From the NCBI GenBank assembly GCA_963666285.1, contig OY762711.1: DNA of 64,000 nucleotides. The stretch is one strand, 5' to 3'. The position numbers and the translations under genes are program-made. This stretch comes from Sedimentisphaerales bacterium (GTDB lineage Bacteria > Planctomycetota > Phycisphaerae > Sedimentisphaerales > SM23-30). The first letter of the stretch is position 1; the number at the start of each line of letters is the position of its first letter. Under the pieces are notes generated by a model. The model saw only the letters and a program-made list of their open reading frames with translations, searched no databases and was not told where the DNA came from. Positions 1 to 64,000 of the stretch are shown here, in pieces.

Positions 1-348
1 CCCAAGGCTCTTTCTCAGCTCCAGCAACACCTGTTCACGTTCCCGAATAGTTTTTTCGTCCGCCTCCAGCCCTTCCCAATTCCGCAGGTCGATATCTCTC
101 TCGATTATCTCGATAGCTTTCTCTTTCACTTTTTTTTCAATATTCCCGGATTCCAGCTGTATCTTTGCTAACGGCAGCCAGAAACTACCGCAATATTCAG
201 ATTCCAGGTCTGCATCATCAGCAAATTCATCGATCAGTTTATCAACTGCCTCTTCAATACTCAGCCCTTCACTAATCAAATCCTCATACCAGTCACGCAC
301 ATCACATGCTGCATCATTTTCAAATATACCTGCACCCCAGGTTCCCAT
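1..348 (-). CDS. DUF4259-like protein, partial (3' end runs off the window start)
   Basis: Manual translation from ATG at 348: MGTWGAGIFENDAACD...; the MGxWGxGxFxND start is typical of DUF4259. Not in the ORF track. Confidence 0.65.
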   Translation of the reverse strand, partial: MGTWGAGIFENDAACDVRDWYEDLISEGLSIEEAVDKLIDEFADDADLESEYCGSFWLPLAKIQLESGNIEKKVKEKAIEIIERDIDLRNWEGLEADEKTIREREQVLLELRKSLG

Positions 349-713
349 AAACTATATTCCTTTCCATTTCCGCCAACCACTATACCTTCTAATTATTTTT
401 TTCGTGTCTTTCGTGAATTTTCGTGGTTAAGCATTTTTAGCCGCAGACGATTAAAAATAAGTTGTGAGCAACAGCGAATTATTCCTGATGTCAACGTACA
501 TCAGGACACCTTAATTTTTCATTTTTCACTATTCATTTTTCATTTAGCGAAGCTTGCCTCTCCTACTATCTTTCCTTCTATCTTCTAACTCTTTCCTCTT
601 CACTATCTTCATGAACTTCATGGTAAAAAACAAATATTAAAATATCCGTTTTTCCACACGAACCTGTCCGCCCAAAAACACAACAACACCACTTTTCGCC
701 CTTTCCCAGCCAA

Positions 714-1973
714 CTACTCTCTTCTCCTGCACACCATATCCAAAACAACTCCCGTTATCCAGCCCGGCATCAAACCGGCCCAAACTCCAAACGGCACTCC
801 CGCCAGCATCGGCATCAGAGTCATCTCTTTATGATAGACCATCAGGAAAGCATGCAGCAGCGTCGAACAGATAAGCCCCGTAATCGCGCCATAATATGTA
901 CTCCACGCTTCAATATGTTTATACTCACTTCTATATTTCAAACCGGCCATCTGCAATACAAATAAAGCACCCACAACACAACCAAAAACAATCCCGGCCG
1001 GATGGAAATTATCATATATCCCTTCTCTCACTATCTGCAGCCCGTAAATTCCCTCTGCCGCCGAACCCAAAAATCCGCCCGCAGCTGCACCAACCGCACC
1101 AACAACCAGCATAAGCGGAATACTTATCAAAATACTCCTCCTGTTCCGCCATACTATATATACTCCTCCAACCGCAGCGATAACGGCAAAACCATATACC
1201 GCCATATCATTATGATCCGGCTCCGGCAGTTCTTCCAAGCCCCAGCGCAGATACTTAGCTCTGGATGTCTTCACAACTTTCTCGCTGCCGTCACCCATCA
1301 TACAACATATCGTCCGGCCAACCCTGCCAACCATCTCATCATAACCGCCAACCTCCCCCCATTTATCATCATACATCGCCACACCTAGTACCATATCATC
1401 CGGCATAGCATCTCCCAGCTCAAGGGCCGCTGGATTCAAAACCATCGCATACATCTCTCTTATACCATATTCCTTCAACTTACCTTCCGGAAACAACTCT
1501 TCATACCACCCCTCCGCTGGCGGATAAGCTCCGTCATGCAATTCGGCATAATCTGTAAGCGACTTATACACTCCCTCAATATTCTCATTCGAAGGATAAT
1601 GACTCCATGACATAAACATATTATCAATCAACCCAAATATTCCCACCATGCCAACTATAAGAGTAAAAAGCAAAGCCGCTATTTTATTAAATGGTTTACC
1701 GTATTCTCCTAATAATACCTTCGCCTCTGCCTTCTCCAGCTTTTCTGTACAGGACTTTAGCTTAAATAAACAATATCCAGCCTGTAACGCCAGTAAAACC
1801 AGAAATAATACTGCGTTCATACCAATTGATACTGAAATCGCTATTACTAACACCAGCAAGGTTACAATCGAATGCACATACAAGCGAAACGCATATTTCA
1901 AACTCAAGGCTATTTCATTTACATCTACTTCGCCGCCGTCAGCTTCAACCTTATTTTCTATTTCTTCGGTCAT
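714..1973 (-). CDS. Hypothetical multi-pass membrane protein
   Basis: 419-aa ORF with several hydrophobic segments flanking a soluble domain. Confidence 0.7.
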   Translation of the reverse strand: MTEEIENKVEADGGEVDVNEIALSLKYAFRLYVHSIVTLLVLVIAISVSIGMNAVLFLVLLALQAGYCLFKLKSCTEKLEKAEAKVLLGEYGKPFNKIAALLFTLIVGMVGIFGLIDNMFMSWSHYPSNENIEGVYKSLTDYAELHDGAYPPAEGWYEELFPEGKLKEYGIREMYAMVLNPAALELGDAMPDDMVLGVAMYDDKWGEVGGYDEMVGRVGRTICCMMGDGSEKVVKTSRAKYLRWGLEELPEPDHNDMAVYGFAVIAAVGGVYIVWRNRRSILISIPLMLVVGAVGAAAGGFLGSAAEGIYGLQIVREGIYDNFHPAGIVFGCVVGALFVLQMAGLKYRSEYKHIEAWSTYYGAITGLICSTLLHAFLMVYHKEMTLMPMLAGVPFGVWAGLMPGWITGVVLDMVCRRRE

Positions 1974-2016
1974 AATTTATTAACACCATTCCATTCTGTC
2001 CATCTCGTCCATAAAG

Positions 2017-2733
2017 TCAATCTTTCACCACCTCATCTTTCAATCCCAGATTACCACACCCATTATCCATCAACGACCATTTATACAAGCCATAACAGGC
2101 ATTCAGCAAAAATACTGACCACATTGTTGTCATTATCCAATCTCCCGCCAGAACCCACATAACTACAGTAACAATATCAACAACAATCCACAATATCCAT
2201 TGCTCGCGATATCGAAATACCATCAGCGCATTTGCGATCACTGATAATATTGTACTCGTACTGTCAAGCCAGGTAGCGTTTCCCTTAAGTTCTGACAAAA
2301 TAACCTGATAACCAGATACAAAAATTCCTGAGATTACCAGGTAAATACATATTTGAGACATACTCATTTTTTTACATCTTACACTGTTTGATGATTCATT
2401 ATAATTACGGCTCCATATAAATAAACCTATAAATTGCGTTGGCAGATAGTACAAGGCATTCAGCATAACTTCACCGTAATACCTGTTCAGCCACGCAATA
2501 ATTATATATCCGAATATATTGAAAAAGCCCCAGTAATATTGCGACTTCCTGCCGGCAGCACAAAGCACAACACATACTATTCCGCAAACTGCCGCTATTG
2601 AACTGACAAGAATATACCACCATGGATTTACCTTATCAATTGCCGCAAAATATACAGTAAATATAACTACAGCTAATATTTCAAACCATTGAAACGGAGT
2701 AAAATAGCTTCTTATCCTGTCAAATACCCTCAT
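2017..2733 (-). CDS. pnuC: PnuC-family (nicotinamide riboside) transporter
   Basis: Hydrophobic; WLDSTSTILS..ANALM...REQWILWIVVD motifs; overlaps nadR. Confidence 0.85.
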   Translation of the reverse strand: MRVFDRIRSYFTPFQWFEILAVVIFTVYFAAIDKVNPWWYILVSSIAAVCGIVCVVLCAAGRKSQYYWGFFNIFGYIIIAWLNRYYGEVMLNALYYLPTQFIGLFIWSRNYNESSNSVRCKKMSMSQICIYLVISGIFVSGYQVILSELKGNATWLDSTSTILSVIANALMVFRYREQWILWIVVDIVTVVMWVLAGDWIMTTMWSVFLLNACYGLYKWSLMDNGCGNLGLKDEVVKD

Positions 2734-3748
2734 TACAACTAGCCTTTTTAAACAATCGGTCTATCTTACAAACTGCTGATTTAAAACGGTTATGATAATC
2801 ACCGTCAATACATTCAAACTCGAACCCATATCTACTATAGATCTCTTTAATTGCATTACTGTATTTCTCCCTGTCAGCTGCAATGACTTCGCTCCGGTCA
2901 CCATCCTGAATAAACGCAACATCAGGCTCTAGAAACAAAATTAAATCATAATTATTGTGTTTTGAAATTACTCTGGCAAGCTCAGCGTTTTTTTTCTTAT
3001 TCTTATCTTCCAGAAAATCAATATAAAATAAGGTTGTCAGACAATCGGTATCTTCAAACAAGACACGGTTACTGCTTTTTAAAGCTTCTAATTGCCTGAT
3101 CTTATGCTGATAAAGAATATCTGCAAAATCTTCCGGGACCATCATTAGGTCAGTCCCCGATCGTGCAGAAATCTCTCGCCCAACTTCCTCAACATAGTTC
3201 GTATTATAATAATTTGCCAGGTTAACAGTAAGAGTTGATTTGCCGGAACTTTCGCCTCCGATAAGTAAAACTTTTTTAACATAGTAAGGTTTTACGATAT
3301 TAGGTAGATTGTCCCAGTTACCGTAAACATCTTCCCTTATCTCTGTTGATGAAACATTATCTCGTTCAATTATTACATGGTCTGCATCCGGATAACATTT
3401 CGACCAGAAACTGTTATTACCATAATCACTTCCACAGAATACAGCATCGATTTTTTCACCTGCAAAAAACTTCACTTTCTCGGCATCATCCAGCCAGCAG
3501 TTCTCATCATATTCATCTTTACTTTTCGCCTCATCTCGCAAAATGAATATTCTGACATTCCCGATATGCCTGGTAAGCTGATATATCCAGCGATACCTGA
3601 CCCTGACATCGATCTCTTCCCTGTTAACACCTTCGCTGATTACTATTAACAGGCATTTACATTGATTCGCTGCCTCAATAATACAGCGGACATGTCCCAT
3701 ATGAAGTGGATTAAAACTACCACCAAACATTCCACATTTATACTTCAT
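2720..3748 (-). CDS. nadR: NadR-type NMN adenylyltransferase / ribosylnicotinamide kinase (no HTH)
   Basis: GSFNPLHMGH (HxGH), VSSTEIR, Walker A GGESSGKST, QDGDR; adjacent to pnuC. Confidence 0.85.
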   Translation of the reverse strand: MKYKCGMFGGSFNPLHMGHVRCIIEAANQCKCLLIVISEGVNREEIDVRVRYRWIYQLTRHIGNVRIFILRDEAKSKDEYDENCWLDDAEKVKFFAGEKIDAVFCGSDYGNNSFWSKCYPDADHVIIERDNVSSTEIREDVYGNWDNLPNIVKPYYVKKVLLIGGESSGKSTLTVNLANYYNTNYVEEVGREISARSGTDLMMVPEDFADILYQHKIRQLEALKSSNRVLFEDTDCLTTLFYIDFLEDKNKKKNAELARVISKHNNYDLILFLEPDVAFIQDGDRSEVIAADREKYSNAIKEIYSRYGFEFECIDGDYHNRFKSAVCKIDRLFKKASCNEGI

Positions 3749-4125
3749 TTATACTCCACATCTTAAACCTGACATATAATTAAATCCGCTCGCCGCTCCG
3801 CTGCATATTTTACCTGATAGTCACTGACTATTCAATACAGCCTTCTTTTCTTCGAATCTGGATAACCTGTGCAAATTTATCATTTATTTCGCGAGCTGTA
3901 ACGAGCCTTCTAAATATTATCCGTGTGCATCGGTATTCATAGGTGGTTCTCTTTTTTTGAATTTTGAATTCTTAATTTTGAATTAATTATAATCTGTGGA
4001 CAAATAAATCACCATTCCCAATTCTACCATCAACTCTAATATAATCCAAATCCAAAATTCGTGTCCTTTCGCTCCATTCTTCCCTCTTACCTCTTACTTT
4101 TTACCTGTATCCGCTTCCCCCCTCC

Positions 4126-4216
4126 CCTTATGCCTTATCCCCTATCTCTTATCCCTTATCCCTTATGCCTTATGCCTTATCCCTTATCCCTTATCCCATA
4201 TCCCTTATCTCTTATG
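4126..4216. repeat. Heptamer tandem array (CCTTATS)x13
   Basis: 13 units of ccttatc/ccttatg and variants read directly; shorter copies near 31952-31980 and 50723-50750. Confidence 0.9.
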
Positions 4217-4221
4217 CCTCT

Positions 4222-4246
4222 CAAACTGACCATCGGTCAGTTTGAA
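4222..4246. repeat. Short palindromic repeat TCAAACTGACC-ATC-GGTCAGTTTGA
   Basis: Variants at 31985-32009, 44969-44993, 56232-56256 and 10692-10720. Confidence 0.8.
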
Positions 4247-4469
4247 TTAATAATTTATTGTGGCCTCCTCCAACCTTTCCCGCTATCATAAATCCTGCTA
4301 TGGCATTTTATCTCAACAAGACCCAACACAACCAACTTACCGCGCCAGCCTTTAAAATAAGGTTCTGTACCGTACGGTGCTGGACACCTTCTTTACATTT
4401 TTTATTTTACACTTTACCCTTTTCAAACTCATCCCAAAATCATAACAAAACAAAACATCTTATCGCTAT

Positions 4470-5195
4470 ATGACCACCCAACCAAACAACCATTATGAAC
4501 AAGCCTTCCAGGCATACCTCGACTCACGCGAGCAGCCCTACGTAACTATCTCACAGGCTCGCAAAGCCATCATCCACGGCACAGCCCAAAAGAGTTTCGA
4601 CTTCATCGTTCACAAACCCAATGGCACCGCGATGCTCATTGATATCAAGGGCAGAAAGTTAAAATTTTCTTACTTCAAAAATGACAGACCTGGCCAAAAC
4701 TGGGTCACCTCCGACGACGTTGACTCCATGCTCAAGTGGCAAGCCCACTTTGGCGAAACCCACTTCCCGCTGTTTATTTTCGCATACTGGATTTTCGACA
4801 TCCACTCTCCGTACTATTTTTCGCTCACGCGCCGGACCCTTCCGGACCCGCCCCGGAACACACCGCGATCATCCACTCACCCTCCATTCGCCGCCGTTCC
4901 ACGCCGTTTTAAACGCCAACGATTCGCCCTTCCGTCACCCCTCCGTTTACCGCCGCACTACCGCCTCATTACCCCGCTTTCGGTCCCCGCTGCCTGCAAA
5001 CAGATTGTCAACCCGCAACCCCCTTCTTCTGACAGCTGCTTCATGCACAACTCCAGGTTATACTGGTTCGTCGCCATAAACGTCTCCGACTACCAGGCAC
5101 TCATGACCACCCGCAGCCCAAAATGGCATACAGTAAACCTGCCCGCCCATAAATTCCGACTGCTCTGCAAACCATTTCACCACTTTTTATCTTAG
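4470..5195 (+). CDS. HYExAFE-family protein (PD-(D/E)xK nuclease-like) with a Pro-rich insert
   Basis: NHYEQAFQAYL, KSFDFIV, LIDIKGRK, NWVTSDDV motifs. Confidence 0.8.
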   Translation: MTTQPNNHYEQAFQAYLDSREQPYVTISQARKAIIHGTAQKSFDFIVHKPNGTAMLIDIKGRKLKFSYFKNDRPGQNWVTSDDVDSMLKWQAHFGETHFPLFIFAYWIFDIHSPYYFSLTRRTLPDPPRNTPRSSTHPPFAAVPRRFKRQRFALPSPLRLPPHYRLITPLSVPAACKQIVNPQPPSSDSCFMHNSRLYWFVAINVSDYQALMTTRSPKWHTVNLPAHKFRLLCKPFHHFLS

Positions 5196-5356
5196 ACAAA
5201 ACCAGTCAAAACGGATAATATATAGTCCGATGAACAAGCATGTTCCTCTTTGGTAATTATGGCATAAGTATCTTTAGATTAGGTTGTTATATATTGCTGC
5301 TTTTTATAATTCAGCATTCATAATTTATTTTTTATATTAACTCATCATTTGTACTT

Positions 5357-6076
5357 TTGAATATGGACTTCGACTTAAATACTGTTATCCTGGGACTCGT
5401 CTGGTACGCGGTCTTCCTCATATCCGCTATCGCACACGAAGCGGCACACGCTCTCGCAGCCTTCAAGCTCGGCGACCGCACCGCCTACCACGGCGGACAG
5501 GTCTCACTCGACCCCATACCGCACATGCGACAGGAACCGCTAGGCATGATACTATTCCCGATAGTATCCTTCTTCCTCAACGGTTGGATGTTTGGCTGGG
5601 CCAGCTGCCCGTACGACCCTTATTGGGCCGCCCGTAACCCTAAAAAATCCGGCATAATGTCAATTGCCGGACCTGCTGCGAACCTGATATTAATGCTTGC
5701 AGCACTTATATTTATAAAAATCATGATTGCCGTCGGACTCTTTGTTCCACCAGATACCATAAGATTCCCGCTCATCGCTCAGGCTGCCCAACCCGGATTT
5801 ACCCATGCCCTTGCAATGTTCTCCGGCATCACCTTCGGACTAAATCTGCTATTGCTGCTGTTCAACCTGCTGCCGCTGCCGCCTCTTGATGGCTTCGGCG
5901 CACTTGCACTTGTACTTGACGAAAGAACTTATAACAATTTCAAACAGAAACTATACCAGACTCCAGGCGTATCGCTAATCGGATTTATTATCGCCTGGCA
6001 TATTTTCCCGTTTTTTTTCGACCCTATATACAACATCGCTATAAAGATCTTATATCCTGGATATATATACAGTTAA
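5357..6076 (+). CDS. Site-2 protease (M50 family)
   Basis: HEAAH zinc motif, AGPAAN, FNLLPLPPLDG. Confidence 0.9.
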   Translation: MNMDFDLNTVILGLVWYAVFLISAIAHEAAHALAAFKLGDRTAYHGGQVSLDPIPHMRQEPLGMILFPIVSFFLNGWMFGWASCPYDPYWAARNPKKSGIMSIAGPAANLILMLAALIFIKIMIAVGLFVPPDTIRFPLIAQAAQPGFTHALAMFSGITFGLNLLLLLFNLLPLPPLDGFGALALVLDERTYNNFKQKLYQTPGVSLIGFIIAWHIFPFFFDPIYNIAIKILYPGYIYS

Positions 6077-6107
6077 GTAACTTTCCGAACATATACGGAG
6101 CAATAAT

Positions 6108-6527
6108 ATGACCCCAAAATACATCATCGCTCTTCAATGTCATATCGTTAAAGAACGCTGCAGCGGATACCTGTGCGAAGAGTCTTTCTATAACCGCCAG
6201 GGCGGTTTCTCCGGCTACCCCAAAGATGCCGATATCCGATACCTCAGCTTCACCTGCGGCGGATGTTGCGGCAGAGCGACCCTCCGTAAACTCGCTAACG
6301 CATTGAAACTGCTGAAGAAACGGGCCGACATAGACTCAGCCGAGGTCGTTCTCCACTACTCCAGCTGTATGTGCCGCGAAAGCTTTCACGGGCCAAAATG
6401 CCCACACTTTGACTATATCCAGGAACTGGTTAGTAGAAAAGAACTTACAACCGTTGAAGGAACCCAGATCAGCGACAAGACTTCCTCACGACTCGACGAA
6501 AACGGCAAATGGCATAAACCAGAATGA
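6108..6527 (+). CDS. CGGC-domain protein
   Basis: TCGGCCG plus additional conserved Cys and His. Confidence 0.85.
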   Translation: MTPKYIIALQCHIVKERCSGYLCEESFYNRQGGFSGYPKDADIRYLSFTCGGCCGRATLRKLANALKLLKKRADIDSAEVVLHYSSCMCRESFHGPKCPHFDYIQELVSRKELTTVEGTQISDKTSSRLDENGKWHKPE

Positions 6528-6587
6528 CATAAATAGTAGCAATAGTTACATAATTGAGAATACGTAATAACGATACTTAGTTAGAAT

Positions 6588-7610
6588 ATGCTATACAATC
6601 CTCCATATAAAATCACTCCAAATATACTTCACTTAGTTGAACAAATCGGGGAAGCTCTTGGGCGATATTCAATACTTGCAGGAGACCAAGATCTAAAGCT
6701 TAGAAGGATTAAACGCATTCAAACCCTTCAAGGTTCACTGGCTATTGAAGGTAACACTCTGTCAGAAGAGCAGATAAGTACGATACTTGACGGGAAAACA
6801 ATTATTGCTCCTCCCAGGGAAATACAAGAAGTAAAAAATGCCATTAAAGCATATGATCAATATCAAAAATGGAATCCTTCAAGTCAGGTTGATTTATTAT
6901 TCGCTCATAAACTGTTAACTGAAGCACTCTTAGATAGACCAGGGTATTATCGAAGCTCTAACGTTGGGGTGGCTGGTCCAACTGAGGTAATTCATATTGC
7001 CCCCCCTGCCGATAAAGTCCCTCAACTTATGAACAACCTGCTTAATTGGCTTGATTCAACTAATGAACATCCACTTATCAGCAGTTGTGTTTTTCATTAT
7101 GAATTCGAATTCATCCACCCTTTTGATGATGGCAATGGCCGCGTCGGGAGATTATGGCAAACTCTAATCCTTACTAAATGGAATCAGCTTTTTGCATCGA
7201 TCCCTATTGAAAGCATGATATACTTACATCAAAGTGAATATTATGATGCAATCGCACAAAGCTCTAAGGATGGTCAAAGTACTGTATTTATTGAATTTAT
7301 GCTTAAAATTATTCTTATGGAAATCAAAAAGTCTTCAAGTACTTCCGACCCAGTTAGCGCCCCAGTTAGCGCCCCAGTAAATTTACTCCTAAAATTACTT
7401 TTTAAACATAAAGATCAACAATTTAGCCCTTCGCTATTAATGAAAAAATTGGGATTATCACACAGGCCGACTTTTCGTAAAAACTATTTATATCCTGCTT
7501 TAGAGCTAAACCTTATAGAAATGACCATTCCGGAAAAACCAAGCAGCAGGAACCAAAAATATCAACTTACCAATAAAGGTAAAGCTTACATTAGTTCCAA
7601 TGCAAAATAG
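6588..7610 (+). CDS. Fic-family protein with C-terminal winged helix
   Basis: HPFDDGNGRVGR Fic motif; N-terminal inhibitory-type SLAIEGN motif. Confidence 0.9.
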   Translation: MLYNPPYKITPNILHLVEQIGEALGRYSILAGDQDLKLRRIKRIQTLQGSLAIEGNTLSEEQISTILDGKTIIAPPREIQEVKNAIKAYDQYQKWNPSSQVDLLFAHKLLTEALLDRPGYYRSSNVGVAGPTEVIHIAPPADKVPQLMNNLLNWLDSTNEHPLISSCVFHYEFEFIHPFDDGNGRVGRLWQTLILTKWNQLFASIPIESMIYLHQSEYYDAIAQSSKDGQSTVFIEFMLKIILMEIKKSSSTSDPVSAPVSAPVNLLLKLLFKHKDQQFSPSLLMKKLGLSHRPTFRKNYLYPALELNLIEMTIPEKPSSRNQKYQLTNKGKAYISSNAK

Positions 7611-7680
7611 CTCTCAATTTAAGCAAAACAGCAAATGGCATAAACCCCTATAGTAACCTACCTCCCGGCTGTCTGTGCAA

Positions 7681-8589
7681 TTACTCTCTTACCAGGTAAA
7701 TACTTGATACAAAACCATTTATGTTTTTATCAGTTGACCATACCAGTTTCTTGTCACGGGTTATCTCCACTACCGCCCCACCTGATGATCCGCCGTGGCC
7801 GCCCCAATTGCAAACCATTATATTGCCATTACTTAAAATAGCAAAGTCAGCTATAAAACCAAACGTAACCCCTTCAATATCATTCTGACCAACTTCCCAG
7901 ACTATATTATTATCCTTATCTACTTCAATCAGCCGATGCTCATCACCACAGGCTATCATGGTATTACCATTTTCAAGCCTCTCGCATGCAAACCGACCTG
8001 CCGGAAATGTACGCATCAATGTACCGTCAGAACTATACTCACGTGATTTGCCGCCATTTTTCTGTTGAGATGTCAGGTAAGTACCAGCAACTGTCTTGCG
8101 TACCTGTCGAAAAGAGGTGTGCGCTCCCTTTTGCCCTTCAACTTCTATCTTCTTGTATTCATTACCTTTAGAGTCTATCTCTACCAGATAAGAACCTTCA
8201 TTCGAGGAGTAACCTACCAGGAATCTATCCTCACCTATAGGCTGGCACGCATGACATTCTGATCCTGTCGGAGATTTTACCTCCCAGATTATTTCTGCAC
8301 CAACACCCAAAGCGTAGTTTGGTCGTACCTCGCGGATACCATTTTTTCTGGAATAGACAATATTACCACTTTCCAGCAGCCAGATATCTGACACCTCATG
8401 CTTTTCTTCCATCTGCCAGATTACCCGGCTTTCGCCATCTATCAGCATCACACTGCCAAAGTTACAACCACTAATAAATATTCGACGCTCCGGTTCAGCA
8501 GCTAAAACACCAGATACTGTCGCCAGTATAACTAAACACAAAACTATTACTCGAAGTACTAAATTGCTCATCATAATATCTTTATTCAC
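7681..8589 (-). CDS. Secreted beta-propeller-like protein
   Basis: Signal peptide; repeated L.NGN...EVD...IVW units. Confidence 0.65.
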   Translation of the reverse strand: MNKDIMMSNLVLRVIVLCLVILATVSGVLAAEPERRIFISGCNFGSVMLIDGESRVIWQMEEKHEVSDIWLLESGNIVYSRKNGIREVRPNYALGVGAEIIWEVKSPTGSECHACQPIGEDRFLVGYSSNEGSYLVEIDSKGNEYKKIEVEGQKGAHTSFRQVRKTVAGTYLTSQQKNGGKSREYSSDGTLMRTFPAGRFACERLENGNTMIACGDEHRLIEVDKDNNIVWEVGQNDIEGVTFGFIADFAILSNGNIMVCNWGGHGGSSGGAVVEITRDKKLVWSTDKNINGFVSSIYLVRE

Positions 8590-8667
8590 AAGGCATTAAA
8601 TTGAATTTGGAAAACTCATTAGTCTTTATAAATTTCAAGCATATTGTACTGTTGCTAACACAGTATA

Positions 8668-9153
8668 TTACTCTTCCTTTATCCCAAATACTTTCATCCA
8701 GTATTTGGTTTCAGCCGGCGTCAAACCCTGGAACTTCTGCTCCGCGTCACGCGGAGCCGGGGCCGGACGATCATAACGCCTTACCATCTCCGCTAGGTAT
8801 TCATGGCTGGTTAGCGATATCGCCTTTCGCCTTTTTGCCGCTGCTCGCACCCGACGGTCACTGCTGACAACTGTCAAACGCTTAGGTGCAGAGTCATGGT
8901 CAAGAATATCTTCAATCAAGGTATCGGCATCTGTATCATAATCGCCACTGTAATATATACTTAGACCGCCTAGCTGAACTATATCCTCACGTCCGCGAGG
9001 ACGGATCCCATCAAAGATCATCTTGCCCGGCTGCTTGATATAATGCAGGTCTCCGGCAATATATTCACACAAACTCATTACAGTAATATCTGACCACTGT
9101 TCAAGTGCCTTTCTTGCTGCGTGATATATATTGTAACCGTCAAATATATACAT
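8668..9153 (-). CDS. NYN (YacP/Rae1-like PIN-fold) domain protein
   Basis: IFDGYN, IFDG, DADTLIE, VVSSDR acidic motifs; start adjusted to the ATG at 9153. Confidence 0.8.
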   Translation of the reverse strand: MYIFDGYNIYHAARKALEQWSDITVMSLCEYIAGDLHYIKQPGKMIFDGIRPRGREDIVQLGGLSIYYSGDYDTDADTLIEDILDHDSAPKRLTVVSSDRRVRAAAKRRKAISLTSHEYLAEMVRRYDRPAPAPRDAEQKFQGLTPAETKYWMKVFGIKEE

Positions 9154-9350
9154 TATCAAAAATAAATCCGGCATAAATATCCGGATTTGCAATAATCAAA
9201 TTTCAATTTATGATGATATAAAATATTGTAAATAAATGCATTACATAACAAAACAATAATTTTATCAGGGAAAATAACTGGAATTGGAAGGTTTTTACCA
9301 TCTATTAATAGTTTCGGCACAAAACCAATCCAGCTTTACTGGATTTTTCA

Positions 9351-10310
9351 TTATTCCAGCTCAATCCTGGCATCAACCAGGGCATATGCCATATCAACAA
9401 TCAGATTAAAGATTATGATTACACTGGAAAACATCAATACTGTCGCCAGTATCATCGCCCGGTCGCGGTTTTGAACACTGTTTACAAAGTGCTGGCCAAT
9501 ACCGGGAATGTTGTAAATGCTTTCTACAACGAAAGATCCCATCATTATCGCTGCCAGTGCCGGACCAAGGTAACTCAAGACCGGCAAAAATGCGTTCTTC
9601 AACGCATGCTTCCAGATTACTTGACGCTCACTTATTCCTTTCGCGCGAGCTGTACGAATATAATCACTGCCCATTACATCCATCATCCCCAGCCGAGTCA
9701 GCCTGGCAATATAAGCCATAAAAGGAAGCGACAGAGTCAACGCCGGCAGCCATATCTGACTTATCATTCCCCAGCCGCCGACCGGAAACCACTCCAGCCA
9801 TATCGTAAAAACTATAAGTAATGATATACCAACAACAAACGACGGTAGAGAGATACCTATCAAAGATAGGCCAAGTGTAGCGTAATCAATTGTACTACCC
9901 CGCTTTATCGCACTTATTACACCCGCCGGGATACCGACCGCGCACGCTATCAGCATCGCCACCAGTCCCAGACATACCGACACCGGCAGCGAAGATGCTA
10001 TTATCTGGTTACAGGTCCAATCGCGATATTGCCAGGACGGTCCAAGATCTATCAATGGACCTTCGCCCTTGATCGCTTTTACCGGTTGGAACAATCCGGA
10101 AAGGTAGCTGAAATAAAATGTTACGTTATCATCAGCTTTATACTTGGCCATAATGGCACGCGAAGAAGCCTCGTCTGCACTTCGCTCGCCTGACTGAAAA
10201 GGGTTGCCCGGCACTGTAACTACCATCAGAAAGGTAATTGTATAGATTGCCCAGAGCAAAACCGGGAAAAACAATAATCTTTTAGCCACGTATTTCAGCA
10301 TGGCAAACAT
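9351..10310 (-). CDS. oppB: Oligopeptide ABC transporter permease
   Basis: ARLTR...DYIRTARAKG (EAA loop), HALKNA, VESIYNIPGIG. Confidence 0.85.
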   Translation of the reverse strand: MFAMLKYVAKRLLFFPVLLWAIYTITFLMVVTVPGNPFQSGERSADEASSRAIMAKYKADDNVTFYFSYLSGLFQPVKAIKGEGPLIDLGPSWQYRDWTCNQIIASSLPVSVCLGLVAMLIACAVGIPAGVISAIKRGSTIDYATLGLSLIGISLPSFVVGISLLIVFTIWLEWFPVGGWGMISQIWLPALTLSLPFMAYIARLTRLGMMDVMGSDYIRTARAKGISERQVIWKHALKNAFLPVLSYLGPALAAIMMGSFVVESIYNIPGIGQHFVNSVQNRDRAMILATVLMFSSVIIIFNLIVDMAYALVDARIELE

Positions 10311-10809
10311 TATAATGCAGACACAACAAATTCACAACTCTTATCATCAAGACCTAACTGCACTTAGATATTTTTTTCATAAAAATATCAAATAATCAGT
10401 GGTCGATCTGACAAATGACCAGTAAAATTAATTAGTTATAATCGCAAAGCATCTTCTTTTTGCCTGATTTTAGAAGATGCTGTATCTGCACGTGCCTGGT
10501 CATTCACCCCTGATTCTATTTATTGAATTATTTTGCGCAAACATTATGCGATTCTATATTATCGACCAGTAAACTTATGCAGAAAGCCAGCCAAACATTA
10601 CCAGGCAATTTTGAGGTCTTAACAATATAAAGTTCTTATATAAGCAGCTTTATGGAAGAAAAGGTTTTATGAAAGAAAAGGTTTAGCACATTCTCAAACT
10701 GGTCCAGGACCAGTTTGAGATATTATATAAAAACATACATAGCTGTCAGATTTATCTATAAACTTCTGCAAACGAGGTTTACGTTGTGAGGAGCCCCGCT
10801 GCGTGAAAC

Positions 10810-13800
10810 TTATTCTCCAGCGGGACTTATATCTTCAGCACCTATCTCGGATCTATTACTGTCAGTAATTATCTCGGAATTCTTATCTTCCGGTTTAGCT
10901 TCAGACTTTTTCCCTTCCTGAACAATCACAGGAGCATTTTCCTGACTTACTGTAACTGGAAACTTAATATCTGATGATCGAAGATGCAAATCTCGCTGCG
11001 GGAATGCAATTTCAATATTGTTCTTCCTGAACTCAGCATCAATATCACAATTTATCTTATGCCAGACCTTTAGATAATCATCAATATCCGATATATATAC
11101 CCTCAACTCAAAATCAAGGGTACTATCACCAAAGCCGGTGAAGATAACCTTCGGCTTCGGGTCTTCCTGGGATACTTTCTTACATGATCGAGCTATCTTA
11201 AATAGCGTCTCTTCTACCCTCTTTATATCTGAACCATAAGCAACGCCAACATTAAAATCTATACGCAAAACCTCATCTGAAAGTGTCCAGTTAATCAGTC
11301 TGCCGGTAATGAATTCCTTATTTGGAACTAAAAGTTCCTTCCTGTCCCATTTTACTATCGTTGTTGCACGAATCTTTATCTGGCTGACCTGGCCGCTGAC
11401 ATCGCCAATAGTAACATAATCACCAACTCTAACCGGCTGCTCAAACAATATAATCAAACCTGAAATAAAATTCGCAAATATCTCCTGTAAACCAAAACCT
11501 AAACCAACCGAAACCGCCGCAATCAGCCATTGTACCGTTTGCCATCGTAAACCTAATGCCGCACAAGCGTAAATCACACCGGCAATAGTAATGATGTATT
11601 TCACCATTGTAGTAAAGGCAAATCTGGTACCAGATGCTATCTCAAGTTTCTGCAGGATAAAGATTTCCATCAAACCAGGAATATTTTTGGAGGTAAATAT
11701 GGTCAGAATTATTATGATAACCGCTTTAAAGGTACTACCTAAAGTAATTACATTTACACCACCTAATCCATCCTCTGTACTCCCCAGCTTGATCTGCTCT
11801 ATTGCTTCCAATGCTGGTAATGTCGATTTCCATATCCACCAGAAACCGAGCAGGACAACAAACGTTGTTGCAACGTTAATAATTTGACGTGACTGCTTTG
11901 AAAGATTCAGAATTGAATCATGAATTTCGTCAAATTTCACCTCTACGCTATCTGCTTTTTCCTGATTTTCCTGCTTCTGCTGCAAATATTTCTTGAGTAC
12001 AAGTCTTCTCCTGGAAACGTATAACCATCGTAATATCAACCTGTTAACAAACAATACAGCAAGGAAAAACAGCAAAGATTTTGCCAGGTGATAATGAAGA
12101 AGTCTCGCTGCGTTTATATATCCCACCATTGAAATAATACAGAAAATAAACGGAACAATTATTACCAAAATAAACCACACCCTGATAAGTTTGTGAATTC
12201 GTACGCTTGAATTCATTTCCTGCATATTACCAACAATAGAACCATTGGGATTAAAAACAATAAAAAGAAACGCGGTCACAAAAATCTGCTCAACCAAAAA
12301 TATCGACCTTAAACCGGCATTTTTAATATCCAGGTGTAATGGCAGACTTTCCAGCGTTGAATACAAAAATGTCAGGACAATAACGCAAACATAAAACCAG
12401 AGCAAATGTTTCCGAAAAGCAACCTGAGACTTTTTATCAAATTTCAGGTGAGTACATAATCCACCGGGAATTGTAAACCATCGCAACAGGAAAAACATGA
12501 GTGTTATTGTCGTAATGTTCTGTAAACCTGAATACAATTCCGAACCTGAACTAGAAGCCACAATCGATACAGAATATCTCCAGGCCAGAAAAGCCAACAA
12601 AAGAGGTACAGGTAATGCTGCAATAGTAGAAAGAAAGGTGGTATTTACAGTGTATAAGAACCTGTCTGTAGCAGCCTGTTTTATTTTTTCAGTATAACTA
12701 TTGATCCTGGAACGAAACCAGAATCTCGAAGCGGATAATATTATAATAACCAACAGCGTCATATAATATGAGACAGAATTAATTTTAAAATCTGTGACAT
12801 ATGAATTAAAGTCACGAACATATATCTTTTTATCAAATAGAGCCTTTAATGCTGATAGTGTATGCTTGATCTGATTCTTCTCGAAAGATGACCTGCTCTT
12901 AATCCAGAGAAGATTTTTTTCAATCAACATACTATATTCCTGAACAATATCGATAAGATCACGTTCTTCAGCATCTAACTGAGCCAGAGAGCTTAAATAA
13001 TTAATATAATCCCCTGATATCATACTCAGCAATTGCCTTTCCTGTTCAAGGTACTGCTTCAACTCATCAAGATACCTGCCATATTCAGAATCATTTTTTG
13101 TGATATCTACACGGGCGAGCATTTCTTCAGCTCTAGCTTCAATATTTAACAACTCTGTCCATTTAGCATCAGTAGTATGCCATTCAAGCTGTGCAGATGA
13201 AATTAAATCAAATCGTAACTTGATATTCTTTGAATACTGCTTGATTTCCGGAAGATTATCTTTCTTGGTCTGAAGAAGCATTCCCATTGTACTGGTAACT
13301 TTTTCAGTTTTACCGATAAGTTCTTTTGTCTTTGTGAAATCACCCTCAGTCTGAGTTTTTAATGATGATATCTGATTTAACTCTTTTGTTACAGACTCGA
13401 TTTTTTTCAACAAACCAGCTTGAGTTTCCGTCAACCTGCCTATTTCCTGTGCAACTTCTTTTGCGGCATCATTAGAATATTTCGCCTGCTGAGCAGTAGA
13501 TTGAGCCTCCTGCTTTACCTGCTGCAGATTTCTTTTGCGGATTTGATTTACCACACCCTGCCAGTTCTCAACCTTCTTTTCATTAGCCGCCAAAATTTTA
13601 GCAGCCAGTTCTCTACGAAGCGGAAGCACAGTTTTTGCTGCTTCGTATGCTTTCATTTCTTCCTGTAAAGTTTCTATCTGGACTCTATTAAGCTGAATCT
13701 TTACTTGATTTTTTAAGAAGTCAATATATGCTAAGCCGTTTTGTGCTGTTATATCTACAGGAGGTTTGAGACTGGTAAGAGATGAAAGAGACTCAGTCGC

Positions 13801-14340
13801 TTTTGAAATAGCTTCAGGTATTTCAGTAGTTCTTTTTGCCCTGCGCTGCGGCTCGTTCTCAAATTTAGCACTGATCTGCTTGGCATTATTAAAGTCCAGC
13901 TGGACCTGTGCCAGTTTACTCTCCGCTTCAGAAATAGTCAGTTCTTCACTTACCTTTTCTGCCGGTATCTCTTTTTTAGCATCTGCAATCTGCTTTTCCA
14001 GCTGCTCTTTATCAGCCGGAGCGTTTTTTTGCATCTGGATATAATTAGTCCTCTGAGCTTCCAGCTCTTTTATCTGCTCCAGATCTTTAATGACCTGATT
14101 ATATCCTGCCTCAAAACGAGCCAGATCTTCCGGTGACACATTTGCCTGAGCTGTAAAATCTTTTTTAAGCTGATTTACCTGATCAATAGTAACGACTACT
14201 ACCTCATCGCTTATTCCATTAGCAGCAAGTGAGAGAGTATTGCTATTGGCATCAGTATCCTGTCCAAAACTGACAGCAGGATTTATTACCAGCAACAACA
14301 ACAGACATAGAAACAATGCTGACCTAATTATTTTCACCAT
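10810..14340 (-). CDS. MscK-like large mechanosensitive channel
   Basis: Signal peptide, long coiled-coil periplasmic region, TM block, GLGFGLQEIFANFISG and IEIAFPQRDLH. Confidence 0.9.
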   Translation of the reverse strand: MVKIIRSALFLCLLLLLVINPAVSFGQDTDANSNTLSLAANGISDEVVVVTIDQVNQLKKDFTAQANVSPEDLARFEAGYNQVIKDLEQIKELEAQRTNYIQMQKNAPADKEQLEKQIADAKKEIPAEKVSEELTISEAESKLAQVQLDFNNAKQISAKFENEPQRRAKRTTEIPEAISKATESLSSLTSLKPPVDITAQNGLAYIDFLKNQVKIQLNRVQIETLQEEMKAYEAAKTVLPLRRELAAKILAANEKKVENWQGVVNQIRKRNLQQVKQEAQSTAQQAKYSNDAAKEVAQEIGRLTETQAGLLKKIESVTKELNQISSLKTQTEGDFTKTKELIGKTEKVTSTMGMLLQTKKDNLPEIKQYSKNIKLRFDLISSAQLEWHTTDAKWTELLNIEARAEEMLARVDITKNDSEYGRYLDELKQYLEQERQLLSMISGDYINYLSSLAQLDAEERDLIDIVQEYSMLIEKNLLWIKSRSSFEKNQIKHTLSALKALFDKKIYVRDFNSYVTDFKINSVSYYMTLLVIIILSASRFWFRSRINSYTEKIKQAATDRFLYTVNTTFLSTIAALPVPLLLAFLAWRYSVSIVASSSGSELYSGLQNITTITLMFFLLRWFTIPGGLCTHLKFDKKSQVAFRKHLLWFYVCVIVLTFLYSTLESLPLHLDIKNAGLRSIFLVEQIFVTAFLFIVFNPNGSIVGNMQEMNSSVRIHKLIRVWFILVIIVPFIFCIISMVGYINAARLLHYHLAKSLLFFLAVLFVNRLILRWLYVSRRRLVLKKYLQQKQENQEKADSVEVKFDEIHDSILNLSKQSRQIINVATTFVVLLGFWWIWKSTLPALEAIEQIKLGSTEDGLGGVNVITLGSTFKAVIIIILTIFTSKNIPGLMEIFILQKLEIASGTRFAFTTMVKYIITIAGVIYACAALGLRWQTVQWLIAAVSVGLGFGLQEIFANFISGLIILFEQPVRVGDYVTIGDVSGQVSQIKIRATTIVKWDRKELLVPNKEFITGRLINWTLSDEVLRIDFNVGVAYGSDIKRVEETLFKIARSCKKVSQEDPKPKVIFTGFGDSTLDFELRVYISDIDDYLKVWHKINCDIDAEFRKNNIEIAFPQRDLHLRSSDIKFPVTVSQENAPVIVQEGKKSEAKPEDKNSEIITDSNRSEIGAEDISPAGE

Positions 14341-14387
14341 ATTACTCCTCGTATAATAAATACCGGAAGGTTAAGAGTACCAAAGAA

Positions 14388-15464
14388 TTAAAACCACTTA
14401 TTCCTCTTGAAAAGGTATAACATTATAATAGTCATTACAAACATAATACCCCAGACGGAAGGATATCCCCATTTCCACCCCAGCTCTGGCATATTCACAA
14501 AATTCATCCCGTAAATTCCCGCAATGAAAGTCAGTGGAATAAATATTGTGGCAATTATTGTAAGAACCTTCATTACTGAATTCATCTTATGACTTACACT
14601 AGACAGGTAAAGGTCCAGTAAACTGGAAACCATTTCACGGAAGGTGTCCACTGAATCTGCAACCCCGTTCGAATGATCAAAAACATCCGACATATATGGC
14701 ATAACAGTGTCACTGAAAAAATCAGTCTCACTCTTTGCCAGTGAGCCAAGCATCTCTCGCGATGCCCAGTTCGCCTTTCGTAGAATATGTAAATCACCTT
14801 TTATACTATGAATCTTCTGAACTATATCCGGCTGCGGGTTTACAAAAACCTGGTCTTCGAGCTTTTCGATTAATTCAGCTTCAGTTTCAAGTATTGAGTA
14901 ATAACTGTCTACAATTGCATCCAGTAAACTGTAGGCCATATAGTCGGTCGAAAGCTTCCTGATCCTTCCTTTATCATTTCTTATCCTGTTTCTGATTGAA
15001 TCAAAAACATCACCGGGCTGCTCCTGAAAAGTAATAACCACATTATCAATAAGAATAATACTTACCTGCTCAGATTTAATAGTTTGATTATCAGTATCAT
15101 ATGACAGCATCTTTAAAACAATAAATAAATAATCACCAAAATCCTCATACTTAGGCCGCTGTCCGGTATTGACAATATCTTCAAGTACGAGTGGATGAAT
15201 ATTATACTTTTTACCGATCACCTGAATAACTGACACATCATGCAGGCCGTCTATATTTATCCAGTTGACACAATCACTTTTGACATAATCTGAAATAGTG
15301 TCGATTGTGACATCTTCTTGTTCAAATACACTATCCTTATTATAGGATATTGAGGTAATAAAAACTTTTTCAGTTTTCTTTTCTCCAACATGAACCATCG
15401 TCCCAGGAGGCATACCTGCTTTTTTTGACTGTCTCGTTATTTTCTTGTTCAAATGCCAGTTCAT
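14388..15464 (-). CDS. corA: CorA Mg2+/Co2+ transporter
   Basis: GIYGMNF..MPEL signature; HPLVLEDI. Confidence 0.95.
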   Translation of the reverse strand: MNWHLNKKITRQSKKAGMPPGTMVHVGEKKTEKVFITSISYNKDSVFEQEDVTIDTISDYVKSDCVNWINIDGLHDVSVIQVIGKKYNIHPLVLEDIVNTGQRPKYEDFGDYLFIVLKMLSYDTDNQTIKSEQVSIILIDNVVITFQEQPGDVFDSIRNRIRNDKGRIRKLSTDYMAYSLLDAIVDSYYSILETEAELIEKLEDQVFVNPQPDIVQKIHSIKGDLHILRKANWASREMLGSLAKSETDFFSDTVMPYMSDVFDHSNGVADSVDTFREMVSSLLDLYLSSVSHKMNSVMKVLTIIATIFIPLTFIAGIYGMNFVNMPELGWKWGYPSVWGIMFVMTIIMLYLFKRNKWF

Positions 15465-15477
15465 AACAATACCTGTA

Positions 15478-16566
15478 TTAAGCTAATGTTTGTTTTTCCA
15501 TTTCGACACGCAGCTTTGGAAGTTTATCTGAATGATTTTCATTTATAAATTTAACAAGCTTTTCTCTCACTTCGCACCTTAAATTCCATGCCGTCGGCCC
15601 GTCACAGGCACTCATAAGAGCACGCAGCTCGATTGTCTTTTCTGTAGTATTAGTAACTTGCAGCACGCAGCACTTTTTATCCCAATACTCCGACCCTTCA
15701 AGAATAATCCGCAACTGATCGCGAATATCATCTATAGGTGCATTATAATCCGCATACACAAATACTGAGCCCAGTAGATCAGCCGATGTCCTGGTCCAGT
15801 TTTGAAAAGGTCTTTCAATAAAATATGTTATCGGCACAATAAGCCTGCGCAGATCCCAGATTCTCACTACAACGTAAGTTAAATTGATTTCTTCTATCCA
15901 ACCCCATTCGTTTTCCACAATTACAACATCATCTATCCGTATTGGCTGGGTAAATGCTATCTGAAGCCCGGCGATAAACGTAGCAATAGTTTTTTGAGCC
16001 GCCATACCAACAACAATACTCAATATCCCGGCAGAAGCCAAAATCGTTGTGCCAAGCTGCCTGACTCTCTCAAAAGTCATCAATATTGTACCAAGAGCAA
16101 CAATGAAAACTATAACAAGAATAATCCTCCTTGTAACCTTTAGCTGAGTATGAACTTTCCTGGCTTTCAGATTATCTTTTCGGCCAACATCGAACCGGGC
16201 TAATACCACCTCCTCAATAACACTGGTTAACCTGATAATCAGCCAGGATATAACTACAATAAGTAGTATTGCAACTAACTGTTTAGCTGCTTTTTCAATA
16301 TCCTGCGGAAACTTGGCAAGCGTAATAAATAGATTAAAAGAGAATAGGATAATCATCCACTGCAGCGGCTGCCTGCATTTTCTTAATACAGAATTAGATA
16401 AGGCAAAAGTTTCGCTTTTACCAAACTTCTTGAGAATATATGAACTTACAAGCAGGGCTGCTGCTACAAGCCCGGCGAATACTATTACCTGAAACATATA
16501 CTGACTTAGATATTCATATAAATTTTCCATAGCACCGTCACCATCATAATTTCTTTTATTAAACAC
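15478..16566 (-). CDS. MscS-family mechanosensitive channel
   Basis: AGLQIAFTQPIRIDDVV..WGWIEEI..FQNW. Confidence 0.9.
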   Translation of the reverse strand: MFNKRNYDGDGAMENLYEYLSQYMFQVIVFAGLVAAALLVSSYILKKFGKSETFALSNSVLRKCRQPLQWMIILFSFNLFITLAKFPQDIEKAAKQLVAILLIVVISWLIIRLTSVIEEVVLARFDVGRKDNLKARKVHTQLKVTRRIILVIVFIVALGTILMTFERVRQLGTTILASAGILSIVVGMAAQKTIATFIAGLQIAFTQPIRIDDVVIVENEWGWIEEINLTYVVVRIWDLRRLIVPITYFIERPFQNWTRTSADLLGSVFVYADYNAPIDDIRDQLRIILEGSEYWDKKCCVLQVTNTTEKTIELRALMSACDGPTAWNLRCEVREKLVKFINENHSDKLPKLRVEMEKQTLA

Positions 16567-16718
16567 ACTTACCTGCTGGAAAGCGGACAGTTGCTTCTAA
16601 TAATTATATGCCTCTGATAAAATGATAAGCAAATAAAAACGGCTCTGCAAGAGTTAACTTAAAACGCTTGAAAAAACTGACAAAACCAGAAATTGCAGGA
16701 TAATTCCATCATAATCAT

Positions 16719-18863
16719 CTACAAAGACCTGATCAGCATTGCCAGAAGCAGGCTGCGGTCTATTATGCTCGCACGCACAATCTTTTCTTTCCTGCTTTCA
16801 TCCCATTCACCAAGCGGCCCCATCCCGCCAATTCGCGGTTTATCTCCTTTTACATTACATAACTCAGATGACGACCAGCGATGCTCCGGTTTTACCCTTA
16901 CATCAATAGACTTGGCAACAGATTTAGTAGCCTCAAATAAAGCGTCATTTTTGTCACATTGCGGCATAGGTAACCGATGTATGCCGCCATCAAAAATTAC
17001 CTCTATATCTTTCTTAAGTTTACCGGGAGAAGCCAGCTTACGGACACGTTTATCAATACTGTCGAAAGATTCCAGGCAGTTAAACCTTACACTCAACCCG
17101 GCAGAGCCGAAAGCCGTAGCCCGAAAAATATTTGACTTAAACGAGATATCATATGGTGATATCACAACCGTATCATCATTTTGCGATAGTTCACTGATAT
17201 TCATCAAAGTTTTATTGAACAGAGTTGAAACAGAGACAACTTTTTCCGGTTCGATATTATTTTTTAACCTGATTGTATATCGATATGAAGCAGAACCCGA
17301 ACGCGATGTTACAATACCTCCATCCATTGTGCCTCCGTGCATACCAATAATATAGTTTGCATTTAATGACTTAGCATCTATTGCCGGGCCGGAATATTTC
17401 CCGTTCAGGGTATCATCTGTCGATAGCATAATGCCAACTTTTTTCTTCTTTAAGCTGCGAGCAAATTTAAGAGCCTGAAGAGCCGCTACACAAACAGCAA
17501 TTCCACCTTTATTGTCCCAGATACCGGTGCCGGAAATATACCTGTCAGATTCAGAGTAATACAAATGATTGGAAATCCCTACCCTGGTATCAAGAGAAAG
17601 CATAATAAGTACATCCAGATGTTCATCATAAGAATTGGTAAAAAACATAGGATTACCAACTTCAATCTGCGGGTATACCTGATATGTAAAACCAAGCTGG
17701 CTAAGCTCTGACTGTACCATCTGGGAACATTTATTTACACCTTCTGTATTACGGACATATGTATTAATATTTACAAGCTTCTTTAAAAATTTCTCTGTCT
17801 GCGGCTGCCGACCTCGCAGGAAAGTTCTCAACCTGCTGTGCAGCGGTGTCTTTACTGATTTGGGGCTTGGTGTTTCAGCCGGAAAGTCTGTAAAATAGCG
17901 AATCGTCGCGACATCAAGCATTTTTGTCACCATCGACTGATAATCATAACCGGCAACCTGGGCAGCATTGAAATACGAGCCTGTCAGGCCAAGACTGGCC
18001 ATCGAGTTAATCTCCAGCAAGAAAATGTTATCCTGTTGGTCCATACGAATATCTACCCTGGCGAAATCACGGAGGTCAAGAGCCTTAAACGCATCCCTAC
18101 TTAATTTAGCCATCTTTTCAGCTATCTCTTCGGATATATTCGCAGGACATATTTTATTGCGAGGTCGCTGTTTCTTATCACCCTCGGTCTGGATAGCATC
18201 GGGGTCATTTTCAAGATCTATTTCAAGAACCGGAAAGGTCTCAACCGGTGAGTTCCCCAATATCCCGACGCAAAATTCCCTACCTCTGATAAATTGTTCA
18301 ACCAGGGCCTGCTGTTGAAACTCAGTAATAATAAAATGGACAGCCTCCTTCAAATCCTGCTCGTTATAAACAACCTTCAAGCCAAAAGAAACGCTCTCCA
18401 TCTTGGGCTTTACTATCACAGGATACTTAACCGACGACATATCATCATTAGGCGTGCTGAATACCCAATAGTCAGGAGTAGGTAATCCGTTATTTTTCCA
18501 GATAACTTTGGTCAAAACTTTATCAAGGGCAAGTGCATGTCCGGCAGGTGAGGAACCGACGTAAGGTATTCCCAGCATTTCCAGTAGTGACGGGATATGC
18601 GTGTATCTGCATTCTCCCTGGATACCATAAGCCATATTAAAGACCATACCCATTTGTTCGCCTTCGATCACTCTGGGCATAAATTCTTCGAGCCTCTCGA
18701 TAATATATTTATTACCGTCAAGAACCGCGACATTATGCCCAACATTCTCCAGGCATTTCGCAACCCTGAGTACAGTTTTTTCTGAATAAGTTTCCTTATT
18801 CTGCATTCCAAGCTGGTTAATAACACCACTCATATCCTTGTTGTGAATGATAGCGACTTTCAT
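16719..18863 (-). CDS. D-Ala-D-Ala-ligase-like ATP-grasp fused to an M20 peptidase-like domain
   Basis: N-half: GIPYVGS..ALDK, VIVKP, VEQFIRGRE, RVDIR, LEIN. C-half: M20-like (LVNINT, GTGIWDNKGG). Confidence 0.8.
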   Translation of the reverse strand: MKVAIIHNKDMSGVINQLGMQNKETYSEKTVLRVAKCLENVGHNVAVLDGNKYIIERLEEFMPRVIEGEQMGMVFNMAYGIQGECRYTHIPSLLEMLGIPYVGSSPAGHALALDKVLTKVIWKNNGLPTPDYWVFSTPNDDMSSVKYPVIVKPKMESVSFGLKVVYNEQDLKEAVHFIITEFQQQALVEQFIRGREFCVGILGNSPVETFPVLEIDLENDPDAIQTEGDKKQRPRNKICPANISEEIAEKMAKLSRDAFKALDLRDFARVDIRMDQQDNIFLLEINSMASLGLTGSYFNAAQVAGYDYQSMVTKMLDVATIRYFTDFPAETPSPKSVKTPLHSRLRTFLRGRQPQTEKFLKKLVNINTYVRNTEGVNKCSQMVQSELSQLGFTYQVYPQIEVGNPMFFTNSYDEHLDVLIMLSLDTRVGISNHLYYSESDRYISGTGIWDNKGGIAVCVAALQALKFARSLKKKKVGIMLSTDDTLNGKYSGPAIDAKSLNANYIIGMHGGTMDGGIVTSRSGSASYRYTIRLKNNIEPEKVVSVSTLFNKTLMNISELSQNDDTVVISPYDISFKSNIFRATAFGSAGLSVRFNCLESFDSIDKRVRKLASPGKLKKDIEVIFDGGIHRLPMPQCDKNDALFEATKSVAKSIDVRVKPEHRWSSSELCNVKGDKPRIGGMGPLGEWDESRKEKIVRASIIDRSLLLAMLIRSL

Positions 18864-18924
18864 AATTCACCTTTACTATTTGACTTCGCCCGGTCGAGCT
18901 TAAAACCTCTTTCCAAAGACATCT

Positions 18925-19533
18925 CTAAACTGAATTTTCATCAATAAGCCCGCAAATATTCAAAAAATTCTGCATTATTTTTATACCATCCTTACCGGAA
19001 ACTTCCGGATGTGACTGGAAACCATAAACAGGTTTATCCTTATGTTTGAATATTTCGATCGGACAAGCCTGGGAATATCCCAACAGCTCAAAACCTATCG
19101 GCATTTTACTCACACAATGATGATGCTTTTCCCGAAGCATAATTTCAGTCTTATCAATGCCGGCAAATATTGGATCATCCGGCCTGGTTATTGTTACTTT
19201 TTCCATCTTCTGCTGGGGAACAGCCATTCTCTTTACCCGGCCCTGCCAGGCAACCGCAAGAATCTCAAAACCAAGACAAAAACCTATTATAGGAACATCA
19301 TAGTTCATAATAGCGACAAAATTTGCCGTCAAATTCAGCGGTTCCCAAGGGGTACCTTTTCCACCGGAAAGAATTATACCTTGCACCTGTGTATTTTGAG
19401 GCACAATAACAGGCTGGTTGTGGTCAAAAAACATAACATCAAAATCATGCTCACTTAGAAAGTTACGCTTGAATTTCTTTATAAAGCTGCTCTGATTGTC
19501 TATTACGATAAGCATAACCATACCATCTTTCAA
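18925..19533 (-). CDS. Class I glutamine amidotransferase
   Basis: ILSGG, GFCLG (catalytic Cys), FQSHPE (His-Glu). Confidence 0.85.
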   Translation of the reverse strand: MKDGMVMLIVIDNQSSFIKKFKRNFLSEHDFDVMFFDHNQPVIVPQNTQVQGIILSGGKGTPWEPLNLTANFVAIMNYDVPIIGFCLGFEILAVAWQGRVKRMAVPQQKMEKVTITRPDDPIFAGIDKTEIMLREKHHHCVSKMPIGFELLGYSQACPIEIFKHKDKPVYGFQSHPEVSGKDGIKIMQNFLNICGLIDENSV

Positions 19534-19735
19534 TAGAGGTAAATCGATTAACTATAGACAGATTACTATATCCAGTCGGAATTCTAGTCTTTTTGATCGG
19601 CATGTCTATAGTAATATTTGTTTTTTTGAAAAACGATAAAGCAATATTTCTATTACATTATACTTTAAGCTAGAATCATTCCAACATGAAGTAAAACGAT
19701 AAAAATCTGTTTTGGTTCAGCAGCTTTGATAAATG

Positions 19736-20848
19736 CTAACCTTTAGGTTCAATCGTCTTGCCTGTATATTCCAATATGCCAATAAGAACCAGAATCATGA
19801 TAGTCTGGACGAAAATGAGTATCATTCCAAATGTTGATACCTGATGCAAAATCGTAGCCCCCAATCCGGTAACAGCGGTCGTAAGATAAATAGTCAGAAC
19901 CGCAGTTCTCTGGCTCATGCCGTGATTTGTCAACCTGTGTGAAAAATGCTGCTTGTCACCAACAAATGGACTTTTACCCTGCAGCAGGCGAATAACCACA
20001 ACAACAAAAAAGTCATATAACGGTACAGCCAATACTATCAGCGGCATAAGGGCGGCATAGCGTGGAGATGAACCTTCAGCTGAGTAATAAGTTGTCTTGA
20101 CTGAGGCAACCGCCATAAACAACCCAACCAGCAGCGAACCGGCATCACCCATAAATATCGATGCCGGGTTGAAGTTATAAAAAAGGAATCCTATCAGTGA
20201 ACCAACCACCATAGCAATAAAGCAACCCACAAATACCTGGCCGCTGGCTATCGCGGCAAAAAGTATTATACTCCCCGCAATTGCAGCAATACCGGCAGAC
20301 AAACCATCCATATTATCCAGAAAGTTAAACGAGTTTATTATTATTACTATCCATACCACAGACAGCAAAACCCGTAGAGCATAACTTTCTATAAAGAAGT
20401 CAAAACGAATATTTCCCGCAGTAGCCAGTAGTAATGCTGCCAGCAGTTGAACTGCCAGTTTGACTTTTGGACCCAATGCTTTTCTGTCATCAATCAAACC
20501 TGTAATGTGCAGAATTGTTGCTGCCAGAACAAATATCAGTAATTGAGGAGCTCGCTCTTTTAGACCGGGTAAATGAGACGCAAAAGTGCCTCCAAGAAGT
20601 TTTTCTGCAACATCTGGAGTCATCGCCAAAACAGATACACATAATATCCCCAGCGGAGCTACCACCGTCAGAAAAATTGCTATCCCGCCGCCAAGTGCAA
20701 TCGGCCTGGTATGCACCTTTCGATGGCCGGGCATATCAGCAAAACCACTTGCTATTGCCAGCTTGCGGACAACTGCTGTTAATACGGCAGAAGCGATAAG
20801 AGCGAAAACTCCTGCTGATATTATAAATGTCAGTTCTGTTATATTCAT
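19736..20848 (-). CDS. MraY/WecA-family polyprenyl-phosphate GlcNAc-1-P transferase
   Basis: GLIDD, NSFNFLDNMDGL, IFMGDAGS, HFSHRL. Confidence 0.9.
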   Translation of the reverse strand: MNITELTFIISAGVFALIASAVLTAVVRKLAIASGFADMPGHRKVHTRPIALGGGIAIFLTVVAPLGILCVSVLAMTPDVAEKLLGGTFASHLPGLKERAPQLLIFVLAATILHITGLIDDRKALGPKVKLAVQLLAALLLATAGNIRFDFFIESYALRVLLSVVWIVIIINSFNFLDNMDGLSAGIAAIAGSIILFAAIASGQVFVGCFIAMVVGSLIGFLFYNFNPASIFMGDAGSLLVGLFMAVASVKTTYYSAEGSSPRYAALMPLIVLAVPLYDFFVVVVIRLLQGKSPFVGDKQHFSHRLTNHGMSQRTAVLTIYLTTAVTGLGATILHQVSTFGMILIFVQTIMILVLIGILEYTGKTIEPKG

Positions 20849-20912
20849 AACTCTATCTGTTATTCAGCCAGAATATTTATAATTTGTCAAACAATCTTGA
20901 ATCGCAATTCGA

Positions 20913-21476
20913 TTACCAGACATCTGGCCTGTCTTTTGTAGCCTCGATATATGACTCTCGAGCTGCATTCAAAAACGGGTCATAGTCACCAGATCCATAG
21001 TCAGGATAAGTATAAGGCCAGGAATTCCATTTTTCATAGCAATAATGAAGGGTAGCCTCTGCATACATATCATTACCTATATAAACCCGATGAGAATAGT
21101 CTTTTGTCGTTACCAGTACCAGTTTACTGCTGTTAATATACCCCGGGTCGAGATTAACTGCCCGCTTTACCGCGAGCGACTGTGCAGCAGGCACTTCCTG
21201 CAAGTCCAGCTCAAGCTTATTGGATTGATGTTTTATGCCGGAAATATCCTCGGGCAAAATCAGCTTTTCAAAGGCAACAAATTTTCGCAGCAGACCTTCA
21301 CCCATTGCTTTATTGTAATATCGGGTATAGATAAACGGCATTACCTCTGACCTGACATCTATCCGGCCCCAAAGTTCTGCCATAAACTGCTCAGCCAGAT
21401 CAAACAATTGCTCATTCAGGCTCAACATGCCTACAATAAGCTTAACCGGTTTTTGTGGATATAATTTTTGAGTCAC
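20913..21476 (-). CDS. DUF4416-family protein
   Basis: YYNKAMG, RAVNLDPGY, KDYSHRVY, TYPDY. Confidence 0.75.
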   Translation of the reverse strand: MTQKLYPQKPVKLIVGMLSLNEQLFDLAEQFMAELWGRIDVRSEVMPFIYTRYYNKAMGEGLLRKFVAFEKLILPEDISGIKHQSNKLELDLQEVPAAQSLAVKRAVNLDPGYINSSKLVLVTTKDYSHRVYIGNDMYAEATLHYCYEKWNSWPYTYPDYGSGDYDPFLNAARESYIEATKDRPDVW

Positions 21477-21579
21477 GATAATCCAAAATATTGAAAAAAT
21501 GCCATATTAAAAAAGGCACAAGGACTCTTCGCCGTCCATGTGCCCTTTATATTTATTATAATAATTGTGATTAAATCAC

Positions 21580-23016
21580 TTAATTCTCTGCCTGCTTATC
21601 AGAGTATCCAATAAAGCGGAAGAATCGCTTCATATTAAATGTTGGAACTCCAAGCCTTGACCCTTCATCGATTGCTGCCTTATACTGTTCAACTCTTTTC
21701 ATTGCTTTTTCTGCTGCGTCAGTGGCATCCTGACTACCGCCAATTACATTTTGCGGTGCTATCGGCTCGTATCCATATACCAGGAAGTCAGTGTCAACAC
21801 CAACTGTATTTACGACCTTACCACCCCAGCCTTTAATCAAGGTTACAATCCTGTCGTAACCATCAATATCAATTTCTTCGTTCATATCAAAATCAAAATC
21901 ACCTACAACACAGAAATTGAATTCTTTTTCCTTATCCCAAACCAGGTTGGCAATAATATCACCTTTTATAATCGGGTTCGTGCTTTTCGTTTCCACAACA
22001 CGACATTTTGATATACTATCAAGAATCTCTACAACTTCAATGGTGGCTTTACCCTGACCGTTAGTCGGAACTGTTTTATCAAGACCATCATAAACACTGA
22101 AAGTCAAGCCGCGATATATTTTATCGTTGGCAGCAAGGTTGATATAAACCATTCTCTCACGAGCGTCAACTGATATAATTGTACCATCAGGATCAAGAGC
22201 TTCCAAGCCCTCTGTAGGATTCGGACGAATAATTTTTACTATTTCTTCAAGATCTTCAGCTTTCTTGGTCAGACTTTCGACAACTTCCTGCTTCTGATCC
22301 AGTTCCTGCTTCATTGTATCAGTCTGTTTCTGGATCTCGTCTTTTTCTTTCTGCAGGGCCTGGACATGATTTTCAAATCTTCCCTGGATATCTTCAATAC
22401 TGTCATTAGTCTGATTTTTCATATTCGCCACTGTCATACCAAGCGAATCAATCTGGGTCTGAAGTTCTTCGATTTGTTTTTTATAAGTATCGTTCTGCTG
22501 TGCACTGGAGTCAAGCTGCTGACTGGCTTCTTGTGCCAGCTGATTCATCTGGCCATTTAACTCATCAAGCAATCCGATTAGATCTCCAATGATACCTGCC
22601 AAACCTTTCTCTTTTGCCTCTTCTTCGGTAATCCCTAAGATTCCAGAAACATCCAGCCATACTGATTCCAGACGGTTATCAATATTTGCCTTGGCAGTCG
22701 ATAAACTGTAATTCACCTGGTTTTTACCTATTAGTGAATTACTGAAATCCCTTACAACAGCATCAAGCTTCTTAAAAGTGGTACCACCACCTTGAACGCT
22801 GGCACTTTCAGCCAGTTTTTTAACTTCATTAATTTCACTTGCATTTCCAAGCTGATCAAGTTGCGATTTCGCATCTTTTGCCTGCTTGTTATACTTTTCA
22901 ATATTCACATATAATGTTATTGCCAGACCGGCGGTAATGAGAAACAAAACGATGAATATCACCATTACTATTACGGCTGTATTGCCACTATCAGAGCCGC
23001 CTTTGGGAGCTGCCAT
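21580..23016 (-). CDS. Single-TM coiled-coil protein with C-terminal BRCT-like domain
   Basis: N-terminal TM, long heptad region, WGGKVV....DTDFLV.G BRCT-like motif. Confidence 0.7.
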   Translation of the reverse strand: MAAPKGGSDSGNTAVIVMVIFIVLFLITAGLAITLYVNIEKYNKQAKDAKSQLDQLGNASEINEVKKLAESASVQGGGTTFKKLDAVVRDFSNSLIGKNQVNYSLSTAKANIDNRLESVWLDVSGILGITEEEAKEKGLAGIIGDLIGLLDELNGQMNQLAQEASQQLDSSAQQNDTYKKQIEELQTQIDSLGMTVANMKNQTNDSIEDIQGRFENHVQALQKEKDEIQKQTDTMKQELDQKQEVVESLTKKAEDLEEIVKIIRPNPTEGLEALDPDGTIISVDARERMVYINLAANDKIYRGLTFSVYDGLDKTVPTNGQGKATIEVVEILDSISKCRVVETKSTNPIIKGDIIANLVWDKEKEFNFCVVGDFDFDMNEEIDIDGYDRIVTLIKGWGGKVVNTVGVDTDFLVYGYEPIAPQNVIGGSQDATDAAEKAMKRVEQYKAAIDEGSRLGVPTFNMKRFFRFIGYSDKQAEN

Positions 23017-23653
23017 AAGTTATTTCTCCTAAATACGTTAAGGTGTGAAACATGGTTGGTTTATGTATCATTGACGCCGGATAGCAATATATCAGCGTAT
23101 TGAACAGTAACGTAATATATCTAAAATATAGTAACAGGTCAAGAATAATTCATAAATGGCTAGATTAACAAAAGGATAGCCCAAAGCACGCCAACCTCTT
23201 GGGCCAACCAAAACTGCACACCCTTTTTTATCGCTAAGAAGCTATTTATTTCTTGACTAACAGGGCGTTAACACTATAATGAAATTCTGCGTTTTTGGAA
23301 TTAATTACATCTAAAAATGCGTAACAGACAGTATAGCAAATTGTTAGATTACTTTGATTTGACTATTTGCTTAACACGCCTGAGTTATTGCAGTTTTGGA
23401 CTTTAATGGCCAAACGCAAACCTTACCTGATTTATCAAACAGATAACATTGTGTAATTTATTCTACAAAATCAGTGTATTATGTTGTAGAATAAAGACTT
23501 ACAAGCATTAGCATGCAGGTAAAATTGAAAAATCTCATGCAAGTTTTGGCTTTCAGGTATGATTGATTACTAAAAAATAAATATTAAGTTTAAAAGCAAT
23601 CAGATATTATTATACACAATAGTGTAGTATAGCCCTGCTTAAGGAGTAATAAC

Positions 23654-24520
23654 TTGAGTACCATAACAAAAGTATTTGCCGTATTAGTCTCTCTTTTATC
23701 AATCTTCCTCTGTGGTGTTGTTATAGCATTCATGGGAAAAGTTCAGGATTACAAAGAGCTTTATGAAGACCAGAAAGTTTTGGCTGATGCCGCTCAGGTT
23801 ATGGCATACAGTGCCGAACAGAGACTCGAAAAAGCCAACCTTACCTATGGCAAAGCTGCAGAACTTACCAGCGAAAGGCTCAAAGATCTGCGTGATCAAT
23901 ACAACACCATGAGTGTTGACCTTGCTCAAGCCGAACAGGAAAGTGTTTTGGAAAGCAGTAAAGCTGACTCTGCTGTTAAGCTGGTCACTGCTATGCGTAC
24001 TACTATTCAAGACATGCAAAATGCATATGAAACCCTTTGGTCTGATTTTGACGACAACAGATCTCAGATGCTTCAGGCTCAAACTCAGGTTACTGAGCTT
24101 ACCCGCCAGCTAAACAATGAAATGGCACGCACAAAACAGATGGAAGATACCAACCGTCGTCGTGCTGAACAGATTGCCGGACTGGAAGAGCAGATTGCTA
24201 AACTTAACCAGCAGCTGGATAAATACAACATCGCCCAGAAAGAGTTCGATAGCGACACCGCTGTTGCTCAGGTACTGCCTGAAATGACTGGCGTTCCAAT
24301 AATGGGTGAAATTACTGAGATGGATGATAACATTGTTGCTATCTCTGTTGGCAGCACTTCCGGTGTTCGTGAAAACATGAGATTCTGGATTGTTCGCGGT
24401 GATAAATTCCTGGGTAATCTGGACATTATCTATGTTGAAGCTGACGAAGCTGCCGGACGCTTAAGTAACAAACAGGATGTTATCGTTGAAGGCGATATGG
24501 TTACTACTGACTTTAACTAA
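23654..24520 (+). CDS. Single-TM coiled-coil protein
   Basis: RBS aaggag before TTG start; TM plus coiled coil; C-terminal beta domain (ISVGSTSGVRENM). Confidence 0.75.
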   Translation: MSTITKVFAVLVSLLSIFLCGVVIAFMGKVQDYKELYEDQKVLADAAQVMAYSAEQRLEKANLTYGKAAELTSERLKDLRDQYNTMSVDLAQAEQESVLESSKADSAVKLVTAMRTTIQDMQNAYETLWSDFDDNRSQMLQAQTQVTELTRQLNNEMARTKQMEDTNRRRAEQIAGLEEQIAKLNQQLDKYNIAQKEFDSDTAVAQVLPEMTGVPIMGEITEMDDNIVAISVGSTSGVRENMRFWIVRGDKFLGNLDIIYVEADEAAGRLSNKQDVIVEGDMVTTDFN

Positions 24521-24554
24521 ACCAGGCTATTAACTGCTTATTTGAGGATAGAAA

Positions 24555-24722
24555 ATGGCTAAGAAGAAACCAGATGCCGTTAAGAAAAAAGTACCTAAAG
24601 GTGGACCGGCCGCTGAGATGGACGTATATACCGGCCTGCTCGGCATAACCCTGATGGCTATGATTGGCACCACTGTATGGGTTTGCTTGAAGAGCATGGC
24701 GTTCTTTGATACCCTATTCTAG
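24555..24722 (+). CDS. Small single-TM protein (55 aa)
   Basis: RBS gagga; MAKKKPDAVKKKVPKGGPAAEMDVYTGLLGITLMAMIGTTVWVCLKSMAFFDTLF; followed by a hairpin. Not in the ORF track. Confidence 0.65.
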   Translation: MAKKKPDAVKKKVPKGGPAAEMDVYTGLLGITLMAMIGTTVWVCLKSMAFFDTLF

Positions 24723-24897
24723 TCCTGGCTGGTTTATTGAAAAATTAAATGCCGTTAGGATATCTTCTAACGGCAATTTTATTGATTCGCGTAATTTAGA
24801 ATAACAATTTGGGCATACCGTATTTTTATCAGCTCTGGTTGTTATAAACATTATACAGAAAATTCTCTACATATTGGTACGAAAGGATTGACTTTTT

Positions 24898-25065
24898 ATG
24901 CTAGAATATGAAAACCTAAAAAAACTGGTAGCTGAAGTTGAAGAAGATGTAATTAAAGCAGAAGGTGGTAACAAAGCTGCCGGTACACGTGTTCGTAAAT
25001 CTATGCAGGATATTAAAGCCGCTGCTCAGGAAGTAAGAGTAAAGATTTTGGAAGGTCGTGAATAA
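24898..25065 (+). CDS. Histone H1-like (Hc1-family) small protein
   Basis: MLEYENLKKLVAEVEEDVIKAEGGNKAAGTRVRKSMQDIKAAAQEVR...; GNKAAGTRxRK motif. Not in the ORF track. Confidence 0.8.
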   Translation: MLEYENLKKLVAEVEEDVIKAEGGNKAAGTRVRKSMQDIKAAAQEVRVKILEGRE

Positions 25066-25264
25066 TTTTTACAGCTGCTAAAATTGTGGGCCGGAGCTGA
25101 GACAGTTCTCGCTCACAGCTAAGAGAAAAAGGGCCGCAAAGAGAATATTGCTTTTTGCGGTTTTTTTATGGATTATTTTTCACTATTAAACAGTTCTTGT
25201 ACTAGATAATAGTATAACCTTCTTTATTTTGCGGATTAACCGCTCAAAAACTTCAGGAGTTAAT

Positions 25265-25738
25265 ATGCCGCCGAAATGGTTATTCGATATTAGTGATATT
25301 GATTTTGAAAATGTTGTTATGGATGTTGATAAAATCGAATCTATAAACCCGCATAGATTTGAAATGCGGCAAATAGACGCAATCATTTATCACGCACCGG
25401 AAAAAGATGAAATTATTGCCCTTAAAGAAGTTAAAGACGATGAATTCTGGGTCAGAGGACATATCCCGGGTCGCCCTATTTATCCTGGAGTACTGATGGT
25501 AGAAGCCGCTGCCCAAATGGCAAGTATTGCAGCTATCAGTGAAACCGGCGAAAAACGCTTTGTTGGTTTCGGCGGCATTCAGGACGTCAAATTCCGCCAG
25601 CAGGTAGGACCGGGTGATAAGCTGTACATTCTGGGAAAATTCCTGCAAAAATCTCCTAGAAAATTTACTATGGCCGTTCAGGGAATTGTTGACGGCAAGA
25701 TGGTATTTGAGGCACAGGTTATCGGAATGCCTCTGTAA
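25265..25738 (+). CDS. fabZ: 3-hydroxyacyl-ACP dehydratase (FabZ/FabA family)
   Basis: NPHR, GHIPGRPIYPGVLMVEAAAQ, VKFRQQVGPGD; RBS aggag. Confidence 0.85.
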   Translation: MPPKWLFDISDIDFENVVMDVDKIESINPHRFEMRQIDAIIYHAPEKDEIIALKEVKDDEFWVRGHIPGRPIYPGVLMVEAAAQMASIAAISETGEKRFVGFGGIQDVKFRQQVGPGDKLYILGKFLQKSPRKFTMAVQGIVDGKMVFEAQVIGMPL

Positions 25739-25832
25739 GTGGCACTTCATATCTCTGGAAATTTCAATTAATACGCCGAAATTTGAGTTGAATTTACTTT
25801 TGAGCCGTGATATAATGCGGGTCTGTATCGCT

Positions 25833-25906
25833 GGCTGGATAGCTCAGATGGTTAGAGCGGCGGATTCATAGCCCGCAGGTCCCCGGTTCAATTCCGGGTC
25901 CAGCTA
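25833..25906 (+). tRNA. tRNA-Met (CAT), probably elongator
   Basis: GGCTGGA/TCCAGCT acceptor, TAGCTCAG..GGTTAGAGC D arm, TTCATAG loop, GGTTCAATTCC T arm; TATAAT upstream. Confidence 0.9.
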
Positions 25907-25916
25907 CTTACATTAT

Positions 25917-25951
25917 AAACCTCATTATTGAATTAATAATGGGGTTTTTTT
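25917..25951 (+). terminator. Intrinsic terminator after tRNA-Met
   Basis: aaacctcattatt-gaatt-aataatggggttt followed by a T tract. Confidence 0.65.
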
Positions 25952-26009
25952 ACGGTCTTTTTTTGACAAACTACTATATACAATATACAACCAACATCCA
26001 TAATACCTT

Positions 26010-27068
26010 TCATTTCTGTTCTGAAAAACAAGGCATTACGTCCTGCTCAAAATAAGGTTCCTGATTTACCCAAAACATATATTGTACTTTAAGAAAGTCT
26101 TTTGCAAATGCCTGAAGTAAAGGAACCATATTGTTCCTATTCTCCAATACTTTTTCAGAGTTCGTTTCACCTATATAATTCCCATCCTGTATTGCTATTC
26201 CTAACGGCACAGTATATTCGCTCTCATGCATCATAGCAATCGCATGGTTAAGTTGTCCTTTTCTATGAACCATTAAATCAGGAGCTCCCAAACCTACCCC
26301 TATTTCTTCACCATACTGATAAATAGATTTCAAATACCCTTTATCATCCCATGGCAACCATTCTCCGGGCATAAAATTCGCATACTGCATAGTCGTTGAT
26401 CTTGGAAAAGCCTTCTTTAGAGCAAGCATATTTACCTTAACTGCTTCAGCGTAACCTGAGCCAGAAAATGACGCATCATCTTTACCGGAAACTTCAATTA
26501 CAGTCTCCTGTAAATTTATTCCTTCAATCTTACCATCGAATTCCTTACCAAGTGCCATAAGCAAACTAGCAAACCTTACTTGAACGTTTTTATCCCATCT
26601 TCTGGCAGTCCATCCATATGGAGTTCCATTTTCTGATCGCTGATAAATAACTCCGCCACCATATTCCCCCGACATTAAATAGTTCGGAACCCCTTTGTAC
26701 TTTGTCGAAAAAGTTGCATCCTGTAATTGAATAAAGAGCATTTTCTTCTTTAATTTAAGATATTTATAATCTTCTAAAATGATTGAAAAATCATATTGAT
26801 CTTTCTTTGGCTCAAGCTGCCGCCAAGAGTACATAATTTGAGCTCCCCTAAACCTAGAGTTGCTCAAAAAAGGATGATCATGTATGAGTTCTCTATCCCT
26901 GGCAAAGTATACAAAATGTTTAATACCATCCTCTTCAATAGGACATTTAGCATCTAAATACTTTTTATAGGCATTTACATATTTTTCGCCTGGGTTAGTT
27001 GGCTCTTTAGCATAGATGCATGCTATAAAACTACTAAATAGAATAACACAAATAACATATTTATTCAT
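26010..27068 (-). CDS. Secreted hypothetical protein, possibly glycoside-hydrolase TIM barrel
   Basis: Signal peptide; YSWRQLEP..YDF and GINLQET motifs. Confidence 0.6.
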   Translation of the reverse strand: MNKYVICVILFSSFIACIYAKEPTNPGEKYVNAYKKYLDAKCPIEEDGIKHFVYFARDRELIHDHPFLSNSRFRGAQIMYSWRQLEPKKDQYDFSIILEDYKYLKLKKKMLFIQLQDATFSTKYKGVPNYLMSGEYGGGVIYQRSENGTPYGWTARRWDKNVQVRFASLLMALGKEFDGKIEGINLQETVIEVSGKDDASFSGSGYAEAVKVNMLALKKAFPRSTTMQYANFMPGEWLPWDDKGYLKSIYQYGEEIGVGLGAPDLMVHRKGQLNHAIAMMHESEYTVPLGIAIQDGNYIGETNSEKVLENRNNMVPLLQAFAKDFLKVQYMFWVNQEPYFEQDVMPCFSEQK

Positions 27069-27590
27069 TTAGAAACACTCCATAGATAATAAAACAAACA
27101 ATTAGACCTTTTCTTACTGCCAGTAGAGTATATTATAAATGGAAATATTTCAATTATCCTTATAATTAATATTTTCCAGATAATTACGTTTCAGATAACT
27201 GTGTATTCAACATCTTTTTCAGTGATTCCCTGATTTTAACCGGACATACCAGAATTGTTCGAGTGTTGTTTGGAATCTGTAATAAAAACTGTCTATATGT
27301 TGTATATATTGCTTTCACGCAATGACTTATGGAAATCCATAGCCGCAAGCTCACGATTCAATTCCAGGTCCAGTTACTTACAAATTACCCCTTGTACATA
27401 TTTAAGTTCAAGGGTTTTTTATTTTCAGTTTTTGATAGTAACATAGCATTAAATCCTTCTATCCTTACCCTTCAAAAAATATTGTAAAATTGCATACAGC
27501 TATTTTATGCCAGCTTACCTGTCACTCTTTTTCTATTCATGTTTTGATAAAAACTTACCGATAAACAATGCAATCGATAAGGATAAAACT

Positions 27591-28829
27591 ATGCCAATAA
27601 CATTACCAGTAAGCCAGCTTGAGCCAGGTATGTGTCTTTCTAAAAGTATTGAGAATAAGTATAACATACTTCTGTCTCAGGGACGTATACTTACCCAAGA
27701 AGACATAGAAGCGTTAACCAAGAGGTTTCCTGCAGAGTTAGTCCAGATTGGCAACCCCATACTTGATGACCTGGTTGAGTTTGACGACACATCCTCATCT
27801 GATAAGATTTCAAAAGAAGTACGCAAAGCTGTTTCAAAAATTACAGAAAAAATAAGTTGTTCTGTTAGAAATGGTGTTGTACTTAATGCCAATAATGTTA
27901 CCGGCCTGAAAACCATAGTCAACAACCTTATGGCCTATATGTCCAAAAACCCTGTCGCTCAGGCATTAGTCGAACAGAGCAATGGCTGGGATGACTATAT
28001 CAAAGAACATAATGCTAATGTCTTTTATCTCAGTATGGTAATCGGCAACACTATCAGGAACTATGTAAAAACTGAACGCCACCGCCAGACAGCAGCTTCC
28101 AAAGTAAAAAATGCAATGGATCTTACTCCTCTTGCATTTGCTGCATTATTAAAAGATATCGCACTTGCAGATAAAGCACATTTGCTGACAAAGACCAAAC
28201 CTCTTACTCCTTCTGAAATCGCTATGATCAGGATGCACCCTCTTGAAGGAGCCCGACTTATCCCCAACGAACTTCACCCAATGGTAAAGAGTGTTGTGCG
28301 TACTCATCACGAAAACATGAACGGAACCGGCTATCCGGAAGGCGTAAGTGGAAACAAAATATCAATCTTTGCCCGAATTATTCGAATAGCCGATGCTTAT
28401 AGCGCTGCAATCTCCACCAACACATTCAAAAAAGCTAAACCAACTGTCCAAGTTTTATATGATATGATTTATGGCAGCTACAAAACATATTATGACCCAT
28501 TATTGTTGAAAGTACTGGCCAGTATAATATCACCTTTCCCTTGCGGTGCTAAACTGGAACTTTCTGATGGACAATTCGCTGTAGTAACTAAACATAATCC
28601 GAAAAATCCATTTAAACCTCAAGTCATAATTGCCTTTGATAAGAATAATGAACCCATTATCAAAGCTAAACTGGAAGAGCCTTTTTACCTGAACGAAAGA
28701 AAAGAAATTGAAGTTTTTTATTATAACGACCAGGACATTTCGTTTATTAATAATTGCAATCAAGGCTACGATTCTCTGGAGATTGCCTCAACCGACTGCT
28801 CGCAAATATTTAACCTTACCTATCCTTGA
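27591..28829 (+). CDS. HD-GYP domain protein (HD degenerate)
   Basis: HHENMNGTGYPEG, ARIIRIADAY; LLKDIA in place of LLHDIG. Confidence 0.85.
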   Translation: MPITLPVSQLEPGMCLSKSIENKYNILLSQGRILTQEDIEALTKRFPAELVQIGNPILDDLVEFDDTSSSDKISKEVRKAVSKITEKISCSVRNGVVLNANNVTGLKTIVNNLMAYMSKNPVAQALVEQSNGWDDYIKEHNANVFYLSMVIGNTIRNYVKTERHRQTAASKVKNAMDLTPLAFAALLKDIALADKAHLLTKTKPLTPSEIAMIRMHPLEGARLIPNELHPMVKSVVRTHHENMNGTGYPEGVSGNKISIFARIIRIADAYSAAISTNTFKKAKPTVQVLYDMIYGSYKTYYDPLLLKVLASIISPFPCGAKLELSDGQFAVVTKHNPKNPFKPQVIIAFDKNNEPIIKAKLEEPFYLNERKEIEVFYYNDQDISFINNCNQGYDSLEIASTDCSQIFNLTYP

Positions 28830-28849
28830 TAAATCAGACTTCACATATA

Positions 28850-28968
28850 GTTAACTCTCGAGTTTTTAAGTTGCAAAAGCCTTCTTGCAGCACTTTCTGT
28901 CAAAAAGAAGCATAAGACGCAATGTTGAGCTCTCAAAAGTGTGCCATGCTATGATGCGAAGCATAAAC
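28850..28968. repeat. Shortened copy of dispersed repeat family A
   Basis: Shares the ends gtt.act.tcg..gtttttaagttgcaa and atgatgcgaagcataaac with 58774-58972 and 62219-62445. Confidence 0.6.
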
Positions 28969-29019
28969 CGCACAACATATTCTCTTTCCCTTATCGATCC
29001 AACTCACTATAATATACAA

Positions 29020-30183
29020 ATGCAACCTGCCAGAGTAATACTTCATATAGACATGGACGCTTTCTACGCTTCTGTTGAACAATTGGATTTTCCTAACCTG
29101 AAAGGAAAACCGGTTCTTGTAGGAGGTTCACCTCAACAAAGAGGAGTTGTTGCAGCCTGTTCATACGAAGCTCGAAAGTTTAACGTCCGCTCTGCAATGC
29201 CAATGTCTCAGGCAATTAAGCTTTGTCCAAGTGCTATTATGCAGCCGGTGAGAATGGACCGGTATATCGAAATCTCCAGGCAAATCCACAATATATTCCA
29301 TCAATATACTCCGGATGTCGAAAAGCTGTCAATTGACGAAGCTTTCCTGGATGTTACCGGATGCCAAAAACTTTTTGGCAATGCCGAATCAATCGGAAAA
29401 CAGATAAAGTCGGATATTAAAAATACAGTCGGCCTTACCGCCTCTGTTGGTATTGCTCCTAATAAATTCCTGGCCAAACTCGCATCTGACCTTGACAAAC
29501 CTGATGGCTTTGTTGTGATTACCGAAGATAATAAACAAAAAATACTGGACCCGCTTCCGGTATCAAAAATATGGGGGATCGGCAAAGTCACAAACGATGC
29601 CTTAAATCGTTTAGGTATCCAAACCGTAGAACAACTCAGAACCACTCCACCAAATACCCTGGCTTTGGTATTCAAAAACAGAGTTGACAAAATACTAAAA
29701 TTAGCCCATGGCATAGATAACAGACCGGTTGAAACTTATTCAGAGGCAAAAAGCTTCTCTGCCGAAGAAACTTTTGCCGCAGACATAATGGACAAAGATA
29801 CCCTGCTCTCTATTTTACATAATCAGGTGGAAGAAGTATCACAAAGACTTCGAGCCGAAAAACTACAGGCGCGGACAGTAACGCTAAAACTCAGATACAG
29901 CGACTTTAAAACTATTACTCGCAGTTCAACCCTGGAGTCGCCAACAAACGTAACACAGCTTTTTCTGCTTGAAGCTAAAACCCTTTTCTCAAACTGGTAT
30001 ACTAAATCCGCTGCTCCACTTAGACTCATCGGGTTCGGAGCCTCTGGAATTTCTCCGCAAGGTTCCGGTCAGATGATGCTGTTTAACGACCCTGAACAGG
30101 AAAAACAGAAGAAAGTCGACAATATCCTCGACAAGATAAAAGAAAAATTCGGCACAGACAGCCTGAAGAGAGGCGATTTCTAA
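29020..30183 (+). CDS. dinB: DNA polymerase IV
   Basis: HIDMDAFYASVEQ, SYEAR, LSIDEAFLD, NKFLAKLAS, IWGIG. Confidence 0.95.
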   Translation: MQPARVILHIDMDAFYASVEQLDFPNLKGKPVLVGGSPQQRGVVAACSYEARKFNVRSAMPMSQAIKLCPSAIMQPVRMDRYIEISRQIHNIFHQYTPDVEKLSIDEAFLDVTGCQKLFGNAESIGKQIKSDIKNTVGLTASVGIAPNKFLAKLASDLDKPDGFVVITEDNKQKILDPLPVSKIWGIGKVTNDALNRLGIQTVEQLRTTPPNTLALVFKNRVDKILKLAHGIDNRPVETYSEAKSFSAEETFAADIMDKDTLLSILHNQVEEVSQRLRAEKLQARTVTLKLRYSDFKTITRSSTLESPTNVTQLFLLEAKTLFSNWYTKSAAPLRLIGFGASGISPQGSGQMMLFNDPEQEKQKKVDNILDKIKEKFGTDSLKRGDF

Positions 30184-30284
30184 AACACCTTTCTTCAAAC
30201 TATCCTTGCTCATTCATACATACGCTCATCTCTCCTCTTTCATTAATTACTCAAAGTGACCGATTTTACACTTTTTATTGCTGT

Positions 30285-30464
30285 TTACTTTCGCATTTTT
30301 CAAGTTGCAATGAACGCCTAAAAGAGCCTTCTTGTTATAGTTTGAATTAAATATACTTTCGAGATTTAACCTCGAAAATGATAAAAATAATCCAATCTTC
30401 ATTCACAAGGCCCTGTTCTGACCTTTGCGGATAACGTTGAACAGTCAAAAGTACGAAAGCGTAC
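30285..30464. repeat. Repeat family A copy flanked by a TTGCTGT duplication
   Basis: Similar to 58774-58972; TTGCTGT at 30278-30284 and 30465-30471. Confidence 0.65.
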
Positions 30465-30646
30465 TTGCTGTAACACAATTTAATGCAAAATTGTTACATT
30501 AATGATTTAATTAGCTTGCCGCTTTGCGGCATTCCTGTCAAGTCCTGATTAAAAGTTGTCACTTTCCGTTTCTATTTCCTATTGTATTTTGGTGATATAT
30601 TCCGTAGTGAAGGGAGCCCGGAGGGCGACCGGAACGGAGGAATATA

Positions 30647-31432
30647 TCACGCCGCGGCATGCACTTCCGCAGGTATACGATACTTCAACGCAACATGCGG
30701 TCTACGAGTGTTGTAAAGCTCAATTGCCTGCCTTACTGCTGCATATACATGAGCCTTTTCCTTAAACGTTTCTTTTAATCCATATTCATATTTCAATATA
30801 CCATTTAGCCGTTCCGCCTTGGCATTCTCATAGCAATGGTTCTCTTCGGTCATGCTTATCTGTAATCCATTTCTCTGCAACTTATCAATATATCTGTGAC
30901 AGCAATACTGACAGCCTCTATCCGAATGGTGAATCGCTTTACTCCCTTTCGGCAGCTGCTTTATCGCCATCGACAATGCCCTTAAACAACCTTCGGCTTC
31001 CAAGCTATCACTACAATCATAACCTACTATCTTGCGGCTATAAGCATCCATTACCAATGCCAGATACATAAAACCTTCATTTGTACGTATATATGTTATA
31101 TCACTTACCAGAGCCTGATTAGCTCCTGTCAGTTCTGCATCTTTCAACAAATTATTATAAACCTTAAAACTATGACGACTATTTGTAGTTGTAACATATC
31201 GTCTTTTACGCTTTATCAGCTTATCATACTTATCCATAAGCTCAAAAAAGCGATCACGGCCTATTTCTATACCAACAAGCTCCAGTACTGGACTTATCAA
31301 CTCCAAAACCTTACGACAGCCTAACTCTGGTTGCAATCTGCGCTCTGCCTCAACCAGTTCTATAATCAAAGCTTCATCTATAGATTTCTTCTTACGTTCC
31401 TTGCGTGCTTTATAGTAGTTTTGCCTGCTCAT
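30647..31432 (-). CDS. IS3 OrfB DDE transposase (frame open upstream to the A9G site)
   Basis: SDITYI, MDAYSRKIVG, HHSDRGCQY, ENAKAERLN, YNTRRPH. Confidence 0.92.
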   Translation of the reverse strand: MSRQNYYKARKERKKKSIDEALIIELVEAERRLQPELGCRKVLELISPVLELVGIEIGRDRFFELMDKYDKLIKRKRRYVTTTNSRHSFKVYNNLLKDAELTGANQALVSDITYIRTNEGFMYLALVMDAYSRKIVGYDCSDSLEAEGCLRALSMAIKQLPKGSKAIHHSDRGCQYCCHRYIDKLQRNGLQISMTEENHCYENAKAERLNGILKYEYGLKETFKEKAHVYAAVRQAIELYNTRRPHVALKYRIPAEVHAAA

Positions 31433-31455
31433 ACCTACAAGACGACAAAAGCCTG

Positions 31456-31881
31456 CTATCGTCGCCTTTTGGGAACTACCTTCCTGCGGCTTCTGCGAGG
31501 CACGTTCAACTGCTGTGTGCTTACTTTTTTTTTGAAAGCTTCTGGATCGACGCTAACTTCCTCACATAGCTCCTCAAATACTGCTTCATTCAACAAACTC
31601 TGCATATGAGTATCTGCTAATGCCTCTTTCAGCTGCTTAATCTCAGACTTTAGCTTCTTTATCTGATTCTGCTCTTCTGGTTTTTCCACGCGTATAACCT
31701 TTGGTACTAAGTGGTTACGGCCATATTTAATTAGCCATTTCTTTACTGTCTCGCCACCTGGTATCCCATAATGACGATTAGCTTCCGATATACTACCCAG
31801 CTTACCAGATTCCAGATCATTTACAACTTGTAACTTAAATGCCTCACTATATCTATTGTTTGCCTTCTTAATTATTGCCAT
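31456..31881 (-). CDS. IS3 OrfA (HTH)
   Basis: RYSEAFKLQVV...TVKKWL; leucine-zipper-like segment; A9G slippery run at 31524-31533. Confidence 0.9.
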   Translation of the reverse strand: MAIIKKANNRYSEAFKLQVVNDLESGKLGSISEANRHYGIPGGETVKKWLIKYGRNHLVPKVIRVEKPEEQNQIKKLKSEIKQLKEALADTHMQSLLNEAVFEELCEEVSVDPEAFKKKVSTQQLNVPRRSRRKVVPKRRR

Positions 31882-32010
31882 TGCTGTCTCCTGAAAAAGT
31901 TACTACATTATTTCTATAATGTGACAACTTATCACAGGACCAGACATCCTCCCCTTATGCCTTATCCCTTATCTCTTATGCCTCTCAAACCAACCATCGG
32001 TCAGTTTGAG

Positions 32011-35000
32011 TTATTTATTAACCTGATTCATCCATTCACTAACCATAAACTCAAAGTCAGCAATAGTAACAAAACAGTCATCGCCGGCAAGCTCCGCTGA
32101 CAACAGGCAGTTGTCTGGCTCATCTGAAAGCTGCCATTGCATTGCCAGGATCGCAAAATCGTCCAGCCGAACAAAGCCGTCACCATTCAGGTCTGATGCT
32201 ATCCTGTTATTGACGTCAATCACACCCTGGCCTGAAAGCTGCATGACCACACCGTCCCACTCTGCCGTATAAGTATGTGATACTCGAGATTCGATCAGTT
32301 CAATATATACTGACGCTATACCGGCATCATCTGTCACTGCTGTAAATTCCTCTACTGCCCCATCACCATCAGTATCGATACTAAAGATAATTGTCTGGCC
32401 GACAATACCGATATTACTATTGGTTAGAACTGCTTCAAGAACTCCTCCAGCCACATTCGGCGACCAGTTGAATTCTACATTTGCAGCAACCAGAACTGCA
32501 CCATCAATCACATCTCCAATACCATCATGATCAGAATCCGCCTGATCTGCATTTGATACTGTCGGGGCATTGTCAAACGCCATTGCCAGCGAATAATCGC
32601 CCAGGGTCATCGGCTGACCAACAGAGTTAACATACTCCAGCAGGGTCATCCACTTTTCCCAACGCTCCAGGTCAACCATATTATTTTCCCTGTTTAACGC
32701 ATCGGAAACATCACAATATTCCAGCCTATCCAAATCATTGCAATATCTGGTAGACCACTCGACCTCCTCGATCAGCCAGGTATTCAGCTCTCCTGCCTGA
32801 GTAATAGACTGAAGATATTCCAGATAAGTTGCATACCCGTAATTCTCCGGGTTAACCTGCATATCGGCACTCGCATGAAAAATACCAAAATCATCGAACA
32901 TCTCGTGATGAGTACCTTCCGGGGTAAACTTGATGCTATTCTCCTCGTATGTACTGGCAGAAAAACCGGTAAAATACAACCTTGATACAGCATCACGACT
33001 AATCGTATCCGAGGCATTATACGGCGGTACATAAGATATGAATGGATTGGCAGCATTGGTCCAGTCAACCTTTGGACTGTTATCAGGATCGGCACCCGAA
33101 TCTATTATCCACATATCTCCATAATCACCCAACATAGTTCGCTGGCCGATTCTTAGATATTGATACATCTCTTCGAGGGTAAAACCGCAAGTCTCACATG
33201 AGTAGTTATTCAAACTCGAATCATCTGACCAGTCACCATTCAAAGTATTATTGGCATGATAAGTGCCATGCTGACCTAACTCAAGTTTTGGGTTAGATAT
33301 CCTGGCATTCATCCAGCGTATCGGGTCATCATCACCATATGCATTCCAGATCTTTCGTGGTATTACCGCCAGAGAGATAGGGGTATTCTTTCCACCTGGT
33401 AAATCTAACGGAACCTGGTAACCTGCGGCTGCAGGTTCATCTCCAACTCCATTATAACTGTAATTCCTGTTGAGCTCCCATTCTTCCGGACTCAAAATTG
33501 CCGCATCAGTCATCGTCTGGGTAAACTCATTCTGAAATACTCTGCCAAGTGCATCAATTCGTATTATAAAATGCGTATCGCTATTTGACCAGACAGCCTT
33601 TGCCTGCATTGCCTTTCCATATAAATACGGATCAAGCGGCCCATCAAATATGCCGTCACTATCTGTATCAGTATTATTCAGCGGATCGGAAACATCTCCT
33701 CTCCCGTCCTGATCAAAATCCAACTGTTCAAAATTGGGGACAAACGGACTGTTATCGTTAACATCCGGTATCCCGTCATTATCATCATCGTCATCTGCCG
33801 GGTCACCCACACCGTCCTGATCGTTATCCAGCTGGTCGAGATAGTTAATACCGCCATCATCGTTCATATCCAGTCGCGGAGCGTTCGGATGAAGCGGTGC
33901 ATTATCAAAAAGATCAATAATACCGTCCATATCACTGTCACCCCGATTTGTAAACAAACCTGAGACTACCGCTTCCTTATTGCCAAATGCAATATCAAGA
34001 AAATCATCTTCCAGAGAATTCAGCTGGCCGATCGCCAGACCACGAGCCTCGGTACCCTCTGATCCGATAGTACCGGCATACAAAAATTCTGGTGCTCCAT
34101 TCACATTACCGGTATTAAGCCATAGGTCAACTGTACCGCTCCATATCCCGGCACTGCCGCCGACCGCAAAATCGGTCATGCCGTCTCCGTTAAGATCGCC
34201 GCAATCTATGCTTAGCTGGGTTGTAAATGTTTCTTGACAGCGGGCATAGGCAAAAGGACGGGTGCCGGTACTGATTTTATTATAAAGCACCGGGCTGAAT
34301 ACGCCGCTGCCGTCATTCAAATATACATATACATAACTGGCTGCATCGGTCAGCATCAGGTCAACATCTTCATCACCATCCATATCTGCCAGTGCCAGAC
34401 CGTAGCCGTCAATATTCGAGCTTGACTTAGGCGGATAATACGGCGGAAGCTCAGGATTCGGGGAATAGCCCAGATCCTGCCCGGAGATAAGTATTTCAGG
34501 CGTATCCCATATCGGATTACCATAAGCATCATTTCCCAAATTACGAAACAGAACAACATCTGCCAATGAATTTTCCGAAGCGGTTATATCACCCGCTATA
34601 ATATCTATGTCATTATCACCATCAACATCTCCCGCTGCTACGGCACAGGATGCCGTACCTGCATCACCAACAAGCAAACCAACTTGAGGAAATCCTGTCG
34701 ACTGAAAGCTGCCGTCTCCATTGCCCAGGTAAAGATACACTTCACCGCTTAGTATCGGCGGACTGGTCAGGGTATAGTCATCACGCATAGTCAAAACAAA
34801 GTCTGCATTACCATCATTATTAAAATCAGCTGACGCAAGACCGTAAGCATTATGATATGCCTGGTTTATCACAATGCCATTATCTGTAAACGTACCATCG
34901 CCATTTCCGGCAAACAGGTGAATATCGCCATATGTATCACCACTGAGTATATCTGGTATGGTATCGTTATTAAAGTCAGCGATATCCATACCAAAAGCCC

Positions 35001-35133
35001 GGCTTCTACCAGCGATTTCAGCCAGCCGATACTGGTAAAAACCAGGCTGTAATATATCTGCTGTAACAACAGTACTTGTCATAGCAAACAATAATAACGA
35101 TATTAAACTGGCATACAAAGACTTCATAGCCAT
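32011..35133 (-). CDS. Large secreted protein: FG-GAP repeats, TSP3-like Ca repeats, NodB/deacetylase-like domain, Ig-like domain, dockerin-like tail
   Basis: ADFNNDG/GDVDGD repeats; DNAP..NADQADSD; ELGQHGTYH, YVPPYN; SDLNGDGFVRLDDF. Confidence 0.75.
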   Translation of the reverse strand: MAMKSLYASLISLLLFAMTSTVVTADILQPGFYQYRLAEIAGRSRAFGMDIADFNNDTIPDILSGDTYGDIHLFAGNGDGTFTDNGIVINQAYHNAYGLASADFNNDGNADFVLTMRDDYTLTSPPILSGEVYLYLGNGDGSFQSTGFPQVGLLVGDAGTASCAVAAGDVDGDNDIDIIAGDITASENSLADVVLFRNLGNDAYGNPIWDTPEILISGQDLGYSPNPELPPYYPPKSSSNIDGYGLALADMDGDEDVDLMLTDAASYVYVYLNDGSGVFSPVLYNKISTGTRPFAYARCQETFTTQLSIDCGDLNGDGMTDFAVGGSAGIWSGTVDLWLNTGNVNGAPEFLYAGTIGSEGTEARGLAIGQLNSLEDDFLDIAFGNKEAVVSGLFTNRGDSDMDGIIDLFDNAPLHPNAPRLDMNDDGGINYLDQLDNDQDGVGDPADDDDDNDGIPDVNDNSPFVPNFEQLDFDQDGRGDVSDPLNNTDTDSDGIFDGPLDPYLYGKAMQAKAVWSNSDTHFIIRIDALGRVFQNEFTQTMTDAAILSPEEWELNRNYSYNGVGDEPAAAGYQVPLDLPGGKNTPISLAVIPRKIWNAYGDDDPIRWMNARISNPKLELGQHGTYHANNTLNGDWSDDSSLNNYSCETCGFTLEEMYQYLRIGQRTMLGDYGDMWIIDSGADPDNSPKVDWTNAANPFISYVPPYNASDTISRDAVSRLYFTGFSASTYEENSIKFTPEGTHHEMFDDFGIFHASADMQVNPENYGYATYLEYLQSITQAGELNTWLIEEVEWSTRYCNDLDRLEYCDVSDALNRENNMVDLERWEKWMTLLEYVNSVGQPMTLGDYSLAMAFDNAPTVSNADQADSDHDGIGDVIDGAVLVAANVEFNWSPNVAGGVLEAVLTNSNIGIVGQTIIFSIDTDGDGAVEEFTAVTDDAGIASVYIELIESRVSHTYTAEWDGVVMQLSGQGVIDVNNRIASDLNGDGFVRLDDFAILAMQWQLSDEPDNCLLSAELAGDDCFVTIADFEFMVSEWMNQVNK

Positions 35134-35199
35134 ACCCTTTCTGATAAAATCAGCATTCTCTTTTTTAATCTCTCACAAATAATTCGACAGCATTTATTA

Positions 35200-35904
35200 T
35201 TAGCGGCGTTTCAGCAGCAATCCGCCAAAACCAAGTAATATCAGAGTCATAGGTTCAGGAACCGGGGAAACATATTCCCACATTACACCGGCAGAACGCA
35301 TTGATACCCAGCTGCCGTCACTGGAAATTTGTGATACTGTGTACGTCTGCCCTTCAGTAAGAAGAACTTCCTTGCCTATCAACAGCCAGGCATTATTAGC
35401 ACCAAGAAAAACTGTACCAACCGGCGGATTCTCTACTGCTGCCATAGCCATCGCGACTGTTCCGCCATTATTCATATCCACACCTGTATGTACGATCGTA
35501 TCACCATCATTTTCAACTTCTATGGTACATGTTGTTGATAGCGGAGTTGTATCTGGCCAGGTTATATATACGTTATAATACCCTGACTGGCCGCCATCCA
35601 GATTTGTTGAATATATACCATTTCCAAAATATCGACCGGAATCTTCCGGCACATCCCAGTTGTCAACATCCGATCCTGGCGTATAAGAAAAAGTATAAAC
35701 ATCAACCGGATCAGCTACAGTACTTCCATAAGCACTTTGGCTTGCGGTTAAGCCGGGAGCTGTTCCGGCAGTAGTCGAAAATCGCGGCGTACCGGTAAAA
35801 TTCGTACTACCCCTGCCGTCACTATACGGCTCGACAATAAACGCGGCATGAATACTACCAAAAAGAAATAATACCAAAAGTACAACACAAACATAATTTT
35901 TCAT
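35200..35904 (-). CDS. PEP-CTERM protein
   Basis: Signal peptide; C-terminal VPEPMTLILLGFGGLLLKRR. Confidence 0.9.
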   Translation of the reverse strand: MKNYVCVVLLVLFLFGSIHAAFIVEPYSDGRGSTNFTGTPRFSTTAGTAPGLTASQSAYGSTVADPVDVYTFSYTPGSDVDNWDVPEDSGRYFGNGIYSTNLDGGQSGYYNVYITWPDTTPLSTTCTIEVENDGDTIVHTGVDMNNGGTVAMAMAAVENPPVGTVFLGANNAWLLIGKEVLLTEGQTYTVSQISSDGSWVSMRSAGVMWEYVSPVPEPMTLILLGFGGLLLKRR

Positions 35905-35938
35905 TTCAAACCTCCAAATTTTTAATAAATATACAAAA

Positions 35939-36170
35939 GTTAACTCTCATAGTTTTTAAGTTGCAATAACGAAGTGCCTCTGGTAAATCGCCTAAAAGGG
36001 CCTTCCTGCAACACTTATGTTTTAAACAAAGCGTGAGACGATAGTGAATTATTCCTGATGTCAACGTACATCGGGACACCTTAATTTTTCAATTTTCACT
36101 ATTCGTTTTTCACTTAATTGGCCCTGTTCAGGCCTTTGTGTATAATGCTGAACAGTCATAAGTGCGATAC
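35939..36170. repeat. Repeat family A copy with an internal segment also present at about 471-545
   Basis: aagttgcaataac.aagtgcctctggtaaatcgcctaaaagggccttcctgcaac matches the 62219-62445 copy; gaattattcctgatgtcaacgtacatc.ggacacc matches 476-510. Confidence 0.7.
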
Positions 36171-36344
36171 CGCACAAGAAACTAGGCCAACATATAATAT
36201 ATGTCCGACAAAATAACCTTTTTATAACGGTTATTATTCTAAATATTTTATTTTTTGATCTGATGAGTGACAAACTAACACTTAATGTCAAGATAGGAAT
36301 TATAGAGAGAGTGGTGAAATATACTATGACCTAAAACCAACAAA

Positions 36345-36839
36345 CTAGTTAATAAGACTTGAAATATTGCCAAAAAACTCAATTTCATTCTTACGGCATT
36401 CCTCAACTGTCTGCTATTTGGGAAATATCCCTGTCGGCTCCAGGTTAAATTTCGAAAATGACCTCAGTACAGCCTTTCCCATTCTTTTAAGATATGATAC
36501 TAGAAGCGGCTGACTGTAATCATGATGGCTTAGCAGACTCAACGCAAATGCAAGCTGAGTCAGTGAAACATTATAAAATGGCGGATCACATACGATAATA
36601 TCGAATCTTTCAGTTATCCATTCCGGCTTGAGCAGGTCATACCTCCGGTAGCCTCGCAGATCGCTAAACCTTTCATCAATATCGAGTACGGTAACATCAA
36701 CAGACCTCTCACCTAGCTTCTTACCCAGCATCGGACAGCAGATACAGCATGGCCTTTCCCAGTTTAACAATAAATCCGCTAATAGTTCCAGTGATTCATC
36801 ATCGAAAAAGTATTGTTCATTTTTATGATTTTCGTCCAT
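36345..36839 (-). pseudogene. DPPF-type methyltransferase (N6-adenineMlase/EEF1AKMT1-like) with in-frame TAG at 36414-36416
   Basis: EQYFFD, LDIDERF, IVCDPPF; the frame continues past TAG as QTVEECRKNEIEFFGNISSLIN to a TAG at 36345-36347. Confidence 0.6.
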
Positions 36840-36842
36840 AAC

Positions 36843-37469
36843 CTACCTGACCTCTTTAAATTTCTCGCCCCTGAAAACTCGAACCGGGTTACCTCGTTCA
36901 AGATTTCCATGCCCGGCCCACCTGCTCTGCTGATTTTCTGCTTTCATATTATAATTATGCTCTTCCAGCTTTTCATTCAAATTTCGCAAAGCCAGCTTAC
37001 GGTTCATATGCTGACAGCGGCTACCACTTGCCATTGTCGAAATTCCAGTCGGCACATGAGTCACCCGTATCGCCGATTCGGTTTTATTAACATGCTGTCC
37101 GCCCGGCCCTGATGACCGCATTGTCTCAAATCGAAGGTCTTTACTGTTCAACTCCAACTCATCCGGCACCTGGCATAACTCAACACCGACAAACCAGTTT
37201 TTCCTTTTATGGTTAGGTCGATATTGACTTTGCCCGGTCCACTGCACTGTACCGGTCCAGCTGTCGATAAGACCAGTAAGCCCCTCCCCTTTAATAGAGA
37301 TCAAGGCTGACTTAAAAATTTCCGACCGGTTTCCCGGCACAAATTCCAATACCTCCGCATTGCCGCCTATCGCCAATACTTCTCTGCAAATAGCTTCAAC
37401 AATTCTTGCAACAACCCAGCAGCATTCGTCCGGCCCACGACCGGATGTAACCTGTAACCAGTATTCCAC
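36843..37469 (-). CDS. prfH: Peptide chain release factor homolog H
   Basis: LQVTSGRGPDEC, GTVQW...RPNHKRKNWF, RSSGPGGQHVNKTES, LERGNPVR. Confidence 0.92.
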   Translation of the reverse strand: MEYWLQVTSGRGPDECCWVVARIVEAICREVLAIGGNAEVLEFVPGNRSEIFKSALISIKGEGLTGLIDSWTGTVQWTGQSQYRPNHKRKNWFVGVELCQVPDELELNSKDLRFETMRSSGPGGQHVNKTESAIRVTHVPTGISTMASGSRCQHMNRKLALRNLNEKLEEHNYNMKAENQQSRWAGHGNLERGNPVRVFRGEKFKEVR

Positions 37470-37490
37470 TAGTATCTCCTCGTAACTGTA

Positions 37491-39266
37491 TCAATGCCGT
37501 CTGGCATAATATAAATCCTCATTTTCAGCCCACCGTCTAATTATAGCTTTTTCTTCATCTTTGGCAAACCTGTTATACAAACCTCTCACCTGGCATATTT
37601 CCTTTTTTGAAATATATACTTCAATCGTCAGGCATTTTTTCCGCTCGGATTCGGTTTCCAGCTCCATCGACCATATCGAACTCTTTCCCTTATTACATGA
37701 GTGAGCATATGTTGCTACACAATGACGAAGCTTTCGACCCTCAGTTATCAGTTCCCGGCTGGTGACCAGCTCTGAGATTCGCCAGACTCTCATATTATTA
37801 TGTTCGCATTCTCCTTCTATATAATTAAACGGAGCTATACCACTAAACTCCCATTTCAAATCGCTTACACCTGACTCTTTACCAAGTCTGTTATGCCAGT
37901 TCTTCACCGCTCTTAACAGCCTGCCAACTGTACGGCCCTTCATCGAAAATTCAGGCTGCGCCGGGCCGCGATTTTCCGCCACACCCCTATCAACAAACAC
38001 TATCTGGTCTTCATATTTCTGATTCCAGATATAGTCTATTACCGGCCCGACATAAACAACATCCAGCATAGGGTTACGAGCGAGAAATTCGATAACCTTA
38101 ACCCAGAACTCATCATCTCTGAAATCATCTTTCAAGCGAGTTTCTACTATAGCATCTGCCAGCCTCTCATCCCCTCCGGCCGCCATAACCTGGCCCCATC
38201 GAAAAGCCTCTTCAATAGAATAACTATCAGGAGCGGTAAGAAAATAATGTGCCGTTTTCTTTGTCATTTTAATCGGCAATGATTTATTATTACGTATATT
38301 CTTACCAATCCCAATCTGCTTATACACTTCCTGGTATAATTCATTGCCTGTAAGCCATGCCTTATCCATAAATTCCGGCACATCATACCTGGCCCACAAA
38401 TGCCTCAACAAAGAGCAGAACTGCTTATTTCGATTATGTGTAGTAACCTTCCATTCATTAAGCGGCCTGATCCAGCTGTCCCTGCCTTTAACAATTTCAA
38501 AAATAGCCTTTACGTACAAAGGATCATGACAAACCTTACTCCTTGCATCAATATACCTGAATATATCATATATATTTTTTCGATTGGCTGAGTTTGCAAA
38601 ACCTTCATAAATTACTTTTGCAATTTCAGATTTCAAACTCTGCTCGTTTAATTTATTTTCCCGCGCAGCTGCTATCAGCTTTTTAAAGTTTCGTACCCGC
38701 TTATCCTTTGCCAGTAATTTACCACTGTCTTTCTCTCCGCTGTCAATCCCTGATATTATTTTCTTAAATGCTCCATCACGCTCTTTTGCCAGGTTCAGGT
38801 TGCCGCCCATATCAACACCTTCGGCACTACAGCGTAAACAATACATATGCTTTACTATAAGGTGCTCATTTGCAACGGTTATCGTTTTAAGACGACGTTT
38901 CCCTATTCGCCCATCAAGCATACCGACAGCTTTTATGATCAGGTTTCTCGACCGCAATATTTCATCTATACCAAGGGTTAGATATTCTTCCAACGACCTG
39001 GCCAGCCTCAAATTCGTAAAGCTTGGCGTTTCATATCGAAAGTTATCCTGTCCCGAATAATACCACTCTACTTCTTCAGAATAACATTCATAGTCGCTGA
39101 CATATACCGCAGCTGAACTTCTCTTCGGGCCTCTTTTATCAATTGCAATCCACGCCTTATTCCAGTAACTGGAATAGTAATGATTATCAATTCCAAAACT
39201 TATTCGACCTCTTACCGATCCGGCCAAACAGCCGTATATTCTTTTTTGTATCTGATTCCATTTCAT
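37491..39266 (-). CDS. PcfJ-domain protein with an additional N-terminal domain
   Basis: C-terminal ELITEGRKLRHCVATY...LTIEV....QVRGLYNR PcfJ motif. Confidence 0.75.
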   Translation of the reverse strand: MKWNQIQKRIYGCLAGSVRGRISFGIDNHYYSSYWNKAWIAIDKRGPKRSSAAVYVSDYECYSEEVEWYYSGQDNFRYETPSFTNLRLARSLEEYLTLGIDEILRSRNLIIKAVGMLDGRIGKRRLKTITVANEHLIVKHMYCLRCSAEGVDMGGNLNLAKERDGAFKKIISGIDSGEKDSGKLLAKDKRVRNFKKLIAAARENKLNEQSLKSEIAKVIYEGFANSANRKNIYDIFRYIDARSKVCHDPLYVKAIFEIVKGRDSWIRPLNEWKVTTHNRNKQFCSLLRHLWARYDVPEFMDKAWLTGNELYQEVYKQIGIGKNIRNNKSLPIKMTKKTAHYFLTAPDSYSIEEAFRWGQVMAAGGDERLADAIVETRLKDDFRDDEFWVKVIEFLARNPMLDVVYVGPVIDYIWNQKYEDQIVFVDRGVAENRGPAQPEFSMKGRTVGRLLRAVKNWHNRLGKESGVSDLKWEFSGIAPFNYIEGECEHNNMRVWRISELVTSRELITEGRKLRHCVATYAHSCNKGKSSIWSMELETESERKKCLTIEVYISKKEICQVRGLYNRFAKDEEKAIIRRWAENEDLYYARRH

Positions 39267-39437
39267 TTTTTGATCTTCTATATATATAAAAAGGATAAAT
39301 TTCTTTGTTATTTACAAGCCATAATTTTATTAATACTTTTTGCATATTAAACTCCTGTTACACCCTGGGCTTAAACCCAATATTTGTTTTGAAATCTATT
39401 ATCTTATACTGACTCAAATGCCAGTATAAGATATACA

Positions 39438-40847
39438 CTAATCTTCCGGCCGTTCACCTGCCGGTGCCATCTTAACGATCTTTGGGTCAAACCTGGCAAT
39501 CTTCTCTACCAGGTCACTCTGGGCCGACATTACCTCATCGATATTCTTATACGCCATCGGCACCTCGTCAAGCCCGGCAGTTAATACTCGCACACCATTG
39601 GCTTCCAGGAACTTCTTCGCATCATGCCAGGTATAAGTTTCCTTCGCCTTCTTACGGCTCATCCGGCGACCTGCACCATGTGACGCCGAGTTCAGCGACT
39701 TCGGATTACCTTTACCACGCACTACATAACCCGGCGTTGCCATCGAACCGGGAATAATACCCAACGCACCGACACCGGCCGGGGTCGCTCCTTTACGATG
39801 TACAATCACTTCCTTGTCATCATGCTCTTCCTTCCAGGCAAAGTTATGATGGTTTTCGACATCCAGCAAAACCTTAACACCAAGATTCCTGGCAATATGC
39901 TTATGCACCAGTTCATGGTTGGCCGCGGCATAACGACCCATCAGCTCCATCGCACGCCAGTATTCCTGACCTTCATCGCTGTCAATATCCAGCCATGCCA
40001 GGTGCATCAGTTCCTTTGGCAGTTCAAGATGTCGTTTCATCGCAAGTTTACTATAATACGTAGCTATCTCGTTACCAGTACCGCGGCTGCCGCTATGGCT
40101 CAACAATGCCAGGTAGGTGCCGGCTTCCAGTCCGAGATCATACTTTTCAAGCGTCAAAGTACCAAACTCGACAAAATGATTTCCGCTGCCGCTGGTACCC
40201 AGCTGGCTCCAGGCCTTATCCTTCAAACTCTTGACAGTTGAGCTGAATGTCCAATCTTCATCCATGACATCATGCTCACGTCTGCGCTTAAAAGTCGCTC
40301 CTACACCAAAACGAGTCTCCATTTCTAACGCATTCTTCAGCAAACCAAACTGGCCGTTAATCGCTGATACCGGCATATCCAAAACCGTCATCTTCATCCG
40401 GCAGGCAATATCAACTCCAACTGCATAAGGAATCACTGCCCCTTCCGTTGCCAGTACCCCGCCGATAGGCAGGCCATATCCGGTATGAGCGTCCGGCATC
40501 AACGCACCTCGCACCGAAATCGGAAGCTTACACGCATTCTCCATCTGCTCAATCGCAGAATCTTCCATGTCATCACCCCAGCGTTTATAATACGCCGGAC
40601 TCTGACGAGGTACATACATGGCTTGTGCTGCTTTGGTCCGATTCAATACCTGTGCCGTTGCACCAAAAATCTCATCGTTAAAATATTTCTCTGCATTTGC
40701 CACTAAATCCGCAACCTTCTCACGCAGGACACTCTTGTTCTTACCGCGGCCTTCGTCGGAACGAACCCACCGCATGATCGCCTTTTTGATAAGGTCCATC
40801 GCCTCACCCTTCGGCACTCCAAGATTTAATAATTCTCTGGTCTTCAT
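39438..40847 (-). CDS. rtcB: RtcB RNA 2',3'-cyclic-phosphate/5'-OH ligase
   Basis: MPDAH.GYGLPIG, GVDIAC, GSGNHF, HSGSRG, NHHN, HRKGAT, SHGAGR, DEVPMAYK; start set at MKTRELL. Confidence 0.95.
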   Translation of the reverse strand: MKTRELLNLGVPKGEAMDLIKKAIMRWVRSDEGRGKNKSVLREKVADLVANAEKYFNDEIFGATAQVLNRTKAAQAMYVPRQSPAYYKRWGDDMEDSAIEQMENACKLPISVRGALMPDAHTGYGLPIGGVLATEGAVIPYAVGVDIACRMKMTVLDMPVSAINGQFGLLKNALEMETRFGVGATFKRRREHDVMDEDWTFSSTVKSLKDKAWSQLGTSGSGNHFVEFGTLTLEKYDLGLEAGTYLALLSHSGSRGTGNEIATYYSKLAMKRHLELPKELMHLAWLDIDSDEGQEYWRAMELMGRYAAANHELVHKHIARNLGVKVLLDVENHHNFAWKEEHDDKEVIVHRKGATPAGVGALGIIPGSMATPGYVVRGKGNPKSLNSASHGAGRRMSRKKAKETYTWHDAKKFLEANGVRVLTAGLDEVPMAYKNIDEVMSAQSDLVEKIARFDPKIVKMAPAGERPED

Positions 40848-41055
40848 AATATCAATTTCCCTTATCTCAAACATCTGTAAAATTATTGTCTTTAATAAAA
40901 ATAGTATCACCTCGCGAAGCGATCATTATCCACCCTCGCCGTAGGCGTATCCTTTACTGTTGCCTCATCACTTCTGTCCACTGCCTTTTTTTTAGAGTTG
41001 ACACAACTCTCTGGAACTCATCCAAAAGTCTTTTGGATACATTCGACATTCAGTT

Positions 41056-41493
41056 TCATGTTCCACTCACATCACGCGGCAGATTCCTGTCGGCATAAGC
41101 CCATTCAACCTCACGCTCCGTCCAGGTATGACAGCTCGGCTTTACCAGCTCAGGATTATCCAGGCTGCCGGCCTTTATAAATATGTGGTCCGGACATTTC
41201 TCGGCACGGGTAAACAACGGCGAACCGCAATCCGGGCAAAAATCACGCGTTATATCTCGACCGCTGTCTGCTTTTGAGGTATAACTCTTCACCTGCCCGC
41301 TCAATATCTTCAGCTTGCTCTTTTCCGAAACAATACCAACTGTAAACGGACCGCCCGTCGCTTTCTTGCAGTCATCGCAATGACAATAGCTCGATTCACC
41401 AACTTCACCATCATACTCATAGCGAATCCCGCCGCATAAACAACCACCTGTAAACTTACTGTCCATACCTGCTCCTTCTAATAATCCAGCCAC
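41056..41493 (-). CDS. GFA/CENP-V family Zn protein
   Basis: GGCLCG, CHCDDCKK, FCPDCGS. Confidence 0.9.
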   Translation of the reverse strand: MAGLLEGAGMDSKFTGGCLCGGIRYEYDGEVGESSYCHCDDCKKATGGPFTVGIVSEKSKLKILSGQVKSYTSKADSGRDITRDFCPDCGSPLFTRAEKCPDHIFIKAGSLDNPELVKPSCHTWTEREVEWAYADRNLPRDVSGT

Positions 41494-41520
41494 GGTAAAA
41501 CCGTAACATTAGCTTGCCAT

Positions 41521-42561
41521 TTATTTCTTATTTCTAATTACTCTTACTTCATACAGATCTTTATCAAGCTTCTCAACTTCAAAATCGACATCAAGAAACT
41601 TCTTGATAGTTTCAATATTCGTCAGCGAATGCATCGTCAGCGGCACCGTTCGGAACCGACCGCCGCCCGCCATGGCAAACGGTATCAACAGCTGATCTGC
41701 CAGGTGCCTGCCAACCGGCACTCCGGCCGCCAGATATTCTCTCGCCTCTTTCACCAGCGGCACCGGAACCTTATCCGCAGGAACACTTCGCATGCCAAAA
41801 CCGGTAAACATCTCGGTTACATTCTCACTTCTAACCTCGGCGGTCACCAGGTTACCAGGCCCGATAGAGTCCTTAACCTCTACCAGCTCCAGCCAGTTTT
41901 TATCCCAGTTAAGCCGCTGCTTGATCACTTTCAGCTCACGATGCCCGATCTGCTCCGGCAGATTCGCGACATATGCCTTTGCCCGGCGAGCAGTAATATC
42001 TCCACGCTCAATAAGTTCGATCCTATCTAGTTTCTCGACCGGCTGAATCTCAACCGTAAACCGGCCGCCGCCCGCCGGATAGAAACCGGGCCGCTTCAAA
42101 TTCATTTTCACACTTGGACCCATCCTGTTAATAACCGGTGCAAAACATTTGTCAAGATAATCAAACGGCGGTGCATAAGGGTTATGAGTACCACCCTCCA
42201 GGGTAATCTTGGTATATTTATCTGCAACCAGCAGCGGCGGCAGAATCGTCTGCAATACCAGAGTAGTACTACCGGCACTGCCGATTGTAAAATGATACTT
42301 ACCGGCATTCACTGTCTGCGGCTCAAATGTTATCTTGCGTGAACCAATAGTATTTCCGGTAACCTTCGCACACCCTACCTCAGCAGCGGCATTAACAGCT
42401 GTTAGATGCTGACGCATCAGGCCAGGCTTCTTGCGCCCGGCACGAATATTATCTATCTCAAACGGCCTGCCTGTCACCAAAGACAACGCCAGGCTGCTGC
42501 GGACAATCTGGCCGCCGCCTTCACCGTATGAACCGTCTATTTTTATCATTTCATTCTTCAT
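41521..42561 (-). CDS. rtcA: RNA 3'-terminal phosphate cyclase
   Basis: IDGSYGEGGGQ, RAGRKKPGLMRQH, GGTHN..APP, GFYPAGGG, HLADQL. Confidence 0.95.
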   Translation of the reverse strand: MKNEMIKIDGSYGEGGGQIVRSSLALSLVTGRPFEIDNIRAGRKKPGLMRQHLTAVNAAAEVGCAKVTGNTIGSRKITFEPQTVNAGKYHFTIGSAGSTTLVLQTILPPLLVADKYTKITLEGGTHNPYAPPFDYLDKCFAPVINRMGPSVKMNLKRPGFYPAGGGRFTVEIQPVEKLDRIELIERGDITARRAKAYVANLPEQIGHRELKVIKQRLNWDKNWLELVEVKDSIGPGNLVTAEVRSENVTEMFTGFGMRSVPADKVPVPLVKEAREYLAAGVPVGRHLADQLLIPFAMAGGGRFRTVPLTMHSLTNIETIKKFLDVDFEVEKLDKDLYEVRVIRNKK

Positions 42562-42648
42562 ATCATTCTATCATCAAATATTTATTATCTTAACCAGATT
42601 ACACAATATTATATTATCATAAGTAGTCATAATTTAACATTATTTATT

Positions 42649-42823
42649 ATTTCAATCTAAACCACTTTGAGCAAAGCGAACACCTCGGCTCTTCGTCCTT
42701 CACATATTTTCTCGGGCAGGACGTGGAAGACCAGGTACCTTGCAGCTGTTTTCTGCAAAAATCCCCGGCTTCCTGCCCGGGAACAATACCGGCTGTTTCT
42801 CCGGCATGTTCCATCGATCAAAT
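42649..42823 (-). ncRNA. Putative structured ncRNA, element E1
   Basis: Closing stem, GATCGATGG, two long hairpins (GGAACA..TGTTCC; CGGGCAGGA..TCCTGCCCG), and AGGTGTTCGCTTTGCTC shared with E2. Confidence 0.5.
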
Positions 42824-42831
42824 TCATCCAA

Positions 42832-42905
42832 TAGCTCCGATTGGATTCGAACCAATACGATACGAATTTTAAATTCGCTGCCTCTGCCGGTTGGGCTACG
42901 GAGCC
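42832..42905 (-). tRNA. tRNA-Leu (TAA) with short variable loop
   Basis: GGCTCCG/CGGAGCT, GCGAA-TTTAAAA-TTCGT, 5-nt variable region, GGTTCGAATCC. Confidence 0.8.
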
Positions 42906-42909
42906 GTAA

Positions 42910-42985
42910 TGGGGTGACCGACGAGACTCGAACTCGTAGTCCCCAGAATCACAATCTGGTGCTTTTTCCTTTAAGCTACGGCCAC
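42910..42985 (-). tRNA. tRNA-His (GTG), CCA encoded
   Basis: GTGGCCG/CGGTCAC-C-CCA, CCAGA-TTGTGAT-TCTGG, GAGTTCGAGTCTC. Confidence 0.88.
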
Positions 42986-42987
42986 AA

Positions 42988-43062
42988 TCTGGGCGGCTGG
43001 ATTTGAACCAGCGACTTCTTGCTTCCAAAACAAGCAGGCTAACCTGACTGCCCCACACCCAG
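42988..43062 (-). tRNA. tRNA-Pro (TGG)
   Basis: CTGGGTG/CGCCCAG-A, CTTGT-TTTGGAA-GCAAG, GGTTCAAATCC. Confidence 0.88.
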
Positions 43063-43140
43063 CGATATTATGTAATCCTTCTCAAGGGCAGACCAGGCAA
43101 CCTTAACCCTGGCCCGCCCCATCCTGATTTGTAACGGTGA

Positions 43141-43213
43141 TTGGGCGAGGTGGACTCGAACCACCGTCTGAACCTTATGAAAGTACTGCTAAAACCACCT
43201 CAGCTACCGCCCA
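43141..43213 (-). tRNA. tRNA with CAT anticodon (Met or Ile2), weak anticodon stem
   Basis: TGGGCGG/TCGCCCA, GTACT-TTCATAA-GGTTC (one T-T mismatch), GGTTCGAGTCC. Confidence 0.75.
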
Positions 43214-43254
43214 GTAAATTAACAAAACAATAATACATTGCAACTTCATTTCAA

Positions 43255-43328
43255 TAGCTCTGGTTGGATTCGAACCTACACTGAACGGCTTCTAAGACCG
43301 TCGCCTCTACCTGTTGGGCTACAGAGCC
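43255..43328 (-). tRNA. tRNA-Leu (TAG) with short variable loop
   Basis: GGCTCTG/CAGAGCT, ACGGT-CTTAGAA-GCCGT, 5-nt variable region, GGTTCGAATCC. Confidence 0.8.
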
Positions 43329-43387
43329 ATATGTCTGGAGCAGATTGATAAACTTCATCAGTCCGCTCCAACATGCATCATTCCCTT

Positions 43388-44491
43388 CTATATCAAATTT
43401 ACTACCTTATCTGACAAACCCTTCTCACCGAGAACTACCTTCAGCTTGGAGTTAGTTGATATCTTCTCCAAAACTTCTAGCTCTCTCAGCCTCATCAATA
43501 TCGGGTTGCTCTCCAGCAGCTTGGCGGTGTTAGCCTGGGAACGCATCGCCGCGGTCTCTTCCCTGCGAACGATCAGGTTCGCTTCGGCTGCCTTCTTTGC
43601 CTCCGTTACCTTGTTCAAAAGAAACTTCATATCGCCCGGCAGTATCACATCTCGGATACCAAGCGAAGTCACCTTCAAACCAAACACCTCGGCACGCTCT
43701 GCCAGCTGGCCCTTCAGCTCTATTGCCAGCGAATCCTTATCTGCCAGCAGATCTTCAAGCTCACGACCGCCTACCAATGCCCGCAAAGCAAGCTGAGTCT
43801 CTCGATACAAAGACTGCTTCACATCTTCTGTAGCTCGCACCGCCTTCTCCGGGTTCTTGACAACATAAGACACTATCGCGTTCACCCTCAAAGTAACTTT
43901 GTCGGCTGACATTATCTCCTGGCCGGAAATATCAAGCGACATCTCGGACATATTCACCTGGAAGATCTTCACTCGCTCTATCCCCTTCCAGAAAACATAG
44001 CGACCGGCATCCAGCACCTCCGCATAACGACTGTTCTGGAACAAAACGCCAACGTGATCTTCGGCTACCGTTATTTCTTCCAGCAGCTCTCCGGCTCCCT
44101 TAGACTTCAATATGACATTCAGGTCAGGATGGTCAAACCTTACTTCACGGGCATCGATCACCTCTACCCGGACATTGCGATGTGTCGTCCAGATACCGTA
44201 CATACCGGCAGACATAACTTTGGCAAACCTGCCGTCTACCCATACCAGCGCCCGCTGATAATCCTGGATATCAAGTACTGTCGCATCCCTATCCAGCTCA
44301 CCTGACTTATATATCAAGTCCAGCTTATCGGTATGCAGCCACGGATCACGCATGTCTGACACCTGAACACGGTCTTTTACTAGCGGATTCAACATCCAGT
44401 GCGACCCGGCATCCAAAACTCCAACGAACTCATCGTTCCTGAAGTGCAATCCCTTCTCGTATGACTTTATCCTTACCTTCCTGACTGTCAT
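43388..44491 (-). CDS. Slipin (SPFH/band-7) family protein
   Basis: GQEIMSADKVTLR, QLALRALVG, IRDVILPG, RREETAAMRSQANTAKL..NPILMRLRELE; RBS ggag. Confidence 0.9.
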   Translation of the reverse strand: MTVRKVRIKSYEKGLHFRNDEFVGVLDAGSHWMLNPLVKDRVQVSDMRDPWLHTDKLDLIYKSGELDRDATVLDIQDYQRALVWVDGRFAKVMSAGMYGIWTTHRNVRVEVIDAREVRFDHPDLNVILKSKGAGELLEEITVAEDHVGVLFQNSRYAEVLDAGRYVFWKGIERVKIFQVNMSEMSLDISGQEIMSADKVTLRVNAIVSYVVKNPEKAVRATEDVKQSLYRETQLALRALVGGRELEDLLADKDSLAIELKGQLAERAEVFGLKVTSLGIRDVILPGDMKFLLNKVTEAKKAAEANLIVRREETAAMRSQANTAKLLESNPILMRLRELEVLEKISTNSKLKVVLGEKGLSDKVVNLI

Positions 44492-44732
44492 TTTATCATC
44501 TCCAATCTTAAAACCTGTTTAATCAGGCATATCAAAATTTCCTTTCATCTCAAAAGACAAATTTACAATCCTATAACACTTTATTTCTCAAATGACTGAT
44601 TGGCCTCTTTATATTGTAATAACATGCTTTAAGACAACCTGTCATATTAAAAACTTAATTAGCTTGCCGTTCTGCGGCAATCCTCGCCTAATACCAAATA
44701 CCTAACAGCTAATACCATATTTACTTCTTAAA

Positions 44733-44805
44733 TACTCCAGAGCGGTTACGATCCGCTGTCTAGGGAATGAAAGTCCCTTATTCTTACCAACTGAACTACT
44801 GGAGC
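44733..44805 (-). tRNA. tRNA-Glu (TTC) with non-canonical T loop
   Basis: GCTCCAG/CTGGAGT, AGGGA-CTTTCAT-TCCCT, T arm AGCGG-ATCGTAA-CCGCT. Confidence 0.78.
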
Positions 44806-44831
44806 ACAATATTTCTGTCTTCAATATTTAA

Positions 44832-44994
44832 TTTACTCAAAGTGACCGATTTTACATTTTTTATTGCTGTAACACAATTCAATGCAAATTGTTACATTAA
44901 TGATTTAATTAGCCTGCCGCTTTGCGGCAAACCTTCCCTAATACCAAATAACTAATACCTAATACCTCTCAAACTGGCCATCGGTCAGTTTGAG
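44832..44994. repeat. Composite intergenic repeat (uninterrupted counterpart of 30246-32010)
   Basis: ttactcaaagtgaccgattt...ttgctgtaacacaat...gccgctttgcggca, then heptamers, then the CAAACTG palindrome. Confidence 0.7.
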
Positions 44995-45008
44995 TAATTT
45001 AAACTGAT

Positions 45009-45148
45009 TTCCGCGTCAGACTTAAAACATATCGCGAGCAAAGCAAATACCTTAACTATTAGTTAATAACTTCTTAGATTGCTGTAATAATCTAAGAATA
45101 AAGCTGTCAGGAAACGATTCAACTTTCCAGCCCGTCGATCACGCGGAA
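45009..45148 (-). ncRNA. Putative structured ncRNA, element E2
   Basis: Closing stem TTCCGCGT/ACGCGGAA, GATCGACGG, hairpins, AGGTATTTGCTTTGCTC shared with E1. Confidence 0.5.
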
Positions 45149-45208
45149 TATGCTTAAGTAAAACCTGACCATGTCAGGAAAACAGATTCCTGATTGCAGC
45201 ACCACTCA

Positions 45209-45280
45209 CTACCCCGTCAGGACTCGAACCTGAACAAACACAGTCAAAGTGTGTTATGCTGCCAATTACATCACGAAGTA
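45209..45280 (-). tRNA. tRNA-Gln (TTG)
   Basis: TACTTCG/CGGGGTA-G, ACACA-CTTTGAC-TGTGT, GGTTCGAGTCC. Confidence 0.85.
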
Positions 45281-45320
45281 ATCCGGCTAGTGCCACAATT
45301 TTATATATCCACATGTTTTC

Positions 45321-45703
45321 AACAAGCATGATCCAGATTATGCGGTATCCACATATTACATGGCGGTTTCCAATGGTGCTGATAAGTTAAGACATCACAA
45401 AACACTTATCAGCTGCCAGATCACTAAACCGTTTCCATCGAGCCTGCTTAGCCCGGATATTCCATAAATATTTTACATAAACCTATAAATTAGTTTGCCA
45501 ACATAGTTTTGCAGTAAATTAACCTGCTGCAAAAATTACACAGTGTATTCAGTGCGTATATTTTGTTTGCTGACAAGGAAGTTAGTACAAGTATCCGCAG
45601 GCATGTTGATTACATGTCGAGGACAACTTGTGCTAACTAACGCAGCTCAGCAGACAAAAGATGCGTGCTGATACAAAACATTTATGGAATATCCGGGCTT
45701 ATC
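45321..45703 (-). ncRNA. Putative structured ncRNA, element E3, interrupted by a MITE
   Basis: With the MITE removed: GATAAGCA/TGCTTGTT closing stem, GCTCGATGG, hairpins GCTGATAAGT..ACTTATCAGC and TATGTGG-ATA-CCGCATA. Confidence 0.4.
45451..45698. mobile_element. MITE (248 bp)
   Basis: Perfect 19-bp TIR GCCCGGATATTCCATAAAT; TTA duplicated at 45448-50 and 45699-701; no ORF. Confidence 0.85.
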
Positions 45704-45718
45704 GCCATTTCAGGGCGT

Positions 45719-45790
45719 AGGGTGGTGTGGGGATCGAACCCACTCTTAGAGTTTAAAAAACTCTCGCTCTACCAACTGAGCTAACCAGTT
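45719..45790 (-). tRNA. tRNA-Lys (TTT)-like, probable pseudo-tRNA
   Basis: Canonical D, anticodon and T arms; acceptor AACTGGT/ACCACCC pairs only 4 bp. Confidence 0.65.
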
Positions 45791-45793
45791 TGT

Positions 45794-45866
45794 TGATCGA
45801 TACGGGACTCGAACCCGTAATTACAGTTTCTTAAACTGTCGCATTTACCTTTTATGCTAATCGAAC
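45794..45866 (-). tRNA. tRNA-like gene with AAG anticodon (nominally Leu)
   Basis: GTTCGAT/ATCGATC, GCAT..ATGC D stem, ACAGT-TTAAGAA-ACTGT, GGTTCGAGTCC, followed by ACA. Confidence 0.65.
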
Positions 45867-45870
45867 CTTG

Positions 45871-45950
45871 TCCACCTTCGTTAAAACCCGTTCGCGGAAC
45901 ATACCGGCAAAACAGCAAAACCGTCACCGGCACGCCGCCGGCACGGCGGA
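45871..45950 (-). ncRNA. Putative structured leader RNA, element E4
   Basis: TCCGCC/GGTGGA closing stem, GTGCCGGCGG, long hairpin, GTTTTAA before the 3' strand. Confidence 0.4.
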
Positions 45951-45987
45951 AATCTCTTATCTATTATCAAAGAACAATCTCTTTATT

Positions 45988-46003
45988 AACAACCGCCGTG
46001 CCA
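45988..46003 (-). promoter_or_regulatory. Sigma54 (-24/-12) promoter of the rtc/tRNA unit
   Basis: TGGCAC-GGCGG-TTGTT (consensus TGGCAC-N5-TTGCW, one mismatch at -12), divergent from rtcR with an AT-rich upstream region. Confidence 0.7.
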
Positions 46004-46147
46004 AAACCGAAAATATTTTACTATATTTTTTTAATTCATTTAACAATAAGAACTTATAAAAATATATGATATCATTGACAAAATCAGGTACAAATTATAT
46101 ACTTATAAAATATTATAAACTTATAGATATAGATATATTATTTAACA

Positions 46148-47740
46148 ATGAAAAAAGTCATCATAGGCCTCTACGGCCCCACTCTCGACCGGGGTATCGA
46201 TGCCGATCGCTGGAACTTCTGGCGACCGAGCGTATCTCTATGCCAGCACGAAGACCTGCTCATCGATAGATACGAACTGATATTAGAAAAGAAATTTGAA
46301 AAGGTCGCCCAGACCGTTATCAACGACATACACACCATCTCCCCGGAAACTACCGTCGTCCCGCACCATATCCAGTGGAAAGACCCTTGGGACTTCCAGG
46401 AAGTTTACAACATTCTCCACGACTTCACCAGGAACTATAACTTCGACCCTGACAATGAAGAATATTACATCCATATCACCACCGGCACACACGTCGTTCA
46501 GATTTGCATGTTCCTGCTGACCGAATCTCTATACTTCCCCGGCAAACTCATCCAGTCCAGCCCCCCGAAACGAGAACGTTACGGCGACCTGGGCAGCTAC
46601 CAGGTAATAGACCTCGACCTCTCAAAATACGATGGCATCGCCATGCGATTCAAACAGCAGGTCAAAGATGATATCTCACTACTAAAATCAGGCATCCATA
46701 CCCGCAACAAAAAATTCAATAAACTCATCGAACGCATCGAACATGTAGCCTCACGCACGATCGACCCGATACTCATTACCGGCCCAACCGGTGCCGGTAA
46801 ATCTCAGCTTGCCAAACAGATATTTGAACTCAAAAAGACACACCGTAAACTCAAAGGCAATTTCGTCGAGGTCAATTGCGCCACCATTCGCGGCGACAGC
46901 GCCATGTCAGTCCTGTTCGGCCATACCAAAGGCGCCTTTACCGGCGCAGTACAAAGCAGAGACGGACTGCTCAAAACTGCCGACCAGGGCATATTATTCC
47001 TTGACGAAATCGGAGAACTCGGACTGGAAGAACAGGCAATGTTGCTCCGCGCTATCGAAGAAAAAAGCTTTCTACCTGTCGGTGCCGACAAGGAAGTCTC
47101 CAGCGACTTCCAGCTTATCTGCGGCACCAATAGAAACCTCCACGCCCACGTCAATAACGGCACATTCCGCGAAGACCTGCTCGCACGTATCAACCTGTGG
47201 ACTTTCAACCTGCCCGGACTCAAAGACAGACCGGAAGACATCGAGCCAAATATCCAGTACGAACTCGACCGCTACGAACGCACTACCGGCACACACATCA
47301 GGTTCAATACCGAAGCCCTCAAACACTTCCTGACTTTCAGTTCTTCAGCACAGGCGCAATGGAAATCAAACTTCCGCGACCTCATCGGTGCCATCACCCG
47401 CATGGCAACCCTCGCGCCCGGCGGTCGAATCGACCAGGACAACGTCGATGAAGAAATTCAGCGTCTGAAACATTCATGGCAGCCAAACGCTGGCGATAAT
47501 ACACCTTCAGCCCTTTCAGAAATACTCGACAGCGATCAAATCGAAATGATTGATGAATTCGACAAACCGCAGCTCAACCATGTCCTGAAAATCTGCTCTG
47601 AATCTAAAACACTTTCAGAAGCCGGACGAAAACTGTTCAATATATCACGCACCCAGAAACAGCGAACCAACGATGCCGACCGCTTGAGAAAATACCTCGC
47701 CAGGTTCAACATCACCTGGCATGACATCCATAACAAATAA
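46148..47740 (+). CDS. rtcR: RtcR sigma54-dependent RNA-repair activator
   Basis: WRPSVSLCQH, DPWDF, HITTGTHV (RtcR N-domain); GPTGAGKS, GAFTGA, FLDEIGE; NDADRLRKYL. Confidence 0.95.
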   Translation: MKKVIIGLYGPTLDRGIDADRWNFWRPSVSLCQHEDLLIDRYELILEKKFEKVAQTVINDIHTISPETTVVPHHIQWKDPWDFQEVYNILHDFTRNYNFDPDNEEYYIHITTGTHVVQICMFLLTESLYFPGKLIQSSPPKRERYGDLGSYQVIDLDLSKYDGIAMRFKQQVKDDISLLKSGIHTRNKKFNKLIERIEHVASRTIDPILITGPTGAGKSQLAKQIFELKKTHRKLKGNFVEVNCATIRGDSAMSVLFGHTKGAFTGAVQSRDGLLKTADQGILFLDEIGELGLEEQAMLLRAIEEKSFLPVGADKEVSSDFQLICGTNRNLHAHVNNGTFREDLLARINLWTFNLPGLKDRPEDIEPNIQYELDRYERTTGTHIRFNTEALKHFLTFSSSAQAQWKSNFRDLIGAITRMATLAPGGRIDQDNVDEEIQRLKHSWQPNAGDNTPSALSEILDSDQIEMIDEFDKPQLNHVLKICSESKTLSEAGRKLFNISRTQKQRTNDADRLRKYLARFNITWHDIHNK

Positions 47741-47775
47741 AAAAAACGATACCCTTTCCAGAGTACCGTTTTTTA
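47741..47775. terminator. Bidirectional terminator between rtcR and cysN
   Basis: aaaaaacgatac-cctttccaga-gtaccgtttttt. Confidence 0.55.
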
Positions 47776-47864
47776 ATCTATTCTCACTTCCCCGTCAGCT
47801 TTATAATATATGTTAGCCGTCAGGCGAAATTATCTACTTCTCACTTTATCCACAAAACTATGTT

Positions 47865-49106
47865 TTAGTGAATTACTCCTCCCGCTACAGTATCAGTATC
47901 ACGCATCAGAACAAAACGACCTGTCTCGGCAACCTGTTCAAATTTATCTGTCGCGACATAACCATCCAGCTTCAGGGTCAGCCTGGCAACTTCAGTTTCA
48001 CGAAGCTCGTTAGATGATTCTTCGATCACTTCCAGCGATGAACTGTTCAGGCGGTTATCTATCCTCTTGACCTGGCACTGCATCTGGTTAGTTGCACACT
48101 TAAAGTCAAGCTTATCGTTCAACCTTACCGGCATACCAGACATCCAGAACACTACCGCCTCAATTGTACTGCTCACCATCGGTGACGGCTCAACATCACA
48201 TGCAATCTCACCTCGCTTCAATGCCTTAAACGCACTTTCACCTTTCAGCGTCAAACCAATAGACTCACCGGCAACTGCAACATCAAAATCTTCATTAAAG
48301 TTCTTCTTAATCTTATCAACCGTTGCCGACTTGCCGCACGGATGGAAAATAATATCCTGGCCCGACTTGATCGCACCGGAAACCAGACGGCCGGCGATAA
48401 TCTTCTGACCGTCTACCTCATAAATATCCTGGATCGGGAACCGCAGCATCCCATCTTCTGTTGTCTTGGCACATTCCAGCTTATCCAACGCTTCCAACAT
48501 AGTCATCCCGCTGAACCAGCTCATATTTTCGCCCTTCTTCGCTACGTTATCACCCAGCTGAGCAGAAATCGGGATTATCATCTCAGGCTTAACCGTCATA
48601 TTGAACTCGCCCAGCCTTGCGGTTATCTGATCGCGAAGCTCATTAAAACGCTCTTCCTTATAACCTGCCAGGTCCATCTTATTAACAATCACTATCAGCT
48701 GCTTAATGCCCAGCAGACCAAGTATATAAGCATGACGATGTGTCTGTTCACGCAAACCTTCCTCGGCATCGATCAGCAGCAATGCCGCTTCCGCCTGGGT
48801 ACTGCCTGTTATCATATTCTTCAAAAACTGTTTATGGCCGGGAGCATCAATAATCGTATAGTCACGCTTTTCAGTCTTAAAGAATGTCTGAGCCGTATCA
48901 ATTGTTATACGGTTTGTACGCTCTTCTTCCAGATGGTCCATCACAAACGCAAACTCAGGCTGGCCATTTGACTCTTCGCTCATCCTGCGAACTTCTTCCA
49001 TCTTATCCGGCGGCAAAGACTCCGTATCATACAACAGCCTTCCGATCATCGTGCTCTTTCCATGGTCAACATGACCAACAGCTACAAAATGAAGATTCTC
49101 ACGCAT
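47865..49106 (-). CDS. cysN: Sulfate adenylyltransferase subunit 1 (GTPase)
   Basis: GHVDHGKST, ITID, DAPGH, NKMD, EF-Tu-like domains II/III; linked to cysD. Confidence 0.88.
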   Translation of the reverse strand: MRENLHFVAVGHVDHGKSTMIGRLLYDTESLPPDKMEEVRRMSEESNGQPEFAFVMDHLEEERTNRITIDTAQTFFKTEKRDYTIIDAPGHKQFLKNMITGSTQAEAALLLIDAEEGLREQTHRHAYILGLLGIKQLIVIVNKMDLAGYKEERFNELRDQITARLGEFNMTVKPEMIIPISAQLGDNVAKKGENMSWFSGMTMLEALDKLECAKTTEDGMLRFPIQDIYEVDGQKIIAGRLVSGAIKSGQDIIFHPCGKSATVDKIKKNFNEDFDVAVAGESIGLTLKGESAFKALKRGEIACDVEPSPMVSSTIEAVVFWMSGMPVRLNDKLDFKCATNQMQCQVKRIDNRLNSSSLEVIEESSNELRETEVARLTLKLDGYVATDKFEQVAETGRFVLMRDTDTVAGGVIH

Positions 49107-49234
49107 TATATTACCTTTCTGAACTAATAATGTTTTTATTCTTTAAACTGCTCAAGCTACATTGAGAAGCAATATACAATAAAATATTAATAACAAGCTA
49201 TAACTCAACCTACAATCTTAGCATTGCTTATCTT

Positions 49235-49774
49235 TCACACTAAATCACTTCTCTCTTTACTTTTTGATATTAGCGAATTGAGCATTCTTTCAATTTCATT
49301 ACCTAAACTGTCAAGTTCTTCAAACTTATCCTTTGATACATATTCAAGCCGATTAACAATCTCAAGCTGTGTTTGAATTTCAAATAGCGAGCCAAGCGAC
49401 ATACGCAAAAACCTGGCAAACTCAACAGGGCTGTACCTTCCAAAACCCTCAGCTATATTGCTTGGTATAGATACAGCTGCCCTGCTCATTTGAGTTGAAA
49501 GTGAGTATTTTTCTTCTGCGGGAAACTCTTTTACTATAGCGTAAATAAGCATAGTAAAATCTATACTTTTTTGCCACACTACCAAGTCTCGATAACTCTT
49601 AAGGTGAGCTCTGGAAATTGCTTTTGATGCGATAGTTTAAGATTTTGGTTGCTGACAAGGAATATAAAATCGTGCATATTGGGCTATATTCACTGTTTTA
49701 TATGACGCATGTTAGCAGGCAAAAGAAAAACTAGTCGCTCAAAATGAATTTTCAGAGGTTGCCTTAATACTCAT
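49235..49774 (-). pseudogene. Four-helix-bundle protein (23S rRNA IVS/bAvd-like) disrupted near its start by a MITE
   Basis: Removing the MITE restores MSIKSYRDLVVWQKS...QMSRAAVSIPSNIAEG...GSLFE; the insert carries an in-frame TAA. TTG at 49585 could still start a shorter protein. Confidence 0.8.
49603..49763. mobile_element. MITE (161 bp)
   Basis: Imperfect TIR GGTGAGCTCTGGAAATT / AATTTTCAGAGGTTGCC; TTAA duplicated; second copy at 54714-54873. Confidence 0.85.
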
Positions 49775-49878
49775 ATTTACTCACTTTCTAATTTATGCGA
49801 AGCATAATTTAAACGCCTGATACCGAATGGCATCAAACCTCAGCTTGTATCTTATTACTTGTATCTTATTACTTTCTT

Positions 49879-50676
49879 CTACATATATCCCAACGCTCTC
49901 AGCTTCTGCATAGTAAATGTATCTTCCTTATCCTGGGCTCGACCGGCACGCTCGGAAGTATTAGTATGCTTCAACTCATAGATTATCTCATCTACATTGC
50001 TCGCATTAGATTCGATCGGACTGCAGCAAGGCACACAACCGATACTGCGGAAACGCTTGCCTTCTTTACTGAAGTACAGTTCTGTTATCGGGATATTTTC
50101 TCGTTTGATATATTCCCAGATATCCAGCTCTGTCCAGCCCAGTAGCGGATGAACGCGGATATGCGTTTTCTCTTCAGCCTGGTTCTTATATTGATCCCAA
50201 AGCTCCGGCGGCTGATCCTGGTAGTTCCACTTAAACTCTTCGTTACGAGGCGAGAAAAATCTTTCCTTCGCCCGCACACCATGTTCGTCACGACGGATAC
50301 CAAGCAGCAACGCCTCAAAACCATGCTTTGCTATCGCCTGCTTTAACCCTTCGGTCTTAAGAGCATTACAGCAATCCAGCTTCTTTTCATTACTCATACC
50401 AGCCGCAATTGCTTCTTCATTTCGGCTCACTACCAGGTCAAAACCCCATTTCTTGGAATATTCATCACGGAACCGATACATCTCCGGGAACTTATAACTT
50501 GTATCGATATGCAAAGCCTTAAACGGAACCTTACCGAAAAACGCCTTGCGAGTCAGCCACGCCAATGTTGTCGAATCTTTACCTATCGACCACAGCAGCG
50601 CTACGTTCTTATAATGATAATAAGCTTCTCGAATAATATAAATACTCTGAGCTTCCAGTGCATCCAATCTGTCCAT
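49879..50676 (-). CDS. cysD: Sulfate adenylyltransferase subunit 2
   Basis: SIGKDS, LKTEGL, RRDE..RAKERFFSPR, QPPELW, RVHPL..WTE.DIW, FRSIGC. Confidence 0.92.
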   Translation of the reverse strand: MDRLDALEAQSIYIIREAYYHYKNVALLWSIGKDSTTLAWLTRKAFFGKVPFKALHIDTSYKFPEMYRFRDEYSKKWGFDLVVSRNEEAIAAGMSNEKKLDCCNALKTEGLKQAIAKHGFEALLLGIRRDEHGVRAKERFFSPRNEEFKWNYQDQPPELWDQYKNQAEEKTHIRVHPLLGWTELDIWEYIKRENIPITELYFSKEGKRFRSIGCVPCCSPIESNASNVDEIIYELKHTNTSERAGRAQDKEDTFTMQKLRALGYM

Positions 50677-50754
50677 TACTATCTCCTGTTTAATTATAGT
50701 TGCGAGCGGAGCGAGCTCCACCCCTTATGTCTTATGCCATATCCCTTATCCCTG

Positions 50755-52083
50755 CTATGACAAAACTTTATTCATTATCGGCCCGGCCAGATTCGTTATT
50801 TCTAACTCTTCATCCAGCTCAATACCACGCGCCACCATAAACGCATCCGGATATGTGTGCATTCCTTCCAATTCCGTCTTGACGAATACCTCGTTACCGG
50901 CAATACCAAGTTTCAGATCATAGCCATCTTTCGGCACCGCTATCAGATCCGCCGCCCGGCCAAACGGCCCGGGATGTGTCGCCACCTTAACCGGGTTCAT
51001 CACCGCCGCACCAGGTTGATCTTCCGGCCAGTAGATATCTTCCTTCATAATAACCTTATCCATTACCTGGTTACCTTCCGGATCTTTCATTTCCATCAGC
51101 TGCTTGATCAACTCATAACGTACACTCTGATAATCTTCCGGCGATACAATCCCGCCCGGCTCACGTCCCTGAACGTTCACAAACACCCTGCCTGGTATCA
51201 GGCAATACGCCTTGGTGCCTGACGGGTCTATACTCAACGGATGACGAACCTCTGCCGCCGTTTTCGTCCAGCCGTTCTCGACCATCCATCGGCTAAGCTG
51301 AACCTCATATTTGATCCGACAGAAACCGTGATCGCTAAACACCATCAGTGGCACATCGTCACCGATCTTCTCCAGCAGCTGACCGATATAATTATCAATT
51401 CGGTTATAAAACTTAAAGAATGCCGGTGCAAACTCCGGATCGTTATCTTCCATCTTTCCCCATAGAAAATGATTGATCCTGTCACTACCCATTACGTGAG
51501 TATGGAAGAAATCCCACTCCTCACGGTCAAGATAATGGAACAATGCCTCAAACCTCTTATCCAGGGTATAATCCAGATTCGCCAGCATAGCTCTCTTATC
51601 CTGACGGGCCAATGCAGCATCACTGTCAAGCTGATAATCGATAGACTTTAGATACTCAGATTCATTCGACGGAAATACCGCCTTATCAACATTCGGTGCC
51701 AGAAATCCGCCGATCAACACACCATTAATGGGCTTGGGCGGATATGTAGAAGGCACATTCATACCAAACACACGCTTACCCTTGGCTGATAGCTTCTGCC
51801 AGATATGGTCAGCGGTCATTGTTGCATTATTCGGAAACTGAAGACCCCATGTACCGGGCTCACGATCAATAAAACCATAATTACTGTGAATGCCGGGATT
51901 AACACCTGTAGCATAGCTCGCCCACGCAACCGACGATACTGTCGGCTGCACTGACTTCATTGCACTAAATCGGTTAGCCTTTGCTATAGCTGCCAGGTTC
52001 GGCATAGTTCCATCATTGAACATACGCTCCATCAAACCGTACGGCACACCATCAATACTCAATACCATAAATTTGGTAGACAT
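50755..52083 (-). CDS. Alkaline-phosphatase-superfamily nucleotide pyrophosphatase/phosphodiesterase
   Basis: SIDG, PTVSSVAW..TG.NPG.H, DRINH, SDHGF, GMH. Confidence 0.85.
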   Translation of the reverse strand: MSTKFMVLSIDGVPYGLMERMFNDGTMPNLAAIAKANRFSAMKSVQPTVSSVAWASYATGVNPGIHSNYGFIDREPGTWGLQFPNNATMTADHIWQKLSAKGKRVFGMNVPSTYPPKPINGVLIGGFLAPNVDKAVFPSNESEYLKSIDYQLDSDAALARQDKRAMLANLDYTLDKRFEALFHYLDREEWDFFHTHVMGSDRINHFLWGKMEDNDPEFAPAFFKFYNRIDNYIGQLLEKIGDDVPLMVFSDHGFCRIKYEVQLSRWMVENGWTKTAAEVRHPLSIDPSGTKAYCLIPGRVFVNVQGREPGGIVSPEDYQSVRYELIKQLMEMKDPEGNQVMDKVIMKEDIYWPEDQPGAAVMNPVKVATHPGPFGRAADLIAVPKDGYDLKLGIAGNEVFVKTELEGMHTYPDAFMVARGIELDEELEITNLAGPIMNKVLS

Positions 52084-52206
52084 TATCTCATACCTTTCTA
52101 TTTGTAGTATTATTGCTCATTAATATTTGCGTCAGCTTATAATCTATGTCACGATAGCGACACCAAGTCTTATATCTTCTAACTTAAAACATGCTGACAA
52201 CTTTTT

Positions 52207-52440
52207 TTACAGATACCCCAAAGCCTTCAGACGATCTTTCACATCTGACATCTCCTTATTGGATATCTCGCCTCTAACCTCACTGCCCCGGCTTGCCACC
52301 AGGTCACGCAAAACATAGGTCACAAAATCTGTTACAGAATTATAGCCACTACCTTCTATAGTAGTAGCTAATTTATCATATAATGGCCTTGGTATCTTAA
52401 TTGTTACTTTATTATGGCCGTTTTTCTTTTCTTCTGACAT
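52207..52440 (-). CDS. CopG/ribbon-helix-helix regulator
   Basis: VTIKIPRPLY...SVTDFVTYVLR; C-terminal RLKALGYL; RBS aggag. Confidence 0.85.
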   Translation of the reverse strand: MSEEKKNGHNKVTIKIPRPLYDKLATTIEGSGYNSVTDFVTYVLRDLVASRGSEVRGEISNKEMSDVKDRLKALGYL

Positions 52441-52814
52441 ATTTTCTCCTGGGAACGCTGAGCTTTAGCTCGGCATATTCGCCGCCAGGCGATTGTAAAT
52501 AGTGACGAGCGTAAGCGAGTACCGCAATTCTTCACCCGCTTTAGCGACATGCGAAGCATACATCGCTCTTCACTCTTAACTCACTCTTATTTTCTATATT
52601 ATAGAAAATAAGAGTGCTATAACACTCTCATTAGAGTCCAAAATGCTCAAAAAATCAAGAAAAATTCAATATTCACAGATTTTCAGTAACAATCAACCTC
52701 TATACCCGTCTATACTTATAACATAATTTAAGGATTATTCTGGATATATGGATTATTCCGACATACAATCTAACCGGTTGTTATATATATGGTTATTTCA
52801 CAAGGAGATAAAAA

Positions 52815-53261
52815 ATGCTTAAAAACGCAATCCTTCTACTGGCTATCACACTCACTCTTCTGGCATGCGGCTGTAAATCTCAGCAGCAATTGGAACACGA
52901 GCGGGAATTAATGAAAATGACCTGCGAACAAAATAACGCCACCATGACTAAATTAATGGAATATTCCCAGGAGTCAAAAGCTCAATCCAAGGCCTCAGTA
53001 AAACCCAATCACTTTCTTGAAGGTGCAGAATTAGTTGGCGGCGGCCTTCTGATCGAATGGAAAGTACCGGCTGAAGGCACATGCTATTACACCTGGAACA
53101 GTAAAATCATCCAAACCAAATCTGTTGATTTAGGTGAATATTTTGAGATCAACATTTCGCCTGATGAAACTGAAAATATTATATCAGCCAAAAATATGTT
53201 CGGCATCGAACCTGATGAACCTATCATCGCCGAACTTTGGTTCAAACCAAAACAACAATAA
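52815..53261 (+). CDS. Hypothetical lipoprotein
   Basis: Lipobox-like LLACGC; RBS aaggag. Confidence 0.7.
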   Translation: MLKNAILLLAITLTLLACGCKSQQQLEHERELMKMTCEQNNATMTKLMEYSQESKAQSKASVKPNHFLEGAELVGGGLLIEWKVPAEGTCYYTWNSKIIQTKSVDLGEYFEINISPDETENIISAKNMFGIEPDEPIIAELWFKPKQQ

Positions 53262-53386
53262 CTTATATGTTAACTAATAATAAATCAGCATCCCGATTGT
53301 TGAGCGTAGCGAAATCCCGGTATATCGGGACACCTTCCCTAATACCTGATAACAAATACCTTCTAGTTCCTATTATTGAGGTCATC

Positions 53387-54706
53387 ATGAAAAAAACAAT
53401 ATTTGCATTCTTGATACTACTATCTCTTGTCATTACCGGTTGTGTTATTGTCCATAGCGACGGAAAATCTTTCCAATACCACAAAAACAATCCCGAACAT
53501 ATCCAGATTGTCGCCAACCAGATAGAATTCTCAGAAGAAGGACAGGCTCTATTCAAAGGCAAATGGTCCGCCAGCGGCAACTGGAAAAATGTTAACCACA
53601 TCACACTCATGATAGAAAACTTCTCAAATGAGACCGGCCAGAGCACCTGGGCTACAACTCTAAACACCGACCAGATCGAAGGGCTGCCGTTGCTTACCTC
53701 AGAAGAGTTCAACCCGGAATTCTCTTTTAAAATCATTCGCAGCTATGGCACAATGACCTTCACTGGCAAACGCAAAAACAAAGATGCTGCCGGTGAAATA
53801 TCTCTTGAAATTGATAGTGCCTACCTGGCAAAGATCAAGGAACTTACCGGCAGTGACATCACCAACAGCCAGGTCATCGAGCTATGGTGCTACCAGGTCA
53901 GCCCTGAATATATCCAGAAAATATCAACTGCATTCAATAATAAGATTTCCATCAACGACATTATCAACCTGTCTCGCTATAATGTCAAATCGGAATTCGT
54001 TACCGCATACAAGGAAGCCGGCTACAACTTCACTCCGGCTAACTATATCAAGCTCGACCGCTACAACGTCAAGCCCTCTTATGCCGCCGCCTACAAAAAA
54101 GGTGAATTCGATTTCAATACCGACCAGCTCATCCAGTTGGACCGCTACAACGTTAAGCCAGCAGAAATGATCGAATTCAAAAAACTCGGATATAACTTTG
54201 ATATCGAATCCATGATCAAGGCAGACAGGTACAACGTCCACCCTTCTTACGCTAAAAAGTTCCAGGATGCTGGCTATCAGTTCAACCTCGAACAGCTCAT
54301 CAAGGCCGATCGATACAACATCAAACCCGAAGATATGGCCGTCTTCAGAAACGCCGGTTATGATTTCAATATCGAGACAATGATCAAGGCTGACCGCTAT
54401 AACATCAACCCGGAATACGCCCAACAGTTCAAACACGCCGGCTGCGAATTCACACTCGACCAGCTTATCGACCTCGACCGGTACAACATCAAGCCAGGCT
54501 ATGTCGTACCGCTCAAAGAACTCGGCTACAACTTCTCTATCGATGAACTGAAGAACCTTAAACGATACAATGTCTCTGTTGACTACATTACAACCATACA
54601 CAACCCAGACTACGAAAACTTTTCAGCCCAGGAAATTATCGAATTCAAAAAATCCAATATGTCAGCCGAAACCATCAAAAAAATACGCAGCAAAAAAGCT
54701 AAATAA
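53387..54706 (+). CDS. Lipoprotein with 28-aa RYN tandem repeats
   Basis: Lipobox VITGC; eight LIxxDRYNxxPxYxxxFxxxGYxF repeats. Confidence 0.8.
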   Translation: MKKTIFAFLILLSLVITGCVIVHSDGKSFQYHKNNPEHIQIVANQIEFSEEGQALFKGKWSASGNWKNVNHITLMIENFSNETGQSTWATTLNTDQIEGLPLLTSEEFNPEFSFKIIRSYGTMTFTGKRKNKDAAGEISLEIDSAYLAKIKELTGSDITNSQVIELWCYQVSPEYIQKISTAFNNKISINDIINLSRYNVKSEFVTAYKEAGYNFTPANYIKLDRYNVKPSYAAAYKKGEFDFNTDQLIQLDRYNVKPAEMIEFKKLGYNFDIESMIKADRYNVHPSYAKKFQDAGYQFNLEQLIKADRYNIKPEDMAVFRNAGYDFNIETMIKADRYNINPEYAQQFKHAGCEFTLDQLIDLDRYNIKPGYVVPLKELGYNFSIDELKNLKRYNVSVDYITTIHNPDYENFSAQEIIEFKKSNMSAETIKKIRSKKAK

Positions 54707-54713
54707 TATTATA

Positions 54714-54873
54714 GGTGACCTCTGGAAATTGCTTTTGATGCGATAGTTTAAGATTTTGGTTGCTGGCAAGGAACATAAAATCGTGCATATTGGCTATATT
54801 CACTGTTTTATGTGACACATGTCAGCAAGTAAAAGAAAAACTTGTCGCTCAAAATTAATTTTCAGAGATTGCC
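54714..54873. mobile_element. MITE (160 bp), second copy
   Basis: Near-identical to 49603-49763; TATA duplicated on both sides. Confidence 0.85.
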
Positions 54874-54902
54874 TATAAGTTTACTTTCGCACTATAATAA
54901 AT

Positions 54903-55229
54903 ATGCAAATCATAGAAGACACTAAATTTGGAAGACGCTATCTAATAGGAAATTTTCTATATTTAATTCCTGGCATAATTGCATTTTACTTTGCTGTTAG
55001 AAATTGGGAAGAATTTAATTCAACCTGCAAAATCAGCATTGGCATTTTCATCGGATGTATCCTATTTGGAATTGGCCTTGATATATTCCGATTCAGAACC
55101 TACAAATGCCCCAAATGCAAAACACACATACCACAGAAAATTGTAGATGAAAATAATGGACGCATCTTTTATTACTGCGAAAGATGTGATATAAAATGGG
55201 ACACAACACTAAGCATAGATAACCATTAA
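54903..55229 (+). CDS. Small 2-TM protein with Zn ribbon
   Basis: Two hydrophobic segments; CPKC...CERC. Confidence 0.7.
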   Translation: MQIIEDTKFGRRYLIGNFLYLIPGIIAFYFAVRNWEEFNSTCKISIGIFIGCILFGIGLDIFRFRTYKCPKCKTHIPQKIVDENNGRIFYYCERCDIKWDTTLSIDNH

Positions 55230-55252
55230 ATTATTAAAAACAAGGACCGACC

Positions 55253-56146
55253 ATGCGAACAGTATTATTTATTTCTATCGTATTGTTCTTTATTTCTGGT
55301 TGTTCCCAACCAGGCAAATCCACTTCACTGCCGGTACCATACCGCAACTGGGAATCGAACTCCGTCACAGCCAATGGCATCATGATCCATTACTGGCGCA
55401 CTGGCGGCCAGAATAAACCCGTTATCATTATGGCCCACGGCATAACTGACTATGGACTTAACTGGGCTTCGCTCGCCGCCAGGCTTCAAAATGATTATGA
55501 TATCATCATGTACGATGCCAGGGGGCATGGTTTCTCTCAGAAACCGGACGAGCCATACTCCCTCAATGCTCACATGCTGGATCTCGTCGGCCTTATAGAA
55601 GCTCTAAAAATCCAAAAGCCTATCCTGATCGGCCATTCGATGGGCGGCTCTACCGTAGCACTCACCGCCGCCACTTACCCAAACCTGCCCGCAGCTGTCA
55701 TCATGGAAGACCCGCCCATGGAAGAAGCCCTGGAACATCTTTCCCCCGACATACATAGCGATTGGAAAAACTCCGTTGAAAAAATGAACATCACCCCAAA
55801 ATTGCAGCTCATGAAAGACGCAGAAACTAAATATCATCCCGGCTGGTCTAAATTCGAATACGACCTCTGGGCTGAGTCCAAACATCTGGTGCACCCAAAC
55901 GTTATAGATATCCTCCTGCAAGGCGGTTTCGGAAACCCAAGAACTATCTTTACTAAAATTATTGCACCCACTCTAATTCTAAAAGCTGACACCGACAACC
56001 CTGATTACCGCCAGAGACACCTCGACGCCACCGGACTTATTCACAACGGCAGACTCATACATATCAAAGGTGCAAGCCACCTTATCAGAAAAGACAAGCC
56101 GATACAAACAGAACAGGAAATCCGTAAATTCCTTAACAAACTCTAA
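55253..56146 (+). CDS. Alpha/beta hydrolase lipoprotein
   Basis: Lipobox ISGC; HG, DARGHG, GHSMG, GASH. Confidence 0.9.
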   Translation: MRTVLFISIVLFFISGCSQPGKSTSLPVPYRNWESNSVTANGIMIHYWRTGGQNKPVIIMAHGITDYGLNWASLAARLQNDYDIIMYDARGHGFSQKPDEPYSLNAHMLDLVGLIEALKIQKPILIGHSMGGSTVALTAATYPNLPAAVIMEDPPMEEALEHLSPDIHSDWKNSVEKMNITPKLQLMKDAETKYHPGWSKFEYDLWAESKHLVHPNVIDILLQGGFGNPRTIFTKIIAPTLILKADTDNPDYRQRHLDATGLIHNGRLIHIKGASHLIRKDKPIQTEQEIRKFLNKL

Positions 56147-56256
56147 ACTTAATAGCGATTGCAATTCTTCTCTACCTGATTACTCAAGGTGAACAATTTC
56201 AAACTTTATTCTTTTTAACATCTAACCCCTTTCAAACCGGCTATCGGTCAGTTTGG

Positions 56257-57603
56257 TTAATTAATATATTTACCAAACTGCTCGATAACGTATTTGTCAT
56301 ATCCATCGATGCTTTTCTTCTTCTTGTATTTTTCTATCAGCTCTTGCGGTATTTCAGCTCCGGCCTTTAGCAATTCTTCCAGGACAAATGCTTCTCTCTT
56401 GATCGCTACGGTCAGTGCTGTCGCTCCATCTTTCTCCCTCATAAAATTCACATCAGCTCCGGCTTCAAGCAGCTCTTTAATACAATTTGTGCCACCTTGC
56501 TCAACAGCCAGCATCAATGGAGTTTTTTCTGCGATCTTATTAAAACTATTCACATCAGCTCCGGCGGCAATATAAGCTTTAACTTTATCGCTCCTGCCGT
56601 CGTCAATAGCTTTCCATAATTCACTATCCCGATCTATACCCTTTGCTTCTATGATCAACTTGAGAATATCAGCATTCTTACTATTGATTGCACAATCTAA
56701 ACATGTCATACCATTGAAATATTCAACATCCAGGTCAGGCTCATAATTTAGCACCAGCTCAACCATTTCAGGCTTACAACTTCTGATAGCCGCAAATAAT
56801 GGGTCATAACTCAATTTATGACTTAAATGAATATCAGCCCCAACTTCAAGCAAAAGCTTCACAACTTCTGTTTGTCCTTTATATAGTGCCGCCAGGATTG
56901 CTGTGCTAACTTCATCTTTACTTAAAAGGTTAACATCTGCACCTTTGTCGATTAATGTCTTTACTATTTCAATATGCCCATTCTGTGCTGCATAATACAA
57001 AGCACTATGATTATCAACACACACAGTATTTACATTTGCTCCTTTTTCTATCAGTAAATCTACTATTTCTTTATGACCGTACTCTGCCGCCAACAACAGC
57101 GGAGTAGCATCACATTCACCATCTACATCACAACCAAGACTCAAAAAATATTTGACTAAATCCATATCACCATTTTGTGCCGCAACATGCATTGCTGTAA
57201 ATCCATTACATTCTAATATCGCCCCTTCTTCAACCAGCATATGAACGATCTTATCACACCTTCTATCAACTGCGACCATCAATAAACTGGAATCTCCAAA
57301 GCCTGATTCGTTCTGCTCAAATCCTACTTTATACTCACCTGCACTATAAATTCCGCCAACTCCACACCAACCGCAGCATCGCACCGATTTGATCTTATAA
57401 TTGACATCAGCACCGGCATCTAATAATCTTTTTATCTCATCATATGATTCGTCCGTCATATTCAATGCTGTGCGATCCAGTTCCTCATTAAGCTCACGCA
57501 CTCGAATATCATTACACGTTGACCATACGATCCATATTGTCAGACCTGAAATAGACAACAGCAGCCAGTGATATTTAATTAAATTCTTTAACATAATTAC
57601 CAA
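56257..57603 (-). CDS. Membrane-anchored ankyrin-repeat protein
   Basis: Multiple TPLxxA...GADVN repeats. Confidence 0.9.
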   Translation of the reverse strand: MVIMLKNLIKYHWLLLSISGLTIWIVWSTCNDIRVRELNEELDRTALNMTDESYDEIKRLLDAGADVNYKIKSVRCCGWCGVGGIYSAGEYKVGFEQNESGFGDSSLLMVAVDRRCDKIVHMLVEEGAILECNGFTAMHVAAQNGDMDLVKYFLSLGCDVDGECDATPLLLAAEYGHKEIVDLLIEKGANVNTVCVDNHSALYYAAQNGHIEIVKTLIDKGADVNLLSKDEVSTAILAALYKGQTEVVKLLLEVGADIHLSHKLSYDPLFAAIRSCKPEMVELVLNYEPDLDVEYFNGMTCLDCAINSKNADILKLIIEAKGIDRDSELWKAIDDGRSDKVKAYIAAGADVNSFNKIAEKTPLMLAVEQGGTNCIKELLEAGADVNFMREKDGATALTVAIKREAFVLEELLKAGAEIPQELIEKYKKKKSIDGYDKYVIEQFGKYIN

Positions 57604-58017
57604 CCATTCTGTAACTCAACAATATCGGCAAATAACCACTCTTTCGATACCGATTATTATATATCATATTGTTTTCATATCAAGAGTATTAACCTTCGAT
57701 TTACGCCCATTTTACAGTGCGGCAATATCGTCGGGAAAAACTTTTCGCCCGAACTTAAAATATCAACACATTTCTGGCACATGACCAAATTCCACACTAA
57801 AGCCTTAACTCTAATTAAACTAACCCTTTATAGAATAAAATAACATTCCATCATTATCGATCGATCCTGCTTTTTACATTATTTCCTTGAACTTGAAACG
57901 CAATTTCTGGTAACATAAAAGATGTGTTTTATTGTGATTTTTACGTTTTCAACATCGTTCCACACACTTTAAGTGAAACGATGGACATTTAATCTAAATC
58001 ATATTGGAGGTTTTAAA

Positions 58018-58695
58018 ATGAGAAAAATTTTAATGGCGATTGTTGTTATGGCCCTTTCCATGTCTGCCCATGCCGGATATTACATTGCCGGTGAATATAA
58101 TGGATGGGATGCCGGTGCAAATGAAATGACCGATAATGGTGACGGCACTTACTCATACACTGTTACTGGTTTAGACGCCGGCCAGCGACAGGAATTCAAA
58201 ATCACCGACGGCACATGGGACTGGAATTTCCCAGGACCAAACAGCTGGTACTATACCGATGCCAACGGTGAAGTCACTATCACTTTCAATACAAACGAAG
58301 TTAATGACGGATGGTCAACAAATATCAACCGCATACAGCTCAGTACAGATCCCGGCACATGGACAATCGCCGGTAGTTTCCAGGGCTGGGACAATGCTAA
58401 CGCCGCTACCGCTATGACATCAATTGGCGGCGGTATCTACTCTCTTTCCCAGACTCTCGATGCTGGTACTTACTATTTTAAGGCTGTCGTTACCGGCACC
58501 TGGGATTCTATCAGCTGGGACAACCGCTCTGTCGGTACTGACAATATTACCCTGGACCTTACCGAAACTCAGGATGTAATTTTCTACGTTGACGCTTTTA
58601 GCGGAACAATCAAAACTGAAGTTGTTCCGGAACCGGCTACTATGGCTCTTCTCGGCTTTGGCGCTTTCGCTATCCACCGCCGCAGAAAAGCATAA
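58018..58695 (+). CDS. PEP-CTERM protein with two starch-binding/SusE-like Ig domains
   Basis: RBS ggagg; IAGEYNGWD..MTD.GDG.Y and IAGSFQGWD; VPEPATMALLGFGAFAIHRRRK. Confidence 0.85.
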   Translation: MRKILMAIVVMALSMSAHAGYYIAGEYNGWDAGANEMTDNGDGTYSYTVTGLDAGQRQEFKITDGTWDWNFPGPNSWYYTDANGEVTITFNTNEVNDGWSTNINRIQLSTDPGTWTIAGSFQGWDNANAATAMTSIGGGIYSLSQTLDAGTYYFKAVVTGTWDSISWDNRSVGTDNITLDLTETQDVIFYVDAFSGTIKTEVVPEPATMALLGFGAFAIHRRRKA

Positions 58696-58718
58696 CATAA
58701 TCATTGTCTAACAAACTT

Positions 58719-58758
58719 AAAGCCGTTTCTGACTCTTGATCAGAAGCGGCTTTTTTTT
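58719..58758 (+). terminator. Intrinsic terminator
   Basis: aagccgtttctga-ctcttga-tcagaagcggctt followed by a T tract. Confidence 0.75.
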
Positions 58759-58773
58759 ATAATCAAAATATCA

Positions 58774-58972
58774 GTTTGCTTTCGCAGTTTTCAAGTTGCA
58801 AAAATCGCCTAAAAGGGCCTTCCTGCAACGCTTTGAGTTAAATATACTTTCGAGAATTAGCTCGGAAATACATTTAAATATAAAGTTTCTCATTCACAAG
58901 GCCTTGTTCTGGCCTTTGCGTGTAATGTTGAACAGTCAAAAGTGCGCCATGCATATGATGCGAAGCATAAAC
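58774..58972. repeat. Repeat family A copy (MITE-like)
   Basis: gtttgctttcgca...tgcgaagcataaac imperfect terminal inversion; similar to 62219-62445. Confidence 0.75.
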
Positions 58973-58987
58973 CGCACTATCAAACTT

Positions 58988-60922
58988 TCACTTTAACCAG
59001 TATCTCAAAATCCAACTCAAATCGCCAACATCAATAACACCATCTGCTGCACAATCCATACCACCTTCAAAATAATCACTTCCAGCTCCTGCCAGCCAGC
59101 TCTCGGCCAATGCACTAAAATCTATCAGGTCGATCTTAACATCACCGTTAACATCACCGCATATCTCCAGGCTGCCAGAAACCTCCAGTTCAAGTATAGT
59201 TGTATATGTCTGCGTCCCGCCCGGCCGCCCGACTATACGAACCTCATCGCCCGTCACCGGTTCAAATGATATCGTTATTACCTGATACATCTTATCCTTA
59301 TCCAGAAGCTCGGAAAAACTCACTCCCTCAACAGACTTCTGCTCACCTTCTTGATATATCTCAACATGCATATCTTCAAAATGACCGCCCCGACGCTCGC
59401 TTGTTCTATTGTAATCATTAATACTTGCCCAGACTGTATCACCTTCATAAAATGTCACCGCATCAAAAACAACTTTCCTCGAAAACTTAACGCCATAATA
59501 ATCCTCCGCACGACCAATCCCCGCTGAGCTGTAACTGCGATACGGCCTCACCCCGCTATAACTGTTATCCTTTATCCCATCAATAATCCCTCCCAGGTTA
59601 TACAGGTCATTACCCGTATTATAATTCGCCACCATCGCCACCGGCACAACTTCCAGACCTGCATCTAATGCTTCTATCACCAATCCATCAGGCCCGGCCG
59701 GTTCAACTTTCTCCGGTACATCTGCCGATTCTCCCAAATCTGATATTATATAATTATCTCCTTCGACAAACCCGCCGTTCGATGCAATATTTTCCTCTGC
59801 AAGATCAGCTATCCGGTTCGCCAGTACCGTTATATCTTCATATTGCGGCATGCCCACTTCCGGATCAGGCAAATACCGCCTGTATATATTCTGATATGTA
59901 TTACTGCAAACATCGCTGCCAAACAAATCCTGCGGCAGACCGCTCCGGCCATTCATCACACCAAGTATACCGCCGGCTATTGCCGGGTTACAGTCACAAT
60001 CCCAGCCTGCCAGCACACCAACTCGCACTGTCTCTTTATAATCTCCCTGGCCATACAGCAGACACATAACAGTCGCTCCCAGATTTACCGTCGACTCAAT
60101 CCAGTTATAATACCGGCCATTAGCATAGCTGCCCCCGCCGTAATAATCATACAGCTTACGCCTGGTAGCCCGCCAGTCTGCCGCACCATCTGCCATATCT
60201 TCTTCATACCAGCTCACAACATCACTTACAACCCGGTAGCTCCTGCTGCTGACCGGCATAACTTCCATCGCCTTCGCTACCAGCACATTAACATCACTCT
60301 CAAAAAATGCATACGAATACATCGCCACCTGAAATTGTGCCGCATGTACCGCAAAACCATCATTCGATACTCCGGCAAACTTTGCTGCCAGACCTATCGC
60401 CTGCTGCGTCATTCCGGGACTTACAACCCCTAAAACTTCAGTTGTTATCTGGCTGTCAATCGAATACCAGTGCTGGTTATATCCCCGACTGCCGGTCGCT
60501 GGCGGCATAAACCCATCGCCCATCAAAAACAATGCCTGGCGATTTGATATATATATACCGTTGGTCGTTATATGAGTCAGCCATTGAGCCGCTATATCCT
60601 CACCACTAACCCCAAAACCGTGTTCTTCCAATATATGCAATGCCACATACTCAACATCAGTATCATCATCACCCGGCCAGCTCTCACCCGGAACTTTCAA
60701 AATCCATCCAATGCTATCTGAAGGATTCCCTGTTGCTCCGGAATATTTCCCTTCGGTACTTCGCCCAGCCATATTCGCAACTATCTGGCCCAGCCACATA
60801 CCTTCCGCCTTATCCACCAGCTCAGCTCTCGTCAGCTCCTCTTCTGCCAGACAAGACGCACCCAAAATCACCGCTAAAACCAGACCCAAAATTACATTTC
60901 TTCTTTCTCTCTTCATAGCCAT
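58988..60922 (-). CDS. Secreted ADP-ribosylglycohydrolase-family protein with dockerin-like tail
   Basis: GDDDTD, GWDCDCN..AGGILG; GDVNGDVKIDLIDF. Confidence 0.8.
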   Translation of the reverse strand: MAMKRERRNVILGLVLAVILGASCLAEEELTRAELVDKAEGMWLGQIVANMAGRSTEGKYSGATGNPSDSIGWILKVPGESWPGDDDTDVEYVALHILEEHGFGVSGEDIAAQWLTHITTNGIYISNRQALFLMGDGFMPPATGSRGYNQHWYSIDSQITTEVLGVVSPGMTQQAIGLAAKFAGVSNDGFAVHAAQFQVAMYSYAFFESDVNVLVAKAMEVMPVSSRSYRVVSDVVSWYEEDMADGAADWRATRRKLYDYYGGGSYANGRYYNWIESTVNLGATVMCLLYGQGDYKETVRVGVLAGWDCDCNPAIAGGILGVMNGRSGLPQDLFGSDVCSNTYQNIYRRYLPDPEVGMPQYEDITVLANRIADLAEENIASNGGFVEGDNYIISDLGESADVPEKVEPAGPDGLVIEALDAGLEVVPVAMVANYNTGNDLYNLGGIIDGIKDNSYSGVRPYRSYSSAGIGRAEDYYGVKFSRKVVFDAVTFYEGDTVWASINDYNRTSERRGGHFEDMHVEIYQEGEQKSVEGVSFSELLDKDKMYQVITISFEPVTGDEVRIVGRPGGTQTYTTILELEVSGSLEICGDVNGDVKIDLIDFSALAESWLAGAGSDYFEGGMDCAADGVIDVGDLSWILRYWLK

Positions 60923-61258
60923 TCATTATACCAAATCTGAACTTATTATTATAAAACCTTTTCCCAAACTGAGAAGCCATACTGATAACTTACATAACCA
61001 CAATAACTTAAATCATAAATATTACCGCCATTACTAATATACCCAGACTCTATTATCCTTAATAAACCGCCTTGCCGCTAAAAAAATTACATTTATCCAG
61101 CATATCATTACTTCTTACTATTGTTTTTTAACAAAATATGGCATAAGATTATGAAAAGGTTAGATTTTTAATTGGTAATTTACTGGTAAGCTTTTCAATA
61201 CATTTGAATATCATCAACTACTAGAAACGTTTAAATATACTGTTTATTAGGAATTAAA

Positions 61259-62047
61259 ATGAAGAAAAAAGCTTTTACACTAATAGAGTTACTTGTTGTT
61301 ATTTCTATCATAGCCCTGCTTGTATCTATCCTTATGCCGGCTCTTAACAAGGCAAGAAGGCAGGCTCAAACCGTTGTCTGCATGTCAAACCTGAAACAAT
61401 GGGCCATATGTTACGAATACTATACCAGCGATTGGAACGACAATTTCCCAATCTATGATTCTAATAACTCTAACCATAGCTACATCGAGTCTTTAGCTAA
61501 ATATTATCATAATATCGACGATTTGCGAGTGTGCCCGGCCGCTAACAAAATTTCCCAACTTAACCCTACCGGCCAACAGCCGGAAAGTTATTTCGGCAGC
61601 ACATCAAAGGCTTTCCAGATTGACGCGGTCAATGCAGAATGGGCCAATTTCTCTGACAATGACCCTTACTATATCGGAAGTTATACCGAAAATTCCTGGA
61701 TTAGAAAACGCGACGGTTTCACTAATTGCTGGGTAAAAGCCAACGGACTGAAAAAAGCGTCAACAATACCTCTAATCCTGGACGGTAGATGGCATGACAG
61801 TTGGGTCACAGACGAAATCCCGACTGCTCCCAATCCGGCCAATGAAAAGAGTTTCTACAATCACAGCAACTGGGATTCCATTAGAACTTTCATGATGAGA
61901 AGACACAACAGGGGAATACAGGGCGCCATGGCTGACTCATCAGTTGCCAATATTGAGGTCGAAGACCTATGGACCTACGACTGGCACAGAAGCTTCGATA
62001 AAAACTTCGATGTCGATGAATTCACATGGCTAAAGGACCCTTTCTAA
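61259..62047 (+). CDS. Prepilin-type N-terminal cleavage/methylation protein
   Basis: KAFTLIELLVVISIIALL..ILMPAL..AR..A...C.SNLKQ; C-terminal RH. Confidence 0.9.
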   Translation: MKKKAFTLIELLVVISIIALLVSILMPALNKARRQAQTVVCMSNLKQWAICYEYYTSDWNDNFPIYDSNNSNHSYIESLAKYYHNIDDLRVCPAANKISQLNPTGQQPESYFGSTSKAFQIDAVNAEWANFSDNDPYYIGSYTENSWIRKRDGFTNCWVKANGLKKASTIPLILDGRWHDSWVTDEIPTAPNPANEKSFYNHSNWDSIRTFMMRRHNRGIQGAMADSSVANIEVEDLWTYDWHRSFDKNFDVDEFTWLKDPF

Positions 62048-62218
62048 ATAATTTTAATTCTCACGAACTGAATTAGCCAATACTACAATCTATCTTCACA
62101 ACAATCTTATTCTTTGCACCGGCTTAAACAAAATATTAGCCGCAATCCGAAGCATTTAAAAAATCATCTAAGCGGCACCACAAGAAATTCTAACTATTCA
62201 GTTAGAGTTTCATTATTA

Positions 62219-62445
62219 GTTTACTTTCGCAGTTTTTAAGTTGCAATAACAAAGTGCCTCTGGTAAATCGCCTAAAAGGGCCTTCCTGCAACGCTTTGAA
62301 TTTAAACAAAATGTGAGACGAAAGTCGAACACCTTAATTTTTCACTATTCATTATTCATTTTTCACTTAATTGGCCCTGTTCTGGCCTTTGCGTGTAATG
62401 TTGAACAGTCAAATGTGCGCCATGCATATGATGCAAAGCATAAAC
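62219..62445. repeat. Repeat family A copy (MITE-like)
   Basis: gtttactttcgca...tgcaaagcataaac. Confidence 0.75.
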
Positions 62446-62521
62446 CACATTATTACATTCTCTGTTTTTATATCTTGTAGTGTTTTCTTTCTCCAACTCA
62501 CCTGTTCTACTATCTAGCGGC

Positions 62522-64000
62522 TTACAAGCCACTTAGCCAGTTCTCCAGTAGAATTGCCAGGTCAAACATATCAACCCTGCCGTCACCGTTGATATCACCA
62601 GCATATCTTGTAGCACCAACACCTATATGGAGAATCGGATAACCGTAGCTGTCGCTCATTTGCCATGTATCTGCGAAATCCCAGCCGGTGAAATTTGACT
62701 CATCTGCCATTTCCTCGCTGGTTAGCCCCGTTCCGCCTCCAATGCTGTTGCATCCTGATCTGTTTTTATCCCAAAATGATTCTGTAATAGATGTATTATC
62801 TGGAATAAGACCAGTCAGGCCACCTGCAACATTTGTACTGCTATCGTCAATTCCTATAAACTTTCCGGCAAAATGACAATGAATAATCTCCCCATCATAT
62901 GTGTTGTCTCCGACCAGGCCGCCAGTAAATCTTGGAAAAGCACAATCTATAGCTTCAATATCCATGGTAGAATAGCTGTCTGTGATAATCCCTTCATAGC
63001 CTTCAACACCAATGTTTTGCCCCACCAGTCCGCCAATACACTCAACACTATCTGTCAAGTTGGAAATAAATTTTCCTTGTGTATAACATCTATTGATGCT
63101 GCCCAAATTCTTTCCTACCAGTCCTCCAATAGACATATTTGCTGAATATAAACCACTTGGCGTTTCCAAAGTACCGTTAACGCAACAGTCTTCGATCGTT
63201 CCTTCATTCCATCCAACCAAAATGCCGGCTCCTTCATATCCCGTTCCCGGAAAATTAAAATTAACATTTTCCAGGTACAGATTCTTTATTACAGCTGACG
63301 AAGTTGTCCCATAAAACAAACCATTACTTCCAGTCTTAATTCCCATGTTATGAATAGTGTAACCATTTCCATCAAATACTCCCTGAAACCAACCTCCACC
63401 ATGACCATCTTCCGGAACTCCTATACTCGGCATCGCCACTGATACTGGAAAGTAAATATCCTGCGTCATAATGAGATATTTGTCCTTGCTCCAACCGCTA
63501 TAAAAATATGCCAACTCTATCAGATCATCTACCCTGGAGATCTGATAAGGGTCATCGGCAGTTCCGCTGCCGCCGCTGAAAGTACCTGTCGAGCAGACAT
63601 TACCAACTCCATCTCCATCACTATCTGCCTGGTCCGGATTTGGCCTGGAAGGACAATTATCAAGACAATCTATCAGGCCATCACCGTCACTGTCACCACA
63701 GGTCTCGGAAATAGTATTATCGCCGCCGTCTGTATAGTCTCCTGTAATATTTGAAGGAGTATTCTGACAAATAACGCAATCTGTTATTGTTATATTTGTT
63801 CCGCTTTCGCAATGGATACCGCCCGCATTAGTATTGGTTGCTATATTGTCAACAAAAATGCAGCTGGTGATCGTCACCGTTGAGCTGCTCGTATTACGCA
63901 TCGCGCCGCCATTATTTTCTGATATGTTTGCAGTGAACGTGCAATTTAAAATAGTCACCACAGCACTGTTTCGATTTAACATTCCACCACCACAGTAAAA
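62522..64000 (-). CDS. Secreted beta-helix/GLUG-repeat protein with TSP3 and dockerin-like tail, partial (5' end outside window)
   Basis: Frame open to the window edge; GGLVG.N repeats, GSGTADDPYQI, GDINGDGRVDMFD. Confidence 0.8.
   Translation of the reverse strand, partial: FYCGGGMLNRNSAVVTILNCTFTANISENNGGAMRNTSSSTVTITSCIFVDNIATNTNAGGIHCESGTNITITDCVICQNTPSNITGDYTDGGDNTISETCGDSDGDGLIDCLDNCPSRPNPDQADSDGDGVGNVCSTGTFSGGSGTADDPYQISRVDDLIELAYFYSGWSKDKYLIMTQDIYFPVSVAMPSIGVPEDGHGGGWFQGVFDGNGYTIHNMGIKTGSNGLFYGTTSSAVIKNLYLENVNFNFPGTGYEGAGILVGWNEGTIEDCCVNGTLETPSGLYSANMSIGGLVGKNLGSINRCYTQGKFISNLTDSVECIGGLVGQNIGVEGYEGIITDSYSTMDIEAIDCAFPRFTGGLVGDNTYDGEIIHCHFAGKFIGIDDSSTNVAGGLTGLIPDNTSITESFWDKNRSGCNSIGGGTGLTSEEMADESNFTGWDFADTWQMSDSYGYPILHIGVGATRYAGDINGDGRVDMFDLAILLENWLSGL

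Follow-up and report, generated by a model that had tools for sequence, protein, structure and literature searches.

The closest described relative of the locus considered here is the system of a Band-7 protein, a b7a-tRNA and RtcB predicted by Burroughs and Aravind (2016), as reported in 10.1101/312249. In Anabaena PCC 7120 a trn array, rtcB and the slipin gene alr0740 belong to one translational-stress regulon (PMC8421152, PMC10272220). Activation of RtcR by tRNA fragments has been established for Salmonella RtcR (PMC7790460), PrfH and RtcB2 form a ribosome rescue and repair pair (PMC9304027), and a tRNA array unit has been defined as at least 20 tRNA genes at a density of at least two per kb (PMC4758250).

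The locus lies in a window of 64 kb, by which we mean the whole stretch of DNA that was analysed. We read it as an operon of the Band-7 (slipin)/b7a-tRNA type that responds to RNA damage, is controlled by RtcR and sigma-54 and has been enlarged by seven ordinary-looking tRNA genes and a PrfH ribosome-rescue module, and we give this reading a probability of roughly 60%. The original prediction saw here an RNA-damage or translation-stress unit joining repair enzymes with extra tRNA genes, and this general idea is supported; its list of protein genes was borne out as well, each of them being confirmed by Pfam and NCBIfam profile matches. Its claim of a composition far outside what is known is not supported, because Band-7 and a tRNA-like RNA beside RtcB were already part of the 2016 prediction (10.1101/312249), and the co-regulation of a tRNA array, rtcB and slipin is known from Anabaena (PMC8421152, PMC10272220). 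What appears to be new in the window, judged from sequence, is the placement of slipin-linked tRNAs together with PrfH under RtcR and sigma-54. The genes from slipin to the methyltransferase are all on the minus strand, and rtcR is divergent from them:

46148..47740, plus strand: rtcR, a CARF and AAA+ sigma-54 activator (Pfam RtcR 263 bits and Sigma54_activat; NCBIfam NF038308 790 bits, cut-off 650)
45989..46003, minus strand: sigma-54 -24/-12 box TGGCAC-N5-TTGT, the sole match in the window
43388..44491, minus strand: slipin, a soluble SPFH/Band-7 protein whose N-terminal part carries two additional beta repeats (Pfam Band_7 107 bits)
41521..42561, minus strand: rtcA, RNA 3'-phosphate cyclase (Pfam RTC 272 bits; NF003246 441 bits, cut-off 352)
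41056..41493, minus strand: GFA-family zinc protein, 27 nt after rtcA (Pfam GFA 118 bits)
39438..40910, minus strand: rtcB with an N-terminal extension (Pfam RtcB 299 bits, residues 122-479)
37491..39266, minus strand: SF0329 and PcfJ-like protein of 591 aa (Pfam; NCBIfam NF049912)
36843..37469, minus strand: prfH, release-factor homologue (TIGR03072 255 bits, cut-off 166.65; GGQ at residue 123)
36414..36839, minus strand: PF10237 methyltransferase, 3 nt after prfH (Pfam 67.6 bits; DPPF at residue 85)

The sequence features of an rtc RNA-repair operon are present. RtcR has CARF, AAA+ and DNA-binding parts, with the NF038308 match covering residues 1-529; RtcA and RtcB are encoded downstream, RtcB scoring below all NCBIfam RtcB equivalog cut-offs; and a divergent -24/-12 promoter is accompanied by RpoN in the genome (Sigma54_DBD 199.8 bits). 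The predicted box lies where it had been placed, 144 nt from the rtcR start, as a single match in the window against 0.22 expected by chance. Of the 68 planctomycete rtcR loci that were scored, 55 have their best -24/-12-like match on the operon strand at a distance of 78-170 nt from rtcR, and the G009 locus has the same box type at the same position with the same TTGT variant. A search of genome contigs with RtcR returned only four close loci. The -12 element of sigma-54 promoters is usually GC; here it is GT, which counts against our reading. E. coli rtcR/rtcBA likewise has a divergent rtcR, a sigma-54 promoter, a cyclase and a ligase, whereas the order here is rtcA then rtcB, and about 3.4 kb of RNA genes and slipin separate the promoter from rtcA.

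This intervening region, together with the far end of the operon, holds the following RNA genes and repeats:

45794..45866, minus strand: first tRNA-shaped gene, read as tRNA mimic A (ARAGORN Leu-AAG, 73 nt; assigned by ARAGORN, Rfam and position)
45715..45793, minus strand: putative b7a-type tRNA mimic (ARAGORN Lys-UUU), with a 4-bp acceptor stem, aligning with the last tRNA-like genes before slipin
45446..45696, no strand assigned: MITE-like insertion outside the system (terminal inverted repeats of about 25 nt, 5-bp flanking direct repeat, single copy)
45088..45445, minus strand: conserved structured slipin-leader RNA (four conserved blocks and a closing stem common to 19 other loci)
45208..45281, minus strand: tRNA-Gln(UUG) (ARAGORN; 53.9 bits with Rfam; acceptor stem complete; 69% identity with the housekeeping tRNA-Gln)
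44827..45002, no strand assigned: dispersed genome repeat, not operon-specific (121 BLAST matches in the genome at up to 99% identity)
44732..44806, minus strand: tRNA-Glu(UUC) (ARAGORN, Rfam; 58% identical to the housekeeping copy)
within 44492-44731: diverged copy of the 44827-45002 repeat (35 BLAST matches in the genome)
42832..43329, minus strand: five tRNA genes, Leu(UAG) of 76 nt, Met(CAU), Pro(UGG), His(GUG) and Leu(UAA) of 74 nt (ARAGORN, Rfam)
35905..36413, no strand assigned: dispersed repeat at the far end of the operon (282 BLAST matches in the genome)

Between 42832 and 45866 ARAGORN places nine tRNA genes, the number first counted; all are on the minus strand and score 51.2-63.8 bits with the Rfam tRNA model against a gathering score of 29; two of them, however, appear to be conserved tRNA mimics and not replacement tRNAs. 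The 46 housekeeping tRNAs outside the locus form a full separate set, so the nine are redundant, and they share 56-74% identity with their housekeeping counterparts of the same anticodon. Acceptor stems of 7 bp are present in eight of the nine, and the loops that were drawn have U33 and A37. Some details are odd for translation: tRNA-His(GUG), in which CCA is encoded, has C73 and no encoded G-1, and in the three genes called Leu (AAG, UAG and UAA) the long variable arm is missing. The tRNA that occupies the corresponding place in the G009 locus shares 81% identity with Leu(UAG). The densest run is five genes in 0.5 kb, and nine over 3 kb fall short of a long tRNA array as defined by at least 20 genes at no fewer than two per kb.

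Mimic A carries an AAG anticodon found nowhere else in the genome. It shares acceptor stem, D-loop and position with the aberrant 82-nt 'Leu-GAG' that is the first element of loci L002, L003 and L070, at an identity of only 67-71%. The second mimic, as a tRNA spanning 45717-45791, has only four acceptor pairs, and its Rfam tRNA match is local, covering model positions 4-67. Model R1 gives it 71.5 bits, the best match in the genome; score alone fails as a discriminator, since scores of up to 70.6 bits occur among the genome's housekeeping tRNAs. Across the mimic family 18 pairs are recovered, 12 of them with compensatory changes. The family is delimited here by position and alignment and not by Burroughs and Aravind's own definition; on that footing a Band-7 protein is found with RtcB and a tRNA-like RNA stands just upstream of the Band-7 gene, the two features by which the predicted system is recognised. 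We take the two mimics as the probable tRNA-mimic pair of that system, not as spare tRNAs. Like it, the locus combines a soluble Band-7 protein, and the tRNA-like RNA that shortly precedes its gene, with RtcB, RtcA and RtcR; the differences, as far as the source describes that system, are nine tRNA-shaped genes here against one there, a second mimic and a conserved leader RNA of about 350 nt, and the addition of PrfH, the methyltransferase and the SF0329/PcfJ protein.

The leader RNA is the one conserved folded element among the four structured elements proposed earlier, the other three being mobile or dispersed repeats. RNAalifold gives it 28 pairs, 21 with compensatory changes, and tRNA-Gln(UUG) sits in its variable region. 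It matches no Rfam family, and beyond tRNA nothing reached threshold in the window region, nine planctomycete loci and eight metagenome loci. A small protein in the spacer between mimic and slipin was considered and rejected, the ORFs being unconserved and the apparent peptide motif lying in different frames. The contig of a close relative skips exactly the 251 nt of 45446-45696. Mobile repeats inserted between the RNA genes count against our reading, and with the weak terminator-like hairpin after tRNA-Gln (45178-45164), the stem and U-rich run that end the leader RNA, and the sigma-70-like matches inside the unit, though these number 34 where 26 are expected, they mean that read-through to slipin and beyond is not assured. 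A metatranscriptome (RNA-library) contig of a close relative spans 45938 to 45133, with both mimics, the leader RNA and tRNA-Gln, which is a hint of expression given that it comes from another organism and DNA carry-over is possible; the DNA runs and the small-share runs yielded nothing usable on expression, and parts of the locus without cover in the sequencing runs are uninformative.

Salmonella rsr-yrlBA-rtcBA offers a parallel, having RtcR/sigma-54 control and, ahead of rtcB and rtcA, non-coding RNAs with tRNA-like domains and an RNA-binding scaffold protein. Here slipin stands in the place of Ro60, and there are real-looking tRNA genes. The genome gave no match to a TROVE/Ro60 protein, and the Rfam YrlA model reached 34.5 bits against a threshold of 69, so that a Ro60/Y RNA module was not recognised.

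Slipin lies 826 nt upstream of rtcA on the same strand, and no hydrophobic segment was found in its sequence. Its AF2 model (pLDDT 80) was used with Foldseek, which ranks SPFH oligomer formers first, namely stomatin (1e-15), HflK/C and prohibitin, with MVP as the longest alignment. Ten of 70 planctomycete rtcR loci carry slipin. Far from being absent from homologous rtc loci, tRNA or tRNA-like genes lie on the operon strand between rtcR and the rtc genes in 7 of these 10; among the 60 slipin-less loci only L012 has an operon-strand tRNA, placed beyond rtcA. In metagenomes, slipin relatives stand directly behind same-strand tRNA genes, often arrays, which is a new observation: among the 62 slipin loci that have 600 nt or more of upstream sequence, 51 carry a same-strand tRNA within 900 nt, runs of 5-41 tRNA genes precede slipin relatives in 27 of 80 loci, and arrays of 20-41 tRNA genes end in slipin relatives in 14. 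No mention of slipin beside tRNA arrays was found in either of the two array papers searched. One slipin family links a tRNA mimic and folded leader with, in about one third of the metagenome loci sampled, whole tRNA arrays, and its planctomycete members sit inside repair operons under probable RtcR control, here alongside PrfH. The Anabaena regulon is similar in that redundant tRNA genes, rtcB and slipin respond jointly to translation stress; there they are unlinked under the repressor TrcR and the trn operon has 26 tRNAs, whereas here nine tRNA-shaped genes share one locus with an activator-dependent sigma-54 promoter.

From this arrangement we infer co-transcription and a joint function. 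tRNAs cleaved to 2',3'-cyclic phosphate ends would activate RtcR, which would open the promoter at 45989-46003. The transcript would start with the two tRNA mimics and the folded leader RNA and continue through slipin, the five tRNAs, rtcA, the GFA gene, rtcB, the SF0329/PcfJ gene, prfH and the methyltransferase, and its tRNA-shaped parts would be released by RNase P/Z-type processing. Slipin, lacking a membrane anchor, is expected to assemble into a ring or cage, and mimic and leader RNA with slipin may act as an RNA-protein cofactor of repair, paralleling Y RNA and Ro60 of rsr-yrlBA-rtcBA. RtcA and RtcB would reseal broken RNAs, PrfH would free ribosomes stalled by rRNA damage, the single RtcB resealing that rRNA too, and seven decoding-competent tRNAs (Gln, Glu, Leu twice, Met, Pro and His) would top up or replace damaged ones. 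Bacterial RtcB substrates, what slipin-type SPFH proteins do and what long redundant tRNA arrays are for have been treated in separate literatures, and this locus with its relatives joins the three physically. The organism, apparently sequenced from a culture-like sample, has one copy each of RtcB, RtcR and slipin, which would make it a compact system in which to follow the possible induction of spare tRNAs by damage, possible mimic-slipin binding and the fast change of the mimic's loop.

The anticodon loops of the mimics are hypervariable: 53 seven-nucleotide loops contain 24 different triplets, and only 33 of these loops keep U33. Over 401 close pairs the difference per site is 0.648 at loop positions 33-36, compared with 0.072 for the body. 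The anticodons AAG, AAA, AGG and ATT, which are not normally used for decoding in bacteria, also occur. Both observations fit an unlikely alternative in which the tRNA-shaped RNAs, above all the b7a-type mimic, are baits or decoys for anticodon nucleases, soaking up the nuclease or yielding cyclic-phosphate halves that switch on RtcR, with slipin and RtcB handling the pieces. A sponge role has been proposed for Anabaena array tRNAs (PMC8421152) and a competitive-inhibitor role for YrlA (PMC7790460). Loop variability could also reflect absent constraint, however, and regular decoding loops and complete acceptor stems, which decoys would not need, are present in eight of the window's nine genes. 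Pfam, NCBIfam and PADLOC revealed no nuclease gene in the locus, PADLOC recognising RtcR alone. A T-box-like specifier pairing between mimic loop positions 33-36 and a fixed place in the leader RNA was also tried: the windowed count, 14, was higher than in any of 300 label shuffles (maximum 13), and we rejected the pairing as unconvincing because the match offsets are scattered over an A/T-rich tail that does not align and because related loci lack independence. A wider scheme, which we hold to be decidedly unlikely, would make the b7a-type mimic a fast-evolving tripwire that copies the loop of the attacked tRNA, its cleavage products activating RtcR, a vault-like cage of soluble slipin holding mimic, leader and RtcB for resealing, and linked tRNA genes (few here, up to 41 elsewhere) sustaining translation; L-array tRNA operons and Band-7/b7a-tRNA systems would then be one widespread mobile counter-defence against tRNA-cutting toxins.

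Less probable still is that the tRNA genes are the cargo of a mobile tRNA-array/slipin cassette that landed in the rtc operon by chance, is expressed on its own and has no functional tie to RtcR, RtcB or PrfH. Unrelated genes follow slipin in most metagenome loci, RtcA/RtcB being found after it in only three of the loci scanned downstream (77 ORFs), and one 94-kb IMG/VR contig carries 36 tRNAs and slipin. Searches of three same-genus genomes did not reveal the rtc locus; the break in synteny falls exactly at 47861, where we place the right border of an island whose left flank is without synteny in the two same-genus genomes examined. Repeats have also invaded the locus, and its tRNAs are at most 74% identical to any sampled array tRNA, a background level on which we rejected descent from the sampled arrays. 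Against chance cargo stand the close spacing of the genes on one strand downstream of a lone sigma-54 box, the recurrence of tRNA-like genes in slipin-bearing rtcR loci of different genera and again in L148, which repeats RtcR, mimic, slipin, RtcA and RtcB and then has 13 tRNAs, and the Anabaena case, where array, rtcB and slipin are co-regulated though unlinked. That the tRNA shapes serve mainly as RNase P/RNase Z processing signals, releasing the leader RNA and splitting the transcript into separately stable mRNAs, agrees with their position at the borders of functional blocks (ahead of the leader RNA and within it, ahead of slipin, between slipin and rtcA) and is compatible with the other readings, but is highly improbable as the main explanation, one tRNA per junction being enough where five stand in a row at 42832-43329 and up to 41 precede slipin elsewhere.

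Within the operon as we read it, the PrfH module resembles E. coli PrfH-RtcB2 in that a PrfH equivalog with GGQ shares an operon with an RtcB. Two points on RtcB count against our reading, its score and its separation from prfH: here RtcB stays under the PrfH-linked model (TIGR03073, 141.7 against 271.8 bits) and is the only RtcB in the genome by Pfam; the 591-aa gene separates rtcB from prfH, and the methyltransferase is coupled to prfH. Neither the SF0329/PcfJ gene nor the methyltransferase was seen in the other rtcR-slipin loci, and PcfJ-like relatives elsewhere in the phylum do not adjoin PrfH, which likewise weighs against it. In L002, L003 and L070, prfH directly follows rtcB.

The locus is best read, with a probability of roughly 0.6, as a predicted Band-7/b7a-tRNA RtcB system under the control of RtcR and sigma-54, to which seven redundant but decoding-competent tRNA genes, PrfH and accessory genes have been added. 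The proteins named in the earlier sequence-based note were all verified by Pfam and NCBIfam, including the slipin (a Band_7/SPFH protein at 43388..44491, minus strand), the GFA protein, SF0329 with PcfJ, and the PF10237 methyltransferase. RtcR scores 790 bits with NF038308 (cut-off 650), RtcA 441 bits (NCBIfam cut-off 352) and PrfH, with its GGQ at residue 123, 255 bits with TIGR03072 (cut-off 167), and the methyltransferase, whose gene lies 3 nt from prfH, carries DPPF at residue 85. RtcB is encoded in a single copy in the genome and scores 299 bits in Pfam, under every NCBIfam RtcB cut-off. Its product in the window (39438-40910, minus strand) has an N-terminal extension of ~95–120 residues before the Pfam domain, and so does the copy of G009, a related planctomycete rtcR locus. 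The proposed sigma-54 box, TGGCAC-N5-TTGT at 45989-46003 on the minus strand, is the sole match in the window where 0.22 would be expected by chance, and RpoN is encoded in the genome. The genome search found no TROVE/Ro60 protein. The abstract of Burroughs and Aravind (2016) reportedly names SPFH/Band-7 modules in which a novel tRNA-like molecule occurs. According to 10.1101/312249, those authors predicted a “band 7-associated tRNA” beside a Band-7 protein and RtcB, a prediction not experimentally validated.

The nine tRNA-shaped genes noticed earlier are borne out by ARAGORN, which calls ten tRNA genes in the window, nine of them on the minus strand within 42832-45866, and by the Rfam tRNA model, which matches all nine with 51–64 bits.

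tRNA and tRNA-like genes of the locus (ARAGORN and Rfam)
42832-42905, minus strand, Leu-UAA tRNA
42910-42985, minus strand, His-GUG tRNA
42988-43062, minus strand, Pro-UGG tRNA
43141-43213, minus strand, Met-CAU tRNA
43254-43329, minus strand, Leu-UAG tRNA
44732-44806, minus strand, Glu-UUC tRNA
45208-45281, minus strand, Gln-UUG tRNA
45717-45791, minus strand, “Lys-UUU” tRNA-like gene
45794-45866, minus strand, “Leu-AAG” tRNA-like gene

The genome possesses 55 tRNA genes, and the 46 outside the locus are a complete set in which the Leu tRNAs measure 84–88 nt; beside it the nine are redundant. Identity between the locus genes and the housekeeping genes of the same anticodon is 56–74%, and the AAG anticodon is found nowhere else in the genome. 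The three “Leu” genes of the locus measure 73–76 nt, and none has the long variable arm. A full 7-bp acceptor stem is present in eight of the nine genes, and the anticodon loops drawn have U33 and A37; the remaining gene, “Lys-UUU”, has four acceptor pairs only, and its Rfam match is local (model positions 4–67). The “His” tRNA has an encoded C73-CCA and no G at position -1. The proposal that one unit combines RNA repair with the supply of replacement tRNAs is plausible and precedented for seven of these genes, but it does not extend to all nine. Translational stress in Anabaena induces the trn array and rtcB together (PMC8421152), the TrcR regulon of Anabaena includes the trn array, rtcB and the slipin alr0740 (PMC10272220), and the rtc locus of P. 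aeruginosa includes an SPFH gene (PMC13086221). At the window locus we infer co-transcription, induction, tRNA charging and binding of RNA by the slipin. Apart from the TrcR regulon table, no paper in the literature searched links slipin, SPFH or stomatin to a “tRNA array”, and these three terms are absent from the two tRNA-array papers searched.

The last tRNA-like gene before the slipin belongs to one family (alignment A2, 26 sequences), here called the mimic, in which the D and T arms are near-invariant, about four acceptor pairs are conserved, and the anticodon triplet is different nearly everywhere. RNAalifold gives 18 pairs for this family, 12 of them with compensatory changes. The covariance model R1 of this family was run on 59 metagenome loci; in 55 its top match scores at least 64 bits, and the median distance of these matches upstream of the slipin start is 442 nt. 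Among 59 distinct mimic sequences, 53 have 7-nt loops with 24 different triplets, and U33 is kept in 33 of these 53; difference per site is 0.648 at positions 33–36 vs. 0.072 in the body (401 pairs with bodies differing by at most 10%). This hypervariability of the loop favours the explanation that the tRNA-shaped RNAs act as a decoy or bait, which we nevertheless consider unlikely. In the window the mimic is the “Lys-UUU” gene, the top R1 match in the genome at 71.5 bits; housekeeping tRNAs of the same genome score up to 70.6 bits, so that the gene is assigned by where it lies, by its short acceptor stem and by the alignment, and not by score. The “Leu-AAG” gene agrees in acceptor stem, in its unusual D-loop and in position with the first element, aberrant and 82 nt long, of two phylum loci and one metagenome locus (L002, L003, L070), with a modest identity of 67–71%, and on these sequence features “Leu-AAG” and “Lys-UUU” are read as a putative conserved mimic pair.

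Mimic and slipin are separated by a conserved RNA of ~270–370 nt (alignments A3 and A4), for which no matching Rfam family was found. RNAalifold predicts 28 pairs, 21 with compensatory changes; they include a long stem that closes both ends and is followed by a U-rich run. In the window this leader RNA occupies 45088-45445, with tRNA-Gln inside its variable region and a MITE-like element just before it. Four structured elements had been proposed here; genome BLAST and contig alignment leave 45088-45445 as operon-specific and turn the others into a MITE-like insertion and dispersed repeats. The insertion, 45446-45696, is a single-copy element of 251 nt between mimic and leader RNA, with terminal inverted repeats of ~25 nt and flanked by a 5-bp direct repeat, and a 542-nt contig of a close relative (wetland RNA library) matches 45938-45697 and 45445-45133, precisely those 251 nt being absent. 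High-copy repeats, which contain runs of heptamers and a GC-rich hairpin, have spread into the gaps between the operon's genes: 44827-45002 is dispersed (121 BLAST matches in the genome, identity up to 99%), 44492-44731 is its diverged copy (35 matches), and 35905-36413 is another dispersed repeat (282 matches). In the slipin no hydrophobic segment was found, and its AF2 model (pLDDT 80) combines an SPFH domain with two extra N-terminal beta repeats and a long helix. The leading Foldseek match is stomatin (1e-15), with HflK/C, prohibitin and QmcA behind it; the longest alignments (401–464 columns) are with major vault protein (5e-10). Since the titles of many matches denote large oligomers (stomatin complex, HflK/C assembly, flotillin complex, vault cage), the modelled slipin may form a soluble ring or cage.

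In the phylum sample, 83 of 401 genomes have RtcR. Among 41 close relatives two have it, and it was not found in three same-genus genomes. Two same-genus genomes are syntenic on the GTPase side (71–78% identity) and this synteny ends exactly at 47861, so the rtc side is a lineage-specific region. The CysN/EF-1-alpha-like GTPase gene (47865-49106, minus strand) stands tail to tail with rtcR. We compared 70 rtcR loci (64 strong loci, G009, four from a search of genome contigs, and the window), annotated with the window's proteins as queries and with ARAGORN. Ten of them, window included, have the slipin, and seven of these ten have, between rtcR and the rtc genes, tRNAs or tRNA-like genes on the strand of the operon: nine in the window, four each in L001 and L008, and one each in L002, L003, L016 and L038, with a second tRNA-like gene in both L002 and L003 by Rfam. 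Among the 60 slipin-less loci, some of them short, an operon-strand tRNA occurs in L012 alone, beyond rtcA. G009 has the same TGGCAC-N5-TTGT box as the window and the order tRNAs, slipin, tRNA-Leu(UAG), RNase T-like exonuclease, rtcA, rtcB; its tRNA-Leu(UAG) is 81% identical to that of the window. The best -24/-12-like match lies 78–170 nt from the rtcR start in 55 of 68 scored loci. In L002, L003 and L070 prfH directly follows rtcB, and PrfH thus belongs to this operon type. In the phylum sample it is above cut-off in 5 of 401 genomes. The SF0329/PcfJ, GFA and methyltransferase genes occur in the window only among the rtcR loci compared; PcfJ-like relatives, matched in their C-terminal part only, are found in 23 of 401 phylum genomes, none adjoining PrfH. 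An RNase T-like exonuclease precedes rtcA in the rtcR-slipin operon of L001 (9682-10227, minus strand), and a treble-clef zinc-finger protein follows rtcA in L008 (6770-7447, plus strand), where the window has the GFA zinc protein.

A metagenome search with a six-slipin alignment gave 483 relatives, of which the best 80 (55–72% identical) were analysed. Sixty-two of these have 600 nt or more of upstream sequence, and in 51 of the 62 a same-strand tRNA lies at most 900 nt from the slipin. Runs of 5–41 same-strand tRNAs occur in 27 of the 80, with at least 20 tRNAs in 14; many runs end at contig ends, and three locus pairs resemble one sequence sampled twice. The slipin marks tRNA genes far beyond the phylum of the window. 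Hitch-hiking of the tRNA genes as a cassette is quite improbable, and that the tRNA shapes are processing signals is the least credible explanation of all. The arrays have in common a gene order whose last part is His, a gap of ~700 nt, then Trp and Thr, several Arg genes, Cys, one odd tRNA and slipin. The genes 3' of the slipin differ unrelatedly between loci, and RtcA/RtcB are found there only in L070, L139 and L148 (77 ORFs). L148 (1412-10121), a metagenome contig of 46% GC, encodes RtcR, mimic, slipin, RtcA and RtcB, then 13 same-strand tRNAs, making it the second RtcR operon to contain a tRNA array, its gene order unlike that of the window. IMG/VR holds two slipin relatives; one is on a listed 94-kb contig (L152:2908-9101) that has 36 same-strand tRNAs, mimic and slipin in the order of the metagenome arrays. 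The His-Trp gap measures ~660–730 nt without a tRNA call (L078:6151-6811, L080:4359-5029, L146:6290-6943, L152:6222-6882), and “Leu” tRNAs of 74–77 nt that lack the long variable arm are frequent in the metagenome arrays L070-L149 (e.g., L078:4709-4861), where one or two Leu genes with the long arm also occur. Directly after the slipin, one locus has an EF-Tu gene with domain 3 (L084:9468-10667), and another has a 2'-5' RNA ligase (LigT) family gene after the slipin (L120:3265-3972) with RtcB upstream on the same contig.
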